Assembly (NCBI GenBank): GCA_965644295.1
Contig: CBFFRP010000669.1
Coordinates: forward strand, 1 to 61,647
DNA: 61,647 nt
Reading direction: 5' to 3'
Origin: Paraphysomonas bandaiensis
Lineage: Eukaryota > Protista > Chrysophyceae
Shown here: one piece after another, positions 1 to 61,647 of the stretch
How positions within the stretch are numbered: position 1 is the stretch's first letter
Layout: each line of letters starts with the position of its first letter
Notes under the pieces: model-generated
Databases searched by the model: none
What the model saw: only the letters and a program-made list of their open reading frames with translations
What the model was told of the DNA's origin: nothing
Position numbers and translations under genes: made by a program

Positions 1-3000
1 TTTGAATTACTTAAAAAACACTACTTTTTACCCGCTAAGCTACAGGTTGACTTAGCTACACAAGAAAAACACTACTTAAAACAATTACATTAAAAGCAAA
101 CAACACCACAAACTTTTTAATCTTTCTAAAAGCTAAAATTATAAAACAATTTATACACCTGCGTAATTATGACTATTCCCATCAAAAAAATTAAAGTACA
201 AAACATATGACACACACACCAATAGCATACTATAGTTGTTCCATAAAACAAAATTCAAAATCACCCAATATTGCTACTTTTCAAAAAATGGAAAAATAAA
301 ATAATTTTTGTTTCAACGAAATAATTTTGACAAAACCGAAATTATCCAATATTGCTATTCTTCAAAAAATGCAAAAAGAAAATAACTTTTGTTTCAGCAA
401 AGCATTTTGAAAAAACCGAAATTTACTTTTCAACAAAAGATCTACGAAAGCTAGTTAGCAATTAACTACGGAATAAAAACTAGCGTTAACAACACGAAGG
501 TTGCAGGATAAAATGTCTTAGTCGATCAAACTAGTACAAAACCGACCGACCAAACTTTTTATTGTATTCCACAAGAATTTATTGGTAACATTATTCATTA
601 TTATTATAATTGAAATGTACATTATCACACATTAGAAATTATCTAGTATTTACTTTTTGAATTACTTTAAAAACACTGCTTTTTACCCGCTAAGCTACAG
701 GTTGACTTGGCTACACAAGAAAAACACTACTTAAAACAACTACATTAAAAGCAAACAACACCACAAACTTTTTAATCTTTCTAAAAGCTAAAATTATAAA
801 ACAATTTATACATTTGCGTAATTATGAATGACTATTCTCATCAAAAAAATTAAAGTACAAAACTTATGACACACACACCAATAGCATACTATAGCTGTTC
901 CATAAAACAAAATCAAAATTCAAAATCACCCAATATTGCTGCTTTTCAAAAAATGCAAAAAGAAAATAATTTTGACAAAACCGAAATTATCCAATATTTC
1001 GATTTTTCAAAAAATGGAAAAAGAAAATAACTTTTGTTTCAGCAAAGCATTTTGAAAAAACCGAAATTTACTTTTCAACAAAAGACCTACGAAAGCTAGT
1101 TAGCAATTAACTTACAGAATAAAAACTAGCGTTAACAACACGAAGGTTGCAGGATAAAATATCTTAATCGATCAAACTAGTACAAAACCGACCGGCCAAA
1201 CTTTTTATTGTATTCCACAAGAATTTATTGGTAACATTATTATTGTAATTGAAATGTACATTAACACACATTAGAAATTATCTAGTATTTACTTTTTGAA
1301 TTACTTTAAAAACACTGCTTTTTACCCGCTAAGCTACAGGTTGACTTGGCTACACAAGAAAAACACTACTTAAAACAACTACATTAAAAGCAAACAACAC
1401 CACAAACTTTTTAATCTTTCTAAAAGCTAAAATTATAAAACAATTTATACATTTGCGTAATTATGACTATTCTCCCATCAAAAAAATTAAAGTACAAAAC
1501 TTATGACACACGCCAATAGCATACTATAGCTGTTCCATAAAACAAAATCAAAATTCAAAATCACCCAATATTGCTGCTTTTCAAAAAATGGAAAAAGAAA
1601 ATAATTTTGACAAAACCGAAATTATCCAATATTGCTATTTTTCAAAAAATGCAAAAAGAAAATAACTTTTGTTTCCGCAAAGCATTTTGAAAAAACCGAA
1701 ATTTACTTTTCAACAAAAGATCTACGAAAGCTAGTTAGCAATTAACTACAGAATGAAAACTAGCGTTAACAACACGAAGGTTGCAGGATAAAATATCTTA
1801 ATCAATCAAACTAGTACAAAACCGACCGGCCAAACTTTTTATTGTATTCCACAAAAATTTATTGGTAACATTATTATTATAATTGAAATGTACATTAACA
1901 CACATTAGAAATTATCTAGTATTTACTTTTTGAATTACTTAAAAAACACTACTTTTTACCCGCTAAGCTACAGGTTGACTTAGCTACACAAGAAAAACAC
2001 TACTTAAAACAATTACATTAAAAGCAAACAACACCACAAACTTTTTAATCTTTCTAAAACCTAAAAGCTAAAATTATAAAACAATTTATACATTTGCGTA
2101 ATTATGACTATTCTCATCAAAAAATTAAGTACAAAACTTATAACAACACACCAATAGCATACTATAGCTGTTCCATAAAACAAAATTCAAAATCACCCAA
2201 TATTGCTACTTTTCAAAAAATGCAAAAAGAAAATAACTTTTGTTTCAGCAAAGCATTTTGAAAAAACCGAAATTTACTTTTCAACAAAAGATCTACGAAA
2301 GCTAGTTAGCAATTAACTACGGAATAAAAACTAGCGTTAACAACACGAAGGTTGCAGGATAAAATATCTTAATCAATCAAACTAGTACAAAACCGACCGG
2401 CCAAAATTTTTATTGTATTCCACAAGAATTTATTGGTATCATTATTCATTATTATTATAATTGAAATATACATTATCACACATTAAAACATTAGAAATTA
2501 TCTAGTATTTACTTTTTGAATTACTTTAAAAAACACTACTTTTTACCAACTAAGCTACAGGTTGACTTGGCTACACAAGAAAAACACTACTTAAAACAAC
2601 TATATTTAAAAGCAAGCAACACCACAAACTTTTTAATCTTTCTAAAATCTAAAAGCTAAAATTATAATAAAATTATACATTTGCCATTTGCGCAATTATC
2701 TATTCTCATCAAAAAATTAAGTACAAAACTTATAACAACACACCAATAGCATACTATAGCTGTTCCATAAAACAAAATTCAAAATCACCCAATATTGCTA
2801 CTTTTCAAAAAATAGAAAAAGAAAATAATTTTTGTTTCAACGAAATAATTTTGACAAAACCGAAATTATCCAATATTTCGATTTTTCAAAAAATGGAAAA
2901 AGAAAATAACTTTTGTTTCAACGAAACATTTTGACAAAACCAAAATTATCCAATATTGCGATTTTTCAAAAAATGCAAAAAGAAAATAACTTTTGTTTCA

Positions 3001-4700
3001 GCAAAGCATTTTGAAAAAGCCGAAATTTACTTTTCAACAAAAGATCTACGAAAGCTAGTTAGCAATTAACTACGGAATAAAAACTAGCGTTAACAACACG
3101 AAGGTTGCAGGATAAAATATCTTAATCAATCAAACTAGTACAAAACCGACCGGCCAAAATTTTTATTGTATTCCACAAAAATTTATTGGTAACATTATTA
3201 TTATAATTGAAATATACATTAACACACATTAGAAATTATCTAGTATTTACTTTTTGAATTACTTTAAAAAACACTACTTTTTACCCACTAAGCTACAGGT
3301 TGACTTGGCTAAACAAGAAAAACACTACTTAAAACAACTATATTAAAAGCAAGCAACACCACAAACTTTTTAATCTTTCTAAAACCTAAAAGCTAAAATT
3401 ATAAAAAAATTTATACATTTGCCATTTGCGCAATTATCTATTCTCATCAAAATTTAAAGTACAAAACTTATTGCACACACACCAGTAACCAATAATATAT
3501 TATAGCTTTCCATAAAACAAATTCAAAATCACCCCATATTGCTACTTTTCAAAAAATACAAAAAGAAAATAATTTTTGTTTCAACGAAATAATTTTGACA
3601 AAACCGAAATTATCCAATATTTCGATTTTTCAAAAAATGGAAAAAGAAAATAACTTTTGTTTCAACGAAACATTTTGACAAAACCAAAATTATCCAATAT
3701 TGCGATTTTTCAAAAAATGCAAAAAGAAAATAACTTTTGTTTCAGCAAAGCATTTTGAAAAAACCGAAATTTACTTTTCAACAAAAGATCTACGAAAGCT
3801 AGTTAGCAATTAACTACGGAATAAAAACTAGCGTTAACAACACGAAGGTTGCAGGATAAAATATCTTAATCAATCAAACTAGTACAAAACCGACCGGCCA
3901 AAATTTTTATTGTATTCCACAAAAATTTATTGGTAACATTATTATTATAATTGAAATATACATTAACACACATTAGAAATTATCTAGTATTTACTTTTTG
4001 AATTACTTTAAAAAACACTACTTTTTACCCACTAAGCTACAGGTTGACTTGGCTAAACAAGAAAAACACTACTTAAAACAACTATATTAAAAGCAAGCAA
4101 CACCACAAACTTTTTAATCTTTCTAAAACCTAAAAGCTAAAATTATAAAAAAATTTATACATTTGCCATTTGCGCAATTATCTATTCTCATCAAAATTTA
4201 AAGTACAAAACTTATTGCACACACACCAGTAACCAATAATATATTATAGCTTTCCATAAAACAAATTCAAAATCACCCCATATTGCTACTTTTCAAAAAA
4301 TACAAAAAGAAAATAATTTTTGTTTCAACGAAATAATTTTGACAAAACCGAAATTATCCAATATTTCGATTTTTCAAAAAATGGAAAAAGAAAATAACTT
4401 TTGTTTCAACGAAACATTTTGACAAAACCAAAATTATCCAATATTGCGATTTTTCAAAAAATGCAAAAAGAAAATAACTTTTGTTTCAACAAAACCAAAA
4501 TTACCCAATATACTGCTTTTCGACAAAAGACCTACTAAAGCCAATTATCAATTAACTGCAGAATAAAAACTAGTATTAACAACAACAAAATTACAGGATA
4601 AAATACCTTAACCCAACTTTAATGTATTACTTTCATAAGAAGAAACTCTTAATGATAGTATGGTATAATTAAAATATATGCTAAAAATGCTTGACCCTCT
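1..4700. repeat. Tandem array of ~7 long units (~586-744 bp), each carrying 1-3 copies of an ~81-bp subunit
   Basis: Anchor TTTGAATTAC recurs at ~1, 656, 1295, 1929, 2515, 3253 and 3997. The last copy decays after ~4500. Confidence 0.95.
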
Positions 4701-5033
4701 CTAGTATTTGTTTTTCAAAATACTGAAATATTGACCAAACTACTGCTTAGGTTAGGAGTAAAATTAACTTATAACCTTATTTTTATTTAACTAACTGTAA
4801 CTGCAAAAACATAAAATGCATCATGACCCTTGGAGCTAACTCATAAAACAGATCTAGAATTTAATTTTTATACATAGAATTACCTAAACCTAGGCACTTT
4901 GTATACTCTCGCGTTAAAAATAGAGAGTGTAAATAGAAAAACAAAAACTACATACTAAATATCTACAGAATTAAAAATTTTTAAAAAAAAATTAATTTTC
5001 AATTGCCAATTGAAAAAATCTAAATTAAAAAGA

Positions 5034-5860
5034 AGTGTTGCTTTGAAACAAAAGTTATTTTCTTTTTGCATTTTTTGAAAAATCGCAATACTGGATAATT
5101 TCGTTGAAACAAAAATTATTTTCTTTTTGTATTTTTTAAAAAATAGCAATATTGGATAATTTCGGTTTTGTCAAAATTATTTCGTTGAAACAAAAATTAT
5201 TTTCTTTTTGTATTTTTTGAAAAGCAGCAATATTGGATAATTTCGGTTTTGTTGAAACAAAAGTTATTTTCTTTTTGCATTTTTTGAAAAATCGCAATAT
5301 TGGATAATTTCGGTTTTGTCAAAATTATTTCGTTGAAACAAAAATTATTTTCTTTTTGTATTTTTTGAAAAATAGCAATATTGGATAATTTCGGTTTTGT
5401 CAAAATTATTTCGTTGAAACAAAAATTATTTTCTTTTTGTATTTTTTGAAAAATAGCAATATTGGATAATTTCGGTTTTGTCAAAATGTTTCGTTGAAAC
5501 AAAAGTTATTTTCTTTTTGCATTTTTTGAAAAATTGCAATATTGGATAATTTCGGTTTTGTCAAAATTATTTCGTTGAAACAAAAATTATTTTCTTTTTG
5601 TATTTTTTGAAAAATAGCAATATTGGATAATTTCGGTTTTGTCAAAATGTTTCGTTGAAACAAAAGTTATTTTCTTTTTGCATTTTTTGAAAAATTGCAA
5701 TATTGGATAATTTCGGTTTTGTCAAAATGTTTCGTTGAAACAAAAATTATTTTCTTTTTGCATTTTTTGAAAAATCGCAATATTGGATAATTTCAGTTTT
5801 GTCAAAATATTTTGTTGAAACAAAAATTATTTTCTTTTTTGAGTTTTTGAAATTTGAAGT
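5034..5860 (-). repeat. ~10 tandem copies of the ~81-bp subunit, inverted relative to the 1-4700 array
   Basis: ATTGGATAAT recurs at ~5151, 5232, 5299, 5380, 5461, 5541, 5622, 5702 and 5782. It is the reverse complement of ATTATCCAAT in the left array. The ORF track shows a 27-aa period. Confidence 0.93.
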
Positions 5861-5879
5861 TTTTCATTTTTTGAAAATT

Positions 5880-6350
5880 TGTTGTATGATCGTAGGCTCG
5901 CGTTTTTAATAAATAGTCCCCCCTACCGGGCGTCATCCCCCCTACAACCCCCCTTGTGGCATCAAATTAATCATAAAAAGTAATATTATTCACTTCTCCC
6001 CTTCTTTCCTCCTTGTATATATATATATATATATATATTCGTCGCCATGCTCGAATATATAGGGTTATTATGGTTCCAGTGATAAGTTAAGGCAACTGAT
6101 CCTCGCGAAACGTACTCGGCTCACTTGCAGAGTAAAGTGCAGCACCCTGTACTGCCAAATGCGAAGCTGTCTAGAAGAAAAAAAAAGTAGAAAAGTAAAT
6201 AGACGATATCCTGTATAATAAAAGTAAAGTATAATATCGTACCCTTCCCATCGCGGCTGGGGGTGGGAAGGATCTAGTAATAGATCCAGCCTGTAGGGGG
6301 AGGCTGGATCTATATATATTAAGAACAAAAAAAAGCCTAGGAATTTTCGC
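5880..6350. promoter_or_regulatory. Unique GC-rich hairpin island; candidate replication origin or control region
   Basis: Contains C-tracts, (TA)n and hairpins at 6203-6240, 6243-6271 and 6280-6313. The function is inferred only. Confidence 0.4.
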
Positions 6351-6354
6351 GTGA

Positions 6355-6660
6355 CTTTTTTTTCGATTTTTGGCCATTTTTTTGCATTTTTTTGCGATTT
6401 TTTGCATTTTTTTTCAAAAATTTGCGATTTTTTGCATTTTTTTGCGATTTTTTGCATTTTTTTTCAAAAATTTGCGGTTTTTTGCATTTTTTGGCGATTT
6501 TTTGCATTTTTTTTCAAAAATTTGCGGTTTTTTGCATTTTTTGCATTTTTTTTTCAAGAATTTGTGAATTTTTTTAAATTTTTTGTTTTTTTTGTAATTT
6601 TTTCGATTTTTTGTAAATTTTTGTGGTTTTATATTTTTTCTATTTTGCATTTTGCATGTT
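6355..6660 (+). repeat. Degenerate short tandem repeats (GCGATTTTTTGCATTTTTTTTCAAAAATTT-like)
   Basis: The motif is visibly repeated, and ORFs in all frames are low-complexity. Confidence 0.85.
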
Positions 6661-6832
6661 TTTAAAATACATTTATAATTTATTTAAATGTATAATATAA
6701 TAAAGTGCTATAATTTTTTTATTTTAATTAATACTAGTGTTAAAGTAGTTTTAATCTAAGTGTTATACAAGTAAGGTTCATTTAATGTAATTTTATTTTG
6801 TTCGGTTCTTGGTGTGTGTCATTAAGATATAT

Positions 6833-7149
6833 TATATATTTATATATTTATATATTTATATATTTATATATTTATATATTTATATATTTATATATTTATA
6901 TATTTATATATTTATATATTTATATATTTATATATTTATATATTTATATATTTATATATTTATATATTTATATATTTATATATTTATATATTTATATATT
7001 TATATATTTATATATTTATATATTTATATATTTATATATTTATATATTTATATATTTATATATTTATATATTTATATATTTATATATTTATATATTTATA
7101 TATTTATATATTTATATATTTATATATTTATATATTTATATATTTATAT
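6833..7149. repeat. Perfect 8-bp microsatellite (TTTATATA)n, ~39 copies
   Basis: Read directly. The ORF track shows an IFIYLYIY period. Confidence 0.97.
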
Positions 7150-10100
7150 TAAAGAAGATAATTGCCGGTTAATTTAATTAGTTTATAAAGAATGTGGTAT
7201 ATAATATAATAAATGTCTATGAGTATAGAATATAGAGAATATAGAATATTTCATTTTAATTTGTTTTGAAGTTATAAAAAGTAAATTTAAGTACTTATAA
7301 GGTCCTTGTTTATTGTGTATTTTTAGTACATTTTTTTTTAAGTATAAAAAAGTTAACTGGTTAGTGCTATATAATATTATATTTTTTGTTAATTTTCTAG
7401 GTTTTGGTATATAAAATAATAGTGTTTTGTGTTATTTTTATAATTAAGTATTATATCGCATAATATTTTTGCAATTTTATTCTATTAATTTTATGTAAGG
7501 TTGGTTTTTATTTTTTCTATATTATTTGTGCTGTTTATGTGTGTTTATTTTTTAAAAGCTTAAAAGTTTTTAGTTTTAATCCTTTGTTTTAAGAGTAAAT
7601 TTAAATATTTACAGGAGGCCCCCTGTAATTTTTTGTAAAAAAGAAGTATTTTATGGTATATTTTAAATAACGGTTAAAAAAATTTAAGAAGGAATTTTTT
7701 TGCTTTTTTTACAAAAAAAGAGTACGTGTTTTTATAGTTTATTTTAATTTATTGCGCTTTTTAAGAGTAAACCTAAATATTTATAGGGAGGTCCCTGTAA
7801 ATTTTGTATAAAAAAGGCATTTTTGATTGTATTTTTAATAAAAGTTAATTAAAAAAAAAGTAAGATTTTTTTGGTTATTTTTTCCTAAAAATGTTATTTT
7901 ATTTTTTTTTATAATTTTTATATAAAAAATTTAAATAATATACTTTTTATATTTTTTGTTAAAAATTTTATTTTGTTAGGTTCTTGGTAGGTGTTATTAA
8001 GATATATTAAAGCAAAAAAGATAATTGCTGGTTAATTAAATTAGTTTATAAAGAATGTGGTGAATATAGAATATTTCATTTTAATTTGTTTTGAAGTTAT
8101 TAAAAGTAAATTCAAGTACTTATAAGGGCCTTGTTTATTGTGTATTTGTAGTAAAAAATTTTTTTAAATAAAGAGTTTTTTTATTATTTTTCTAAGTATA
8201 AAAAAGTTAACTAGTTAGTGTTAGTGCTATATAATATTATATTTTTGTTAATTTTCTAGGTTTTGGTATATAAAAGAATAGTGTTTTGTGTTATTTTTAT
8301 AAATAAGTATTATATTACATAATATTTTTGCAATTTTATTCTATTAATTTTATTCTATTAATTTTATGTAAGGTTGGTTTTTATTTTTTCTATATTATTT
8401 GTGCTGTTTATGTGTGTTTATTTTTTAAAAGCTTAAAAGTTTTTAATTTTAATCCCTTGTTTTAAGAGTAAATTTAAATATTTACAGGAGGCCCCCTATA
8501 AAATTTTTAAAAAAGAGGACATTTTTGGTTGTATTTTTAATAAAAATTAAAAAAAAAAATTTTTAAAGTTTTTTTATTTTTTTTTTTGAAAAAAGGTATA
8601 TATTTTTTATATTTGTTTTGCTTTATTACATTTTAAGAATAAATTTAAATATTTGCAAGTCCCCCCCTGTAAAATTTATAAAAAAAGACGTTTTTGGTTA
8701 TATTTTTAATAAAAAAAATTTTTAAAAAAAGAAGGGTTTTTAGGTTGTTTTTTCCTAAAATTGTTTTTTATTTTTTTTAAAAAAAACTAGGGGGTTGTAT
8801 ATTTTTAAATAATTTTGTACATATGTATGTATGTATGTATGTATTTTTTATATATTTTTGTTTAATTTTTTATATTTTATGTTAATTTTTTTACTTGTTG
8901 TGTTATTTTTATAATTAAGTATTATATTGCATAATATTTTTGCAATTTTATTTTATTCTATTTTTTTATTTTTTATCATTTTGTAAGTTTGGTTTTTATT
9001 TTTTCTATATTATTTGTGCTATTTGGTGTTTATTTTTTTAAAGTTTAAATGCTTTTAATTTTAACCCCTTGTTTTAAGAGTAAATGTAAATATTTGTAGG
9101 CCCTCCCCTGTAAATTTTTGTAAAAAAGAGGTGTTTTAAGGTATATTTTTAATAAAACTTAAAAGATTTTTATTAAAGTTTTTTTTAAAGTTTTTTTTGA
9201 AAAAACGGTATATATTTTTTATATTTATTTTGCTTTATTATATTTTAAGAATAAATTTAAATATTTGCAGGGGGCCCCCCTGTAAAATTTATAAAAAAGG
9301 GATGTTTTTGGTTGTATTTTTAATAAAAACCAATTAAAAAAAGTAGAAGATTTTTTAGGTTATTTTTTCCTAAAATTGTTATTTTATTTTAAAAAAAAGC
9401 TGGGGGTTATATATTTTTAAATAATTTTGTACATATGTATTTATTTTTTCTATATTTTTGTTTAATTTTTTAATCGTTGTGTTATTTTTATAATTAAGTA
9501 TTATATCGCATAATATTTTTACAATTTTATTTTATTCTATTTTTCTATTTTTTATCATTTTGTAAGTTTGGTTTTTATTTTTTCTATATTATTTGTGCTA
9601 TTTACAGGTGTTTATTTTTTAAAAGCTTTTAATTTCAATCCCTTATTTTAAGGGTAAATTTAAATATTTGTAGGCCCCCTCTGTAAAATTTATAAAAAGG
9701 GGTGTGTTTGGTTGTATTTTTAATAAAAACCAATTAAAAAAAAGAAGATTTTTTAGGTTGGTTTTTCCTAAAAATATTATTTTATTTTTTTTATAATTTT
9801 TATATAAAAAATTTAAGTGATATACTTTTTATATTTTTTGTTAAAATTTTTATTTTGTGCATATTTATTTTATAAATTAGGGTGTTTTAGTTTTTTATCT
9901 TTTAGAAATATGAAAACCTGAAATATTTTATTTTAATTTATTATATTTTAAGAGTAAAATTAAATATTTGTAGGGGGCTCTCTGTAATTTTTTGGGAAAA
10001 GGAGGTATTTTATGGTGTATTTTTAATAAAATTAAAAAATTTTTTTTTTTAAGTTTTTTTTTATTTTTTTTTAAAAAAAAAGTATATATTTTTTATATTT

Positions 10101-10200
10101 GTTTTGTTTTATTATATTTTAAGAGTAAATTTAAATATTTATAGGAGGCTCCCTATAAAAAATTTAAAAAAGAGGGCATTTTTGGTTGTATTATTAATAA
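7150..10200 (+). repeat. Degenerate duplicated blocks carrying 9 GC-hairpin modules (AAGAGTAAATTTAAATAT + TTTRYAGG...CCTRTAAA)
   Basis: Block 7150-7960 resembles 8010-8780, and 8780-9400 resembles 9390-9790. Hairpins lie at ~7608, 7780, 8481, 8652, 9093, 9264, 9667, 9967 and 10138. Confidence 0.85.
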
Positions 10201-10304
10201 ATTTTAATTCTTTAACAAATTATATTTAAAAATTTTTTTTTGTATATGTTTGTTATATTTTGTGTGCTTATATAATATAAATTTTTTATCTGTCGTTAAA
10301 AATT

Positions 10305-10455
10305 TTAATAAATTTTGTTAAATTTTTAATAATTTTTGTTAAATTTTTAATAATTTTTGTTAAATTTTTAATAATTTTTGTTAAATTTTTAATAATTTTT
10401 GTTAAATTTTTAATAATTTTTGTTAAATTTTTAATAATTTTTGTTAAATTTTTCA
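10305..10455 (+). repeat. 21-bp tandem repeat (AATTTTTGTTAAATTTTTAAT), ~7 copies
   Basis: Read directly. Confidence 0.9.
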
Positions 10456-10589
10456 TTTTTTATGTTAAAAATGTTTAAAAAAGCGTAAAAAATGTATTTT
10501 TTTTAAGTTTTTTACACATATTTTTTACTTGTATTAAAAATTTTATCTTTATTGTATTTTTTAATAAAAATTTAACGTATTTTGTATAT

Positions 10590-13500
10590 TTTTTATTATT
10601 TTGTGCTGTTTTTTGGGTATAAATTGAATATTTTTATTTTCTTTTTTTGCATATATTTTTTAAATTTTATTAAAAATTTCGTAAAAAATGTAAAAAACTT
10701 ATTTTTTTTAAGTTTTTTACATATATTTTTTCCATATTTTTTATATTTTTCGTTTTTTTGTGTGAAAAATTTTATAAAAAAATTGAAAATTGTATTTTTT
10801 TTAAAATTATTTTTTATAAAATTCAATTATTTTATTAAAAATTGTATTTTTTATAATTTTTTGCACATTTTTATTTTCTTTTTTTGCATATATTTTCTAA
10901 ATTTTGTTAAAAATTTTGTAAAAAATGTAAAAAATTTATTTATTTTAAAAATTTTGCATATATTTTTTCCATATTTTTTATATTTTTCGTTTTTTTGTGT
11001 GAAAAATTTCATAAAAAAATTGAAAATTGTATTTTTTTTAAAATTATTTTTTATAAAATTCAATTATTTTATTAAAAATTGTATTTTTTATAATTTTTTG
11101 CACATTTTTATTTTCTTTTTTTGCATATATTTTCTAAATTTTGTTAAAAATTTTGTAAAAAATGTAAAAAATTTATTTATTTTAAAAATTTTGCATATAT
11201 TTTTTCCATATTTTTTATATTTTTCGTTTTTTTGTGTGAAAAATTTCATAAAAAAATTGAAAATTGTATTTTTTTTAAAATTATTTTTTATAAAATTCAA
11301 TTATTTTATTAAAAATTGTATTTTTTATAATTTTTTGCACATTTTTCTTTTCTTTTTTTGCATATATTTTCTAAATTTTGTTAAAAATTTTGTAAAAAAT
11401 GTAAAAAATTTATTTATTTTAAAATTTTTGCATATATTTTTTCCATATTTTTTATATTTTTCGTTTTTTTGTGTGAAAAATTTCATAAAAAAATTGAAAA
11501 TTGTATTTTTTTTAAAATTATTTTTTATAAAATTCAATTATTTTATTAAAAATTGTATTTTTTATAATTTTTTGCACATTTTTCTTTTCTTTTTTTGCAT
11601 ATATTTTCTAAATTTTGTTAAAAATTTTGTAAAAAATGTAAAAAATTTATTTATTTTAAAAATTTTGCATATATTTTTTCCATATTTTTTATATTTTTCG
11701 TTTTTTTGTGTGAAAAATTTCATAAAAAAATTGAAAATTGTATTTTTTTTAAAATTATTTTTTATAAAATTCAATTATTTTATTAAAAATTGTATTTTTT
11801 ATAATTTTTTGCACATTTTTCTTTTCTTTTTTTGCATATATTTTCTAAATTTTGTTAAAAATCTTGTAAAAAATGTAAAAAATTTATTTATTTTAAAAAT
11901 TTTGCATATATTTTTTCCATATTTTTTATATTTTTCGTTTTTTTGTGTGAAAAATTTCATAAAAAAATTGAAAATTGTATTTTTTTTAAAATTATTTTTT
12001 ATAAAATTCAATTATTTTATTAAAAATTGTATTTTTTATAATTTTTTGCACATTTTTCTTTTCTTTTTTTGCATATATTTTCTAAATTTTGTTAAAAATT
12101 TTGTAAAAAATGTAAAAAATTTATTTATTTTAAAAATTTTGCATATATTTTTTTCATATTTTTTATATTTTTCGTTTTTTTGTGTGAAAAATTTATTTAT
12201 TTTAAATTTTTTGCATGTATTTTTTCCATGTTTTTTATATTTTTTATTTTTTTGTGTGAAAAAATTCATAAAAAAATTGAAAATTGTATTTTTTTAAAAA
12301 TTATTTTTTATAAATTTCAATTATTTTATTAAAAAATGTATTTTTTATAATTTTTTGCACATTTTTATTTTCTTTTTTTGCATATATTTTTTAAATTTTG
12401 TTAAAAATTTCGTAAAAAATGTAAAAAATTTATTTATTTTAAAAAATTTGCATATATTTTTTCCATATTTTTTATATTTTTCGTTTTTTTGTGTGAAAAA
12501 TTTCATAAAAAAATTGAAAATTGTATTTTTTTTAAAATTATTTTTTATAAAATTCAATTATTTTATTAAAAATTGTATTTTTTATAATTTTTTGCACATT
12601 TTTATTTTCTTTTTTTGCATATATTTTCTAAATTTTGTTAAAAATTTTGTAAAAAATGTAAAAAATTTATTTATTTTAAAAATTTTGCATATATTTTTTC
12701 CATATTTTTTATATTTTTCGTTTTTTTGTGTGAAAAATTTATTTATTTTAAATTTTTTGCATGTATTTTTTCCATGTTTTTTATATTTTTTATTTTTTTG
12801 TGTGAAAAAATTCATAAAAAAATTGAAAATTGTATTTTTTTTAAAATTGTTTTTTATAAATTTCAATTATTTTATTAAAAAATGTATTTTTTATAATTTT
12901 TTGCACATTTTTATTTTCTTTTTTTGCATATATTTTTTAAATTTTGTTAAAAATTTCGTAAAAAATGTAAAAAACTTATTTATTTTAAATTTTTTACATA
13001 TATTTTTTCCATATTTTTTATATTTTTCGTTTTTTTGTGTGAAAAATTTATTTATTTTAAATTTTTTGCATGTATTTTTTCCATGTTTTTTATATTTTTT
13101 ATTTTTTTGTGTGAAAAATTTCATAAAAAAATTGAAAATTGTATTTTTTTTAAAATTATTTTTTATAAATTTCAATTATTTTATTAAAAAATGTATTTTT
13201 TATAATTTTTTGCACATTTTTATTTTCTTTTTTTGCATATATTTTTTAAATTTTGTTAAAAATTTCGTAAAAAATGTAAAAAATTTATTTATTTTAAAAA
13301 ATTTGCATATATTTTTTCCATATTTTTTATATTTTTAGTTTTTTTGTGTTAAAAATTTCATAAAAAATGTAAAAAGTTTATTTATTTTAAAATTTGGGCA
13401 TGTATTTTTTCCATGTTTTTTATATTTTTTGTTTTTTTGTGTGAAAAATTTCATAAAAAAATTGAAAATTGTATTTTTTTTAAAATTATTTTTTATAAAT

Positions 13501-16500
13501 TTCAATTATTTTATTAAAAGTTGTATTTTTTATAATTTTTTGCACATTTTTATTTTCTTTTTTTGCATATATTTTTTAGATTTTGTTAAAAATTTTGTAA
13601 AAAATGTAAAAAATTTATTTATTTTAAAAATTTTGCATATATTTTTTCCATATTTTTTATATTTTTTGTTTTTTTGTGTGAAAAATATCATAAAAAAATT
13701 GAAAATTGTATTTTTTTTAAAATTATTTTTTATAAAATTCAATTATTTTATTAAAAATTGTATTTTTTATAATTTTTTGCACATTTTTATTTTCTTTTTT
13801 TGCATATATTTTCTAAATTCTGTTAAAAATTTTGTAAAAAATGTAAAAAATTTATTTATTTTAAAAATTTTGCATATATTTTTTCCATATTTTTTATATT
13901 TTTCGTTTTTTTGTGTGAAAAATTTCATAAAAAAATTGAAAATTGTATTTTTTTTAAAATTATTTTTTATAAAATTCAATTATTTTATTAAAAATTGTAT
14001 TTTTTATAATTTTTTGCACATTTTTATTTTCTTTTTTTGCATATATTTTCTAAATTTTGTTAAAAATTTTGTAAAAAATGTAAAAAATTTATTTATTTTA
14101 AAAATTTTGCATATATTTTTTCCATATTTTTTATATTTTTCGTTTTTTTGTGTGAAAAATTTCATAAAAAAATTGAAAATTGTATTTTTTATAATTTTTT
14201 GCACATTTTTCTTTTCTTTTTTTGCATATATTTTCTAAATTTTGTTAAAAATTTTGTAAAAAATGTAAAAAATTTATTTATTTTAAAATTTTTGCATATA
14301 TTTTTTCCATATTTTTTATATTTTTCGTTTTTTTGTGTGAAAAATTTCATAAAAAAATTGAAAATTGTATTTTTTTTAAAATTATTTTTTATAAAATTCA
14401 ATTATTTTATTAAAAATTGTATTTTTTATAATTTTTTGCACATTTTTCTTTTCTTTTTTTGCATATATTTTCTAAATTTTGTTAAAAATTTTGTAAAAAA
14501 TGTAAAAAATTTATTTATTTTAAAAATTTTGCATATATTTTTTTCATATTTTTTATATTTTTCGTTTTTTTGTGTGAAAAATTTATTTATTTTAAATTTT
14601 TTGCATGTATTTTTTCCATGTTTTTTATATTTTTTATTTTTTTGTGTGAAAAAATTCATAAAAAAATTGAAAATTGTATTTTTTTTAAAATTGTTTTTTA
14701 TAAATTTCAATTATTTTATTAAAAAATGTATTTTTTATAATTTTTTGCACATTTTTATTTTCTTTTTTTGCATATATTTTTTAAATTTTGTTAAAAATTT
14801 CGTAAAAAATGTAAAAAACTTATTTATTTTAAATTTTTTACATATATTTTTTCCATATTTTTTATATTTTTCGTTTTTTTGTGTGAAAAATTTATTTATT
14901 TTAAATTTTTTGCATGTATTTTTTCCATGTTTTTTATATTTTTTATTTTTTTGTGTGAAAAATTTCATAAAAAAATTGAAAATTGTATTTTTTTTAAAAT
15001 TATTTTTTATAAATTTCAATTATTTTATTAAAAAATGTATTTTTTATAATTTTTTGCACATTTTTATTTTCTTTTTTTGCATATATTTTTTAAATTTTGT
15101 TAAAAATTTCGTAAAAAATGTAAAAAATTTATTTATTTTAAAAAATTTGCATATATTTTTTCCATATTTTTTATATTTTTCGTTTTTTTGTGTGAAAAAT
15201 TTATTTATTTTAAATTTTTTGCATGTATTTTTTCCATGTTTTTTATATTTTTTATTTTTTTGTGTGAAAAATTTCATAAAAAAATTGAAAATTGTATTTT
15301 TTTTAAAATTATTTTTTATAAATTTCAATTATTTTATTAAAAAATGTATTTTTTATAATTTTTTGCACATTTTTATTTTCTTTTTTTGCATATATTTTTT
15401 AAATTTTGTTAAAAATTTCGTAAAAAATGTAAAAAATTTATTTATTTTAAAAAATTTGCATATATTTTTTCCATATTTTTTATATTTTTAGTTTTTTTGT
15501 GTGAAAAATTTCATAAAAAATGTAAAAAGTTTATTTATTTTAAAATTTGGGCATGTATTTTTTCCATGTTTTTTATATTTTTTGTTTTTTTGTGTGAAAA
15601 ATTTCATAAAAAAATTGAAAATTGTATTTTTTTTAAAATTATTTTTTATAAATTTCAATTATTTTATTAAAAGTTGTATTTTTTATAATTTTTTGCACAT
15701 TTTTATTTTCTTTTTTTGCATATATTTTTTAGATTTTGTTAAAAATTTTGTAAAAAATGTAAAAAATTTATTTATTTTAAAAATTTTGCATATATTTTTT
15801 CCATATTTTTTATATTTTTCGTTTTTTTGTGTGAAAAATTTCATAAAAAAATTGAAAATTGTATTTTTTTTAAAATTATTTTTTATAAAATTCAATTATT
15901 TTATTAAAAATTGTATTTTTTATAATTTTTTGCACATTTTTATTTTCTTTTTTTGCATATATTTTCTAAATTTTGTTAAAAATTTTGTAAAAAATGTAAA
16001 AAATTTATTTATTTTAAAAATTTTGCATATATTTTTTTCATATTTTTTATATTTTTCGTTTTTTTGTGTGAAAAATTTATTTATTTTAAATTTTTTGCAT
16101 GTATTTTTTCCATGTTTTTTATATTTTTTATTTTTTTGTGTGAAAAAATTCATAAAAAAATTGAAAATTGTATTTTTTTAAAAATTATTTTTTATAAATT
16201 TCAATTATTTTATTAAAAAATGTATTTTTTATAATTTTTTGCACATTTTTATTTTCTTTTTTTGCATATATTTTTTAAATTTTGTTAAAAATTTCGTAAA
16301 AAATGTAAAAAATTTATTTATTTTAAAAAATTTGCATATATTTTTTCCATATTTTTTATATTTTTCGTTTTTTTGTGTGAAAAATTTCATAAAAAAATTG
16401 AAAATTGTATTTTTTTTAAAATTATTTTTTATAAAATTCAATTATTTTATTAAAAATTGTATTTTTTATAATTTTTTGCACATTTTTATTTTCTTTTTTT

Positions 16501-19500
16501 GCATATATTTTTTAAATTTTGTTAAAAATTTCGTAAAAAATGTAAAAAACTTATTTATTTTAAATTTTTTACATATATTTTTTCCATATTTTTTATATTT
16601 TTCGTTTTTTTGTGTGAAAAATTTATTTATTTTAAATTTTTTGCATGTATTTTTTCCATGTTTTTTATATTTTTTATTTTTTTGTGTGAAAAATTTCATA
16701 AAAAAATTGAAAATTGTATTTTTTTTAAAATTATTTTTTATAAATTTCAATTATTTTATTAAAAAATGTAAAAAGTTTATTTATTTTAAAATTTGGGCAT
16801 GTATTTTTTCCATGTTTTTTATATTTTTAGTTTTTTTGTGTGAAAAATTTCATAAAAAATGTAAAAAGTTTATTTATTTTAAATTTTTGGCATGTATTTT
16901 TTTCATATTTTTTATATTTTTTGTTTTTTGTGTAAAAAATTTCATAAAAAAATTGAAAATTGTATTTTTTTAAAAATTATTTTTTATAAAATTCAATTAT
17001 TTTATTAAAAGTTGTATTTTTTATAATTTTTTGCACATTTTTATTTTCTTTTTTTGCATATATTTTTTAAATTTTGTTAAAAATTTCGTAAAAAATATAA
17101 AAAATTTATTTATTTTAAAAATTTGGCATGTATTTTTTCCATATTTTTTATATTTTTTGTTTTTTGTGTAAAAAATTTCATAAAAAAATTGAAAATTGTA
17201 TTTTTTTAAAAATTATTTTTTATAAAATTCAATTATTTTATTAAAAGTTGTATTTTTTATAATTTTTTGCACATTTTTATTTTCTTTTTTTGCATATATT
17301 TTTTAAATTTTGTTAAAAATTTCGTAAAAAATGTAAAAAATTTATTTATTTTTAAAAATTTACATATATTTTTTCCATATTTTTTATATTTTTCGTTTTT
17401 TTGTGTGAAAAATTTCATAAAAAATGTAAAAAGTTTATTTATTTTAAATTTTGGGTATGTATTTTTTCTATGTTTTTTATATTTTTTGTTTTTTTGTGTG
17501 AAAAATATCATAAAAAAATTGAAAATTGTATTTTTTTAAAAATTATTTTTTATAAATTTCAATTATTTTATTAAAAATTGTATTTTTTATAATTTTTTGT
17601 ATATTTTTATTTTCTTTTTTTGCATATATTTTTTAAATTTTGTTAAAAATTTCGTAAAAAATGTAAAAAATTTATTTATTTTAAATTTTTTGCATGTATT
17701 TTTTCCATGTTTTTTATATTTTTTGTTTTTTTGTGTAAAAAATTTCATAAAAAAATTAAAAATTATATTTTTTTTAAAATTATTTTTTATAAATTTTAAT
17801 TATTTTATTAAAAATTGTATTTTTTATAATTTGTTGCACATTTTTATTTTCTTTTTTTGCATATATTTTTTAAATTTTGTTAAAAATTTCGTAAAAAGTG
17901 TAAAAAACTTATTTATTTTAAAAATTTTGCATATATTTTTATAAAAAATTTTTATATTTTTTGTTTTTTTGTGTAAAAAATTTCATAAAAAATGTAAAAA
18001 GTTTATTTATTTTAAATTTTTTGCATGTATTTTTTCCATGTTTTTTATATTTTTTGTTTTTTTGTGTGAAAAATTTCATAAAAAAGTTAAAAATTATTTT
18101 TTTTTTAAAATTATTTTTTATAAATTTTAATTATTTTATTAAAAGTTGTATTTTTTATAATTTGTTGCACATTTTTATTTTCTTTTTTTGCATATATTTT
18201 TTAAATTTTGTTAAAAATTTCGTAAAAAATGTAAAAAATTTATTTATTTTAAAAAATTTGCATATATTTTTTCAATAATTTTTATATTTTTTGTTTTTTT
18301 GTGTAAAAAATTTCATAAAAAAATTGAAAATTATATTTTTTTAAAAATTATTTTTTATAAATTTCAATTATTTTATTAAAAAATGTATTTTTTATAATTT
18401 TTTGCATATTTTTATTTTCTTTTTTTGCATATATTTTTTAAATTTTGTTAAAAATTTCGTAAAAAATGTAAAAAATTTATTTATTTTAAATTTTTTGCAT
18501 GTATTTTTTCCATGTTTTTTATATTTTTTGTTTTTTTGTGTAAAAAATTTCAATTATTTTATTAAAAATTGTATCTTTTATAATTTTTTGCATATTTTTA
18601 TTTTCTTTTTTTGCATATATTTTTTAAATTTTGTTAAAACTTTCGTAAAAAATGTAAAAAATTTATTTATTTTAAATTTTTTGCATGTATTTTTTCCATG
18701 TTTTTTATATTTTTTGTTTTTTTGTGTGAAAAATTTCATAAAAAAATTAAAAATTATATTTTTTTTAAAATTATTTTTTATAAATTTTAATTATTTTATT
18801 AAAAATTGTATTTTTTATAATTTGTTGCATATTTTAATTTTCTTTTTTTGCATATATTTTTTAAATTTTGTTAAAAATTTCGTAAAAAATGTAAAAAATT
18901 TATTTATTTTAAAAATTTTGCATATATTTTTTCAATAATTTTTATATTTTTTGTTTTTTTGTGTAAAAAATTTCATAAAAAAATTGAAAATTATATTTTT
19001 TTAAAAATTATTTTTTATAAATTTCAATTATTTTTTATAAATTTCAATTATTTTATTAAAAATTGTATTTTTTATAATTTTTTGCACATTTTTATTTTCT
19101 TTTTATGCATATATTTTTTAAATTTTGTTAAAATTTTTGTAAAAAATGTAAAAAGTTTATTTATTTTAAAAATTTTGCATATATTTTTTCCATATTTTTT
19201 ATATTTTTCGTTTTTTTGTATGAAAAATTTCATAAAAAATGTAAAAAGTTTATTTATTTTAAATTTTTTGCATGTATTTTTTCCATGTTTTTTATATTTT
19301 TTGTTTTTTTGTGTGAAAAATTTCATAAAAAAGTTAAAAATTATTTTTTTTTTAAAATTATTTTTTATAAATTTTAATTATTTTATTAAAAGTTGTATTT
19401 TTTATAATTTGTTGCACATTTTTATTTTCTTTTTTTGCATATATTTTTTAAATTTTGTTAAAAATTTCGTAAAAAATGTAAAAAATTTATTTATTTTAAA

Positions 19501-21700
19501 AAATTTGCATATATTTTTTCAATAATTTTTATATTTTTTGTTTTTTTGTGTAAAAAATTTCATAAAAAAATTGAAAATTATATTTTTTTAAAAATTATTT
19601 TTTATAAATTTCAATTATTTTATTACAAAATGTATTTTTTATAATTTTTTGCATATTTTTATTTTCTTTTTTTGCATATATTTTTTAAATTTTGTTAAAA
19701 ATTTCGTAAAAAATGTAAAAAATTTATTTATTTTAAATTTTTTGCATGTATTTTTTCCATGTTTTTTATATTTTTTGTTTTTTTGTGTAAAAAATTTCAA
19801 TTATTTTATTAAAAATTGTATTTTTTATAATTTTTTGCATATTTTTATTTTCTTTTTTTGCATATATTTTTTCCATATTTTTTATATTTTTCGTTTTTTT
19901 GTGTGAAAAATTTCATAAAAAATGTAAAAAGTTTATTTATTTTAAATTTTTTGCATGTATTTTTTCCATGTTTTTTATATTTTTTGTTTTTTTGTGTGAA
20001 AAATGTCATAAAAAAATTAAAAATTATATTTTTTTTAAAATTATTTTTTATAAATTTTAATTATTTTATTAAAAATTGTATTTTTTATAATTTGTTGCAT
20101 ATTTTAATTTTCTTTTTTTGCATATATTTTTTAAATTTTGTTAAAAATTTCGTAAAAAATGTAAAAAATTTATTTATTTTAAAAATTTTGCATATATTTT
20201 TTCAATAATTTTTATATTTTTTGTTTATAGGGTATAAAAAAGAGTAAAATTAATATTTTTATATAAAACAGATATGAGTCTAGTTTACTTTACTTTAAAG
20301 AACTTAATGCTTGTATTAAGGCTTTTATTTTGTGTAAGTTTTTTAAATTTTGTTAAAAATGTTGTAAAAAATGTAAAAAATTTATTTATTTTAAAAATTT
20401 TGCATATATTTTTTCAATAATTTTTATATTTTTTGTTTTTTTGTGTAAAAAATTTCATAAAAAAATTGAAAATTATATTTTTTTAAAAATTATTTTTTAT
20501 AAATTTCAATTATTTTTTATAAATTTCAATTATTTTATTAAAAATTGTATTTTTTATAAATTTTTGCACATTTTTATTTTCTTTTTATGTATATATTTTT
20601 TAAATTTTGTTAAAATTTTTGTAAAAAATGTAAAAAATTTATTTATTTTTAAATTTTGTTATATATATATTATTTTTTTGTGTGAAAAATTTCATAAAAA
20701 ATGTAAAAAGTTTATTTATTTTAAATTTTTTGCATGTATTTTTTCCATGTTTTTTATATTTTTTGTTTTTTTGTGTGAAAAATTTCATAAAAAAATTAAA
20801 AATTATATTTTTTTTAAAATTATTTTTTATAAATTTTAATTATTTTATTAAAAATTGTATTTTTTATAATTTTTTGCACATTTTTATTTTCTTTTTATGC
20901 ATATATTTTTTAAATTTTGTTAAAATTTTTGTAAAAAATGTAAAAAGTTTATTTATTTTTAAATTTTGTTATATATATATTGTTTTTTTGTGTGAAAAAT
21001 TTCATAAAAAAATTGAAAATTATATATTTTTTAAAATTATTTTTCATAAATTTTAATTATTTTATTAAAAATTCTATTTTTTCTAAATTGTTGCAGATTT
21101 TTTCTTTTCTTTTTATGCGTATGTTTTTTAAATTTTGTTAAAAATGTTGTAAAAAATGTAAAAAGTTTATATTTTCCCATAAATTTTTTCCATATTTTTT
21201 ATATTTTTCATTTTTTTATGTGAAAAATTTCATAAAAAATTTGAAAATTGTATTTTTTTTAAAATTATTTTTTATAAATTTTAATTATTTTATTAAAAAT
21301 TGTATTTTTTATAAAATTTGGCACATTTTTATTTTCTTTTTTTGTATATATTTTTTAAATTTTGTTAAAATTTTCGTAAAAAATGTAAAAAATTTACTTA
21401 TTTTTAAAAATTTGCATATATTTTTTCAAGAATTTTTATATTTTTTGTTTATAGGGTATAAAAAAGAGTAAAATTAATATTTTTATATAAAACAGATATG
21501 AGTCTAGTTTACCTTACTTTAAAGAACTTAATGCTTATATTAAGGCTTTTATTTTGTGTAAGTTTTTTAAATTTTGTTAAAAATGTTGTAAAAAATGTAA
21601 AAAGTTTATTTATTTTTAAATTTTGTCATATATTTTTCCATATTTTTTATATTTTCTGTTAAGTTTAAAAATAAGTTTATTATTTTTGGTAAATTTTTTT
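10590..21700 (+). repeat. ~11-kb satellite of 237-bp units with 309-bp variants, degenerating rightwards
   Basis: ORF-track spacing is 237 bp (10851, 11088, 11325, 11562, 11799, 12036) and 309 bp (12582 to 12891; 14426, 14735, 15044). Confidence 0.96.
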
Positions 21701-22438
21701 AATTGTGTTTTTATTTTTGTAAAAAATATTAAAGCATGTATTTTTTTAAAAATTGTATTAAATAAATTTTAATTATTTTATTAAATTTGTATTTTTCTAA
21801 TTTTTTATACAGTTTTACTTTATTTTTTTTGCATAAATTTATTACATTCTGTTAATTTTAATTTTTTTTGTTAAAATTTTCTTGAAAAATGTGAAAATTA
21901 TATATTTTTAAAGCTTGGGTTGCATATTTTTTATATTGTATGTTATTTTTCTAATATAAATTTTCTATTTTGGTTTTAAAAATTTTATAAAAAGATTAAG
22001 AATTGTATTTATACAACATTTGTTGAATATATTTTTTGTATTTTGCTCTAAAAAGAATATCTTTTATATGAAAAAATCTAATAAAAAATTGGAAGATTGT
22101 ATTTTTTAAAATTTTTTGTGTATATTTTTTATATTTTTAGTTTTTAGGGTATAAAAAAGAATAACATTAATATTTTTATATAAAACAGATATAAGTCTAG
22201 TTTCACCTACGTTAAAGAACTTAATGTGGGTATTAAGGCTTTTATTTTGTGTAAGTTTTTTAAATTTATTACCTTTTTAATTTTTACTAAAAATTAGGGC
22301 TCCATTTAGTTAAATGAACTTAATAAATAAACTAATAAAGGTTTATTTACATATATTTAATAGTTAAATTTCTTTGAAATTATAAAAATAAATTAAAGCG
22401 TTTAAAAACTGCTTTTAATATAATTTATAATATATGTG

Positions 22439-22510
22439 CAGAAAAAAAAGGACTTGAACCTTTAATTTTAGTTTTGGAGACCAATGTTTTACCAATTAAA
22501 CTATTTTTCT
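22439..22510 (-). tRNA. trnW: tRNA-Trp(CCA)
   Basis: Cloverleaf with anticodon loop CTCCAAA and T-loop GGTTCAAGTCC. Confidence 0.93.
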
Positions 22511-22513
22511 TTT

Positions 22514-22586
22514 TAGACTTAAAAGGATTCGAACCTTTATTTTGACCGTTATGAGCAGTATGTTTTAACCATTAAACTATAAGTCT
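22514..22586 (-). tRNA. trnI: tRNA with CAU anticodon, Ile (lysidine) type
   Basis: Loop CTCATAA. The body (AGACTTATAGTTTAATGGTTAAAACATACTGCTCATAACGGT) resembles mitochondrial trnI(CAU) rather than trnM. Confidence 0.78.
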
Positions 22587-22628
22587 TTTAATTGTAATAT
22601 ATTACAATACTAATTAGTTTTGAAAACA

Positions 22629-24503
22629 CTAATAAAAAATTTGAGGCAACACTTTTACAATATCATTAGAAGAATAGGCTATATTATTTGTATTTTTTGA
22701 AATTGTTGTGGGGCCAACAAATTCTAATAGTCCTCTTTCTAAGTTATTATAAAGGTAAGTTTGACTAAAATTAAGTATTGTTGTCGAAATTGATTCATTT
22801 ATGAATCTGTCTGCGTACCATTTTTTAATTAAAAAAAAATAAAAAGTTTTAAACAACTTAAATTTTTTTAATTTTATTAATAATTTTTTTTCTAAAATAT
22901 ACATAAAAATTGAAAAACTAATACCTGTAAATGTAATTAGTAAAGGTAAGAATTTAAAAGGCCAATATATAAATTCAATATCAATATTATTATTAGTATT
23001 AAGATTAAAAAAAAAAGAAGTACCAAAAAAAGAGGTTCCAACTCCTGCAAATAAATCAATACAAACATAACCAGCAAGAATACTTATAAAAGTTAAAACT
23101 ACAAGGGGTAAAAGAATTTTCCAACCATTTTCTTGTGTATTTTTTATAAAATATCGAGATGCGTTATTTTCTGAAATGAAAATTAAAATTAAAGTTCGTG
23201 TGGAGTATGCAGAAGTAAAAAAAATTGAAATAATACCTAATAAATAAGCAAAACAACCATTAGTTGAGTAGGTTACAAGAGCTAACTCTAATATTAGATC
23301 TTTTGTAAAAAAACCACTTAAAAACGGAGTACCGATTAAATTTAAAGATCCAATTAAAAAACAAATATATGTTATTGGTAAATAACGTAAAAACCCCCCT
23401 AATTTTCTAGTGTCTTGTTCATCAAAAGCAGCGTGAATTATTGCACCTGCGGCTAAAAATAATAAAGCTTTAAAAAATGCATGAGTTACCAAATGAAAAA
23501 AAGCAGCATTATAACGACCTAATCCACAAGCGAGCATCATATAACCTAATTGGCTGCATGTAGAAAAGGCAATTACTCTTTTTAAATCATGAAAAAATAA
23601 GCCCGTAGTTGCACCAAAAAGCGCAGTTATTGATCCAACTACAGTAATAAAATTTAAAGCAATTGGGGACAATTCAAATAAATAAGAACAACGCATTAAT
23701 AAAAATACTCCTGCTGTAACCATTGTAGCTGCATGAATTAATGCAGAAACTGGAGTAGGACCCTCCATAGCATCAGGCAACCAGTTATGAAACCCTAATT
23801 GTGCCGATTTACCCATGGCTCCTAAAAAAAGAAAAATACAAATAAAGTCAACACTTGAAATAAATTTATTTCCTAAAGTAATATCAAAGTTTAATATTAA
23901 AGGTGTGATAGAAAATATTATATTATAATCAAAAGTTTCAAAAATTAAATATATAGAGAATAAAGCTAGTAACATTAATAAATCCGCAACTCTATTAAAC
24001 AGCATTGCTTTAATAGCAGCTTTATTGGCTTGAATACGAGTAAACCAAAAATTTATTAGTAAATAAGAAGATAACCCAACACCCTCCCATCCTACAAACA
24101 TTTGTACAAAATTACTACCAGTAATTAAAACTAGCATAAAAAAAGTAAATAAAGACAAATAACACATAAATCTTTGTAAATGTGGGTCATAAGCCATATA
24201 TTCGCTTGCATATAAATGTACTAATGTAGATATAAACGTTACTATAATTGCCATAAATAGTGTTAAGTTATCACAATAAAATTCCCATTTAATTTCTAAA
24301 AAATCAGATACTATCCAAACAGATAAAGGTAATAAGCTGATTTTATTTAAAAAAAAATTATTTATTAAAGTGATAAGCGACAAGATACATGAAAATCCTA
24401 TATTAAATGTAGTAAAAACTACAACGCCTTTTCCCATATAACGACCAAATAAACTTCCTCCTAAGAATCCTAAAAACGGCAACCATACAATTAGCCATAG
24501 CAT
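22629..24503 (-). CDS. nad5: NADH dehydrogenase subunit 5
   Basis: Motifs GWEGVGLSSYLLINFW and WLPDAMEGPTPVSALIHAATMV. Confidence 0.98.
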   Translation of the reverse strand: MLWLIVWLPFLGFLGGSLFGRYMGKGVVVFTTFNIGFSCILSLITLINNFFLNKISLLPLSVWIVSDFLEIKWEFYCDNLTLFMAIIVTFISTLVHLYASEYMAYDPHLQRFMCYLSLFTFFMLVLITGSNFVQMFVGWEGVGLSSYLLINFWFTRIQANKAAIKAMLFNRVADLLMLLALFSIYLIFETFDYNIIFSITPLILNFDITLGNKFISSVDFICIFLFLGAMGKSAQLGFHNWLPDAMEGPTPVSALIHAATMVTAGVFLLMRCSYLFELSPIALNFITVVGSITALFGATTGLFFHDLKRVIAFSTCSQLGYMMLACGLGRYNAAFFHLVTHAFFKALLFLAAGAIIHAAFDEQDTRKLGGFLRYLPITYICFLIGSLNLIGTPFLSGFFTKDLILELALVTYSTNGCFAYLLGIISIFFTSAYSTRTLILIFISENNASRYFIKNTQENGWKILLPLVVLTFISILAGYVCIDLFAGVGTSFFGTSFFFNLNTNNNIDIEFIYWPFKFLPLLITFTGISFSIFMYILEKKLLIKLKKFKLFKTFYFFLIKKWYADRFINESISTTILNFSQTYLYNNLERGLLEFVGPTTISKNTNNIAYSSNDIVKVLPQIFY

Positions 24504-24550
24504 AAAAAAAAAGTTATAAATTTTATTAAATAATAAATAAAAAAGCCTTT

Positions 24551-26059
24551 ATGAGTATAATTAATTATTATTTGCCTTTTACTAGTGAAATACTTTTTAC
24601 AACAATATTGTTACAAAATATATCAGATTCGATATATACAATTAATAAAAAGGAAGAAAATCATGAAGATTTTTTAGATACTTTTTTTATGTTTATGCTT
24701 CTAATAATACTCACTTACAGCAATAATTTTTTTGTAGCTTGTAATGATTTTTTGTTTGTTTATGATTTAAATATTAAAACAATAAAATTATTTGTTTTAT
24801 GGTTTTGTTTTTTATCATATATTTTGATTTGGCGAAGTTTTCGTTTGCAAGGTCTAATTTTTTTTGAGTACAATTTAATTTACTTGATGGCAATATTAGC
24901 TTTACTTAATATATCTTCTTCTTTTAACTTAATTTCATTATATTTAAGTTTAGAGTTTCAATCAATAAGTTTTTATGTTTTAGCAGCCATGCATAGAAAA
25001 TCTATTTTTTCAAGTGAAGCAGGTTTAAAATATTTTATTTCAAGTTCTTTAATGTCTGGTATTTTTTTACTAGGTTCGGTACTTATATATGGGAGTTTAG
25101 GTACTACGCAATTTAAAGAAATGTATTTAATATTTAATTATATTTTAACAATTAATTACTTGCCAGTAATTATTTGTGCGTTAAGTGGAATTATTTGTAT
25201 TTTTATTACAATATTATTTAAACTTGTAATTTCACCATTTCATTTATGGTTTCCTCAAATTTATGATGGGTCACCTTTAGGATCAACAATTATATTTTCA
25301 ACAATTCCTAAAATTATATTATTTGCTTTATTAATAAAAGTTTGGTCAATTTTAGCTACAATATTTAGTGGTATAGAAGCTCTTTTTTTTTTAATTGGTG
25401 CTTATTCAATTTTTTTTGGAAATTTAAAATTGATAAAGCAAGAACGAGTAAAAAAGTTTTATATTTACAGTTCTATTAGTCAAATGGGGTTGCTTATTTG
25501 TGCTGTAGTTAATAGTACAGTAGATTCTCACACAGCAATTTATTTTTTATTAATTGCATATTTAATTTCATCTATTATATTGTGGGGTGTACTTGTGTTA
25601 ATAAATTACAATCAAAATAGAACTAATGAGTTAAATAAAAATAATATTAAACCTTTATTTTTATCTTTGTTAAGTAATTTTTTTAAACAAAATTCTATTT
25701 TATCTATATTATATTTATTTGTTTTTTTTTCTTTAGCTGCTATACCACCATTTATTGGTTTTTTAAGTAAAGTTTCTATTTTTTTAACTTTAATTAGTAA
25801 ATTAAAATATGAAATTTCAGCTATAATAATTTATTTAAGTGTTTTTGGTATTTATTATTATATTAAATTCTTAAAAATTATTTTTTTTGAAAATTTAAAA
25901 AAGAGTACTGATAAGGTAGAGCATAGTTTTTTTAGTGTATCATATTTGTCAATTGATTGTTTTATTTTGTCTTTAGCTTTATTTTTTTTAATTTTTTTTG
26001 GTTTTTACCCTAATTTACTTTTTTTATGCTGTCTAAAGTTGAGTTTATATTCTTTTTAA
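24551..26059 (+). CDS. nad2: NADH dehydrogenase subunit 2
   Basis: Motifs SSEAGLKYF, FKLVISPFHLWFPQIYDGSP and SLAAIPPFIGFLSK. Confidence 0.95.
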   Translation: MSIINYYLPFTSEILFTTILLQNISDSIYTINKKEENHEDFLDTFFMFMLLIILTYSNNFFVACNDFLFVYDLNIKTIKLFVLWFCFLSYILIWRSFRLQGLIFFEYNLIYLMAILALLNISSSFNLISLYLSLEFQSISFYVLAAMHRKSIFSSEAGLKYFISSSLMSGIFLLGSVLIYGSLGTTQFKEMYLIFNYILTINYLPVIICALSGIICIFITILFKLVISPFHLWFPQIYDGSPLGSTIIFSTIPKIILFALLIKVWSILATIFSGIEALFFLIGAYSIFFGNLKLIKQERVKKFYIYSSISQMGLLICAVVNSTVDSHTAIYFLLIAYLISSIILWGVLVLINYNQNRTNELNKNNIKPLFLSLLSNFFKQNSILSILYLFVFFSLAAIPPFIGFLSKVSIFLTLISKLKYEISAIIIYLSVFGIYYYIKFLKIIFFENLKKSTDKVEHSFFSVSYLSIDCFILSLALFFLIFFGFYPNLLFLCCLKLSLYSF

Positions 26060-26122
26060 TTAGATATATTTTTCAAAAATAAAAACCGATTTTAAAAAAA
26101 ATGAATTTAGAAGTATTTAAAT

Positions 26123-26344
26123 TTAACTAAATAAAACTAAAAATGTAATCATTAAAGTAAATAATGCAATTGCTTCTGTTAAAGCAAATCCTAGCATTGC
26201 TACTCTAAATAAGTCGTCTTTAATAAAAGGATTTAATGATGTAGAAACTAATAAACTAGCAAATACAACTCCAATTCCTAAACCACAACCTGCTAATCCA
26301 CTTGTACTTAAACCTGCTCCAATTTTTTGAGATGCTTCTAACAT
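26123..26344 (-). CDS. atp9: ATP synthase subunit 9 (c)
   Basis: IGAGL...GLAGCGLGIG glycine motif and LGFALTEAIALF. Confidence 0.97.
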   Translation of the reverse strand: MLEASQKIGAGLSTSGLAGCGLGIGVVFASLLVSTSLNPFIKDDLFRVAMLGFALTEAIALFTLMITFLVLFS

Positions 26345-26479
26345 TCTTTTTTTAAAAAATATTAATTAAAATTTTATTTACCTTTATATTAATAAAAAAT
26401 TAATTTACAATTAAAAATTTGTATATTATCTAATATCTAGAATAATAATATTTATAATATTAGAATTAATTTTTATTTA

Positions 26480-26553
26480 GCCTTTTTCGTCTAATTTGGT
26501 AAGGACCTTGCTTTTTCACAGCAAAAATGTGGGTTCAAATCCCATAAAAGGTA
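26480..26553 (+). tRNA. trnE: tRNA-Glu(UUC)
   Basis: Cloverleaf with loop TTTTCAC. Confidence 0.92.
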
Positions 26554-26566
26554 TTAGCTTTTTTTT

Positions 26567-26648
26567 ACTTATTTGGCGAAATTGGTATACGCGGCAGATT
26601 TAAAATCTGCTCTCTTAGGAGGTGTTGGTTCAAGTCCAATAGTAAGTA
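26567..26648 (+). tRNA. trnL: tRNA-Leu(UAA)
   Basis: Loop TTTAAAA and a long variable arm. Confidence 0.92.
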
Positions 26649-26658
26649 TTTTTTAAAA

Positions 26659-26730
26659 GACTAAATAGCATAATTGGTAATGTCGAAGATTGCAAATCTT
26701 TTTATAAGGGTTCAAATCCCTTTTTAGTCT
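26659..26730 (+). tRNA. trnC: tRNA-Cys(GCA)
   Basis: Loop TTGCAAA. Confidence 0.92.
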
Positions 26731-26736
26731 TTTTTA

Positions 26737-26809
26737 GAGAAAATAGCTCAGTGGTTAGAGTATTAGCCTGTCACGTTAAAAGTCGCGGGTTCAAATCCCG
26801 TTTTTCTCG
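26737..26809 (+). tRNA. trnD: tRNA-Asp(GUC)
   Basis: Loop CTGTCAC. Confidence 0.93.
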
Positions 26810-26821
26810 AGTTTATACTAA

Positions 26822-26911
26822 AGAATGGTGGCTGAGTGGTTTAAAGCGGTGGTTTGCTAAACCATTGTATAAATAAATTTTATACCATGGGTTCGAATCC
26901 CATTCATTCTA
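26822..26911 (+). tRNA. trnS: tRNA-Ser(GCU)
   Basis: Loop TTGCTAA and a long variable arm. Confidence 0.93.
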
Positions 26912-26922
26912 TTAAATTTTAT

Positions 26923-26995
26923 CGAAATGTAGCACAATTGGCAGTGTATCTGTTTTGGGAATAGAAGGTTATGTGTTCAAATCACATCATTTCGA
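26923..26995 (+). tRNA. trnP: tRNA-Pro(UGG)
   Basis: Loop TTTGGGA. Confidence 0.92.
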
Positions 26996-27010
26996 AAATT
27001 TGTTAAAAAT

Positions 27011-27096
27011 GGATAAATGGCTGAGTGGTTTAAAGTATTAGTCTTGAAAACTAACGTATTTAATAAATACCGTGGGTTCGAATCCCACTTTATCCT
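27011..27096 (+). tRNA. trnS: tRNA-Ser(UGA)
   Basis: Loop CTTGAAA and a long variable arm. Confidence 0.93.
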
Positions 27097-27110
27097 TTTT
27101 AATACTTTTT

Positions 27111-27182
27111 GGCAGAATGTAGTAGTTGGTAACTTAATAGGCTCATAACCTAGAGTCGTGGGTTCGATCCCCACTTTTGCTT
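27111..27182 (+). tRNA. trnM: tRNA-Met(CAU), copy 1
   Basis: Anticodon arm TAGG-CTCATAA-CCTA. Confidence 0.88.
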
Positions 27183-27190
27183 AAAACAAA

Positions 27191-27263
27191 GGGGAAATAA
27201 CTTAATTGGTAGAGTGTATGCTTTGCAAGCATAAAGTTGTCGGTTCAAATCCGATTTTCTCCA
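27191..27263 (+). tRNA. trnA: tRNA-Ala(UGC)
   Basis: Loop TTTGCAA and the G3:U70 pair. Confidence 0.94.
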
Positions 27264-27270
27264 TATAATT

Positions 27271-27343
27271 GAATATATAGCTCAGTGGTTAGAGCGTTGA
27301 ACTTTTAATTCAAGGGTCTTGGGTTCGAATCCCAATATATTCA
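27271..27343 (+). tRNA. trnK: tRNA-Lys(UUU)
   Basis: Loop CTTTTAA. Confidence 0.93.
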
Positions 27344-27361
27344 TATAAGAAGTAAAAATTT

Positions 27362-27433
27362 GGCAAAATATAGTAGTTGGTAACTTAATAGGCTCATAAC
27401 CTAGAGTCGTGGGTTCGATCCCCACTTTTGCTT
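27362..27433 (+). tRNA. trnM: tRNA-Met(CAU), copy 2
   Basis: Differs from copy 1 at two positions. Confidence 0.88.
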
Positions 27434-27448
27434 TAATTTATTTCTATT

Positions 27449-27521
27449 AAATAGCTAACTCAATTGGTAGAGTGGCTCGCTTACAACGAGTAAGTTAGCG
27501 GTTCAAGTCCGCTGCTATTTA
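27449..27521 (+). tRNA. trnV: tRNA-Val(UAC)
   Basis: Loop CTTACAA. Confidence 0.93.
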
Positions 27522-27719
27522 AACTTATTAAGTATTAAGTTCTTTTTAATGACTTGCTGTTTTAAGAAGGGTATAAGTTTATAAGTGATTTTTATGCTAT
27601 ATTATAAAAAGCAAATAAAATAAATTAAGTTTAATAGTTGAAGTAAGTAAATTATTTTAAAAGTAATTAATTGGTTAGAGTTAAGTTTTATAAAAAAATC
27701 TTTAAAGGAGGAGTATTTT

Positions 27720-28165
27720 TTTAAATACTCTATAAAACTATAAAATAAAATACAATTTTGTAGGTGATACTCTGTAAAAATAATGTATAATTTTTAAATT
27801 GAGACTATTTAAATTGCTATATAAAATGCCTGTTTTTTAGAAATTACTCTATAAAACTATAGAGGGAAACGGAAATTTGCAGGGGGTACCCTACAAACTG
27901 TTTTGCAACTTTTCAATTTAGTGAAGAATTAAATAATGTTAAATGGGTTTTAAGCTTAATTTTTTTAAGGCATAATAATTTTATAAAAAAAACTTTTTAA
28001 ATTTATTTTTTTTCTATTTTAAAAATTAAAAGATTTAACTTTTGTAAAAAGCAAGTAATTTTAAAACAAATTTAGAAAAATTTAAAAATGTTTGTTTTTT
28101 AGAAATTACTCTATAAATTTATAGATAAAAATATAATTTTACAGGGAATACCCTGTAAAAATACT
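27720..28165 (-). repeat. Inverted partial copies of the 337-bp twin-hairpin unit, lying between convergent transcription units
   Basis: 27955-28160 is the reverse complement of ~48048-48260. Hairpins lie at ~27755, ~27876 and ~28137. Confidence 0.85.
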
Positions 28166-28278
28166 AAATAATTTTTAAAAAATAGTGGGTTTTTATATTT
28201 TAAAAACCTATTAATAGGAATTGAACCTAAAAAATGTATATATATGAATACTTAAATAAATTGAAAAGAATATTTTAA

Positions 28279-28611
28279 TTAAACTCCTTTTTTATAACCT
28301 GGAATAATACCAAAACCCATTAGTTCACGTAATAATACCCTTGATATTTTAAATTTTTGTAAAGTACCTCTATTACGGTTAGTAAATACACATCGTCGTA
28401 TTAATTTATTTTTTAGTCTTATTTTTTTTCTTGATAAAAATTGTAAATATAATTGTTTGTTATACTTTTTAAATAAAAGTTTGTTTTGCTTTACTTTTAA
28501 ATTTATTTTTTCAAATAAATTTATTTTTATAAAATTGTTTACAATTCTTTTTTTTTCTAATTTTTTAAAAAGGTTACGTAATTTTTGATCTTTAATTCGT
28601 TGTTTTTGCAT
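28279..28611 (-). CDS. rps14: Ribosomal protein S14
   Basis: RRCVFTNRNRG...FKISRVLLRE...IPGYKK. Confidence 0.92.
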   Translation of the reverse strand: MQKQRIKDQKLRNLFKKLEKKRIVNNFIKINLFEKINLKVKQNKLLFKKYNKQLYLQFLSRKKIRLKNKLIRRCVFTNRNRGTLQKFKISRVLLRELMGFGIIPGYKKGV

Positions 28612-28688
28612 TGTTTATAAAATTGTATGTTTCTAAATATAACTAAAAGCATAAAATACAAAATCACATATATTGTCTAGTATCTAAA

Positions 28689-29054
28689 TTATTCCCAATC
28701 TAATGCACCTATATAATAAGCATAATAAAATCCAATTCCTAATTCATAAATAAAATCAAACATTCCTTCCCAACTAGATGCTTTTAAAAAACTTATGCTG
28801 ACGCTCCAGGGTAAAAAGAATATTGTTTCTAAATCAAAAATTAAAAATAAAAGTGCAATTAAATAAAAACGTACATCAAAATAATTTCTAGCATCTTCAT
28901 ACGGATCAAATCCACATTCATATGCTGATAATTTTTCAAAATCAGGTTTAAAAGGAGATACACGGTATGAAATAAATAGAAGCAAAATAGCTATTGTTAA
29001 ACATAAAGAAAAAAATATAAAAAGATTATATAAATTTTCACTAAAATAAGTCAT
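28689..29054 (-). CDS. nad3: NADH dehydrogenase subunit 3
   Basis: EKLSAYECGFDP and FLIFDLE. Confidence 0.98.
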   Translation of the reverse strand: MTYFSENLYNLFIFFSLCLTIAILLLFISYRVSPFKPDFEKLSAYECGFDPYEDARNYFDVRFYLIALLFLIFDLETIFFLPWSVSISFLKASSWEGMFDFIYELGIGFYYAYYIGALDWE

Positions 29055-29069
29055 AATTATATTTTTATT

Positions 29070-29873
29070 TTATGCAGAGCCCCAAAGATAAAAAACAACA
29101 TATAAAAATAACCATACAACATCTACAAAATGCCAATACCAAGCTGCAGCTTCAAATCCAAAATGTTGTTCTCTTGTAAAATGGTCTAAAATTAACCTTA
29201 AAAGACAAACAATTAAAAAACATGTTCCAACAAAAACGTGAAAACCATGAAATCCAGTTGTTAAAAAAAAAATAGAACCATATACACTATCAGATATAGA
29301 GAAAGGAGCTGAATAATACTCAGCAACTTGGCATATGGTAAAAAGAATTGCTAAAAATATTGTAAGGTATAAACCAAAAAGTGCTGAAGTTTTATCTCCT
29401 AAAACAATAGCATGGTGTGATATTGTTAAGGATGCCCCAGATGTTAAAAGTAATAGAGTGTTAAGTAATGGAACTTCATATGGATCAATTACAACTAAAA
29501 ACATAGGTGGCCATACTCCACCTAATGCAATACTTGCATTGAAGCTTAAGTAAAAATAAGACCAAAAAAAAGCAAAAAAAAACATAATTTCAGAAACAAT
29601 AAAAAGAAGCATACCTAAAGCTAACCCTACTAAAACTTTTTCAGTGTGGAATCCTTCATAAACAGCTTCACGTATAACATCTCTCCACCAATTGCCTGTA
29701 GAATAAATTAAACTAAGTAATGCAATTTCAATTAAACCCCAACCCCCTTTATAATTATGAAAATACATAGCAAATCCAAATGTTAAACCTAATGCTCCAA
29801 TTGCACAAAAAATAGGCCACGGACTACTTCCAACTAAATGATAACTGTGTTTTTGACTATCTACTTTAATAAT
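29070..29873 (-). CDS. cox3: Cytochrome c oxidase subunit 3; start uncertain, no in-frame ATG at the true N-terminus
   Basis: Motifs TGFHGFHV and AAAWYWHFVDVVW. The frame stays open upstream of 29768 and encodes QKHSYHLVGSSPWP, up to a TAA at 29877-29879. Confidence 0.95.
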   Translation of the reverse strand: MIKVDSQKHSYHLVGSSPWPIFCAIGALGLTFGFAMYFHNYKGGWGLIEIALLSLIYSTGNWWRDVIREAVYEGFHTEKVLVGLALGMLLFIVSEIMFFFAFFWSYFYLSFNASIALGGVWPPMFLVVIDPYEVPLLNTLLLLTSGASLTISHHAIVLGDKTSALFGLYLTIFLAILFTICQVAEYYSAPFSISDSVYGSIFFLTTGFHGFHVFVGTCFLIVCLLRLILDHFTREQHFGFEAAAWYWHFVDVVWLFLYVVFYLWGSA

Positions 29874-30149
29874 ACATTAATTAAAAAAAATAAATTTTTT
29901 ACCGATAATTATAAAATTACAATCCACTTAATTAGAAATAAATTAAAGTTTATAAATTAAATATATTTAATTATAAATAAATGGTTTTTTATTTATAATC
30001 TACATAAAAAGCTTAGAAATTTATAGTACCTATAAAAACGTAAAGGACGATAGGATTGTTCGAGTATAATTTGACCTTTTTGGTTATATCGAATAATGTT
30101 AGTAAATAATATTTTATTATTTTTATAACTCATATTTATTTTTTATATT

Positions 30150-30785
30150 TTACCACCTAAAATGGGCATTTGATCGGTTTTTATAAGCATTTAAATTATT
30201 AGCTTCTATTTGAGTTATAGCCCAACATGTTTTATTTGTAAGGGTTGTATAAATTTCAATAAACAACTTTTTTTTTAAAGAATTTTTAATCTTTTTTTTC
30301 TTTACAGCACTTAATAACCATTTTATGGATAAAAAAAATCGACGGGTTATTTTAATAAAAACAGGTATTATACTAATACGGCGTTTAAATCGAATCTGCC
30401 TTAATTCAACTCGAGTATGCAATCTTAAAAATAGCTTTAATAAAATAAAATTGCGTGACACACCTAATTTTTTTGATAACATAAAAAATACTGTAGATAT
30501 TGCATTTTCCCAAAATGCTTTTTTACCAGAATAAAAAATAAAACAAATAAATTTTTTATATAAATTAAAATGATTAATTGTAGATAATTGATGACATTCC
30601 TTATTATAGTGCCAAAGTGACTTAATGTACTTTTTTTCTAAAATTGAAGTAGGTAATTTTTTACTGAAATAAATTTTATTATGTTTTACATTTAATAAAT
30701 GTATTAGTTTATTACAATGATTTATTTGTTTAAATTGTATTTTTAATTTTAAAAGACAGAAACTTTTATTTAGCTTATTTATCAT
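30150..30785 (-). CDS. rps7: Ribosomal protein S7
   Basis: SGKKA motif and C-terminal AYKNRSNAHFRW. Confidence 0.9.
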   Translation of the reverse strand: MINKLNKSFCLLKLKIQFKQINHCNKLIHLLNVKHNKIYFSKKLPTSILEKKYIKSLWHYNKECHQLSTINHFNLYKKFICFIFYSGKKAFWENAISTVFFMLSKKLGVSRNFILLKLFLRLHTRVELRQIRFKRRISIIPVFIKITRRFFLSIKWLLSAVKKKKIKNSLKKKLFIEIYTTLTNKTCWAITQIEANNLNAYKNRSNAHFRW

Positions 30786-30854
30786 ATAATTATTTATTAT
30801 TAAAAATTTTAAATTAAAATAAATCTATTTATATATATATACAAATAAATTATA

Positions 30855-31805
30855 TTATTTATTTAAATAATTTTTAAATTTATAATAACATAAAGGTTCT
30901 TTAATTATTGTATTTAAATCCATTAATTTAAAATTTGTTGGATCTTTTAATATAATTACGTTATTTAAATAATAATCAATTTCATAATGTGATGGAATAT
31001 GGATAACATTTAAATATTTTTGACGTATTTTTTTTAAAGAATAACTATTTTTTGAGTTAATTTTTATTATATCACCTTGTTTTAAAAAGACATTAAAATT
31101 TAATATTTTAGAAGCATTAAAAAAAGCATTAAATTTACGAAAAACTTTTATTTCTTTATTTCTAATAGCATATCTAGCTAAAAAGGGACTATTATAAATA
31201 CATAAACGCCATAAAAAGATATCAATACGATACTCCGGAGTAGTAAATAATTTAGCTAAGCTATAATTACGGGAATTATTTTTAGCAAATAAACGTTTAA
31301 AAAATGAAATAGAAAAAAGACCTTTAAAATATTTCATAAAAGCTATTTTCATATATAAGTTATCTTTAAATATAAATTTAGCACGTTTCCAAAATAATGT
31401 TTTAATTTTTATTTGAATAAAATTAAAAAAAAAATTATTTAATATTAATTGTTTTTTCTGCTCAATAATACTTAAATTTTTTTTTAAATTTAATTTTTTT
31501 TGTAAAAATAAAATTTGTTTTTTACGAAATTTATTCGTTAGTTTTTTTAAAAGAATTAAAAAAGAATTTGAAAATATAAATTTTTGTTTTATTTTTATTT
31601 TTAATAAAGCAATATTTTTTAAATACTGTTCTTTATTTTTTTTCTTATATACTTTTGAAAAAAAAGTTATATTTTTTTTAATAATATTTATTTTTTTTAT
31701 TATACCTTTCCATTTAGTACGTTTAAACCTTAAAATTCGCTTTGAAAAAAAATAAGGAAAAATATGTTTTTTATTAGTAAATTTATATTTATTAAATACA
31801 CGCAT
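30855..31805 (-). CDS. rps4: Ribosomal protein S4 (long, Lys-rich insertion)
   Basis: RILRFKRTKW, EYRIDIFLWR, LKQGDII and EIDYY. Confidence 0.85.
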   Translation of the reverse strand: MRVFNKYKFTNKKHIFPYFFSKRILRFKRTKWKGIIKKINIIKKNITFFSKVYKKKNKEQYLKNIALLKIKIKQKFIFSNSFLILLKKLTNKFRKKQILFLQKKLNLKKNLSIIEQKKQLILNNFFFNFIQIKIKTLFWKRAKFIFKDNLYMKIAFMKYFKGLFSISFFKRLFAKNNSRNYSLAKLFTTPEYRIDIFLWRLCIYNSPFLARYAIRNKEIKVFRKFNAFFNASKILNFNVFLKQGDIIKINSKNSYSLKKIRQKYLNVIHIPSHYEIDYYLNNVIILKDPTNFKLMDLNTIIKEPLCYYKFKNYLNK

Positions 31806-31808
31806 AAT

Positions 31809-32378
31809 TTATTTTTTAAAAATTTTAATTAAAATTAAACCAATAAAAATTAATTTTTTAAAATCAGTTAAATCATTATAAATTTTATATGTACCAAAAT
31901 TTAAAAAACTGTCATAAGAATTTATCTCTTGAATTAAAAAAAAATTTTTATTAAATAAATTTTGACAATCATTAAAATTTAATTTTTTATCTAATGTTAA
32001 AATATTTTTATGATTTGATTGATTAATTCGTACTGGAAAAAAATTTTTTATTTTTAAAGGTATTTTAATTTTATAATGTTTAAATAATAATTTTAATAAT
32101 TTTATATTTTGATAGTTTGTAGACCAAATATACATAAAAAAAGATAATGATTTAAAAGTTAAAGCTTTTTTTATATATAAATACAGTCTAATAAATTGTT
32201 TAAAGCTTTTTAATAAATCATATAATAATAAATGCAATAAATATTTTTTTTTAGAAAATATAATTTTTTCAAGAAAGAAATTTGATATTTTTTTGCTTGA
32301 AGAACTTAACAAAATAAAATCAAAAAAGATTAAGTTATAAAATAAGTTTTTGTGTAAAGTATTATTAAAATGTTTCAT
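31809..32378 (-). CDS. rps2: Probable divergent ribosomal protein S2
   Basis: Based on the rps8-rpl6-[ORF]-rps4 order typical of stramenopile mtDNA, LLKSFKQFIR and the C-terminal YKIYND. Similarity is weak. Confidence 0.65.
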   Translation of the reverse strand: MKHFNNTLHKNLFYNLIFFDFILLSSSSKKISNFFLEKIIFSKKKYLLHLLLYDLLKSFKQFIRLYLYIKKALTFKSLSFFMYIWSTNYQNIKLLKLLFKHYKIKIPLKIKNFFPVRINQSNHKNILTLDKKLNFNDCQNLFNKNFFLIQEINSYDSFLNFGTYKIYNDLTDFKKLIFIGLILIKIFKK

Positions 32379-32980
32379 ATTTTTTTTATTTCTTTTAATT
32401 CAATTTTATTATCGCTTTTTAAAAAAAACCCTTTGCCAGTATATAAATTTAACGGTTTTAAATTTTTTAATTTATGGCTATAATTATAAACTTCAATTTG
32501 ATTATAACCTTCTATAATTACTTTTTTTTTAAAAATAGATACAACTATAGTTTTAGGTATTGATAAATAGATTAAATGACTGAAACCTAATTTTAATTGT
32601 AAACAATTATTATCTTTAAATGTAACTTTTAAACCTGCCCCACGAATAATTAATATTTTAAAACATTTTTTTTTAAAGCTTTTACATAAATGTAATAAAT
32701 TGTTTAAAACAAAAAAAATATTATGCTTATATGCGGAAACATATTTTTGAGTGCTATCAAAAAATTTGGTATTTTCTTTTTTTTTTAAAGAAAGGGAATT
32801 TGAAAAATTAAAAATAAGTTTAAATTTTTCTTTTTTTATTGAAAAATAATTTGGAATTAAAAAATATTTATTAACTCCAGTAGAAGAGATAAATATTAAA
32901 AATTTTTTTTTATTAATAAATATAAATTTTATTAAAATTGATTTAGGAATTATAATAGTTTTAAATTTTTGATTGATCAT
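32375..32980 (-). CDS. rpl6: Ribosomal protein L6
   Basis: LKLGFSH and KPLNLYTGKG. Confidence 0.92.
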   Translation of the reverse strand: MINQKFKTIIIPKSILIKFIFINKKKFLIFISSTGVNKYFLIPNYFSIKKEKFKLIFNFSNSLSLKKKENTKFFDSTQKYVSAYKHNIFFVLNNLLHLCKSFKKKCFKILIIRGAGLKVTFKDNNCLQLKLGFSHLIYLSIPKTIVVSIFKKKVIIEGYNQIEVYNYSHKLKNLKPLNLYTGKGFFLKSDNKIELKEIKKI

Positions 32981-32981
32981 A

Positions 32982-33374
32982 TTATTTTACATAAAAAAAT
33001 AATTTGCCACCTATTTTTTTCTTTTTGCATTCAAAACTATTTAAAAAACCTTTGTTTGTAGAAAAAACAAGGACTGACTTTTTTTCATAAATTTTACAAA
33101 TTTCTTTAAATGTTAAAAACATTGACCATGATGGTTTTGAAACAATTTTTAAATTACTTAAATTACTTAAATTTAAAGTATATTTTAAAACAATAACTAA
33201 AGAAAATTTTCCTTGAACAGTTTTATAAATCCAAAAATCTTGAATTAACCCTTCTTTATATAATATTTTAGCTAATTTTATAAAAAATTGATTAAAAAAA
33301 CAAAAAACTAATTCTTTTTTAAATAAAGACGCATTCTTTAAAGCAATTAAAAATTTTACTGCATTATTATGCAT
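32982..33374 (-). CDS. rps8: Ribosomal protein S8
   Basis: LYKEGLI, VSKPS and STNKG...IGGKL. Confidence 0.93.
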   Translation of the reverse strand: MHNNAVKFLIALKNASLFKKELVFCFFNQFFIKLAKILYKEGLIQDFWIYKTVQGKFSLVIVLKYTLNLSNLSNLKIVSKPSWSMFLTFKEICKIYEKKSVLVFSTNKGFLNSFECKKKKIGGKLFFYVK

Positions 33375-33390
33375 AATAATATTAGATACT

Positions 33391-33463
33391 TGCTTAAAAG
33401 CGGATTCGAACCACTGACCTATGGATTTTCAATCCACTACTCTACCAACTGAGCTATTTAAGC
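33391..33463 (-). tRNA. trnF: tRNA-Phe(GAA)
   Basis: Loop TTGAAAA. Confidence 0.93.
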
Positions 33464-33487
33464 AATTTAATGTTTTATAATAAGTTA

Positions 33488-33559
33488 ATGGAATAGAAAG
33501 ATTCGAACTTTCAATACAGCGCTTCAAAAACGCATGCCTTACCATTTGGCTATATTCCA
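33488..33559 (-). tRNA. trnQ: tRNA-Gln(UUG)
   Basis: Begins TGGAATATAGCCAAATGGTAAGGC; loop TTTTGAA. Confidence 0.9.
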
Positions 33560-33600
33560 ATCACATAAATATAAAAATTAACACGTAAGCTTGTTAAATA

Positions 33601-33683
33601 TGCTATGAAAGGGATTTGAACCCCTACTTTTATAAAAAATTAGAGCCTAAATCTAATGTGTCTACCAATTTCACCACCATAGC
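33601..33683 (-). tRNA. trnL: tRNA-Leu(UAG)
   Basis: Loop TTTAGGC and a long variable arm. Confidence 0.92.
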
Positions 33684-33695
33684 TATATCTTTTTA

Positions 33696-33778
33696 TGAAA
33701 AAAGTAGGATTCGAACCTACGTAGGCAATAACCAATAGATTTACAATCTATCGCCGTTAACCACTTGGCTATTTTTTC
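33696..33778 (-). tRNA. trnY: tRNA-Tyr(GUA)
   Basis: Loop TTGTAAA and a long variable arm. Confidence 0.93.
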
Positions 33779-33795
33779 AAATTTAAACTCTTTTA

Positions 33796-33867
33796 CTCTT
33801 CAAATAGGATTTGAACCTATAACCTAACGGTTAACAGCCGTTTGCTCTACCTTTAAGCTATTGAAGA
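33796..33867 (-). tRNA. trnN: tRNA-Asn(GUU)
   Basis: Loop CTGTTAA. Confidence 0.93.
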
Positions 33868-33975
33868 TTTATTTTTAAATACTTACTACTATATATTAAA
33901 TAATTATTAAAATACTTTAATAAAAATAATTTTTCTATAATTAACTATTAAAAAATCAAAAACTTAACTTATAAA

Positions 33976-34347
33976 CTATTTTATTTTTTTAGTTCCGTAT
34001 AAAGATCTTGCATTTTTACGATGTGTTAAACCATGCAAATCAAATTTTCCACGAATTAATCTATATTTTAAACCTGGTAAATCAGGAGTTCTCCCACCTC
34101 TCACTAAAACTACTGCGTAATTTTTCAAAGTATGGCCTTCACCAGGAATATATGCTTCAGTTATAACATTATTCCAGAAGCGTACTTTAACTAATTTTCG
34201 TACTGCAGAATTTGGTTTTTTTGGACTGCAAGTAAAAACTTTATCACAAACACCTTTTTGTTGTGGATTCCCCTGTAATGCAGGAGTTTTGCTTTTATAT
34301 TTTTTATTTATACGACTAGATTTTAATAATTGATTAATTGTAACCAT
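33976..34347 (-). CDS. rps12: Ribosomal protein S12
   Basis: MVTINQL start, PKKPNSAVRK and DLPG. An alternative ATG lies at 34353. Confidence 0.97.
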   Translation of the reverse strand: MVTINQLLKSSRINKKYKSKTPALQGNPQQKGVCDKVFTCSPKKPNSAVRKLVKVRFWNNVITEAYIPGEGHTLKNYAVVLVRGGRTPDLPGLKYRLIRGKFDLHGLTHRKNARSLYGTKKIK

Positions 34348-34395
34348 AAACATTTCTACTTTTTACAAAAATCTATATACTAAAAAATTTAATTT

Positions 34396-35196
34396 TTAAT
34401 GACGATAATGGTGACCTATACTATCAGAAACAAACATGCAAAAAATAACTAAAAAAACATAAACTTGAATAACACTTACAATTACTTCTAATAAAAGAAG
34501 TGGAATTAATTTTAAACTTAAAAAAAATACTAATGCTGCTTTAAAGACTGTACTTGAATCTTTAGTATGACTAATAGCAAAAAGAGTATGTAAACATACT
34601 TTAACGACAATATGTCCTGACATAATATTTGAACACAACCGGCAAATAACACTAACTGGACGCATAACAAAAGTTAATAATTCAATTGGAAAAAGAAATG
34701 CTGCTAACCAGCTTTCCATTCCAGGCGCATGAAAAGACCTAAAAAAAGTTAATCCTCTTTCATATAAAAACCAAAAAAAAATACCAAAAGTAGGTGGTAA
34801 AGAAAAAGCACTGATAATTGAAAATTGACTTGTTAAACTCATAAAAATAGGCAAATTACCACCTAAATTTAACATTAATAAAAATATTCCCAATGAAAAT
34901 ATAATAGGAAATATAATTTGTTGGTAATATTTTACATGAACATGTTTTTCAATAATTGTTTGAATCACAATATATAATAAATGAAATTGAGTGTCTAATT
35001 GTGTTCCATGAATATTGTACGATTTTTTTTTAAAATTCATTAACATAGAAAAAGTATAAAATAATACTAAAACTAATATAAACAAAACAATAGTGGCATT
35101 TGATATGGTAAAATCAATATAAATCAAATTTAAAGGGTAAATTGGATTTATAATAAATTGTTCGAAAGGACTATTCCAATTAAAGTAAGGAAACAT
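34396..35196 (-). CDS. atp6: ATP synthase subunit 6 (a), divergent
   Basis: SPFEQF, PIEL...RPVSVICRLCSNIMSGH and IQVYVF. Confidence 0.93.
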   Translation of the reverse strand: MFPYFNWNSPFEQFIINPIYPLNLIYIDFTISNATIVLFILVLVLFYTFSMLMNFKKKSYNIHGTQLDTQFHLLYIVIQTIIEKHVHVKYYQQIIFPIIFSLGIFLLMLNLGGNLPIFMSLTSQFSIISAFSLPPTFGIFFWFLYERGLTFFRSFHAPGMESWLAAFLFPIELLTFVMRPVSVICRLCSNIMSGHIVVKVCLHTLFAISHTKDSSTVFKAALVFFLSLKLIPLLLLEVIVSVIQVYVFLVIFCMFVSDSIGHHYRH

Positions 35197-35255
35197 AAAT
35201 TAATTATAATACAGTGCAAAATAAATCTTAAATAAAATGAAATTATATATTAATT

Positions 35256-35331
35256 TTGAAATAGAAAGATTTGAACTCTCATTAAAACATTTATTAAACG
35301 CATGCCTGCCTTACCATTTGGCCATATTTCA
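35256..35331 (-). pseudogene. trnQ-derived tRNA-like gene with AAU anticodon and a 4-nt duplication
   Basis: TGAAATATGGCCAAATGGTAAGGCAGGCATGCGTTTAATAAATGT...GAGAGTTCAAATCTTTCTATTTCA aligns with trnQ at 33488-33559. Confidence 0.75.
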
Positions 35332-35393
35332 AAAAATTACAAGAAATATATTGTTTTATTTTCAATAAAATAAAAAGTTTTTACTTAATAAAT

Positions 35394-35693
35394 TTATTTA
35401 ATATTTACCCACTTCCATTTTAAGTGAATAAATTTAGGTAAATTATTACGTAAAACTAATAAACAAAATTTATTTGTTTTTAATTTAAAGCCTATTCTAT
35501 AATTAATAACTTTAAACGTTTCTTTTGACTTTTTGTTTACGTGAGGTGATTTTAATAAAGTTACTCTTTTAATTTTTTTAGGTATTGTAAAAGAATTAAA
35601 TCTTATTTTATACCGAGTAAAATTAATGGCTAAATATTTTTTATAAGAGTTTAAAGCTTTTTTAGATAAAGATGTAAATATTAAATAATACAT
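35394..35693 (-). CDS. rps10: Ribosomal protein S10
   Basis: PKKIKRVTLLKSPHVNKKSKETF. Confidence 0.94.
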   Translation of the reverse strand: MYYLIFTSLSKKALNSYKKYLAINFTRYKIRFNSFTIPKKIKRVTLLKSPHVNKKSKETFKVINYRIGFKLKTNKFCLLVLRNNLPKFIHLKWKWVNIK

Positions 35694-35720
35694 AAAAATA
35701 CTATGTTTAAGTAAATTACT

Positions 35721-36758
35721 TTACAAAATCGTTCTAATTATTAAGTATTCTTTAAATGATACTCCCATAACTACAATAGGCATAAAACCATGGTTAATAC
35801 CACAAATTTCACTACATTGACCGTAATATAAGCCAGGTCGTCGAATAAATAATGTTGCATGATTTAATCTACCTGGGCAAGCATCTACTTTAATTCCGAA
35901 TGAAGGTACAGCCCAACTATGTAATACATCTGCTGAAGTTATTAATAATCGTATATGCTGATTAGTAGGTAATATCAAACGATTATCAACTTCTAATAAA
36001 CGTAACATACCTGGCATTAAATCATCATAATTTATCATATATGAATCAAAACTAGTAGTAAAACCTTCTATATCTACTAAGTTATATTCATATGACCAAT
36101 ACCATTGATGTCCAGTTATTTTTAAAGTTAAATAAGGGTCTGTTAAATCATCTAAACTATATAATAAAGCAAAAGAAGGCAATGCTATTGCGTAAAGTAT
36201 TATTGCTGGAACTATTGTCCAAAAAATTTCAATTAACTTACAATGGCTAAAAAATTTATTAGCTTTTAAACTGAAATGTTTACGGCCATTTAAATATAAT
36301 AATTCTTCACTTTTAATATTATTTATATAACACACCTGATTTAAAAATAATGGGTTTCTATTTACATACATAGAATTAAACCTTCTAACTAAAAATTTTA
36401 TTTTTGACCATTTACCAGTTATAATTTTACGTTTAATCAAAAAAAGTAATTCCATGTTAAAATAAAATAAGTTATAAGTAGAAGGATCTGTTAAATTTTT
36501 TAAATATTGTCTAATTAAATTACTTTTACTATTATATTTTGCATAACGATGATGAATTGGATTTATTATTAAATCATAAATTAAACAAAAAATAATTACT
36601 ACAATTAAAATTAAAATAAGCATTAAGAAATCATGAAAATGTGTCATCCACTCTAAAACTTGAGTAGCAGGGTCTTGAATAGATACTTGATATGGTTCTG
36701 GAGCATCACAATAAACTGTTCCATAGTGAAAAAAAATTAAATTATCAAAATTAAACAT
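35721..36758 (-). CDS. cox2: Cytochrome c oxidase subunit 2 with an in-frame insertion
   Basis: [21 protein letters not shown] and the CuA motif [12 protein letters not shown]. Confidence 0.97.
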
Positions 36759-36875
36759 AAAAGTTATTTATAAAGGATTAAAATTTTAAAGCAAGGTTGT
36801 TAAAACTAATTTTTTAATTAGAATTAGTTACTAAAATAACATTTAAAATTAAATACTAAATTTAATTGTTTTTTA

Positions 36876-37177
36876 TTACGCATCCTCAAAAATTTCAACT
36901 GTTGGATACATTTTTAAAAAAATAGAAAAATAAAAACTAGTAATACTTTGACTAATTTCTACATAAGGGTAATCTACAGGTTTTTGACCAAGCCACCCTA
37001 ATGCTAAAAAGACAAAAATAAATAACCAATAAGTATATGCAGTTAACGGTTTAAAAATGTTTGAACGTATTTCAGATGGATTAATAAAAGGTAATATTAA
37101 CCAACATGCTAACGCTCCAAACATACTTAATACTCCACCCAATTTATCTGGAACAGATCGTAAAATTGCATAAAAAG
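36876..37177 (-). CDS. cob: Apocytochrome b, exon 2
   Basis: Splicing restores [21 protein letters not shown]. The exons total 1137 nt (378 aa plus stop). Confidence 0.95.
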
Positions 37178-39280
37178 ATAGGGTAAATATTTAAAGCCTT
37201 GTAATTAATAATATTTATAAGGCTACTTAAAAATTCCCCTCAGAACTTAGCGTGCGCTTTTCAACGCACTAAGCTCGCTACTTAATTTTTATAGCTATTA
37301 CGGTTTTTTAAAAAAACCATATAAAATATAAACCAATAATATAAGTGAATTAAAATAAAATATATAAATAAATTAAATATATTTAATATAAACATATCCT
37401 CCGTTATAGTTAGACACATCTTTTATTAAATATTCAGGTATAAAAAGACTATTTTTAGTTTTAGGGTCAGTTAAATTTTTACCAAATTTTTTAAAAACTG
37501 CTCTTCTACTTGATAATTTATATTTTAACCCTAATGTTAAAGCACAAGATTGTCGTAATATTAATTTTAATATTCTATTAAATATATGAAAGTTATTTAC
37601 ATGTGAATAATATGTTAAATAGTTTTTTATAATAAAATTATATTGGTCTATTATATTACTATGAGAATAATTGACCCAAGCTGTAATTGCATTAAATACC
37701 CATTTTCTTTTTTTTTCAATAAAAAATTTTTTTTTTATTAACCACTTTTTAATTTTGGTATATGGTGCATCTATACATATTTTATTAAACCCTTTAATTT
37801 TTACTAAATAAATATTATAGTTAAGAAAAAATATATTACTTCGATTAGCAGAAATTAATTTAAATAACTCAGGCGATAATTTAAACTGTAATATTTCACT
37901 TAAAAAATTTACAATTCTAATATAAATATTATCATAATCGTCTGGTAAACCTTTTATTCCTATTAACCACGAATTTTCATACCTACTATAATATATTTTA
38001 ACTTTATATTGTAATTTATTTGCTTTAATTAAAGATATGTTACGGGAGGGTTTATTAAAATAAAAATTACATGCTTTTTTAGTATTAAACTCTTTTTCTA
38101 GCTTGTTAATGTAAATATCTAATTCATGAAAATAAATATTTATTAATATAGTTGAAATAATCAATTTTTTAGAAATCCCAATTAAAACTTTTTGTTTTTG
38201 GCCATTAAAAATTTCTTCCAAACGAAGATATTTCCATAATAAATCTAACACTTGTTGATCTTTAATTTTTTGTTGAATTAATTTTATTAAAGTATGATGA
38301 TCAACTTTATTAAAAAAATCTAAATTTGAACTATTAATAAACCAATTTATATTTTTCCAAGAACGTATATTTTTACAAACAGTATGTATATTATAATTCT
38401 TTACATCTTTAAATACTGCTTCTAATAAAAGTAGTAAACTTTGTTGTACAATTTTATCTTCTATTGAAGGAATTTCTAAAACCTGTGATTTATTTTTAGT
38501 TACTATGATTTTTTTAAAAGATAATGGTATATATGCTTCAGATTTTAATTGATTAGATAAATTTAAAAAAAAATTATCATTAATTTCTAAAGAAAATAAA
38601 TTTTGATTTAAACTTTTTTCTAACAAATTAAAATTCGATTTTATTTTTAAATAACTAATTTTTAACACCTTTGGATCATATATTATTGGATATATATTTT
38701 TTATAGAGTCAAAGTCTCTATATGCTACTTCAGAAAGCATTTGTAAACCGTTTAATACAGCATAATTTACTTTTTGAAAATTAAGCTGTTTCCCTTCATT
38801 AAAATTATTAACTACTATGGAAACTCTGTTATCATAGGTATTACTACCCTTAGATAATCCCGAATTTGTTGATATGTCGATACCTAAAGATTTATTGGTA
38901 CTATACGCACGAATAATCTTCGTAAACTTAGTATATTGATATTGGAAACCATTAAATTTGGTTGATATCTTGTTAACTCTTTTATATGGTCTTTTACCAA
39001 TACCATATAATAACAAGAACTGAGTGAATTTTCCTGTTCTCAGTAGCTGGTATATTCTCTTATCTATCATTTTAATTATACATATTTACATTAACTTGAG
39101 ATACTTCCTAGAGTTTACAGGATCACTCCGATTACCTCTTTCTAAGCATGCTTCACTCCCCTACTCTTTCGAGCTAAGATCTATTGCTAGATTCAGATAA
39201 GCTTAGTGTTTTACTGGTATTTAGAGTATACCAGACTAGTCGGTTACACTAGCAGTCGACATATAACCTAGACGGCGCAC
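37178..39280 (-). mobile_element. Group II intron (IIA-like ends), 2103 nt, in cob
   Basis: 5' end GTGCGCC, 3' end ACCCTAT, and domain V GAGCTTAGTGCGTTGAAAAGCGCACGCTAAGTTC at ~37243-37276. Confidence 0.96.
37373..39070 (-). CDS. Intron-encoded degenerate reverse transcriptase/maturase
   Basis: RT blocks IPSIEDKIVQQ, FFNKVDH and ILINIYFHELD; RYENSWLIG at the YADD position; domain X motif LRQSCALTLGLKYK. No HNH tail. The start codon is uncertain. Confidence 0.88.
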   Translation of the reverse strand: MIDKRIYQLLRTGKFTQFLLLYGIGKRPYKRVNKISTKFNGFQYQYTKFTKIIRAYSTNKSLGIDISTNSGLSKGSNTYDNRVSIVVNNFNEGKQLNFQKVNYAVLNGLQMLSEVAYRDFDSIKNIYPIIYDPKVLKISYLKIKSNFNLLEKSLNQNLFSLEINDNFFLNLSNQLKSEAYIPLSFKKIIVTKNKSQVLEIPSIEDKIVQQSLLLLLEAVFKDVKNYNIHTVCKNIRSWKNINWFINSSNLDFFNKVDHHTLIKLIQQKIKDQQVLDLLWKYLRLEEIFNGQKQKVLIGISKKLIISTILINIYFHELDIYINKLEKEFNTKKACNFYFNKPSRNISLIKANKLQYKVKIYYSRYENSWLIGIKGLPDDYDNIYIRIVNFLSEILQFKLSPELFKLISANRSNIFFLNYNIYLVKIKGFNKICIDAPYTKIKKWLIKKKFFIEKKRKWVFNAITAWVNYSHSNIIDQYNFIIKNYLTYYSHVNNFHIFNRILKLILRQSCALTLGLKYKLSSRRAVFKKFGKNLTDPKTKNSLFIPEYLIKDVSNYNGGYVYIKYI

Positions 39281-40115
39281 GTAAAAAATACCATTCTGGC
39301 ACAATATGTAATGGAGTTAATATTGGATCTGCAGGAATATAATTATCAGGATGTCCTAACATATTTGGGTAAAAAAAAACTAAATATAAATAAACGAATA
39401 AAAATAACCATAATGCATATAAATCTTTAATAACAAAATAAGGATAAAATTGAACAACAGATATATTTGTATTAATTCCTAAAGGATTATTTGATCCTGA
39501 AGCATGCAATAAACTTAAATGTACACAAGTTAAACCTGCAATTGTAAAAGGTAAAAAATAATGTAAGCTATAAAAGCGATTTAATGTTGATTGGTCTACA
39601 GAAAATCCTCCCCACAACCATTCAACAATTGATGAGCCATAAATAGGAATAGCTGAAAATAAGTTTGTAATAACTGTTGCTCCCCAAAAACTCATTTGTC
39701 CCCATGGCAATACATAACCTAAAAAAGCAGTTGCCATCATTAATATAAAGATTAAAAGGCCACTACACCATAAAGTACGCCTTGGATACATATATGAGCC
39801 ATAATAAAAGCCCCTAAATATATGCAAATAAACAATTATAAAAAACATTGAAGCACCATTTGCATGTAAATAACGAATTAACCATCCATAGTTTACATTT
39901 CGCATAATATGTTCAATACTATCAAATGCAAAATTAACATGTGGAATATAATGCATTGCTAAAAAAATACCAGATACCATTTGAATTACTAAACATAACC
40001 CAGCAAGAGATCCAAAACTCCAAAAATAATTTAAATTTATAGGTGTTGGATAAATTATTATATGACTACTGATAAAAGTTATAATGAAGTGCTTAATCCA
40101 CCTCCCACTTATCAT
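39281..40115 (-). CDS. cob: Apocytochrome b, exon 1
   Basis: [36 protein letters not shown] and HIVPEWYFL. Confidence 0.98.
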
Positions 40116-40345
40116 AACTTTTTAGAAGACTTTTTTAATGATTTATAATATAAACCTGCAAAATAATCTAAAAGAATTACTTTTTCTTTTTTTCGGTTTA
40201 CATATACATCAACTTTTTTAACTGTTTTTTGATACTCACTTATAGATGTTATAATATAATATAGTATAAAAAAATATGATACTTGAAAAAAAAATACTGT
40301 CCAAAAACCTAAAGAAGACCAAACGTAAAAATCGAATTGAGGCAT
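40112..40345 (-). CDS. atp8: ATP synthase subunit 8
   Basis: MPQFD N-terminus followed by one transmembrane helix. Confidence 0.92.
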
Positions 40346-40461
40346 AAAGCTAAATAAAATCTTATAAAAAATAAAAGTAATAATAAATAAGTTTTGTTAT
40401 ACAACTTTTTAAGTATACAACCTTTTCCTATAAGCCACTTAAAAACTATTAAGTTAATTTT

Positions 40462-40965
40462 TTATTTTAATGCCCTAAATTTTTGATACTTTTTACGACG
40501 TTTCTTTTTAGCGCGACAACCATTAAATATTTTTAAAGAATCAAATATAAATAATAAAGGTAACCGTTTTGCTGACTTAAACTTCTTTATTATAAATTTA
40601 TATAAATACCGAGGAGATTTAATACACACTATAAAATTAGTGACTCTTCTAAGTTTAATACAAATTGAATTAATTAAAAAATTCAAAGCAAATTTTACAC
40701 TTCGTTTAGTAGATTTGCAATTTTCTAAACCACAAGACCAAATTTTTATTACTTTTAATACACCTGATATTAATCGTATAAAAGTAGCAAATATATTATT
40801 TGACTTTACTTGTAATTTTAAACAATATTTATTTTTAAATGAAAATTTATTTAAACTATATAAATTAGAGTCTAAAAAATAAATTGAATTTAAAGAAATT
40901 AATTTTTTTTTAAGGTTTTTTTTAAATATTTTTTTCTTTGCACTTGATTTAACTAAAGATCCCAT
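40462..40965 (-). CDS. rps11: Ribosomal protein S11
   Basis: KSNNIFAT, WSCG and FNGCRAKKKRRK; follows rps13. Confidence 0.9.
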   Translation of the reverse strand: MGSLVKSSAKKKIFKKNLKKKLISLNSIYFLDSNLYSLNKFSFKNKYCLKLQVKSNNIFATFIRLISGVLKVIKIWSCGLENCKSTKRSVKFALNFLINSICIKLRRVTNFIVCIKSPRYLYKFIIKKFKSAKRLPLLFIFDSLKIFNGCRAKKKRRKKYQKFRALK

Positions 40966-40968
40966 AAT

Positions 40969-41289
40969 TTAAAATTTAAACTTTTTTTTTGTTCTTCTAT
41001 TTGTACGAGTTCGTTGTCCATGAGAGGGCAACCTTAACATATGCCTAATTCCTCTATAAAGTTTAATATCCCAAAAAAAGTTTAACTTTTTTGATATAAA
41101 GTATTTATCTAAATTTATATGATTAAATGCTTTTGTTACAAATAAACGGTGAATTTGTTTTAAATTTAACGCTTTATTATTAGGATTTGTGCCGCAAATA
41201 TTACAAAAATGATATAACTTTTTTCTATTTAACTGATACTGTTTTCTAAATAAAACTAATGGTGAATAAGTTTTTTTCCTTTTAACCAT
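40969..41289 (-). CDS. rps13: Ribosomal protein S13
   Basis: YRGIRHMLRLPSHGQRTRTN. Confidence 0.93.
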   Translation of the reverse strand: MVKRKKTYSPLVLFRKQYQLNRKKLYHFCNICGTNPNNKALNLKQIHRLFVTKAFNHINLDKYFISKKLNFFWDIKLYRGIRHMLRLPSHGQRTRTNRRTKKKFKF

Positions 41290-41291
41290 AA

Positions 41292-41870
41292 TTATAAAAA
41301 AGTTGTTATATGTGCTGATCGACCTAAATCTATTGGATCTACACGGTTTAAAACTGTTTTATTAAAGTCTAAAGATAAAATAACAGCTCCAATTAAAGCT
41401 AATAATAAAATAAAACCAGCTAATAATAATGTATTTAAATAGTAATTATATAAAATTTGACCAATAATAAAAATTTCTATGATTTTTTCTTCTATATTTA
41501 AAAAGCTTATATTTTTACAGTAATAAAATAAATCTGACGAAAAAATAAAAGGCTGATAAATATAAAATATATAAAAAAAACAAAAAAAATTTAAAATAAA
41601 GTTCAAAGGTAAAAAAAATAAAATTGTTGTATCACTTAATTTTACACGTAACATCATAACAACAAATAAAAATAGTACCGCAATTGCACCAACATAAACT
41701 AAAATAAATAATAGTGAGATAAATTCTAATTGAAAAATAGACAATACTATTGCACTCTCACAAAAAAGTAAAACTAGTAATAAAATAGAATGTATTGGAT
41801 TACTGGCAAAAAATATAAAAGTAGCAGTAAAAACTTGTAAATGAAAAAAATAAAAATAAAAATAAAACAT
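41292..41870 (-). CDS. nad6: NADH dehydrogenase subunit 6
   Basis: NPIHSIL and VYVGAIAVLFLFVVMML. Confidence 0.97.
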   Translation of the reverse strand: MFYFYFYFFHLQVFTATFIFFASNPIHSILLLVLLFCESAIVLSIFQLEFISLLFILVYVGAIAVLFLFVVMMLRVKLSDTTILFFLPLNFILNFFCFFYIFYIYQPFIFSSDLFYYCKNISFLNIEEKIIEIFIIGQILYNYYLNTLLLAGFILLLALIGAVILSLDFNKTVLNRVDPIDLGRSAHITTFL

Positions 41871-41881
41871 TTATAATAAAA

Positions 41882-42265
41882 TTAATTGCGAATCCCAGCA
41901 CATAATGATAAAAGCCGCATAAAATGGGTATAACGAAAAAAACGTGGTAAAAAACCAAAAATTCGAGTACCTATTAATTTATTATTGTTATTTAGTAACA
42001 CAACCGAATTACTATAAAATGCTAATTTATCACCAGAGAATAAATTATACCCTACTTTAGTTCGAACAACTAAAGCTTTAACAATAGAGCCCTTTTTAAC
42101 TTTAGAAACAAAGCGTCTTTTTTTTCTTAATTTTTTAATAGAAACAATTAAAAGATCCCCAATACGAGCATAACGACGATATGGGTTAGAAACAATACGA
42201 ATACAGGATACCGCCCTGGCACCTGAATTATCAATAACATTCATTTGACTTTCTTTTTGTAGCAT
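41882..42265 (-). CDS. rpl14: Ribosomal protein L14
   Basis: MLQKES...VIDNSGA and GTRIFG. ATG 42265 is preferred over the track start at 42298. Confidence 0.95.
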   Translation of the reverse strand: MLQKESQMNVIDNSGARAVSCIRIVSNPYRRYARIGDLLIVSIKKLRKKRRFVSKVKKGSIVKALVVRTKVGYNLFSGDKLAFYSNSVVLLNNNNKLIGTRIFGFLPRFFRYTHFMRLLSLCAGIRN

Positions 42266-42282
42266 AAAAATATATATTGTTT

Positions 42283-42903
42283 TTATTTTAAAACCCAAAA
42301 TAAAAAATTATTTTGTAAAAATTTTACTAAATTTTTTTTAAAACCCCAATTAATACTTCCTTGTGCTGTATATAATACTCTTTTCAACTCTATGTTTGTT
42401 TTAATTTTAGGCAAATTAAAATTAAAATTTTCACTTTCTCGATTCCCTATAAAGTGAAATACGGGTAATTTAAAATTTAAGGTCAAATATTGATCTTTTA
42501 ATTTATTTTTTAAAGAAAAATAATTTTTTGATTCTGATATACTAAAAGGTTGAGTTAATTTGTTTAAAATTAAAAATAAATTAAAAAAATATTTAAATAT
42601 TTTTTTTTTAGTTATCGAAACAAATAATAAAATATCCGCGGATAATGAATTTTTTGAAATTGATTGAATATAATTAGTATTAATGTGTATATTATTAGTA
42701 CTATATAAATATAAAAACAATATACTATTAATTTGAGTTTTTGATATTTCTGAGTTAGAAGATAAATTTGATTCTTTAAAAAATATATTAAATTGAATTT
42801 TATTACATTCAGGAATCAAATAAATACTTTTAAGAGAATATTTATATATTAAATCACAATTATTAAAATATTTGATAAAATTATAATTAATATACGGGCG
42901 CAT
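42283..42903 (-). CDS. rpl5: Probable divergent ribosomal protein L5
   Basis: DLIYKYSLKSIYLIPECNKI resembles the L5 N-terminus, and the gene is adjacent to rpl14. Confidence 0.65.
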   Translation of the reverse strand: MRPYINYNFIKYFNNCDLIYKYSLKSIYLIPECNKIQFNIFFKESNLSSNSEISKTQINSILFLYLYSTNNIHINTNYIQSISKNSLSADILLFVSITKKKIFKYFFNLFLILNKLTQPFSISESKNYFSLKNKLKDQYLTLNFKLPVFHFIGNRESENFNFNLPKIKTNIELKRVLYTAQGSINWGFKKNLVKFLQNNFLFWVLK

Positions 42904-42909
42904 AAATTT

Positions 42910-44364
42910 TTAAATAAAAAATTTTAATTGAATAACAACAGCTGATGCATGAATATATTTTAAACACAAATATGGATAAAAACCTAATATTATTACACAA
43001 AAAAATAAAGGAAAAATAATTAAAAGCTCACGCTTAGCTAAATCATTAGCAAAATTTGTATATAGATACTTTAATTGACCAAAAGATACTTTATTAAAGA
43101 CCCATAAAGAATAAGAGCCACATAAAACAACACTTAAAATTACAGCTGAAGCAGTAACAAAATTAACTTTAAAAATTCCCAATAAAATTAAAAACTCACC
43201 TACAAAACTACTTGTTCCTGGTAAAGCAATATTTGCCATTGTAAAAATTAAAAAATATGTAGCAAATAATGGCATTACTTGAGCAAGGCCGCTATAATAA
43301 TAAATTGAGCGAGTATGATATCTAACATAAATCATACCTACTAAAAAAAATAATGCACTAGATACAAAACCATGGCTTATGCTTTGAAAAACTGCACCTT
43401 CTAACCCCATTAAATTAAAGCTAAATAAACCAATTACAATTAAATTCATGTGTGCTACTGAAGAATAGGCAATAATTCTTTTTAAATCAACTTGTCTTAT
43501 AGCTGTTATTGACGTATAAACAACTCCTATACTGCATAAACAATATACAAGCGGAGCATAAAAAATTGAAGCTATAGGAAATAAAGGTAAACTAAACCGA
43601 ATAAATCCATAAACCCCTAGCTTTAATAAAACGCCTGCAAGTATTACAGAACCAATTGTTGGAGCTTCAACATGAGCTTCAGGCAACCATATGTGTAAAG
43701 GAAAAACTGGAATTTTCGAAGAAAAAGATAAAAAAAAAGCAAGCCATAAATATTTTTGTTCAAGAATTGTAAAATTATAATTTAGTAAATACTCTAAATT
43801 AAATGTTCCTGTTATAAAATAAATATATAAAACACCTAATAACATTAATAAAGAACCACATAAAGTATAAAAAAACAGCATATAAACAGCCCAAATTTTT
43901 CTTTCGCGTGAACCCCATAAACCTATAATTATATACATAGGAATTAATATCGCTTCGAAAAAAACATAGAATAATAAAATATCTAATACTGAAAAAACTA
44001 ATAATAATAATAATTCAATAACAAATAAATTTATAACATAAAACCACAATAATGATTCATGAATAACAAAAGCAATACTAATAAAAATTAAAAAACTGCT
44101 TAAAATAAAAAAAAATAATGATAAACCATCTAACCCAAAAGAAAGGTGTAAATTATAATATTCAAAATTTAATGAGTGTCTAATAATATATTGAAAATAA
44201 TAAAATTGATAATCAAATAGAAATAATAACTTTAAAGAGTAAATAAAAACTATACCTGAAAAAAACAATGACTGTGCTTGTAAGCCTTTAAATGAGATAC
44301 TATCTTTAAAGCTTATTAAATAAGCTAAAATTAAAAGTAACCAAAAATATAAAAAAGATAACAT
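42910..44364 (-). CDS. nad4: NADH dehydrogenase subunit 4
   Basis: HIWLPEAHVEAPT and DLKRIIAYSSVAHM. Confidence 0.98.
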   Translation of the reverse strand: MLSFLYFWLLLILAYLISFKDSISFKGLQAQSLFFSGIVFIYSLKLLFLFDYQFYYFQYIIRHSLNFEYYNLHLSFGLDGLSLFFFILSSFLIFISIAFVIHESLLWFYVINLFVIELLLLLVFSVLDILLFYVFFEAILIPMYIIIGLWGSRERKIWAVYMLFFYTLCGSLLMLLGVLYIYFITGTFNLEYLLNYNFTILEQKYLWLAFFLSFSSKIPVFPLHIWLPEAHVEAPTIGSVILAGVLLKLGVYGFIRFSLPLFPIASIFYAPLVYCLCSIGVVYTSITAIRQVDLKRIIAYSSVAHMNLIVIGLFSFNLMGLEGAVFQSISHGFVSSALFFLVGMIYVRYHTRSIYYYSGLAQVMPLFATYFLIFTMANIALPGTSSFVGEFLILLGIFKVNFVTASAVILSVVLCGSYSLWVFNKVSFGQLKYLYTNFANDLAKRELLIIFPLFFCVIILGFYPYLCLKYIHASAVVIQLKFFI

Positions 44365-44450
44365 ATTAAATTATTTATTAAATATAAAAATTTAATTTAA
44401 TAAAACCTACAGCTTAAAAACCTCTCCAATAATCAATTAATTGCAAATTT

Positions 44451-45677
44451 TTACCTATCTACTTCCCCAAAAACAATATCTTGTGTACCTATAATTGTAA
44501 CAACATCAGCTAACAGATGACCTTTACACATTTCATTTAATGCTTGTAAATGCCCAAATCCAGGTGCTTTAATTTTACACCTAAATGGATTTGTAACTCC
44601 ATTTCCTATTAAATATACACCGAACTCCCCTTTGGGTGCTTCAGTCGCTGTATATGTTTCTCCTATATTTAATGGAAAACTACCAGCACTATCTTTAAAA
44701 TGTTCAATTAAAACTTCCATGTAAGTTTTAGTATTTTTTTTATGTGGACCCGCTTTTATATTGCTGTTATCAAAAAAATCGGTCTCTAACAAATCTATAA
44801 TTTGAACAATTAAGCGAGTAGATTGAATCATTTCTTGAATACGTTGTAAGTAACGGTCATAACAATCACCATTTGTGCCAACAGGAATTGTAAAAACAAA
44901 ATTATCATAACAATCATAAGGCATATTTTTACGTAAATCCCAAGAAATTCCAGCACTCCTTAACATAACTCCACTAAAGCCCCACTCTAAGGCCTGCTTT
45001 GATGTAACAATTCCAACATCTATTAATCTCTCTTTCCATATAGGATTATTAGTTAGCATTCTTTCAACATTTACTAAAAATTCAGGAAATTCTTGTGCAA
45101 ACTCTTTAATTTCACTTAAAAGTTGAATTGGAAAATCAGTGGATAATCCACCAGGTACAATATAAGCAGCATGCATACGAGCTCCTGAAACTTGCTCATA
45201 AAAACCCATTAATTTTTCACGTTCCTCAAAAGCCCATAAAAAAGGAGTCATAGCTCCAACATCCATTGCATGACATCCAACAGCTAATAAGTGATTTAAA
45301 ATACGAGTGAGCTCGCAAAATAACATTCTAATTAATTGTATTTTTTTATTTACATAGATACCACATAATTTTTCTACAGCAAGAGTATAAGTATGCTCTT
45401 GCGCCATCATAGAAACATAATCTAAACGGTCAAAATATGGTAAAGCTTGAAGTACAGTTTTATATTCAATTAGTTTTTCGGTTCCTCGGTGTAATAAGCC
45501 GATATGAGGATCAGCTCTAACTACCACTTCCCCACTTAATTCTAAAATTAAACGCAAAACTCCATGAGCAGCAGGATGTTGAGGACCAAAATTAATTGTA
45601 AAATTTTTTAATTGGTTTTTAATTTCTTTTTTTTTTAAATGAACTTTAATAGACTGAGATTTTTCTTTAAAGCACAT
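44451..45677 (-). CDS. nad7: NADH dehydrogenase subunit 7
   Basis: [15 protein letters not shown] and DIVFGEVDR. Confidence 0.98.
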
Positions 45678-45680
45678 AAC

Positions 45681-46268
45681 TTACCATTGATCTTCAAATA
45701 CAAATAAACGATATTCTTGACTTAATTGTAATGGTTTTGAAATTATTCGTTTTCTATCTATATCATAACAAACATCAATATAACCTGTTAATGGAAAATC
45801 CTTACGTAAAGGATAACCATCAAAACCATAATCAGTTAATATTCTTCTTAAATCAATATGGTTTTCAAACCAAATACCAAACATATCCCAAATTTCACGT
45901 TCCCACCAATTAGCATTAATATAAATGCTTATTGTTGAAGAAACTGTATCTAACTCTTTTAAAAACAGTTTTACCCTTATACGCTTTTTATAAAAAATAC
46001 TTAATAAATCATAAACAACACCAAACCTGCATTTATTGCCAATAGATGTGCCTAAAAAATCAACACCAGAAATACAACTTAAAACTTTATACTGGAATTT
46101 AATATGCTGATTTAAACATTGTAAAACTAATAAAATATGTTTTTTATGTACAACATATATAATTTCATTATTTATTTTTTGAGACCAAACAAATGGAATA
46201 ATTTTATTACTTAAAAATCTTTTTTTCTCTTTTTGTTTAAAAGATATCCTTTTTAAAATATAAAACAT
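45681..46268 (-). CDS. nad9: NADH dehydrogenase subunit 9
   Basis: WWEREIWDMFG and RRILTDYGFDGYPLRKDFP. Confidence 0.98.
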   Translation of the reverse strand: MFYILKRISFKQKEKKRFLSNKIIPFVWSQKINNEIIYVVHKKHILLVLQCLNQHIKFQYKVLSCISGVDFLGTSIGNKCRFGVVYDLLSIFYKKRIRVKLFLKELDTVSSTISIYINANWWEREIWDMFGIWFENHIDLRRILTDYGFDGYPLRKDFPLTGYIDVCYDIDRKRIISKPLQLSQEYRLFVFEDQW

Positions 46269-46293
46269 AAAATTAATTTTTTATTAAATTATA

Positions 46294-46593
46294 TTAACTT
46301 TTTAGTGAAAATCTTGTATTTAGTGAAATATTACCCTTTTTTTTATAATACAATATAATAATTGCTAATCCAATAGCTGATTCAGATGCAGCAATTGTTA
46401 ATACATATAACGCAAAAATTTGACCCATCGCATCATCTAATTGAAGTGAAAAAATAAGAAAAAGCATGTTTACACTTAAAAGTAAAATTTCTATATTAAT
46501 TATAACAATTAAAAAATGCCGTCTATTCATTAAAATTCCTAATATTCCTAAAAAAAACAAATAAAAATTAAATATTAGCTGACTTGCTAACAT
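46294..46593 (-). CDS. nad4L: NADH dehydrogenase subunit 4L
   Basis: GQIFALYVLTIAASESAIGLA. Confidence 0.97.
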   Translation of the reverse strand: MLASQLIFNFYLFFLGILGILMNRRHFLIVIINIEILLLSVNMLFLIFSLQLDDAMGQIFALYVLTIAASESAIGLAIIILYYKKKGNISLNTRFSLKS

Positions 46594-46642
46594 AAAGAAA
46601 TAAGACTAGACATAATTATTATTTAACTTTTTCTTTTCTATT

Positions 46643-47740
46643 TTAATATGGAAAAGAATTAAATAAATGAACAAAAATATTTATTAAAGAAAAAAAGAAT
46701 AATGAAAATGGTAATAAATAAATCCAACCAATTTCCATTAATTGATCATAACGATAACGTGGTAATGCTGCTCTTAATAATACAAAAAGAAACATAAAGA
46801 ATAGTATTTTAAAAGAAAAAAATAAAGGAGATAAATATTCAGCTGAATTTTGAAACGGAAAAGGTAACCAACCACCAAAAAATAGTATTATAGCAAAAGA
46901 ACTCATTATTAATATACTACTGTATTCACCCAATGAAAATAATGCAAAATTCATTGCTGAATATTCTACATTATACCCTGAAACTAATTCTGCTTCTGCT
47001 TCTGGTAAATCAAATGGATGACGATTAGTTTCTGCTACAATACAAATAAAAAAAATTAAAAATAATAATGGAAATATAAATATAAACCAACTTGTTTTAC
47101 TTTGAAAATCAACTATTGCATGTAAATCAAAAGAACCAGTAATTGTAACTAAGCTACACAACACGATGCCAATAGGTAACTCATAAGAAACCATTTGAGC
47201 CGCAGAACGCATTGCTCCTAAAAATGCATATTTTGAATTACTTGCCCAGCCCGAAATTAAAATACCATATATTCCCAACGCGGAGCACATTAACAGGTAC
47301 AAAGAGCTTAATGAAATTTCTGCAAAAGTTATAGTAGATTCACCACCCCCTACTGGAATAATTGCCCAACCCATTAAACTAGTTGTAAATGTAATAATTG
47401 GAGCAATATAAAAAATAAATTTATTAGAATTACTTGGAAAGATTGATTCCTTTGTTAATAACTTTAAACCGTCTGAAAGTGCTTGTAAAAAACCAAAAGC
47501 TCCTGCAACATTTGGAGCAAACCGCCTTTGTGTTAAACCTAAAATTTTTCGTTCTGCAACAGTAAAAAATGCTACACTAATTAAAACACCAATAATTGGA
47601 ATTAAACATATTAATATATCAAATAAAAATTTAAGTGACCCCCAATATATAAAAGAAATAAGCAAATAATTAATTGTTGCAAAAAATAAATTAATAAAAA
47701 TTATAAGAATAATAATAAGTAATATATACAAAGTTAACAT
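46643..47740 (-). CDS. nad1: NADH dehydrogenase subunit 1 (N-terminus ~35 aa longer than usual)
   Basis: AERKILG, AETNRHPFDLPEAEAELVSG and PRYRYDQLM. Confidence 0.97.
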   Translation of the reverse strand: MLTLYILLIIILIIFINLFFATINYLLISFIYWGSLKFLFDILICLIPIIGVLISVAFFTVAERKILGLTQRRFAPNVAGAFGFLQALSDGLKLLTKESIFPSNSNKFIFYIAPIITFTTSLMGWAIIPVGGGESTITFAEISLSSLYLLMCSALGIYGILISGWASNSKYAFLGAMRSAAQMVSYELPIGIVLCSLVTITGSFDLHAIVDFQSKTSWFIFIFPLLFLIFFICIVAETNRHPFDLPEAEAELVSGYNVEYSAMNFALFSLGEYSSILIMSSFAIILFFGGWLPFPFQNSAEYLSPLFFSFKILFFMFLFVLLRAALPRYRYDQLMEIGWIYLLPFSLFFFSLINIFVHLFNSFPY

Positions 47741-48009
47741 AATATTTAAAATTCGGTTTTTAAAAATAATCTTTAAAAAATTTAATTATTAATATATAAA
47801 TAGCTAACACAAAATAAAAAACACCTTTAAAATAAAATTACCTCAATTAAATTTTTTCTGTAACAATAAAAACAGAATAGAATAATTTAATTAGCTGTTT
47901 CTTAAAATTGTTAACTTATCTAATATAAATTATTAAATACTTTTTAAAAACTATTTTAATTTTAAATTAAAAAACTATTAAATTTTTTATAAAAAAAGAG
48001 GAGTAAAAA

Positions 48010-49025
48010 ATTAGTGTATAAAATCAAATTTAAGAGCCGTAAAATACTTTGCAGGGGATACCCTGCAAAATTATATTTCCCTCTATAAATTTATAGAGTA
48101 ATTTCTAAAAAACAAGCATTTTAAAAGATTTTTAATTTTTTCTAAATTTGTTTTAAAATTACCTGCTTTTTACAAAAGTTAAACTTTTTAATTTTTAAAA
48201 TAGAAAAAAAATAAATTTAAAAAGCTTTTTTTATAAAATTATTATGCCTTAAAAAATTAACATATAAAATTAAATTTAAAACCTATTCAACCATTATTTA
48301 ATTCTTCATAAATTTATGTTTTTATTTTTTTATAAGCTTATAAAAAATTAATACATAAAACTAAATTTAAGAGCCATAAAATACTTTGCAGGGGATACCC
48401 TGCAAAATTATATTTCCCTCTATAAATTTATAGAGTAATTTCTAAAAAACAAGCATTTTAAAAGATTTTTAATTTTTTCTAAATTTGTTTTAAAATTACC
48501 TGCTTTTTACAAAAGTTAAACTTTTTAATTTTTAAAATAGAAAAAAAATAAATTTAAAAAGCTTTTTTTATAAAATTATTATGCCTTAAAAAATTAACAT
48601 ATAAAATTAAATTTAAAACCCATTCAACCATTATTTAATTCTTCATAAATTTATGTTTTTATTTTTTTATAAGCTTATAAAAAATTAATACATAAAACTA
48701 AATTTAAGAGCCGTAAAATACTTTGCAGGGGATACCCTGCAAAACTATATTTCCCTCTATAAATTTATAGAGTAATTTCTAAAAAACAAGCATTTTAAAA
48801 GATTTTTAATTTTTTCTAAATTTATTTTAAAATTACTTACTTTTTACAAAAGTTAAACCTTTTAATTTTTAAAATAGAAAAAAAAGAAATTTATAAAATT
48901 ATTACACATTAAAAAATTAAGATATAAAATTAGCTTAAGTTTTACGTAACATTATTTAATTTCTAACCCGCAAAATTTTTATCTTTTTATAAGCTTATAA
49001 AAAATTAATGCATAAAACCAACTCC
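48010..49025 (+). repeat. Three tandem 337-bp units, each with the hairpin TTTGCAGGG-GATA-CCCTGCAAA and the palindrome CTCTATAAATTTATAGAG
   Basis: Hairpins start at 48048, 48385 and 48722. Confidence 0.95.
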
Positions 49026-49186
49026 AAATTATATTTTTATATTTTATAAAATAACTTTAAAATATATTTATAACATAAAAAACTAATACTATAAAAATGC
49101 AAAAGATTAAAACCCGATTTTAAAAAATAATTACTTGACTAAAAATTACATAGTACAATACTATACTTACCTTTTATTTTTAACTA

Positions 49187-51112
<1,926 letters not shown>

Positions 51113-51131
51113 TTATAAATGTAAAAACTAT

Positions 51132-53201
51132 TTATTGAAATAAACTTGTTTTAGAAATAGAAAATTCCTCTTTTCTTAACTCTTGTGAACATTTTGCTAA
51201 AACGAATGAATTATTAGTAGCATTATTTGTTCTAAAAAAATCTTCAACAATTAATTTTAAAGGGTATTTACTAAAATTATTTTTAAAAGCACACCAAAAA
51301 TCATAATTATAAGATGTCGTTAATAAAAGTTTTTTATTAAATAATTCGGGGTTTAATAAAACTTCCCTAAATATAGAAAATAATAATGGTCGTGTAACAA
51401 GAAAAGAATTTCTTTTATTAACTATTACTCGAGTTTTATTAAAAATATTTATTTTAAATTTTTTAGAGTTAATATAATAAGCAGCTAATGCTTCTAAAAA
51501 ATTTTTTAAATAAAAATTTAATGTATTTGTATTACTATTATTTTTATTAAAAATAAGCGAAAATTTTTGAGGGCGTTGTTCTAAATTTAAAAAAGTAGAC
51601 CCGTTCAAAAAAAAATTCATTTGAAAAATTTCTGCCCTCTTAATTAAACGCGCTGAAGTAGGATATGGATTAAACCACTCCACTCTTGTTCGTGGTGATT
51701 TAAGAACTTTTTTTCTAAAATCATATGTATCTTCTAATAAAAACACGCATGTTTTTTCACTTTTCAACAAAGTCTTTTTTGTAACAGACCCAATATTTAA
51801 TAATTTTTTAGATTCAGCATTACAGCGAGTTTGAACAGATAAAATATGCAAATTCTTTTTTTTTAAAATATTTAAAAAAGACAAGTCAACGCGATTCTCA
51901 ATGGATCTACCATATATTATAAATAAATCTAAATTAAAAAATAATTTTCTAAAGTAATAATTCTTGTTAGAAAAAACATTTAAAACGTCAGCTAGACCTA
52001 ATTTTAAAAAAGTATTAGGGTAGTGAAACGTTACAATATTCCCTAACTCATAAGTTTTAACTTTTTGCTTCAAAAAATTTACTTTTAAACGTGTATTCAA
52101 TAAAACACATTCAACATTTAAATTTGAAGATAAAATTAAGCATGCTCCATTTTTAGTTTGTATGTCATCAGAGACTTTTGCTTTATTACCCCAAAAATAA
52201 ATATTAGATATATTTTTATTTTTCGTTAAAGTTTTAACTTTAACACGACCACGACTTAAAAATGCAATTTGCTTAAAAATGTTTAAATACTCTAAGCATA
52301 ACTCATCACTAACTAATAAAGTAATATAGGAAAGTTTAAATAAAAAAGAAAAATTATGTCTATCACTTATATTTTTAAATGTTTTAACCCTTTTAAAATT
52401 ATCTTGACATAAACCAAATCTTGCTTTATCTGAAATCCAAGATTCATTTAAACTTTTATTCTTTTTTGGCAAAACACGTACAATATCTAAACCTTTATAA
52501 TTAAAATAAATATTACCCCCTAAACCGTCCAATAAATCAATACTTTCTACAGATTTTATTTCCCAAGGCCTAACTTGAAATGAATATGGTTTTATTGTCA
52601 AAGCACCAACAGGACATAAATCAACTACATTTGAAGTAATACCAGAAAAATTATTTTTTTTAATAAATTTTCCAATCTCACTGCGTAATCCACGGTTTAA
52701 AGTTCCCATTAATTTTACACCAACAATTTCTTCATTAAAACGTACACACCTAGTACACAAAATACACCTATTTAATATTGTTTTAATCAATGGCCCACAA
52801 TAATGGTCTTCTATACCTCTACTATTGAAATACCACCTGCTTAAATTACTTCCAAAAATTCTAGCATGGTCTTGCAAATCACATTCACCTCCTTGATCAC
52901 AAATAGGACAATCTAACGGATGATTTATTAAAAGTGACTCTAAAATATTTTCACGCGCTTTTAAAACTAATGGACTTTTTGTACTGATTCTTTGATTTGG
53001 AAGTATTGGTGCAGAACAAGATGTAATAGGTTTCAAAGACTTCTCAACTTCAACTAAACACATCCTACAATTACCTGCTATAGATAAATTTTCATGATAA
53101 CAAAATCTTGGTACCTTTATACCTACAAATTTACAAGCTTCTAATATGGATAATGATTTTTTAACCATATAACCTCTTTTATTAATAACTACTGGAATCA
53201 A
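51132..53201 (-). CDS. nad11: NADH dehydrogenase subunit 11, unsplit, TTG start
   Basis: PRFCYH, GNCRMCLVE, HPLDCPICDQGGECDLQD and RCILCTRCVRF. Confidence 0.96.
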   Translation of the reverse strand: MIPVVINKRGYMVKKSLSILEACKFVGIKVPRFCYHENLSIAGNCRMCLVEVEKSLKPITSCSAPILPNQRISTKSPLVLKARENILESLLINHPLDCPICDQGGECDLQDHARIFGSNLSRWYFNSRGIEDHYCGPLIKTILNRCILCTRCVRFNEEIVGVKLMGTLNRGLRSEIGKFIKKNNFSGITSNVVDLCPVGALTIKPYSFQVRPWEIKSVESIDLLDGLGGNIYFNYKGLDIVRVLPKKNKSLNESWISDKARFGLCQDNFKRVKTFKNISDRHNFSFLFKLSYITLLVSDELCLEYLNIFKQIAFLSRGRVKVKTLTKNKNISNIYFWGNKAKVSDDIQTKNGACLILSSNLNVECVLLNTRLKVNFLKQKVKTYELGNIVTFHYPNTFLKLGLADVLNVFSNKNYYFRKLFFNLDLFIIYGRSIENRVDLSFLNILKKKNLHILSVQTRCNAESKKLLNIGSVTKKTLLKSEKTCVFLLEDTYDFRKKVLKSPRTRVEWFNPYPTSARLIKRAEIFQMNFFLNGSTFLNLEQRPQKFSLIFNKNNSNTNTLNFYLKNFLEALAAYYINSKKFKINIFNKTRVIVNKRNSFLVTRPLLFSIFREVLLNPELFNKKLLLTTSYNYDFWCAFKNNFSKYPLKLIVEDFFRTNNATNNSFVLAKCSQELRKEEFSISKTSLFQ

Positions 53202-53279
53202 ACTTAATTTCTTTACAAATTGATGTGAAACTTAAAAATTTTTAACTTTATATAATAATTTTAAATCCTTTTTTAACAT

Positions 53280-53687
53280 TTAATTTATTATTTTCAATAA
53301 CGATAACCTGATTAAAAAAACTTTTTTAATTAAATTTAAAAAAACTTTAGGATTTAAAAATTTAATAAAATTTTGAATTTTAAATGATGTGTGAAAAAAG
53401 CACAAATTTTGTACTTTGATAAAATATAAATTAAAAGAAGATAATTTAATATTTTTAAAAACATCAACAATTAATTTAAATTTATTAACTCCTACATACT
53501 TTAAATATTTATCCGCTTTAAAAGTTAATTTAAAATTTTTATTTAACTTTTTAAAAGCATACCTTAACAAATAACTTATAGTTAAATTATTTTTGGATTT
53601 AAGCACAGGTGATACAATAAAGTACTTACTAGATTTAAACAGACGTATAAAATTAATATAAGAAATTTTTTTCTTTAAAGATTTCAT
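53280..53687 (-). CDS. Basic ORF135, possibly a divergent ribosomal protein L10
   Basis: Lies in the ribosomal protein cluster with an ATGA overlap to the upstream ORF. Size and basic N-terminus are compatible with L10, but there is no firm motif. Confidence 0.45.
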   Translation of the reverse strand: MKSLKKKISYINFIRLFKSSKYFIVSPVLKSKNNLTISYLLRYAFKKLNKNFKLTFKADKYLKYVGVNKFKLIVDVFKNIKLSSFNLYFIKVQNLCFFHTSFKIQNFIKFLNPKVFLNLIKKVFLIRLSLLKIIN

Positions 53688-54439
53688 ATAAAATATTTTA
53701 AATATTTTAAAAAGATATATTTCAAAACTAAATAATACTCCATGGTTTTATAAGCTTTAAACAGCTTAATATATCTAACTAAAAAAGTACTAAAAACTGA
53801 ATAACAAGTAAAAATATATTTAAACTGACCTAAAACTAATAAACGCCGCTTTGAAGAGCTGCGACTAAAATTATGACAGTAACCTCCATTTACTAAATTT
53901 AATGTAGAAAAATGGCTTTTTAAAAAATTCCCCCCCATAGCCGAATATATTATAATGTAATTTGTACAAGCTAAAAACTTTGCCTTGGCTAGACACAAAT
54001 TAGAATAAGAAATATAACCAAATATACCTTTTGAAAACCCAAAACACCCACCCCTAACTATTTTATATAAAAAAAATGAATCTTTAATAACAGACCAATA
54101 TTTTAAACGGTTATAAAATATTGAAATTAAATTGTTTGAATTAACTTTTAAACCAACACCTTTAAAGTATAAAAAATAAAGCTTTGAATGACTATATAAA
54201 AAAACATTACAACTTAAAGTACAACCAGGCTTTAATATTTTTTTTTCATATAACGGATTCAAAATACGTGAAATTAAAAAAAATTGCGAGGTAAAATTAT
54301 CTATTAGAATTACTTTTTTAAAAGGCTTTAAAAAAAATTTATGAATTAAAAACTTTGAATATACATTATGTGATAAATACTTTGCAATAAAAATTTTACT
54401 CAAATTAAATTTTGAAAAAAAAAAATTATTAGTTTTCAT
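53684..54439 (-). CDS. ORF251, possibly a divergent ribosomal protein S1
   Basis: KIVRGGCFGFSKGIFGYISYS resembles the S1-repeat motif (kGG...G..aFlP.S). It follows rpl16 directly. Confidence 0.55.
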   Translation of the reverse strand: MKTNNFFFSKFNLSKIFIAKYLSHNVYSKFLIHKFFLKPFKKVILIDNFTSQFFLISRILNPLYEKKILKPGCTLSCNVFLYSHSKLYFLYFKGVGLKVNSNNLISIFYNRLKYWSVIKDSFFLYKIVRGGCFGFSKGIFGYISYSNLCLAKAKFLACTNYIIIYSAMGGNFLKSHFSTLNLVNGGYCHNFSRSSSKRRLLVLGQFKYIFTCYSVFSTFLVRYIKLFKAYKTMEYYLVLKYIFLKYLKYFI

Positions 54440-54441
54440 AA

Positions 54442-54867
54442 CTATTTAAATTTATTAAATATTATTTTTGTTGGTATAGGTAACTTTACTTTTGCAATAG
54501 CTAAAGCTTGAACTGCTCGCTTTGTATGTTCAGTACTAATATCACAAATTAAAATTCCAGCCGATGCTTTATAAACCCAAGAATCAATTTTACTTTTACC
54601 TTTACCCATTCTAGTTGCTGTCTTTGACTTTTTACTTAAAGCACCATTTGGAAAAGGATAAATTTTTAATTTACCAAATTTTTTAATTATTTTATTTACT
54701 GTTTGATGTACTGATTCTAATTGTTTAGGTGTGATAAAACCAAATGCAGTAGTTTTTAAACCTACAACACCTCCTTTAATTATTGAATAAGATAAATTTT
54801 TATTTACACGACGAACAACACGTGCTTTATGACATTTTTTAAACTTGTTTTTTTTAGGATTAAACAT
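54442..54867 (-). CDS. rpl16: Ribosomal protein L16
   Basis: PKKNKFKKCHK, RMGKGK and KLPIPT. Confidence 0.95.
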   Translation of the reverse strand: MFNPKKNKFKKCHKARVVRRVNKNLSYSIIKGGVVGLKTTAFGFITPKQLESVHQTVNKIIKKFGKLKIYPFPNGALSKKSKTATRMGKGKSKIDSWVYKASAGILICDISTEHTKRAVQALAIAKVKLPIPTKIIFNKFK

Positions 54868-54876
54868 ATATTATTT

Positions 54877-55704
54877 TTAATTTAAAGTATTGGAACTACT
54901 TGATCTATAAACCCAAATTTTTAAACCAAATACACCATAAACTGTAAAAGCATGAGCTTTTGCAAACTCTATGTTTTTACCTAAACTTTGAAGTGGTATT
55001 TGACCTAATGAAATTACATAATTACTACTACGTGGCTTACCTTTTAATTTTCCACCTACAATGAACTTAACACCCATTATATTTGATTTTTTAAAGTTTT
55101 TATTAGATATTAAACTATTAAATAATTGTTTCATTAACAATAAAAAACGAGCATGCTTTTTCTTTTGTAGAATTCTGAAAATTTCTACAATTACTTTAAT
55201 AAAAAAATTTAAACTTAAAGCACCAACACCAAACAAACAACTTAACTTAATAAAATCTAGAAAAAAATTAAATCGCCTAGGAAATAATGATGTAGACATT
55301 CTTTTAAATTTTTTAAAAAAAATAAAAACTAAATTTTCTTTATCTTTACTTTTTAAAATTAAATTAGTTAAAGTAAATTTAATTATAATTAAATTTTTTT
55401 TTAAATAGCTTAACTCTTTTAAAAATAAAGGTAAATTACTTTTTTTTAACTGTTTGTTGACAACTTTTAAATTTTTTAAAGATAATACTTTTGATGTGCG
55501 AAAAAAAACATTAAAATTAAAAAAAATTTTATTTTCAAAAAAATTTAAATTACTATTAACTAAAAATACTTTACGTATTTGAAGAAGCCTTGTAAAAGAT
55601 TTTAAAAAAATGCTCCCATATAAAAATTCATTTATATCTAACCTATAAAAATTTAAGTTATTAAAAGAATTTCTTAAAGTTATAATATTAGCTTTTTGAC
55701 CCAT
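54877..55704 (-). CDS. rps3: Ribosomal protein S3
   Basis: MGQKANIITLR and TVYGVFGLKIWV. Confidence 0.95.
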   Translation of the reverse strand: MGQKANIITLRNSFNNLNFYRLDINEFLYGSIFLKSFTRLLQIRKVFLVNSNLNFFENKIFFNFNVFFRTSKVLSLKNLKVVNKQLKKSNLPLFLKELSYLKKNLIIIKFTLTNLILKSKDKENLVFIFFKKFKRMSTSLFPRRFNFFLDFIKLSCLFGVGALSLNFFIKVIVEIFRILQKKKHARFLLLMKQLFNSLISNKNFKKSNIMGVKFIVGGKLKGKPRSSNYVISLGQIPLQSLGKNIEFAKAHAFTVYGVFGLKIWVYRSSSSNTLN

Positions 55705-55710
55705 AATTAT

Positions 55711-55962
55711 TTATTTTTTATTTTTTTTACCATATTGCTGTCTACTCGTTGAAAACTCTCCAAATTTATACCCAACTTTCTCTCTTGTAATCACAATTGG
55801 TTTAAATATTTGACCATTATAAATTAATGCTTTCTTATTTATATAATTACTAGGTACAACAGAACGCCGTGACCAAACCCGTATTATATACTTGTTCTTT
55901 TTTTTAACTTTTTTTAATATATTTTTATCAATATAAGGTCCTTTCCACTTTGAACGACTCAT
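55711..55962 (-). CDS. rps19: Ribosomal protein S19
   Basis: MSRSKWKGPY, WSRRS and VGYKFGEF. Confidence 0.96.
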   Translation of the reverse strand: MSRSKWKGPYIDKNILKKVKKKNKYIIRVWSRRSVVPSNYINKKALIYNGQIFKPIVITREKVGYKFGEFSTSRQQYGKKNKK

Positions 55963-55963
55963 T

Positions 55964-56773
55964 TTACTCTACTAAAATTATTTTTTTAAATTTAGACCTC
56001 GAAGTTGAACGAAATCTAAAAGGCTTACCCCAAGGAGTTACCCAATCACACCCACCGGGCGTTCTACCACCATGTGGGTGATCAACCGGGTTTTTTGCAA
56101 TACCACGTACATGGGGCCGAAAACCCTTTAACCTATTTCTACCAGCTTTACCCATTCGAGTTAAATTATGGTATATATTAGATACTACACCTAAAGTACT
56201 AAAACAATAAGCAGAAACAGTTATAACTTGATTAGAAGGTAAACGAACTTTACAAAACTCATCATCACGTTGAAGCAGTTGACAAAACGTACCTGCTGCT
56301 AAAGCATATTGAGGAGTTTTAAAAAACCCTGACGCAACTGCAGAACAAATTGCTCCATTTGGATGATTTTTTAACCTAGAGCGAAAACCTACTTTATAAA
56401 ACATCTTATTTATCGTACAACCTAAAATAGATCCAGCATATAAAGATTTTTGAGTTAATACATAGCTAAATTTAAATGTTAAAAAATCAAAAAATAATGA
56501 TACGAATGAACTTCTGTTAGGATCATAAAAAGTAAACAAAAGTACTCCTAAAGTAGGTTTATTAAAAAACTTTAATTGTCTATAAAGCTTTTTACATCCA
56601 CCCCCTTTATTACCTATTGTAATATGACCTGTACTTTTAGAGCGCCCAACACCTTTAGTTACGTTAAAAACTAAATGTTTTAATAAATTATTTTGTTTGC
56701 AAAGTAAATATTTTTGAATAAATTTATAATGCCTACGACCTGGAGTATATGTCCCCCCTTTAATTATTTTCAT
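55964..56773 (-). CDS. rpl2: Ribosomal protein L2
   Basis: YDPNRS and KAGRNR...RPHVRGIAKNPVDHPHGG. Confidence 0.97.
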   Translation of the reverse strand: MKIIKGGTYTPGRRHYKFIQKYLLCKQNNLLKHLVFNVTKGVGRSKSTGHITIGNKGGGCKKLYRQLKFFNKPTLGVLLFTFYDPNRSSFVSLFFDFLTFKFSYVLTQKSLYAGSILGCTINKMFYKVGFRSRLKNHPNGAICSAVASGFFKTPQYALAAGTFCQLLQRDDEFCKVRLPSNQVITVSAYCFSTLGVVSNIYHNLTRMGKAGRNRLKGFRPHVRGIAKNPVDHPHGGRTPGGCDWVTPWGKPFRFRSTSRSKFKKIILVE

Positions 56774-56794
56774 ACATTTTATCTAATTAGCAAA

Positions 56795-56868
56795 GGTGAA
56801 CAGTGGGAGTCGAACCCACAATTTTTAAAGCCACAATTTAACACTTTGCCATTTAAGTTATGCTCACC
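56795..56868 (-). tRNA. trnH: tRNA-His(GUG)
   Basis: Loop TTGTGGC and an encoded G-1:C73 pair. Confidence 0.93.
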
Positions 56869-56898
56869 AATTACTTTAATGCTTATATATAAATCTAA

Positions 56899-56972
56899 TA
56901 AGCCCAAGTAGACTTGAACTACTGACCCCACGCTTATCAGGCGTATACTCTTTACCTCTGAGCTATGAGCTT
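56899..56972 (-). tRNA. trnI: tRNA-Ile(GAU)
   Basis: Loop CTGATAA. Confidence 0.93.
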
Positions 56973-56983
56973 TATTATTTTTA

Positions 56984-57055
56984 TACATCTTACAGGATTT
57001 GAACCTGTACGCTATGACTTAGAAAACCACTGCTATTCCATTAAGCTAAAGATGT
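56984..57055 (-). tRNA. trnR: tRNA-Arg(UCU)
   Basis: Loop TTTCTAA. Confidence 0.92.
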
Positions 57056-57077
57056 TTTTTATTAAAAAAAATAATTT

Positions 57078-58662
57078 ATATTTTTATTCCAGCCACACGT
57101 TCCCGTACGACTACCTTGTTACGACTTCATCCCGGTTACAAATCTGATAATACTATTCTTTTTATTAATAAAAAACTTAAAAACTATTTTAAAGAAATTA
57201 TTAAATCATCTACTAAATTATTAAATATTTCAAACCAAACTTGCTCCCAGCACGTGACGGGCGGTGTGTACAAGATCTAAGCACATATTCACCGTAGCAT
57301 GCTGATATACGATTACTCGTGATTCCTCCTTCATAATGGCGAGTTGCAGCCACTATTCCGAACACAGAAAATGTTAAAGATTTACTTTAAATTACTTTAT
57401 GGTACAACTTTTTGAGTTTTCTATTGTAGCACATGTGTAGCCCAGTTTATAAGGGCCGTAAGGGCTTGACGTGATTCTCGCCTTCCTCAATTTTATTAAA
57501 AGCAGTTTTTTATGAGCAGACTTTTATTTACTTCTAAATAAGAAATATCTAACATAAAATAAGAGTTACGTTCGTTAAAGGAGTTAACCAAACACCTCAC
57601 GGCACGAACTGACGACAGCCATGCAACACCTGTATTAACACTTTTAAAAATTAACTATATTTATATTTTTTAAATATTTTGTTTTTCAACAAAAAAAATT
57701 AATATACAAAAACTGGTAAGGTTTCGCGCGTATTATCGCATTAAACCACATGCTCCACCACTTGTGTAGACCCCCGTCAATTCCTTTGGGTTCCAGTTTT
57801 GCAACCGTACTCCCCAGGCGGAGTGTTTACGCGTTAGCTGTATACAAAAATTTCCTTTTGTATTAACACTCATCTTTGACAGCATAGACTACCAGGGTAT
57901 CAAATCCTGTTTGCTCCCTATGCTTTCGTTCCTCAGTGTCAGTATAAGTCTAGATAACCGCTTTCGCCACTGGCATTCCTTTATAAATCTCAGGATTTTA
58001 CTCCTATTTATAAAATTCTATTATCCTTTACAAAACTCAAGAAGAAGTATATTATAAGAATTATTTAGTGTTACCCAAAATATTTTCCTTTAAATAACTA
58101 AATCCACCTACGAACCCTTTACGCCCAATCATTCCGGATAACGCCTACCCCCTTCGTATTACCGCGGCTGCTGGCACGAAGTTAGCCGGGGCTTTTTTAA
58201 AAAAAACGTCAAACTCATTTTTTAAATTTAAAACTTTACAACCGAGTCATAAATCACTTTAATCCTCTTTTGTGTTGGCCTCGTTTACATAACATCACTG
58301 GATCAAGCTTTCGCTCATTGTCCAAGATTCCACACTGCTGGCACGAAGCCTGGGCCTTATCTCAGTCCCAGTGTGACTGTACATTTTCTCAAACCAGTTA
58401 AACATCATAGGCTTGGGTAGCTTTTACCTAACCAACTACCTAATATTAAACTAAAACAATCTTAAATCAATGTTATATCTTTTTATTTAAATATTTTCAA
58501 TACAAAGTATTTATTAGAAAACTCTAATGTTGATTTATTTAAAATTTAAGGTAAAATTTTTAGTCTTTACTCACCTGTACGCTAAGTTATAAAAACTTTA
58601 ACTAGCATATGTTAAACCATGTTATTAGCGTTCACCCTGAGCCAGGATCAAACTCACTGCAA
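57078..58662 (-). rRNA. rns: Small subunit rRNA (ends approximate)
   Basis: GAGTTTGATCCTGGCTCAG, GTGCCAGCAGCCGCGGTAATAC, GTACACACCGCCCGTCAC and GAAGTCGTAACAAGGTAG on the minus strand. Confidence 0.97.
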
Positions 58663-58737
58663 ATATAGCCAATTATATTTGACTAAATGCTAATAAAATG
58701 GGTCCTTTTTTAAACATAACTCTTATTCTTTACTTAT

Positions 58738-59027
58738 TTGTTTAAAAGGTTTATTAGTACTTCTTAACTTCAACTTCACAGTTGTTACATTATAAGCCTA
58801 TCAACGTAAATATTCTATTACGACCTTAAAAAATTATTTTGAGGTAAACTTCTTACTTATATGCATTCAGTAATTATTTTTTATAAACGTAGCTACTCAG
58901 CATTGCTTTTGATTAAACAACTGATACACCAGAGGTTTTACGTAATTTGGTCCTCTCGTACTAAAATTTAATCCTCTCAATTTTTAACAATTACAGTAGA
59001 TAGGGACCGAACTGTCTCACGACGTTC

Positions 59028-59076
<49 letters not shown>

Positions 59077-59090
59077 AACCATTTACAGCT

Positions 59091-59125
<35 letters not shown>

Positions 59126-59338
59126 GATATCGTCGATAGGAACTCTCAAAAATCATTAGCCTGTTATCCCCGGCGTACCTTTTATTCGTTGAGTGATGAC
59201 CTTTCCACACAGAATCACCAGATCACTATGACCGACTTACATCCCTGTTTGATTTGTTAATCTTTCAGTCAAATAGATATGCCATTATGCTCCCAAATAA
59301 AATATATTCGAATCTACCTTTGTACGCCTCCGTTACTT

Positions 59339-59369
<31 letters not shown>

Positions 59370-59482
59370 TATCATAAGCTGTTTATAAAATTAAGTAAAA
59401 TCAAAATTTAAGGGTGGTATTTCACTGGACACTTACGTTCCCACCTATTCTTCACAAAAATGTTAATTTTACAACTTATAAC

Positions 59483-59515
<33 letters not shown>

Positions 59516-59591
59516 CTGTAATTAACCCGCATCTTCACGGGTATTTCAAATTCACCAAGCATATGTTGGAGACAGCGGAGAAGTCGTTACA

Positions 59592-59638
<47 letters not shown>

Positions 59639-61330
59639 TGGACCGTCAGAGTTACAGCCGCCGTTTACTGGGGATTAGTTTGATTGCCTTAGCAAACGCA
59701 CATCACCTTGCAGCACCGGGCAGGTGTCAGCCTCTATACATCTTTTTTCAAATTTGCAGAGACATGTGTTTTTATTAAACAGTCGCTTCCCCTTCTTTAA
59801 TGACAATAAACAAAAATTATTGTTTATTACTCCTTTTTCCGAAGTTACAGAGCTAATTTGCCGAGTTCCTTCAACATACTTATCTTGAACGCCTTAGTAT
59901 ATTCTACCAATCTACCTGTGTCGGTTTAGGGTACGGTATTTCATGTTCAGCTGTTTCCAGAAAATTTTTTAACATCAAAGAAATCACTATTATTTAATGT
60001 ATTTAAAATTTTGTAACTATAAAACTAAACTTCCCATTAGCTTATACTTTTGTAATTTGCCTTAGGGACCGCATATTTTTAAATTAAAATTACGATTTTT
60101 TTAAAAATTGAATCGAAAACCTTAGATTTACGGCGATAACGTTATTTCGTTATTTTTAGCTACTAATGCCAGTATCCTCACTTTTATTATTTAAAGTTAT
60201 TTTAACAAATAACCTTTATCAATATATAAAACGTTCTGCTAACTATAATACTAAGTCGGCTATTAATTTAGACTCACTAAATTTTTGATACAAAATAACT
60301 AAATCAATGAGCTGTTACGCTTTCTCAAAAAAATGACTGCTTCTAAGCCTACTTTATGATCGTCTCTGTTATTTGCAATCTTAACACTTAACTAATATTA
60401 AAGGCCTTATTAAATATACTGGGCTGTTTCCCAATGGACTATCGACCTTTGCACCGATAGTCTGACTCCACAAAAAGTATCAAAAATTTATTCGAAGTTT
60501 TTCAAAGTTTAGTAAGGTCTACGACCCCCTTTACTTTAAAAGTGCTCTACCCAAATTTTGATTTATTGCAGGCTATACTAAAATATATTTCGCAGAAAAC
60601 CAGCTATCCCTAAGTTTGATTAGCCTTTCACCCCTAACCACAAGTCATCCCAATTTTTTTCCACAAATACGGGTTCGGTCCTCCAAATTACGTTGCCATA
60701 AAAATATCAACCTGCTCATGGTTAGATCACTTAGCTTCGGGTTTTATAAAAAAGACTATAGCTACTATTTCAAACAATCTTGACTTATCTTTGTCTACAC
60801 GAAGTTTAAACTTGCCTTCCTTATAAACTCACTGGCCCATTATGCAAAAGGTACGCTATAACTAATTAATTAGCTCTAACAGCTTTAATGCACTAAATTT
60901 TAGGTTCTTTTCACTCTAAAAAAGTCCTTTTTCACCTTTCCCTTACGGTACTTGTTCACTATCGATCATTAAAAACTTTAGGCACGAAGGTAGATCTCCT
61001 AAATTAACAACAAATTTAACATAATCCGTCATTTATTAAAAAACAAATAAAAAGTACTACAGGACTAAAACCTTCTTTGGAATTCATACATTTTACTTGC
61101 TTTTTTGCCTTACAATATATTCGCTCACCACTACTAACATTTTCTCGTTTGATTTATATTACAGGTTACTAGAATGTTTTACTTCACCTAATTAACTCTT
61201 CCAAAGATAAATTTTTTAATAAGTTATTAGGTTTCACTTTAATAAAATCTTACCTACTTAATGCAGTACACAACTTAAGTATTTTTAATGCCAAGGCAGC
61301 CTTTTAGTGCACTCACTAAATACACTAATA
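58738..61330 (-). rRNA. rnl: Large subunit rRNA (ends approximate)
   Basis: GCCTTGGCA near the 5' end, CGAAATTCCTTGTCGGGTAAGTTCCGACC, GGCACCTCGATGTCGGCTC and the sarcin-ricin loop AGTACGAGAGGACC. Confidence 0.97.
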
Positions 61331-61647
61331 TGAGTCCCTTCTTAAAAAGTATTTAATATTAATAAATTATAACAATGAAGATCAAATTTGATTTTCTGTT
61401 TTAACTTTTTAAACAACTAAATTCTTTTTAACAAAATACTCAATTGCTAACCAAGCGAATTACTCCTTATCCCAAACTATCCAAACTATTATAGAATAAA
61501 ATAATATTTAAATAATTTAAATAAAGCAACTCTTTTATAAATACCCCACCCTTACTTTACTGCTTAATTATACACATATATACAGACACATAGCGTAGCT
61601 TTTTTCTATAAAACAAAATAAAAATTCGAAATTATCCAATATTGCTA

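Follow-up and report, generated by a model that had tools for sequence, protein, structure and literature searches.

A single-copy GC-rich island in the repeat region of a stramenopile mitochondrial genome, a candidate DNA-level control element

Introduction

What kind of element is the single-copy, GC-rich and hairpin-bearing island that lies within the 22-kb repeat region of this stramenopile mitochondrial genome, and does it serve replication or transcription, encode an RNA, or have no function at all? We know of no explanation for the huge repeat regions of many algal mitochondrial DNAs (mtDNAs), of no mapped replication origins or promoters in the mitochondria of ochrophytes (photosynthetic stramenopiles), and of no established mode of replication for stramenopile mtDNA. 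It is common for algal mtDNAs to have large tandem-repeat regions. Those of Aureoumbra and Phaeodactylum extend over ~22 and 35 kb, respectively, and a length of 26 kb is reached in Plocamiomonas (PMC13582874). An earlier note on this DNA had proposed that the island is an undescribed switch-like origin or a structured non-coding RNA. The current study examines the structure, composition, relatives, and genomic setting of the island and weighs these proposals against their alternatives.

Results

The island lies in the non-coding part of a mitochondrial genome

The window, i.e. the whole 61.6-kb stretch of DNA analysed here, is the mitochondrial genome contig (C669) of a 62.5-Mb eukaryotic assembly comprising 669 contigs. 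The presence of rnl, rns, tRNAs, and nad and cox genes argues for an authentic mtDNA context, and the gene content includes nad5, nad7, nad11, nad1, cox1, and cox2, among others. ARAGORN and Rfam identified 23 tRNA genes and one group II intron in addition to the two rRNA genes, and neither trnG nor trnT was found in the whole window. All of the genes are located between 22.4 and 61.3 kb, while positions 1-22,437 are non-coding and filled with repeats (Table 1). AT content is 75-90% in this genome. The two contig ends (61325-61647 and 1-180) belong to separate portions of the long repeats and show no overlap, leaving the circle unclosed. Because the contig ends inside repeats with no seamless join, the non-coding region may exceed its assembled length and repeat copies may be missing. 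A literature search found no published account of this mitochondrial genome.

The earlier note had described the setting of the island as AT repeats. This is only partly accurate, since the region 1-5000 has 25-28% GC and is composed of 570-750-bp long repeats rather than plain AT repeat. Closer to the island, the 80-bp units at 5040-5852 can pair with the units to their left via arms of up to 257 nt that are 90-94% complementary, and the last of these units fades gradually into the island itself.

Table 1. Coordinates of the island, its internal features, and the surrounding landmarks of the window
Feature	Position	Strand	Details
Long repeats	1 to ~4500		Seven or eight, 570-750 bp, 25-28% GC, each with a short 80-bp-unit array
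Unique block	4486-5053		26% GC, between inverted 80-bp arrays; GC/AT skew sign changes here
Left flank	5040-5852	+	About ten tandem 80-bp units, opposite in orientation to those within the long repeats of 1-4500
Single-copy GC-rich island	5853-6350
Inverted repeat, left arm	5901-5929		Imperfect; pairs with 6290-6326
Inverted repeat, right arm	6290-6326		Imperfect
Direct repeat TCCCCCCTAC	5917-5926, 5936-5945	+	Two copies; - strand reads GTAGGGGG
C6 tracts	5931-5955	-	C6 on +, G-rich on -; top G4Hunter window of the whole mtDNA, -2.0
(TA)n tract	6016-6038
Additional hairpin	6032-6061		Perfect 10-bp stem, 10-nt loop, abuts the TA tract; z -3.9
GC-rich unique centre	6064-6180		~45% GC; no excess structure, ORF, or similarity
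Hairpin 1	6203-6209/6234-6240		ACGATAT/ATATCGT, weak 7-bp stem, 24-nt AT loop; -3.4 kcal/mol, z -2.2
Hairpin 2	6243-6250/6264-6271		CCTTCCCA/TGGGAAGG, 8-bp GC-rich stem, 13-nt loop ending GGGGG; -9.7 kcal/mol, z -3.0
Alternative hairpin	6270-6287		GGATCTA-GTAA-TAGATCC, 7 bp, 3' arm overlaps 5' arm of hairpin 3; -5.4 kcal/mol
Hairpin 3	6280-6292/6301-6313		Perfect 13-bp stem, loop GTAGGGGG; -13.6 kcal/mol, z -6.3 (ssDNA)
Right flank	6351-6650	+	T-rich 10/50-bp arrays, gradual start at island edge
T-rich arrays	6351-7149		10/50-bp arrays and (ATATATTT)40
Hairpin modules	7150-10250		Short GC-centred hairpins
Low-GC arrays	~10.3-21 kb		~10% GC
Hairpin family, non-coding region	7590-10160 (7.6-10.2 kb)		Constant leader containing TTTAAGAG
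Hairpin family, gene spacer	27750-28160 (within 27.5-28.3 kb)		Spacer of convergent + and - strand genes
Hairpin family, nad1-cox1	48040-48745		~337-bp tandem repeat between nad1 and cox1
rns	57077-58663	-	Bacterial-type
rnl	58737-61324	-	Bacterial-type

The island is unique and GC-rich

The island is a genuine, single-copy, non-coding mtDNA element and the unique GC-rich core of the 22-kb repeat region. In 100-nt windows its GC content measures 41-46%, which is the highest value in the non-coding 22 kb and equals that of the rRNA genes, as compared to ~10% in the tandem arrays and mostly 20-30% (maximum 33%) in 1-kb windows of protein-coding sequence. A composition this far above that of the surroundings argues for constraint or for a special origin, and the GC-rich centre (6064-6180) contains no feature that accounts for it. 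Within the 62.5-Mb assembly the island matches only itself, and its comparison with the rest of the window yields only AT-rich low-complexity matches, such as those of the TA tract. The borders on both sides grade into flanking repeat units, which argues against a chimeric join. It had been claimed that the island is the only extended GC-rich unique sequence among the repeats, and it is indeed both the GC-richest segment and single-copy, but it shares the repeat region with a second unique block of lower GC (4486-5053).

Excess structure is confined to a block of perfect palindromes

The three consecutive hairpins and the competing 7-bp stem described in the earlier note were found just as it had claimed, and the other features that it listed are likewise all present where it had placed them. 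The additional hairpin that abuts the TA tract had escaped its attention. When folded as single-stranded DNA, the three-hairpin block (6195-6320) has z = -6.8 on the + strand and -6.6 on the - strand, and structure in excess of that of shuffled sequences is limited to the palindromes of this block. The centre (6040-6180) and the left third (5880-6015) of the island fold no better than shuffles on either strand (z = +1.1, +0.3, -0.65, and -0.73), and about 300 nt of the island (5950-6200) are GC-rich yet non-palindromic. Folded as RNA, the island as a whole yields z = -2.9 (+) and -4.1 (-).

Among the perfect hairpins of the whole 61.6 kb whose stems have 3 or more G/C, hairpin 3 surpasses all others in length, and only one other, at 28137-28160, attains at least 10 bp. 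For comparison, perfect hairpins of at least 11 bp whose stems include 4 or more G/C number only three in ~830 kb of related mitochondrial loci. Hairpins 2 and 3 are paralogous to each other and arranged in tandem, and they have CC..CC, a G-run, GG..GG, and ATCTA in common. Their stems differ at two positions, both of which are compensated on the opposite side, and the pairing has thus been kept. These two compensatory pairs, which are internal to the island, are also the only covariation seen. The stems are perfect Watson-Crick palindromes whose stability is the same on either strand, and in this they are more typical of DNA-level elements. The description of the locus as a switch is apt insofar as the sequence does contain mutually exclusive pairings; however, the alternative stem is much weaker than the one with which it competes (-5.4 vs -13.6 kcal/mol, as ssDNA). 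Judging from these overlapping complementarities, switching between the competing stems may occur.

An inverted repeat closes the island and a short motif is enriched within it

The ends of the island form a collinear, imperfect inverted repeat with a local alignment score of 21, compared to 13.4 +/- 2.3 for shuffled sequences, 14 of 2000 of which reach 21 (p about 0.007). The complementarity between the loop of hairpin 3 and the upstream direct repeats, which had been noticed previously, is real and belongs to this larger inverted repeat (5901-5929/6290-6326). In the minimum free energy fold of the + strand RNA, the long-range helix of the inverted repeat replaces hairpin 3, and in the fold of the - strand RNA hairpin 3 forms.

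The motif GTAGGGGG occurs five times in the window against an expectation of 0.11, and three of the five copies reside in the island: the loop of hairpin 3 contains one, and the other two are read from the - strand at positions 5919 and 5938. A further motif with three copies in the island, AAAAGTAA, shows no genome-wide enrichment. The (TA)n tract says little about function, since the genome is 75-90% AT. As regards the C- and G-tracts, which had been likened to G-tract primer sites at origins, the three C6 tracts at the left constitute the top G4Hunter window of the mtDNA (-2.0), and the third-highest window (6253-6277, +1.44) lies in the island on the opposite strand, but no canonical four-tract G4 motif with loops of up to 15 nt is found in the island.

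A dispersed hairpin family shares half-site motifs with the island

Elsewhere in the mtDNA there is a family of palindromic hairpins, TTTRYAGG-[GC-rich]-CCTRYAAA, for which a regular expression finds 14 matches in the window vs 0.27 in shuffles. The copies at 27.9-28.1 kb are oriented opposite to all others. The leader motif TTTAAGAG is essentially restricted to the leaders of the family and does not occur upstream of genes, and among viral contigs and those of prokaryotic genomes the leader was matched only once, by chance, in a bacterial MAG. These hairpins may be terminator or processing signals, or they may be mobile elements. The 1.4-kb spacer between nad1 and cox1 (47741-49186) is a second, small repeat region that comprises three ~337-bp units, each with a perfect family hairpin plus a short AT palindrome.

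From its sequence, GTAGGGGG in the island looks like the 5' half-site of this family and CCCCCTACAA looks like its 3' half-site. The order in the island is 3' half, 345 nt, 5' half, and a simple insertion into a family member therefore does not fit. The half-site motif could be a protein-recognition site or a by-product of the process that generates the palindromes.

No gene, RNA family, or relative of the island was detected

The Rfam search that the earlier note had proposed as a check was performed over an 801-nt segment (5700-6500) and matched no RNA family at E <= 10. Rfam likewise detected no 5S rRNA, tmRNA, or RNase P RNA anywhere in the window at E <= 10, and the mtPerm-5S model (RF02547) had no match in the whole assembly. 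At both the gathering threshold and E <= 10, Rfam reports for the window and the nad1-cox1 spacer consist of only rRNAs, tRNAs, and the one group II intron. ARAGORN under default and relaxed settings identified no credible tRNA or tmRNA in the island, as the relaxed search produced low-quality metazoan-type predictions only. We accordingly rejected the island as a tRNA, tmRNA, RNase P RNA, or group II intron remnant, none of which was detected by ARAGORN or Rfam. A protein gene or pseudogene was rejected as well, given that Pfam offers no match for the longest ORF, which comprises 129 aa, is on the - strand, and extends into repeats. The stop-free - strand frame at 6071-6349, used as a degenerate probe against metagenome (JGI), viral, and prokaryotic contigs, found no confirmed match. 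The exact hairpin pattern has 0 matches in viral contigs, and blastn of the island against plasmids and phages returned no match.

As relatives, we used 80 metagenome mitochondrial loci collected in a nad5-based scan, the best of which (L002) has 74% amino-acid identity. An island-like sequence is present in 0 of the 80 nad5-linked loci, tblastx of the island against these loci and the rest of the window found nothing significant, and the 80 loci contain neither the hairpin family nor clusters of GTAGGGGG. In the closest locus, L002, genes follow after trnW, and there is no non-coding region at that place. In ENA, three nad5 variants (P0008-P0010) belong to the same 90%-identity cluster as the protein of the window.

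Two features of the related loci were observed in passing. A related stramenopile mitochondrial contig (JACCDN010423944.1, 32.8 kb) has nad5 near both ends in inverted orientation (L012 and L013); the two loci, comprising 12.8 kb from each contig end, have identical nad5 and tblastx match coordinates and may therefore be the arms of a large inverted repeat, with an rnl-rns-trnF block being seen in L012 only, not L013. In two further loci, two or three tandem trnF(gaa) genes directly follow nad5 (L003 12049-12377 and L004 12011-12349).

The strand skew switches beside the island

The cumulative GC skew of the window has its minimum at ~5000, and both GC and AT skew change sign at 5000-5100. This switch coincides with the switch in repeat orientation and is located ~900 bp to the left of the island, not inside it. 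Skew in the window tracks the orientation of repeats and genes, and repeat orientation alone can explain it. Regarding transcription, we know of no promoter consensus for this lineage; no motif common to the island and the region upstream of rnl was found, and the yeast promoter nonamer is absent from 5853-6350, as determined by reading through the sequence.

Discussion

The island is unique, GC-enriched, structured symmetrically on both strands, bracketed by an inverted repeat, and supplied with a motif that is enriched in the genome. Any part that it may play in replication or transcription is something we infer from these sequence features. Our preferred, albeit tentative, reading takes the island for a control element that operates as DNA, be it as an origin, a promoter, or both. 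The palindrome block (6195-6320) would extrude hairpins or a cruciform, or would form hairpins on displaced single strands, within an easily melted AT context, and the extruded structure would mark a start site for replication and/or transcription. Since the left side has C-tracts and the right side has G-tracts, RNAs proceeding outward from the AT-rich centre would be G-rich in either direction, and such RNAs might form stable R-loops that prime DNA synthesis, comparable to what is envisaged for cluster C of the yeast ori and for the vertebrate CSB II. A control function is favoured by several considerations: 1) the high GC content has been maintained against a background that has drifted to ~10% GC, 2) the duplicated hairpins have kept their pairing, 3) the asymmetry of the G-tracts would make outward transcripts G-rich on both sides, and 4) the island is situated within 1 kb of the skew minimum and the orientation switch. 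By way of analogy, the published segment of Hemiselmis andersenii discussed below, for which the same role has been proposed, may be counted in favour of a control element as well. Placing this function at the level of DNA is the most economical choice, since the stems are strand-symmetric and the non-palindromic GC-rich parts lack RNA-like structure. A much more specific scenario, which we consider speculative and unlikely, would make the island a bidirectional origin. Transcription would begin in the AT-rich centre and proceed divergently, giving transcripts that turn G-rich to either side and prime both strands through R-loops. Three structures would compete with one another and thereby gate initiation, namely the hairpins of 13 and 7 bp and the long-range helix formed with the CCCCCTAC repeats further upstream. 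In this scenario, a DNA-binding factor specific to the lineage would recognise GTAGGGGG and would bind the dispersed hairpin family as well.

The most serious competitor of a control element is an origin of the island without any function, namely as a cluster of GC-rich palindromes plus leftover spacer produced by the same selfish or slippage-prone process that spread the hairpin family. It would then be comparable to the GC clusters of yeast, the repetitive hairpin-forming elements of sponges, or the double-hairpin elements of Allomyces. We regard this as somewhat unlikely, yet much speaks for it. A dispersed family does exist in three separate non-coding regions (14 matches vs 0.27 expected), its half-sites seem to recur in the island as GTAGGGGG and CCCCCTACAA, hairpins 2 and 3 stem from a local duplication, and the perfection of the stems on both strands suggests a recent DNA-level origin. 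Neither a homologue nor the family motif was encountered in ~830 kb of related mitochondrial loci, and the elements are thus lineage-specific. What such a process leaves unexplained are the ~300 nt at 5950-6200 that are GC-rich and not palindromic, as well as the order of the half-sites, which is wrong for a simple insertion. Moreover, the hairpins of the island are repeated nowhere else, whereas mobile hairpin elements are multi-copy.

A different possibility would be a novel or extremely divergent small RNA transcribed from either strand, for example a mitochondrial 5S rRNA (rrn5). In AT-rich organelle genomes a GC content like that of the rRNA genes, which the island has, is a classic sign of an RNA gene; in addition, rrn5 was not detected across the window, and the whole-island RNA fold is in excess on both strands (z -2.9 and -4.1 for + and -, respectively). 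Very divergent chrysophyte 5S rRNAs can also escape Rfam models, and the chrysophyte mitochondrial 5S candidate is barely detectable by covariance models (PMC4267664). Nevertheless, we consider a small RNA improbable, and the structured-RNA half of the earlier proposal is weakened accordingly. Besides the lack of any match to 5S, mtPerm-5S, tmRNA, RNase P, other Rfam families, or tRNA, the excess structure is composed of perfect, strand-symmetric palindromes only, with neither G-U pairs nor bulges. The left third and the centre lack excess folding, the stability of the non-palindromic GC-rich parts is no greater than that of shuffled sequences, whereas a 5S rRNA would be expected to show a stable three-way-junction fold in a unit of ~120 nt, and the site is located deep in the repeat region, where it is not syntenic with rns and rnl. 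Least probable is a foreign or artefactual insert, be it DNA of nuclear, plastid, bacterial, or phage origin or a chimera that arose during assembly within collapsed repeats. It is true that the composition of the island is unlike that of its surroundings and that the repeat region is imperfectly assembled, judging from contig ends that lie in repeats and do not close cleanly into a circle. However, there is no second copy or source in the 62.5-Mb assembly and no match in the plasmid, phage, viral, metagenome, and prokaryotic collections, both borders decay gradually into repeat units, and GTAGGGGG is common to the island and other parts of the same mtDNA.

A control element of this sort would not be without precedent among algae. 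The 19.7-kb repeat region of Hemiselmis andersenii mtDNA includes a ~300-bp repeat-free segment with a unique stem-loop (PMC2397417). Nearby there are one tract of 78% GC and another consisting of AT only, and a role in replication or transcription was proposed for the segment with no accompanying test; the authors also caution that GC skew follows the orientation of transcription (PMC2397417). Both mtDNAs are algal and ~60 kb in size, with ~20 kb of tandem and dispersed repeats and many further palindromic stem-loops. The island fits the Hemiselmis-type description, in which a few hundred bp within a ~20-kb repeat region are free of repeats and combine a unique stem-loop with adjacent GC-rich and AT-only tracts. 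This is a purely descriptive class that has no established function. The label "undescribed" given to the island previously is thus only partly right, as a comparable repeat-free stem-loop segment was already known in H. andersenii (PMC2397417). There are also clear distinctions between the two. Hemiselmis is a cryptophyte, whereas the present mtDNA is that of a stramenopile, and there is no sequence similarity. The Hemiselmis segment adjoins the coding region and has one stem-loop, whereas the island is ~6 kb from rnl and possesses four perfect hairpins, competing stems, and a closing inverted repeat. The repeat region of Rhodomonas salina mtDNA is a further close comparison (PMC2397417). The island is non-random, and it probably represents a kind of DNA-level control element that has been noted in other algae before. 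New here are the closing inverted repeat, the paralogy of hairpins 2 and 3, the fourth hairpin, and the putative half-site link provided by GTAGGGGG.

More distant parallels can be drawn to several well-known mitochondrial elements, all of which are functional analogies and not a matter of membership. The ori/rep sequences of Saccharomyces cerevisiae consist of GC clusters in AT-rich DNA, two of which form a hairpin, while the transcript of a further G-rich cluster is thought to be processed into a primer; there are 7-8 homologous copies, each beside a nonanucleotide promoter. Hairpins 2 and 3 of the island and its C/G tracts resemble this arrangement with no homology involved, and unlike ori/rep, the island is single-copy. 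In vertebrates, the G-tracts of CSB II may stabilise an R-loop, and OriL forms a stable hairpin on displaced single-stranded DNA. The island has G-tracts and a stable hairpin as well, but neither a canonical G4 nor homology to these elements. GC-rich palindromes are also known as GC clusters in yeast, PstI palindromes in Neurospora, and double-hairpin elements in Allomyces. In sponge mitochondrial genomes, repetitive hairpin-forming elements (RHEs) have been described (PMC2800124). Like the RHEs, GC clusters, and double-hairpin elements, the island presents GC-rich palindromes in AT-rich spacers, with two adjacent hairpins, and it belongs to an mtDNA that has its own dispersed family. Unlike mobile hairpin elements, its hairpins are single-copy, and they are linked to the dispersed family by an 8-10-nt half-site motif only.

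At present, the island is a descriptive feature of an already reported type. As a single-copy, strongly structured GC-rich element in a repeat region, it is a natural first target for the mapping of start sites, and if functional, it would offer a way to study how organelle genomes are maintained in a group of algae that matters ecologically. The same region also harbours an alternative origin candidate, the unique block at 4486-5053. Around this block, the 80-bp-unit arrays at 4261-5852 face each other as inverted repeats, an arrangement that could allow flip-flop inversion or the formation of a large cruciform.
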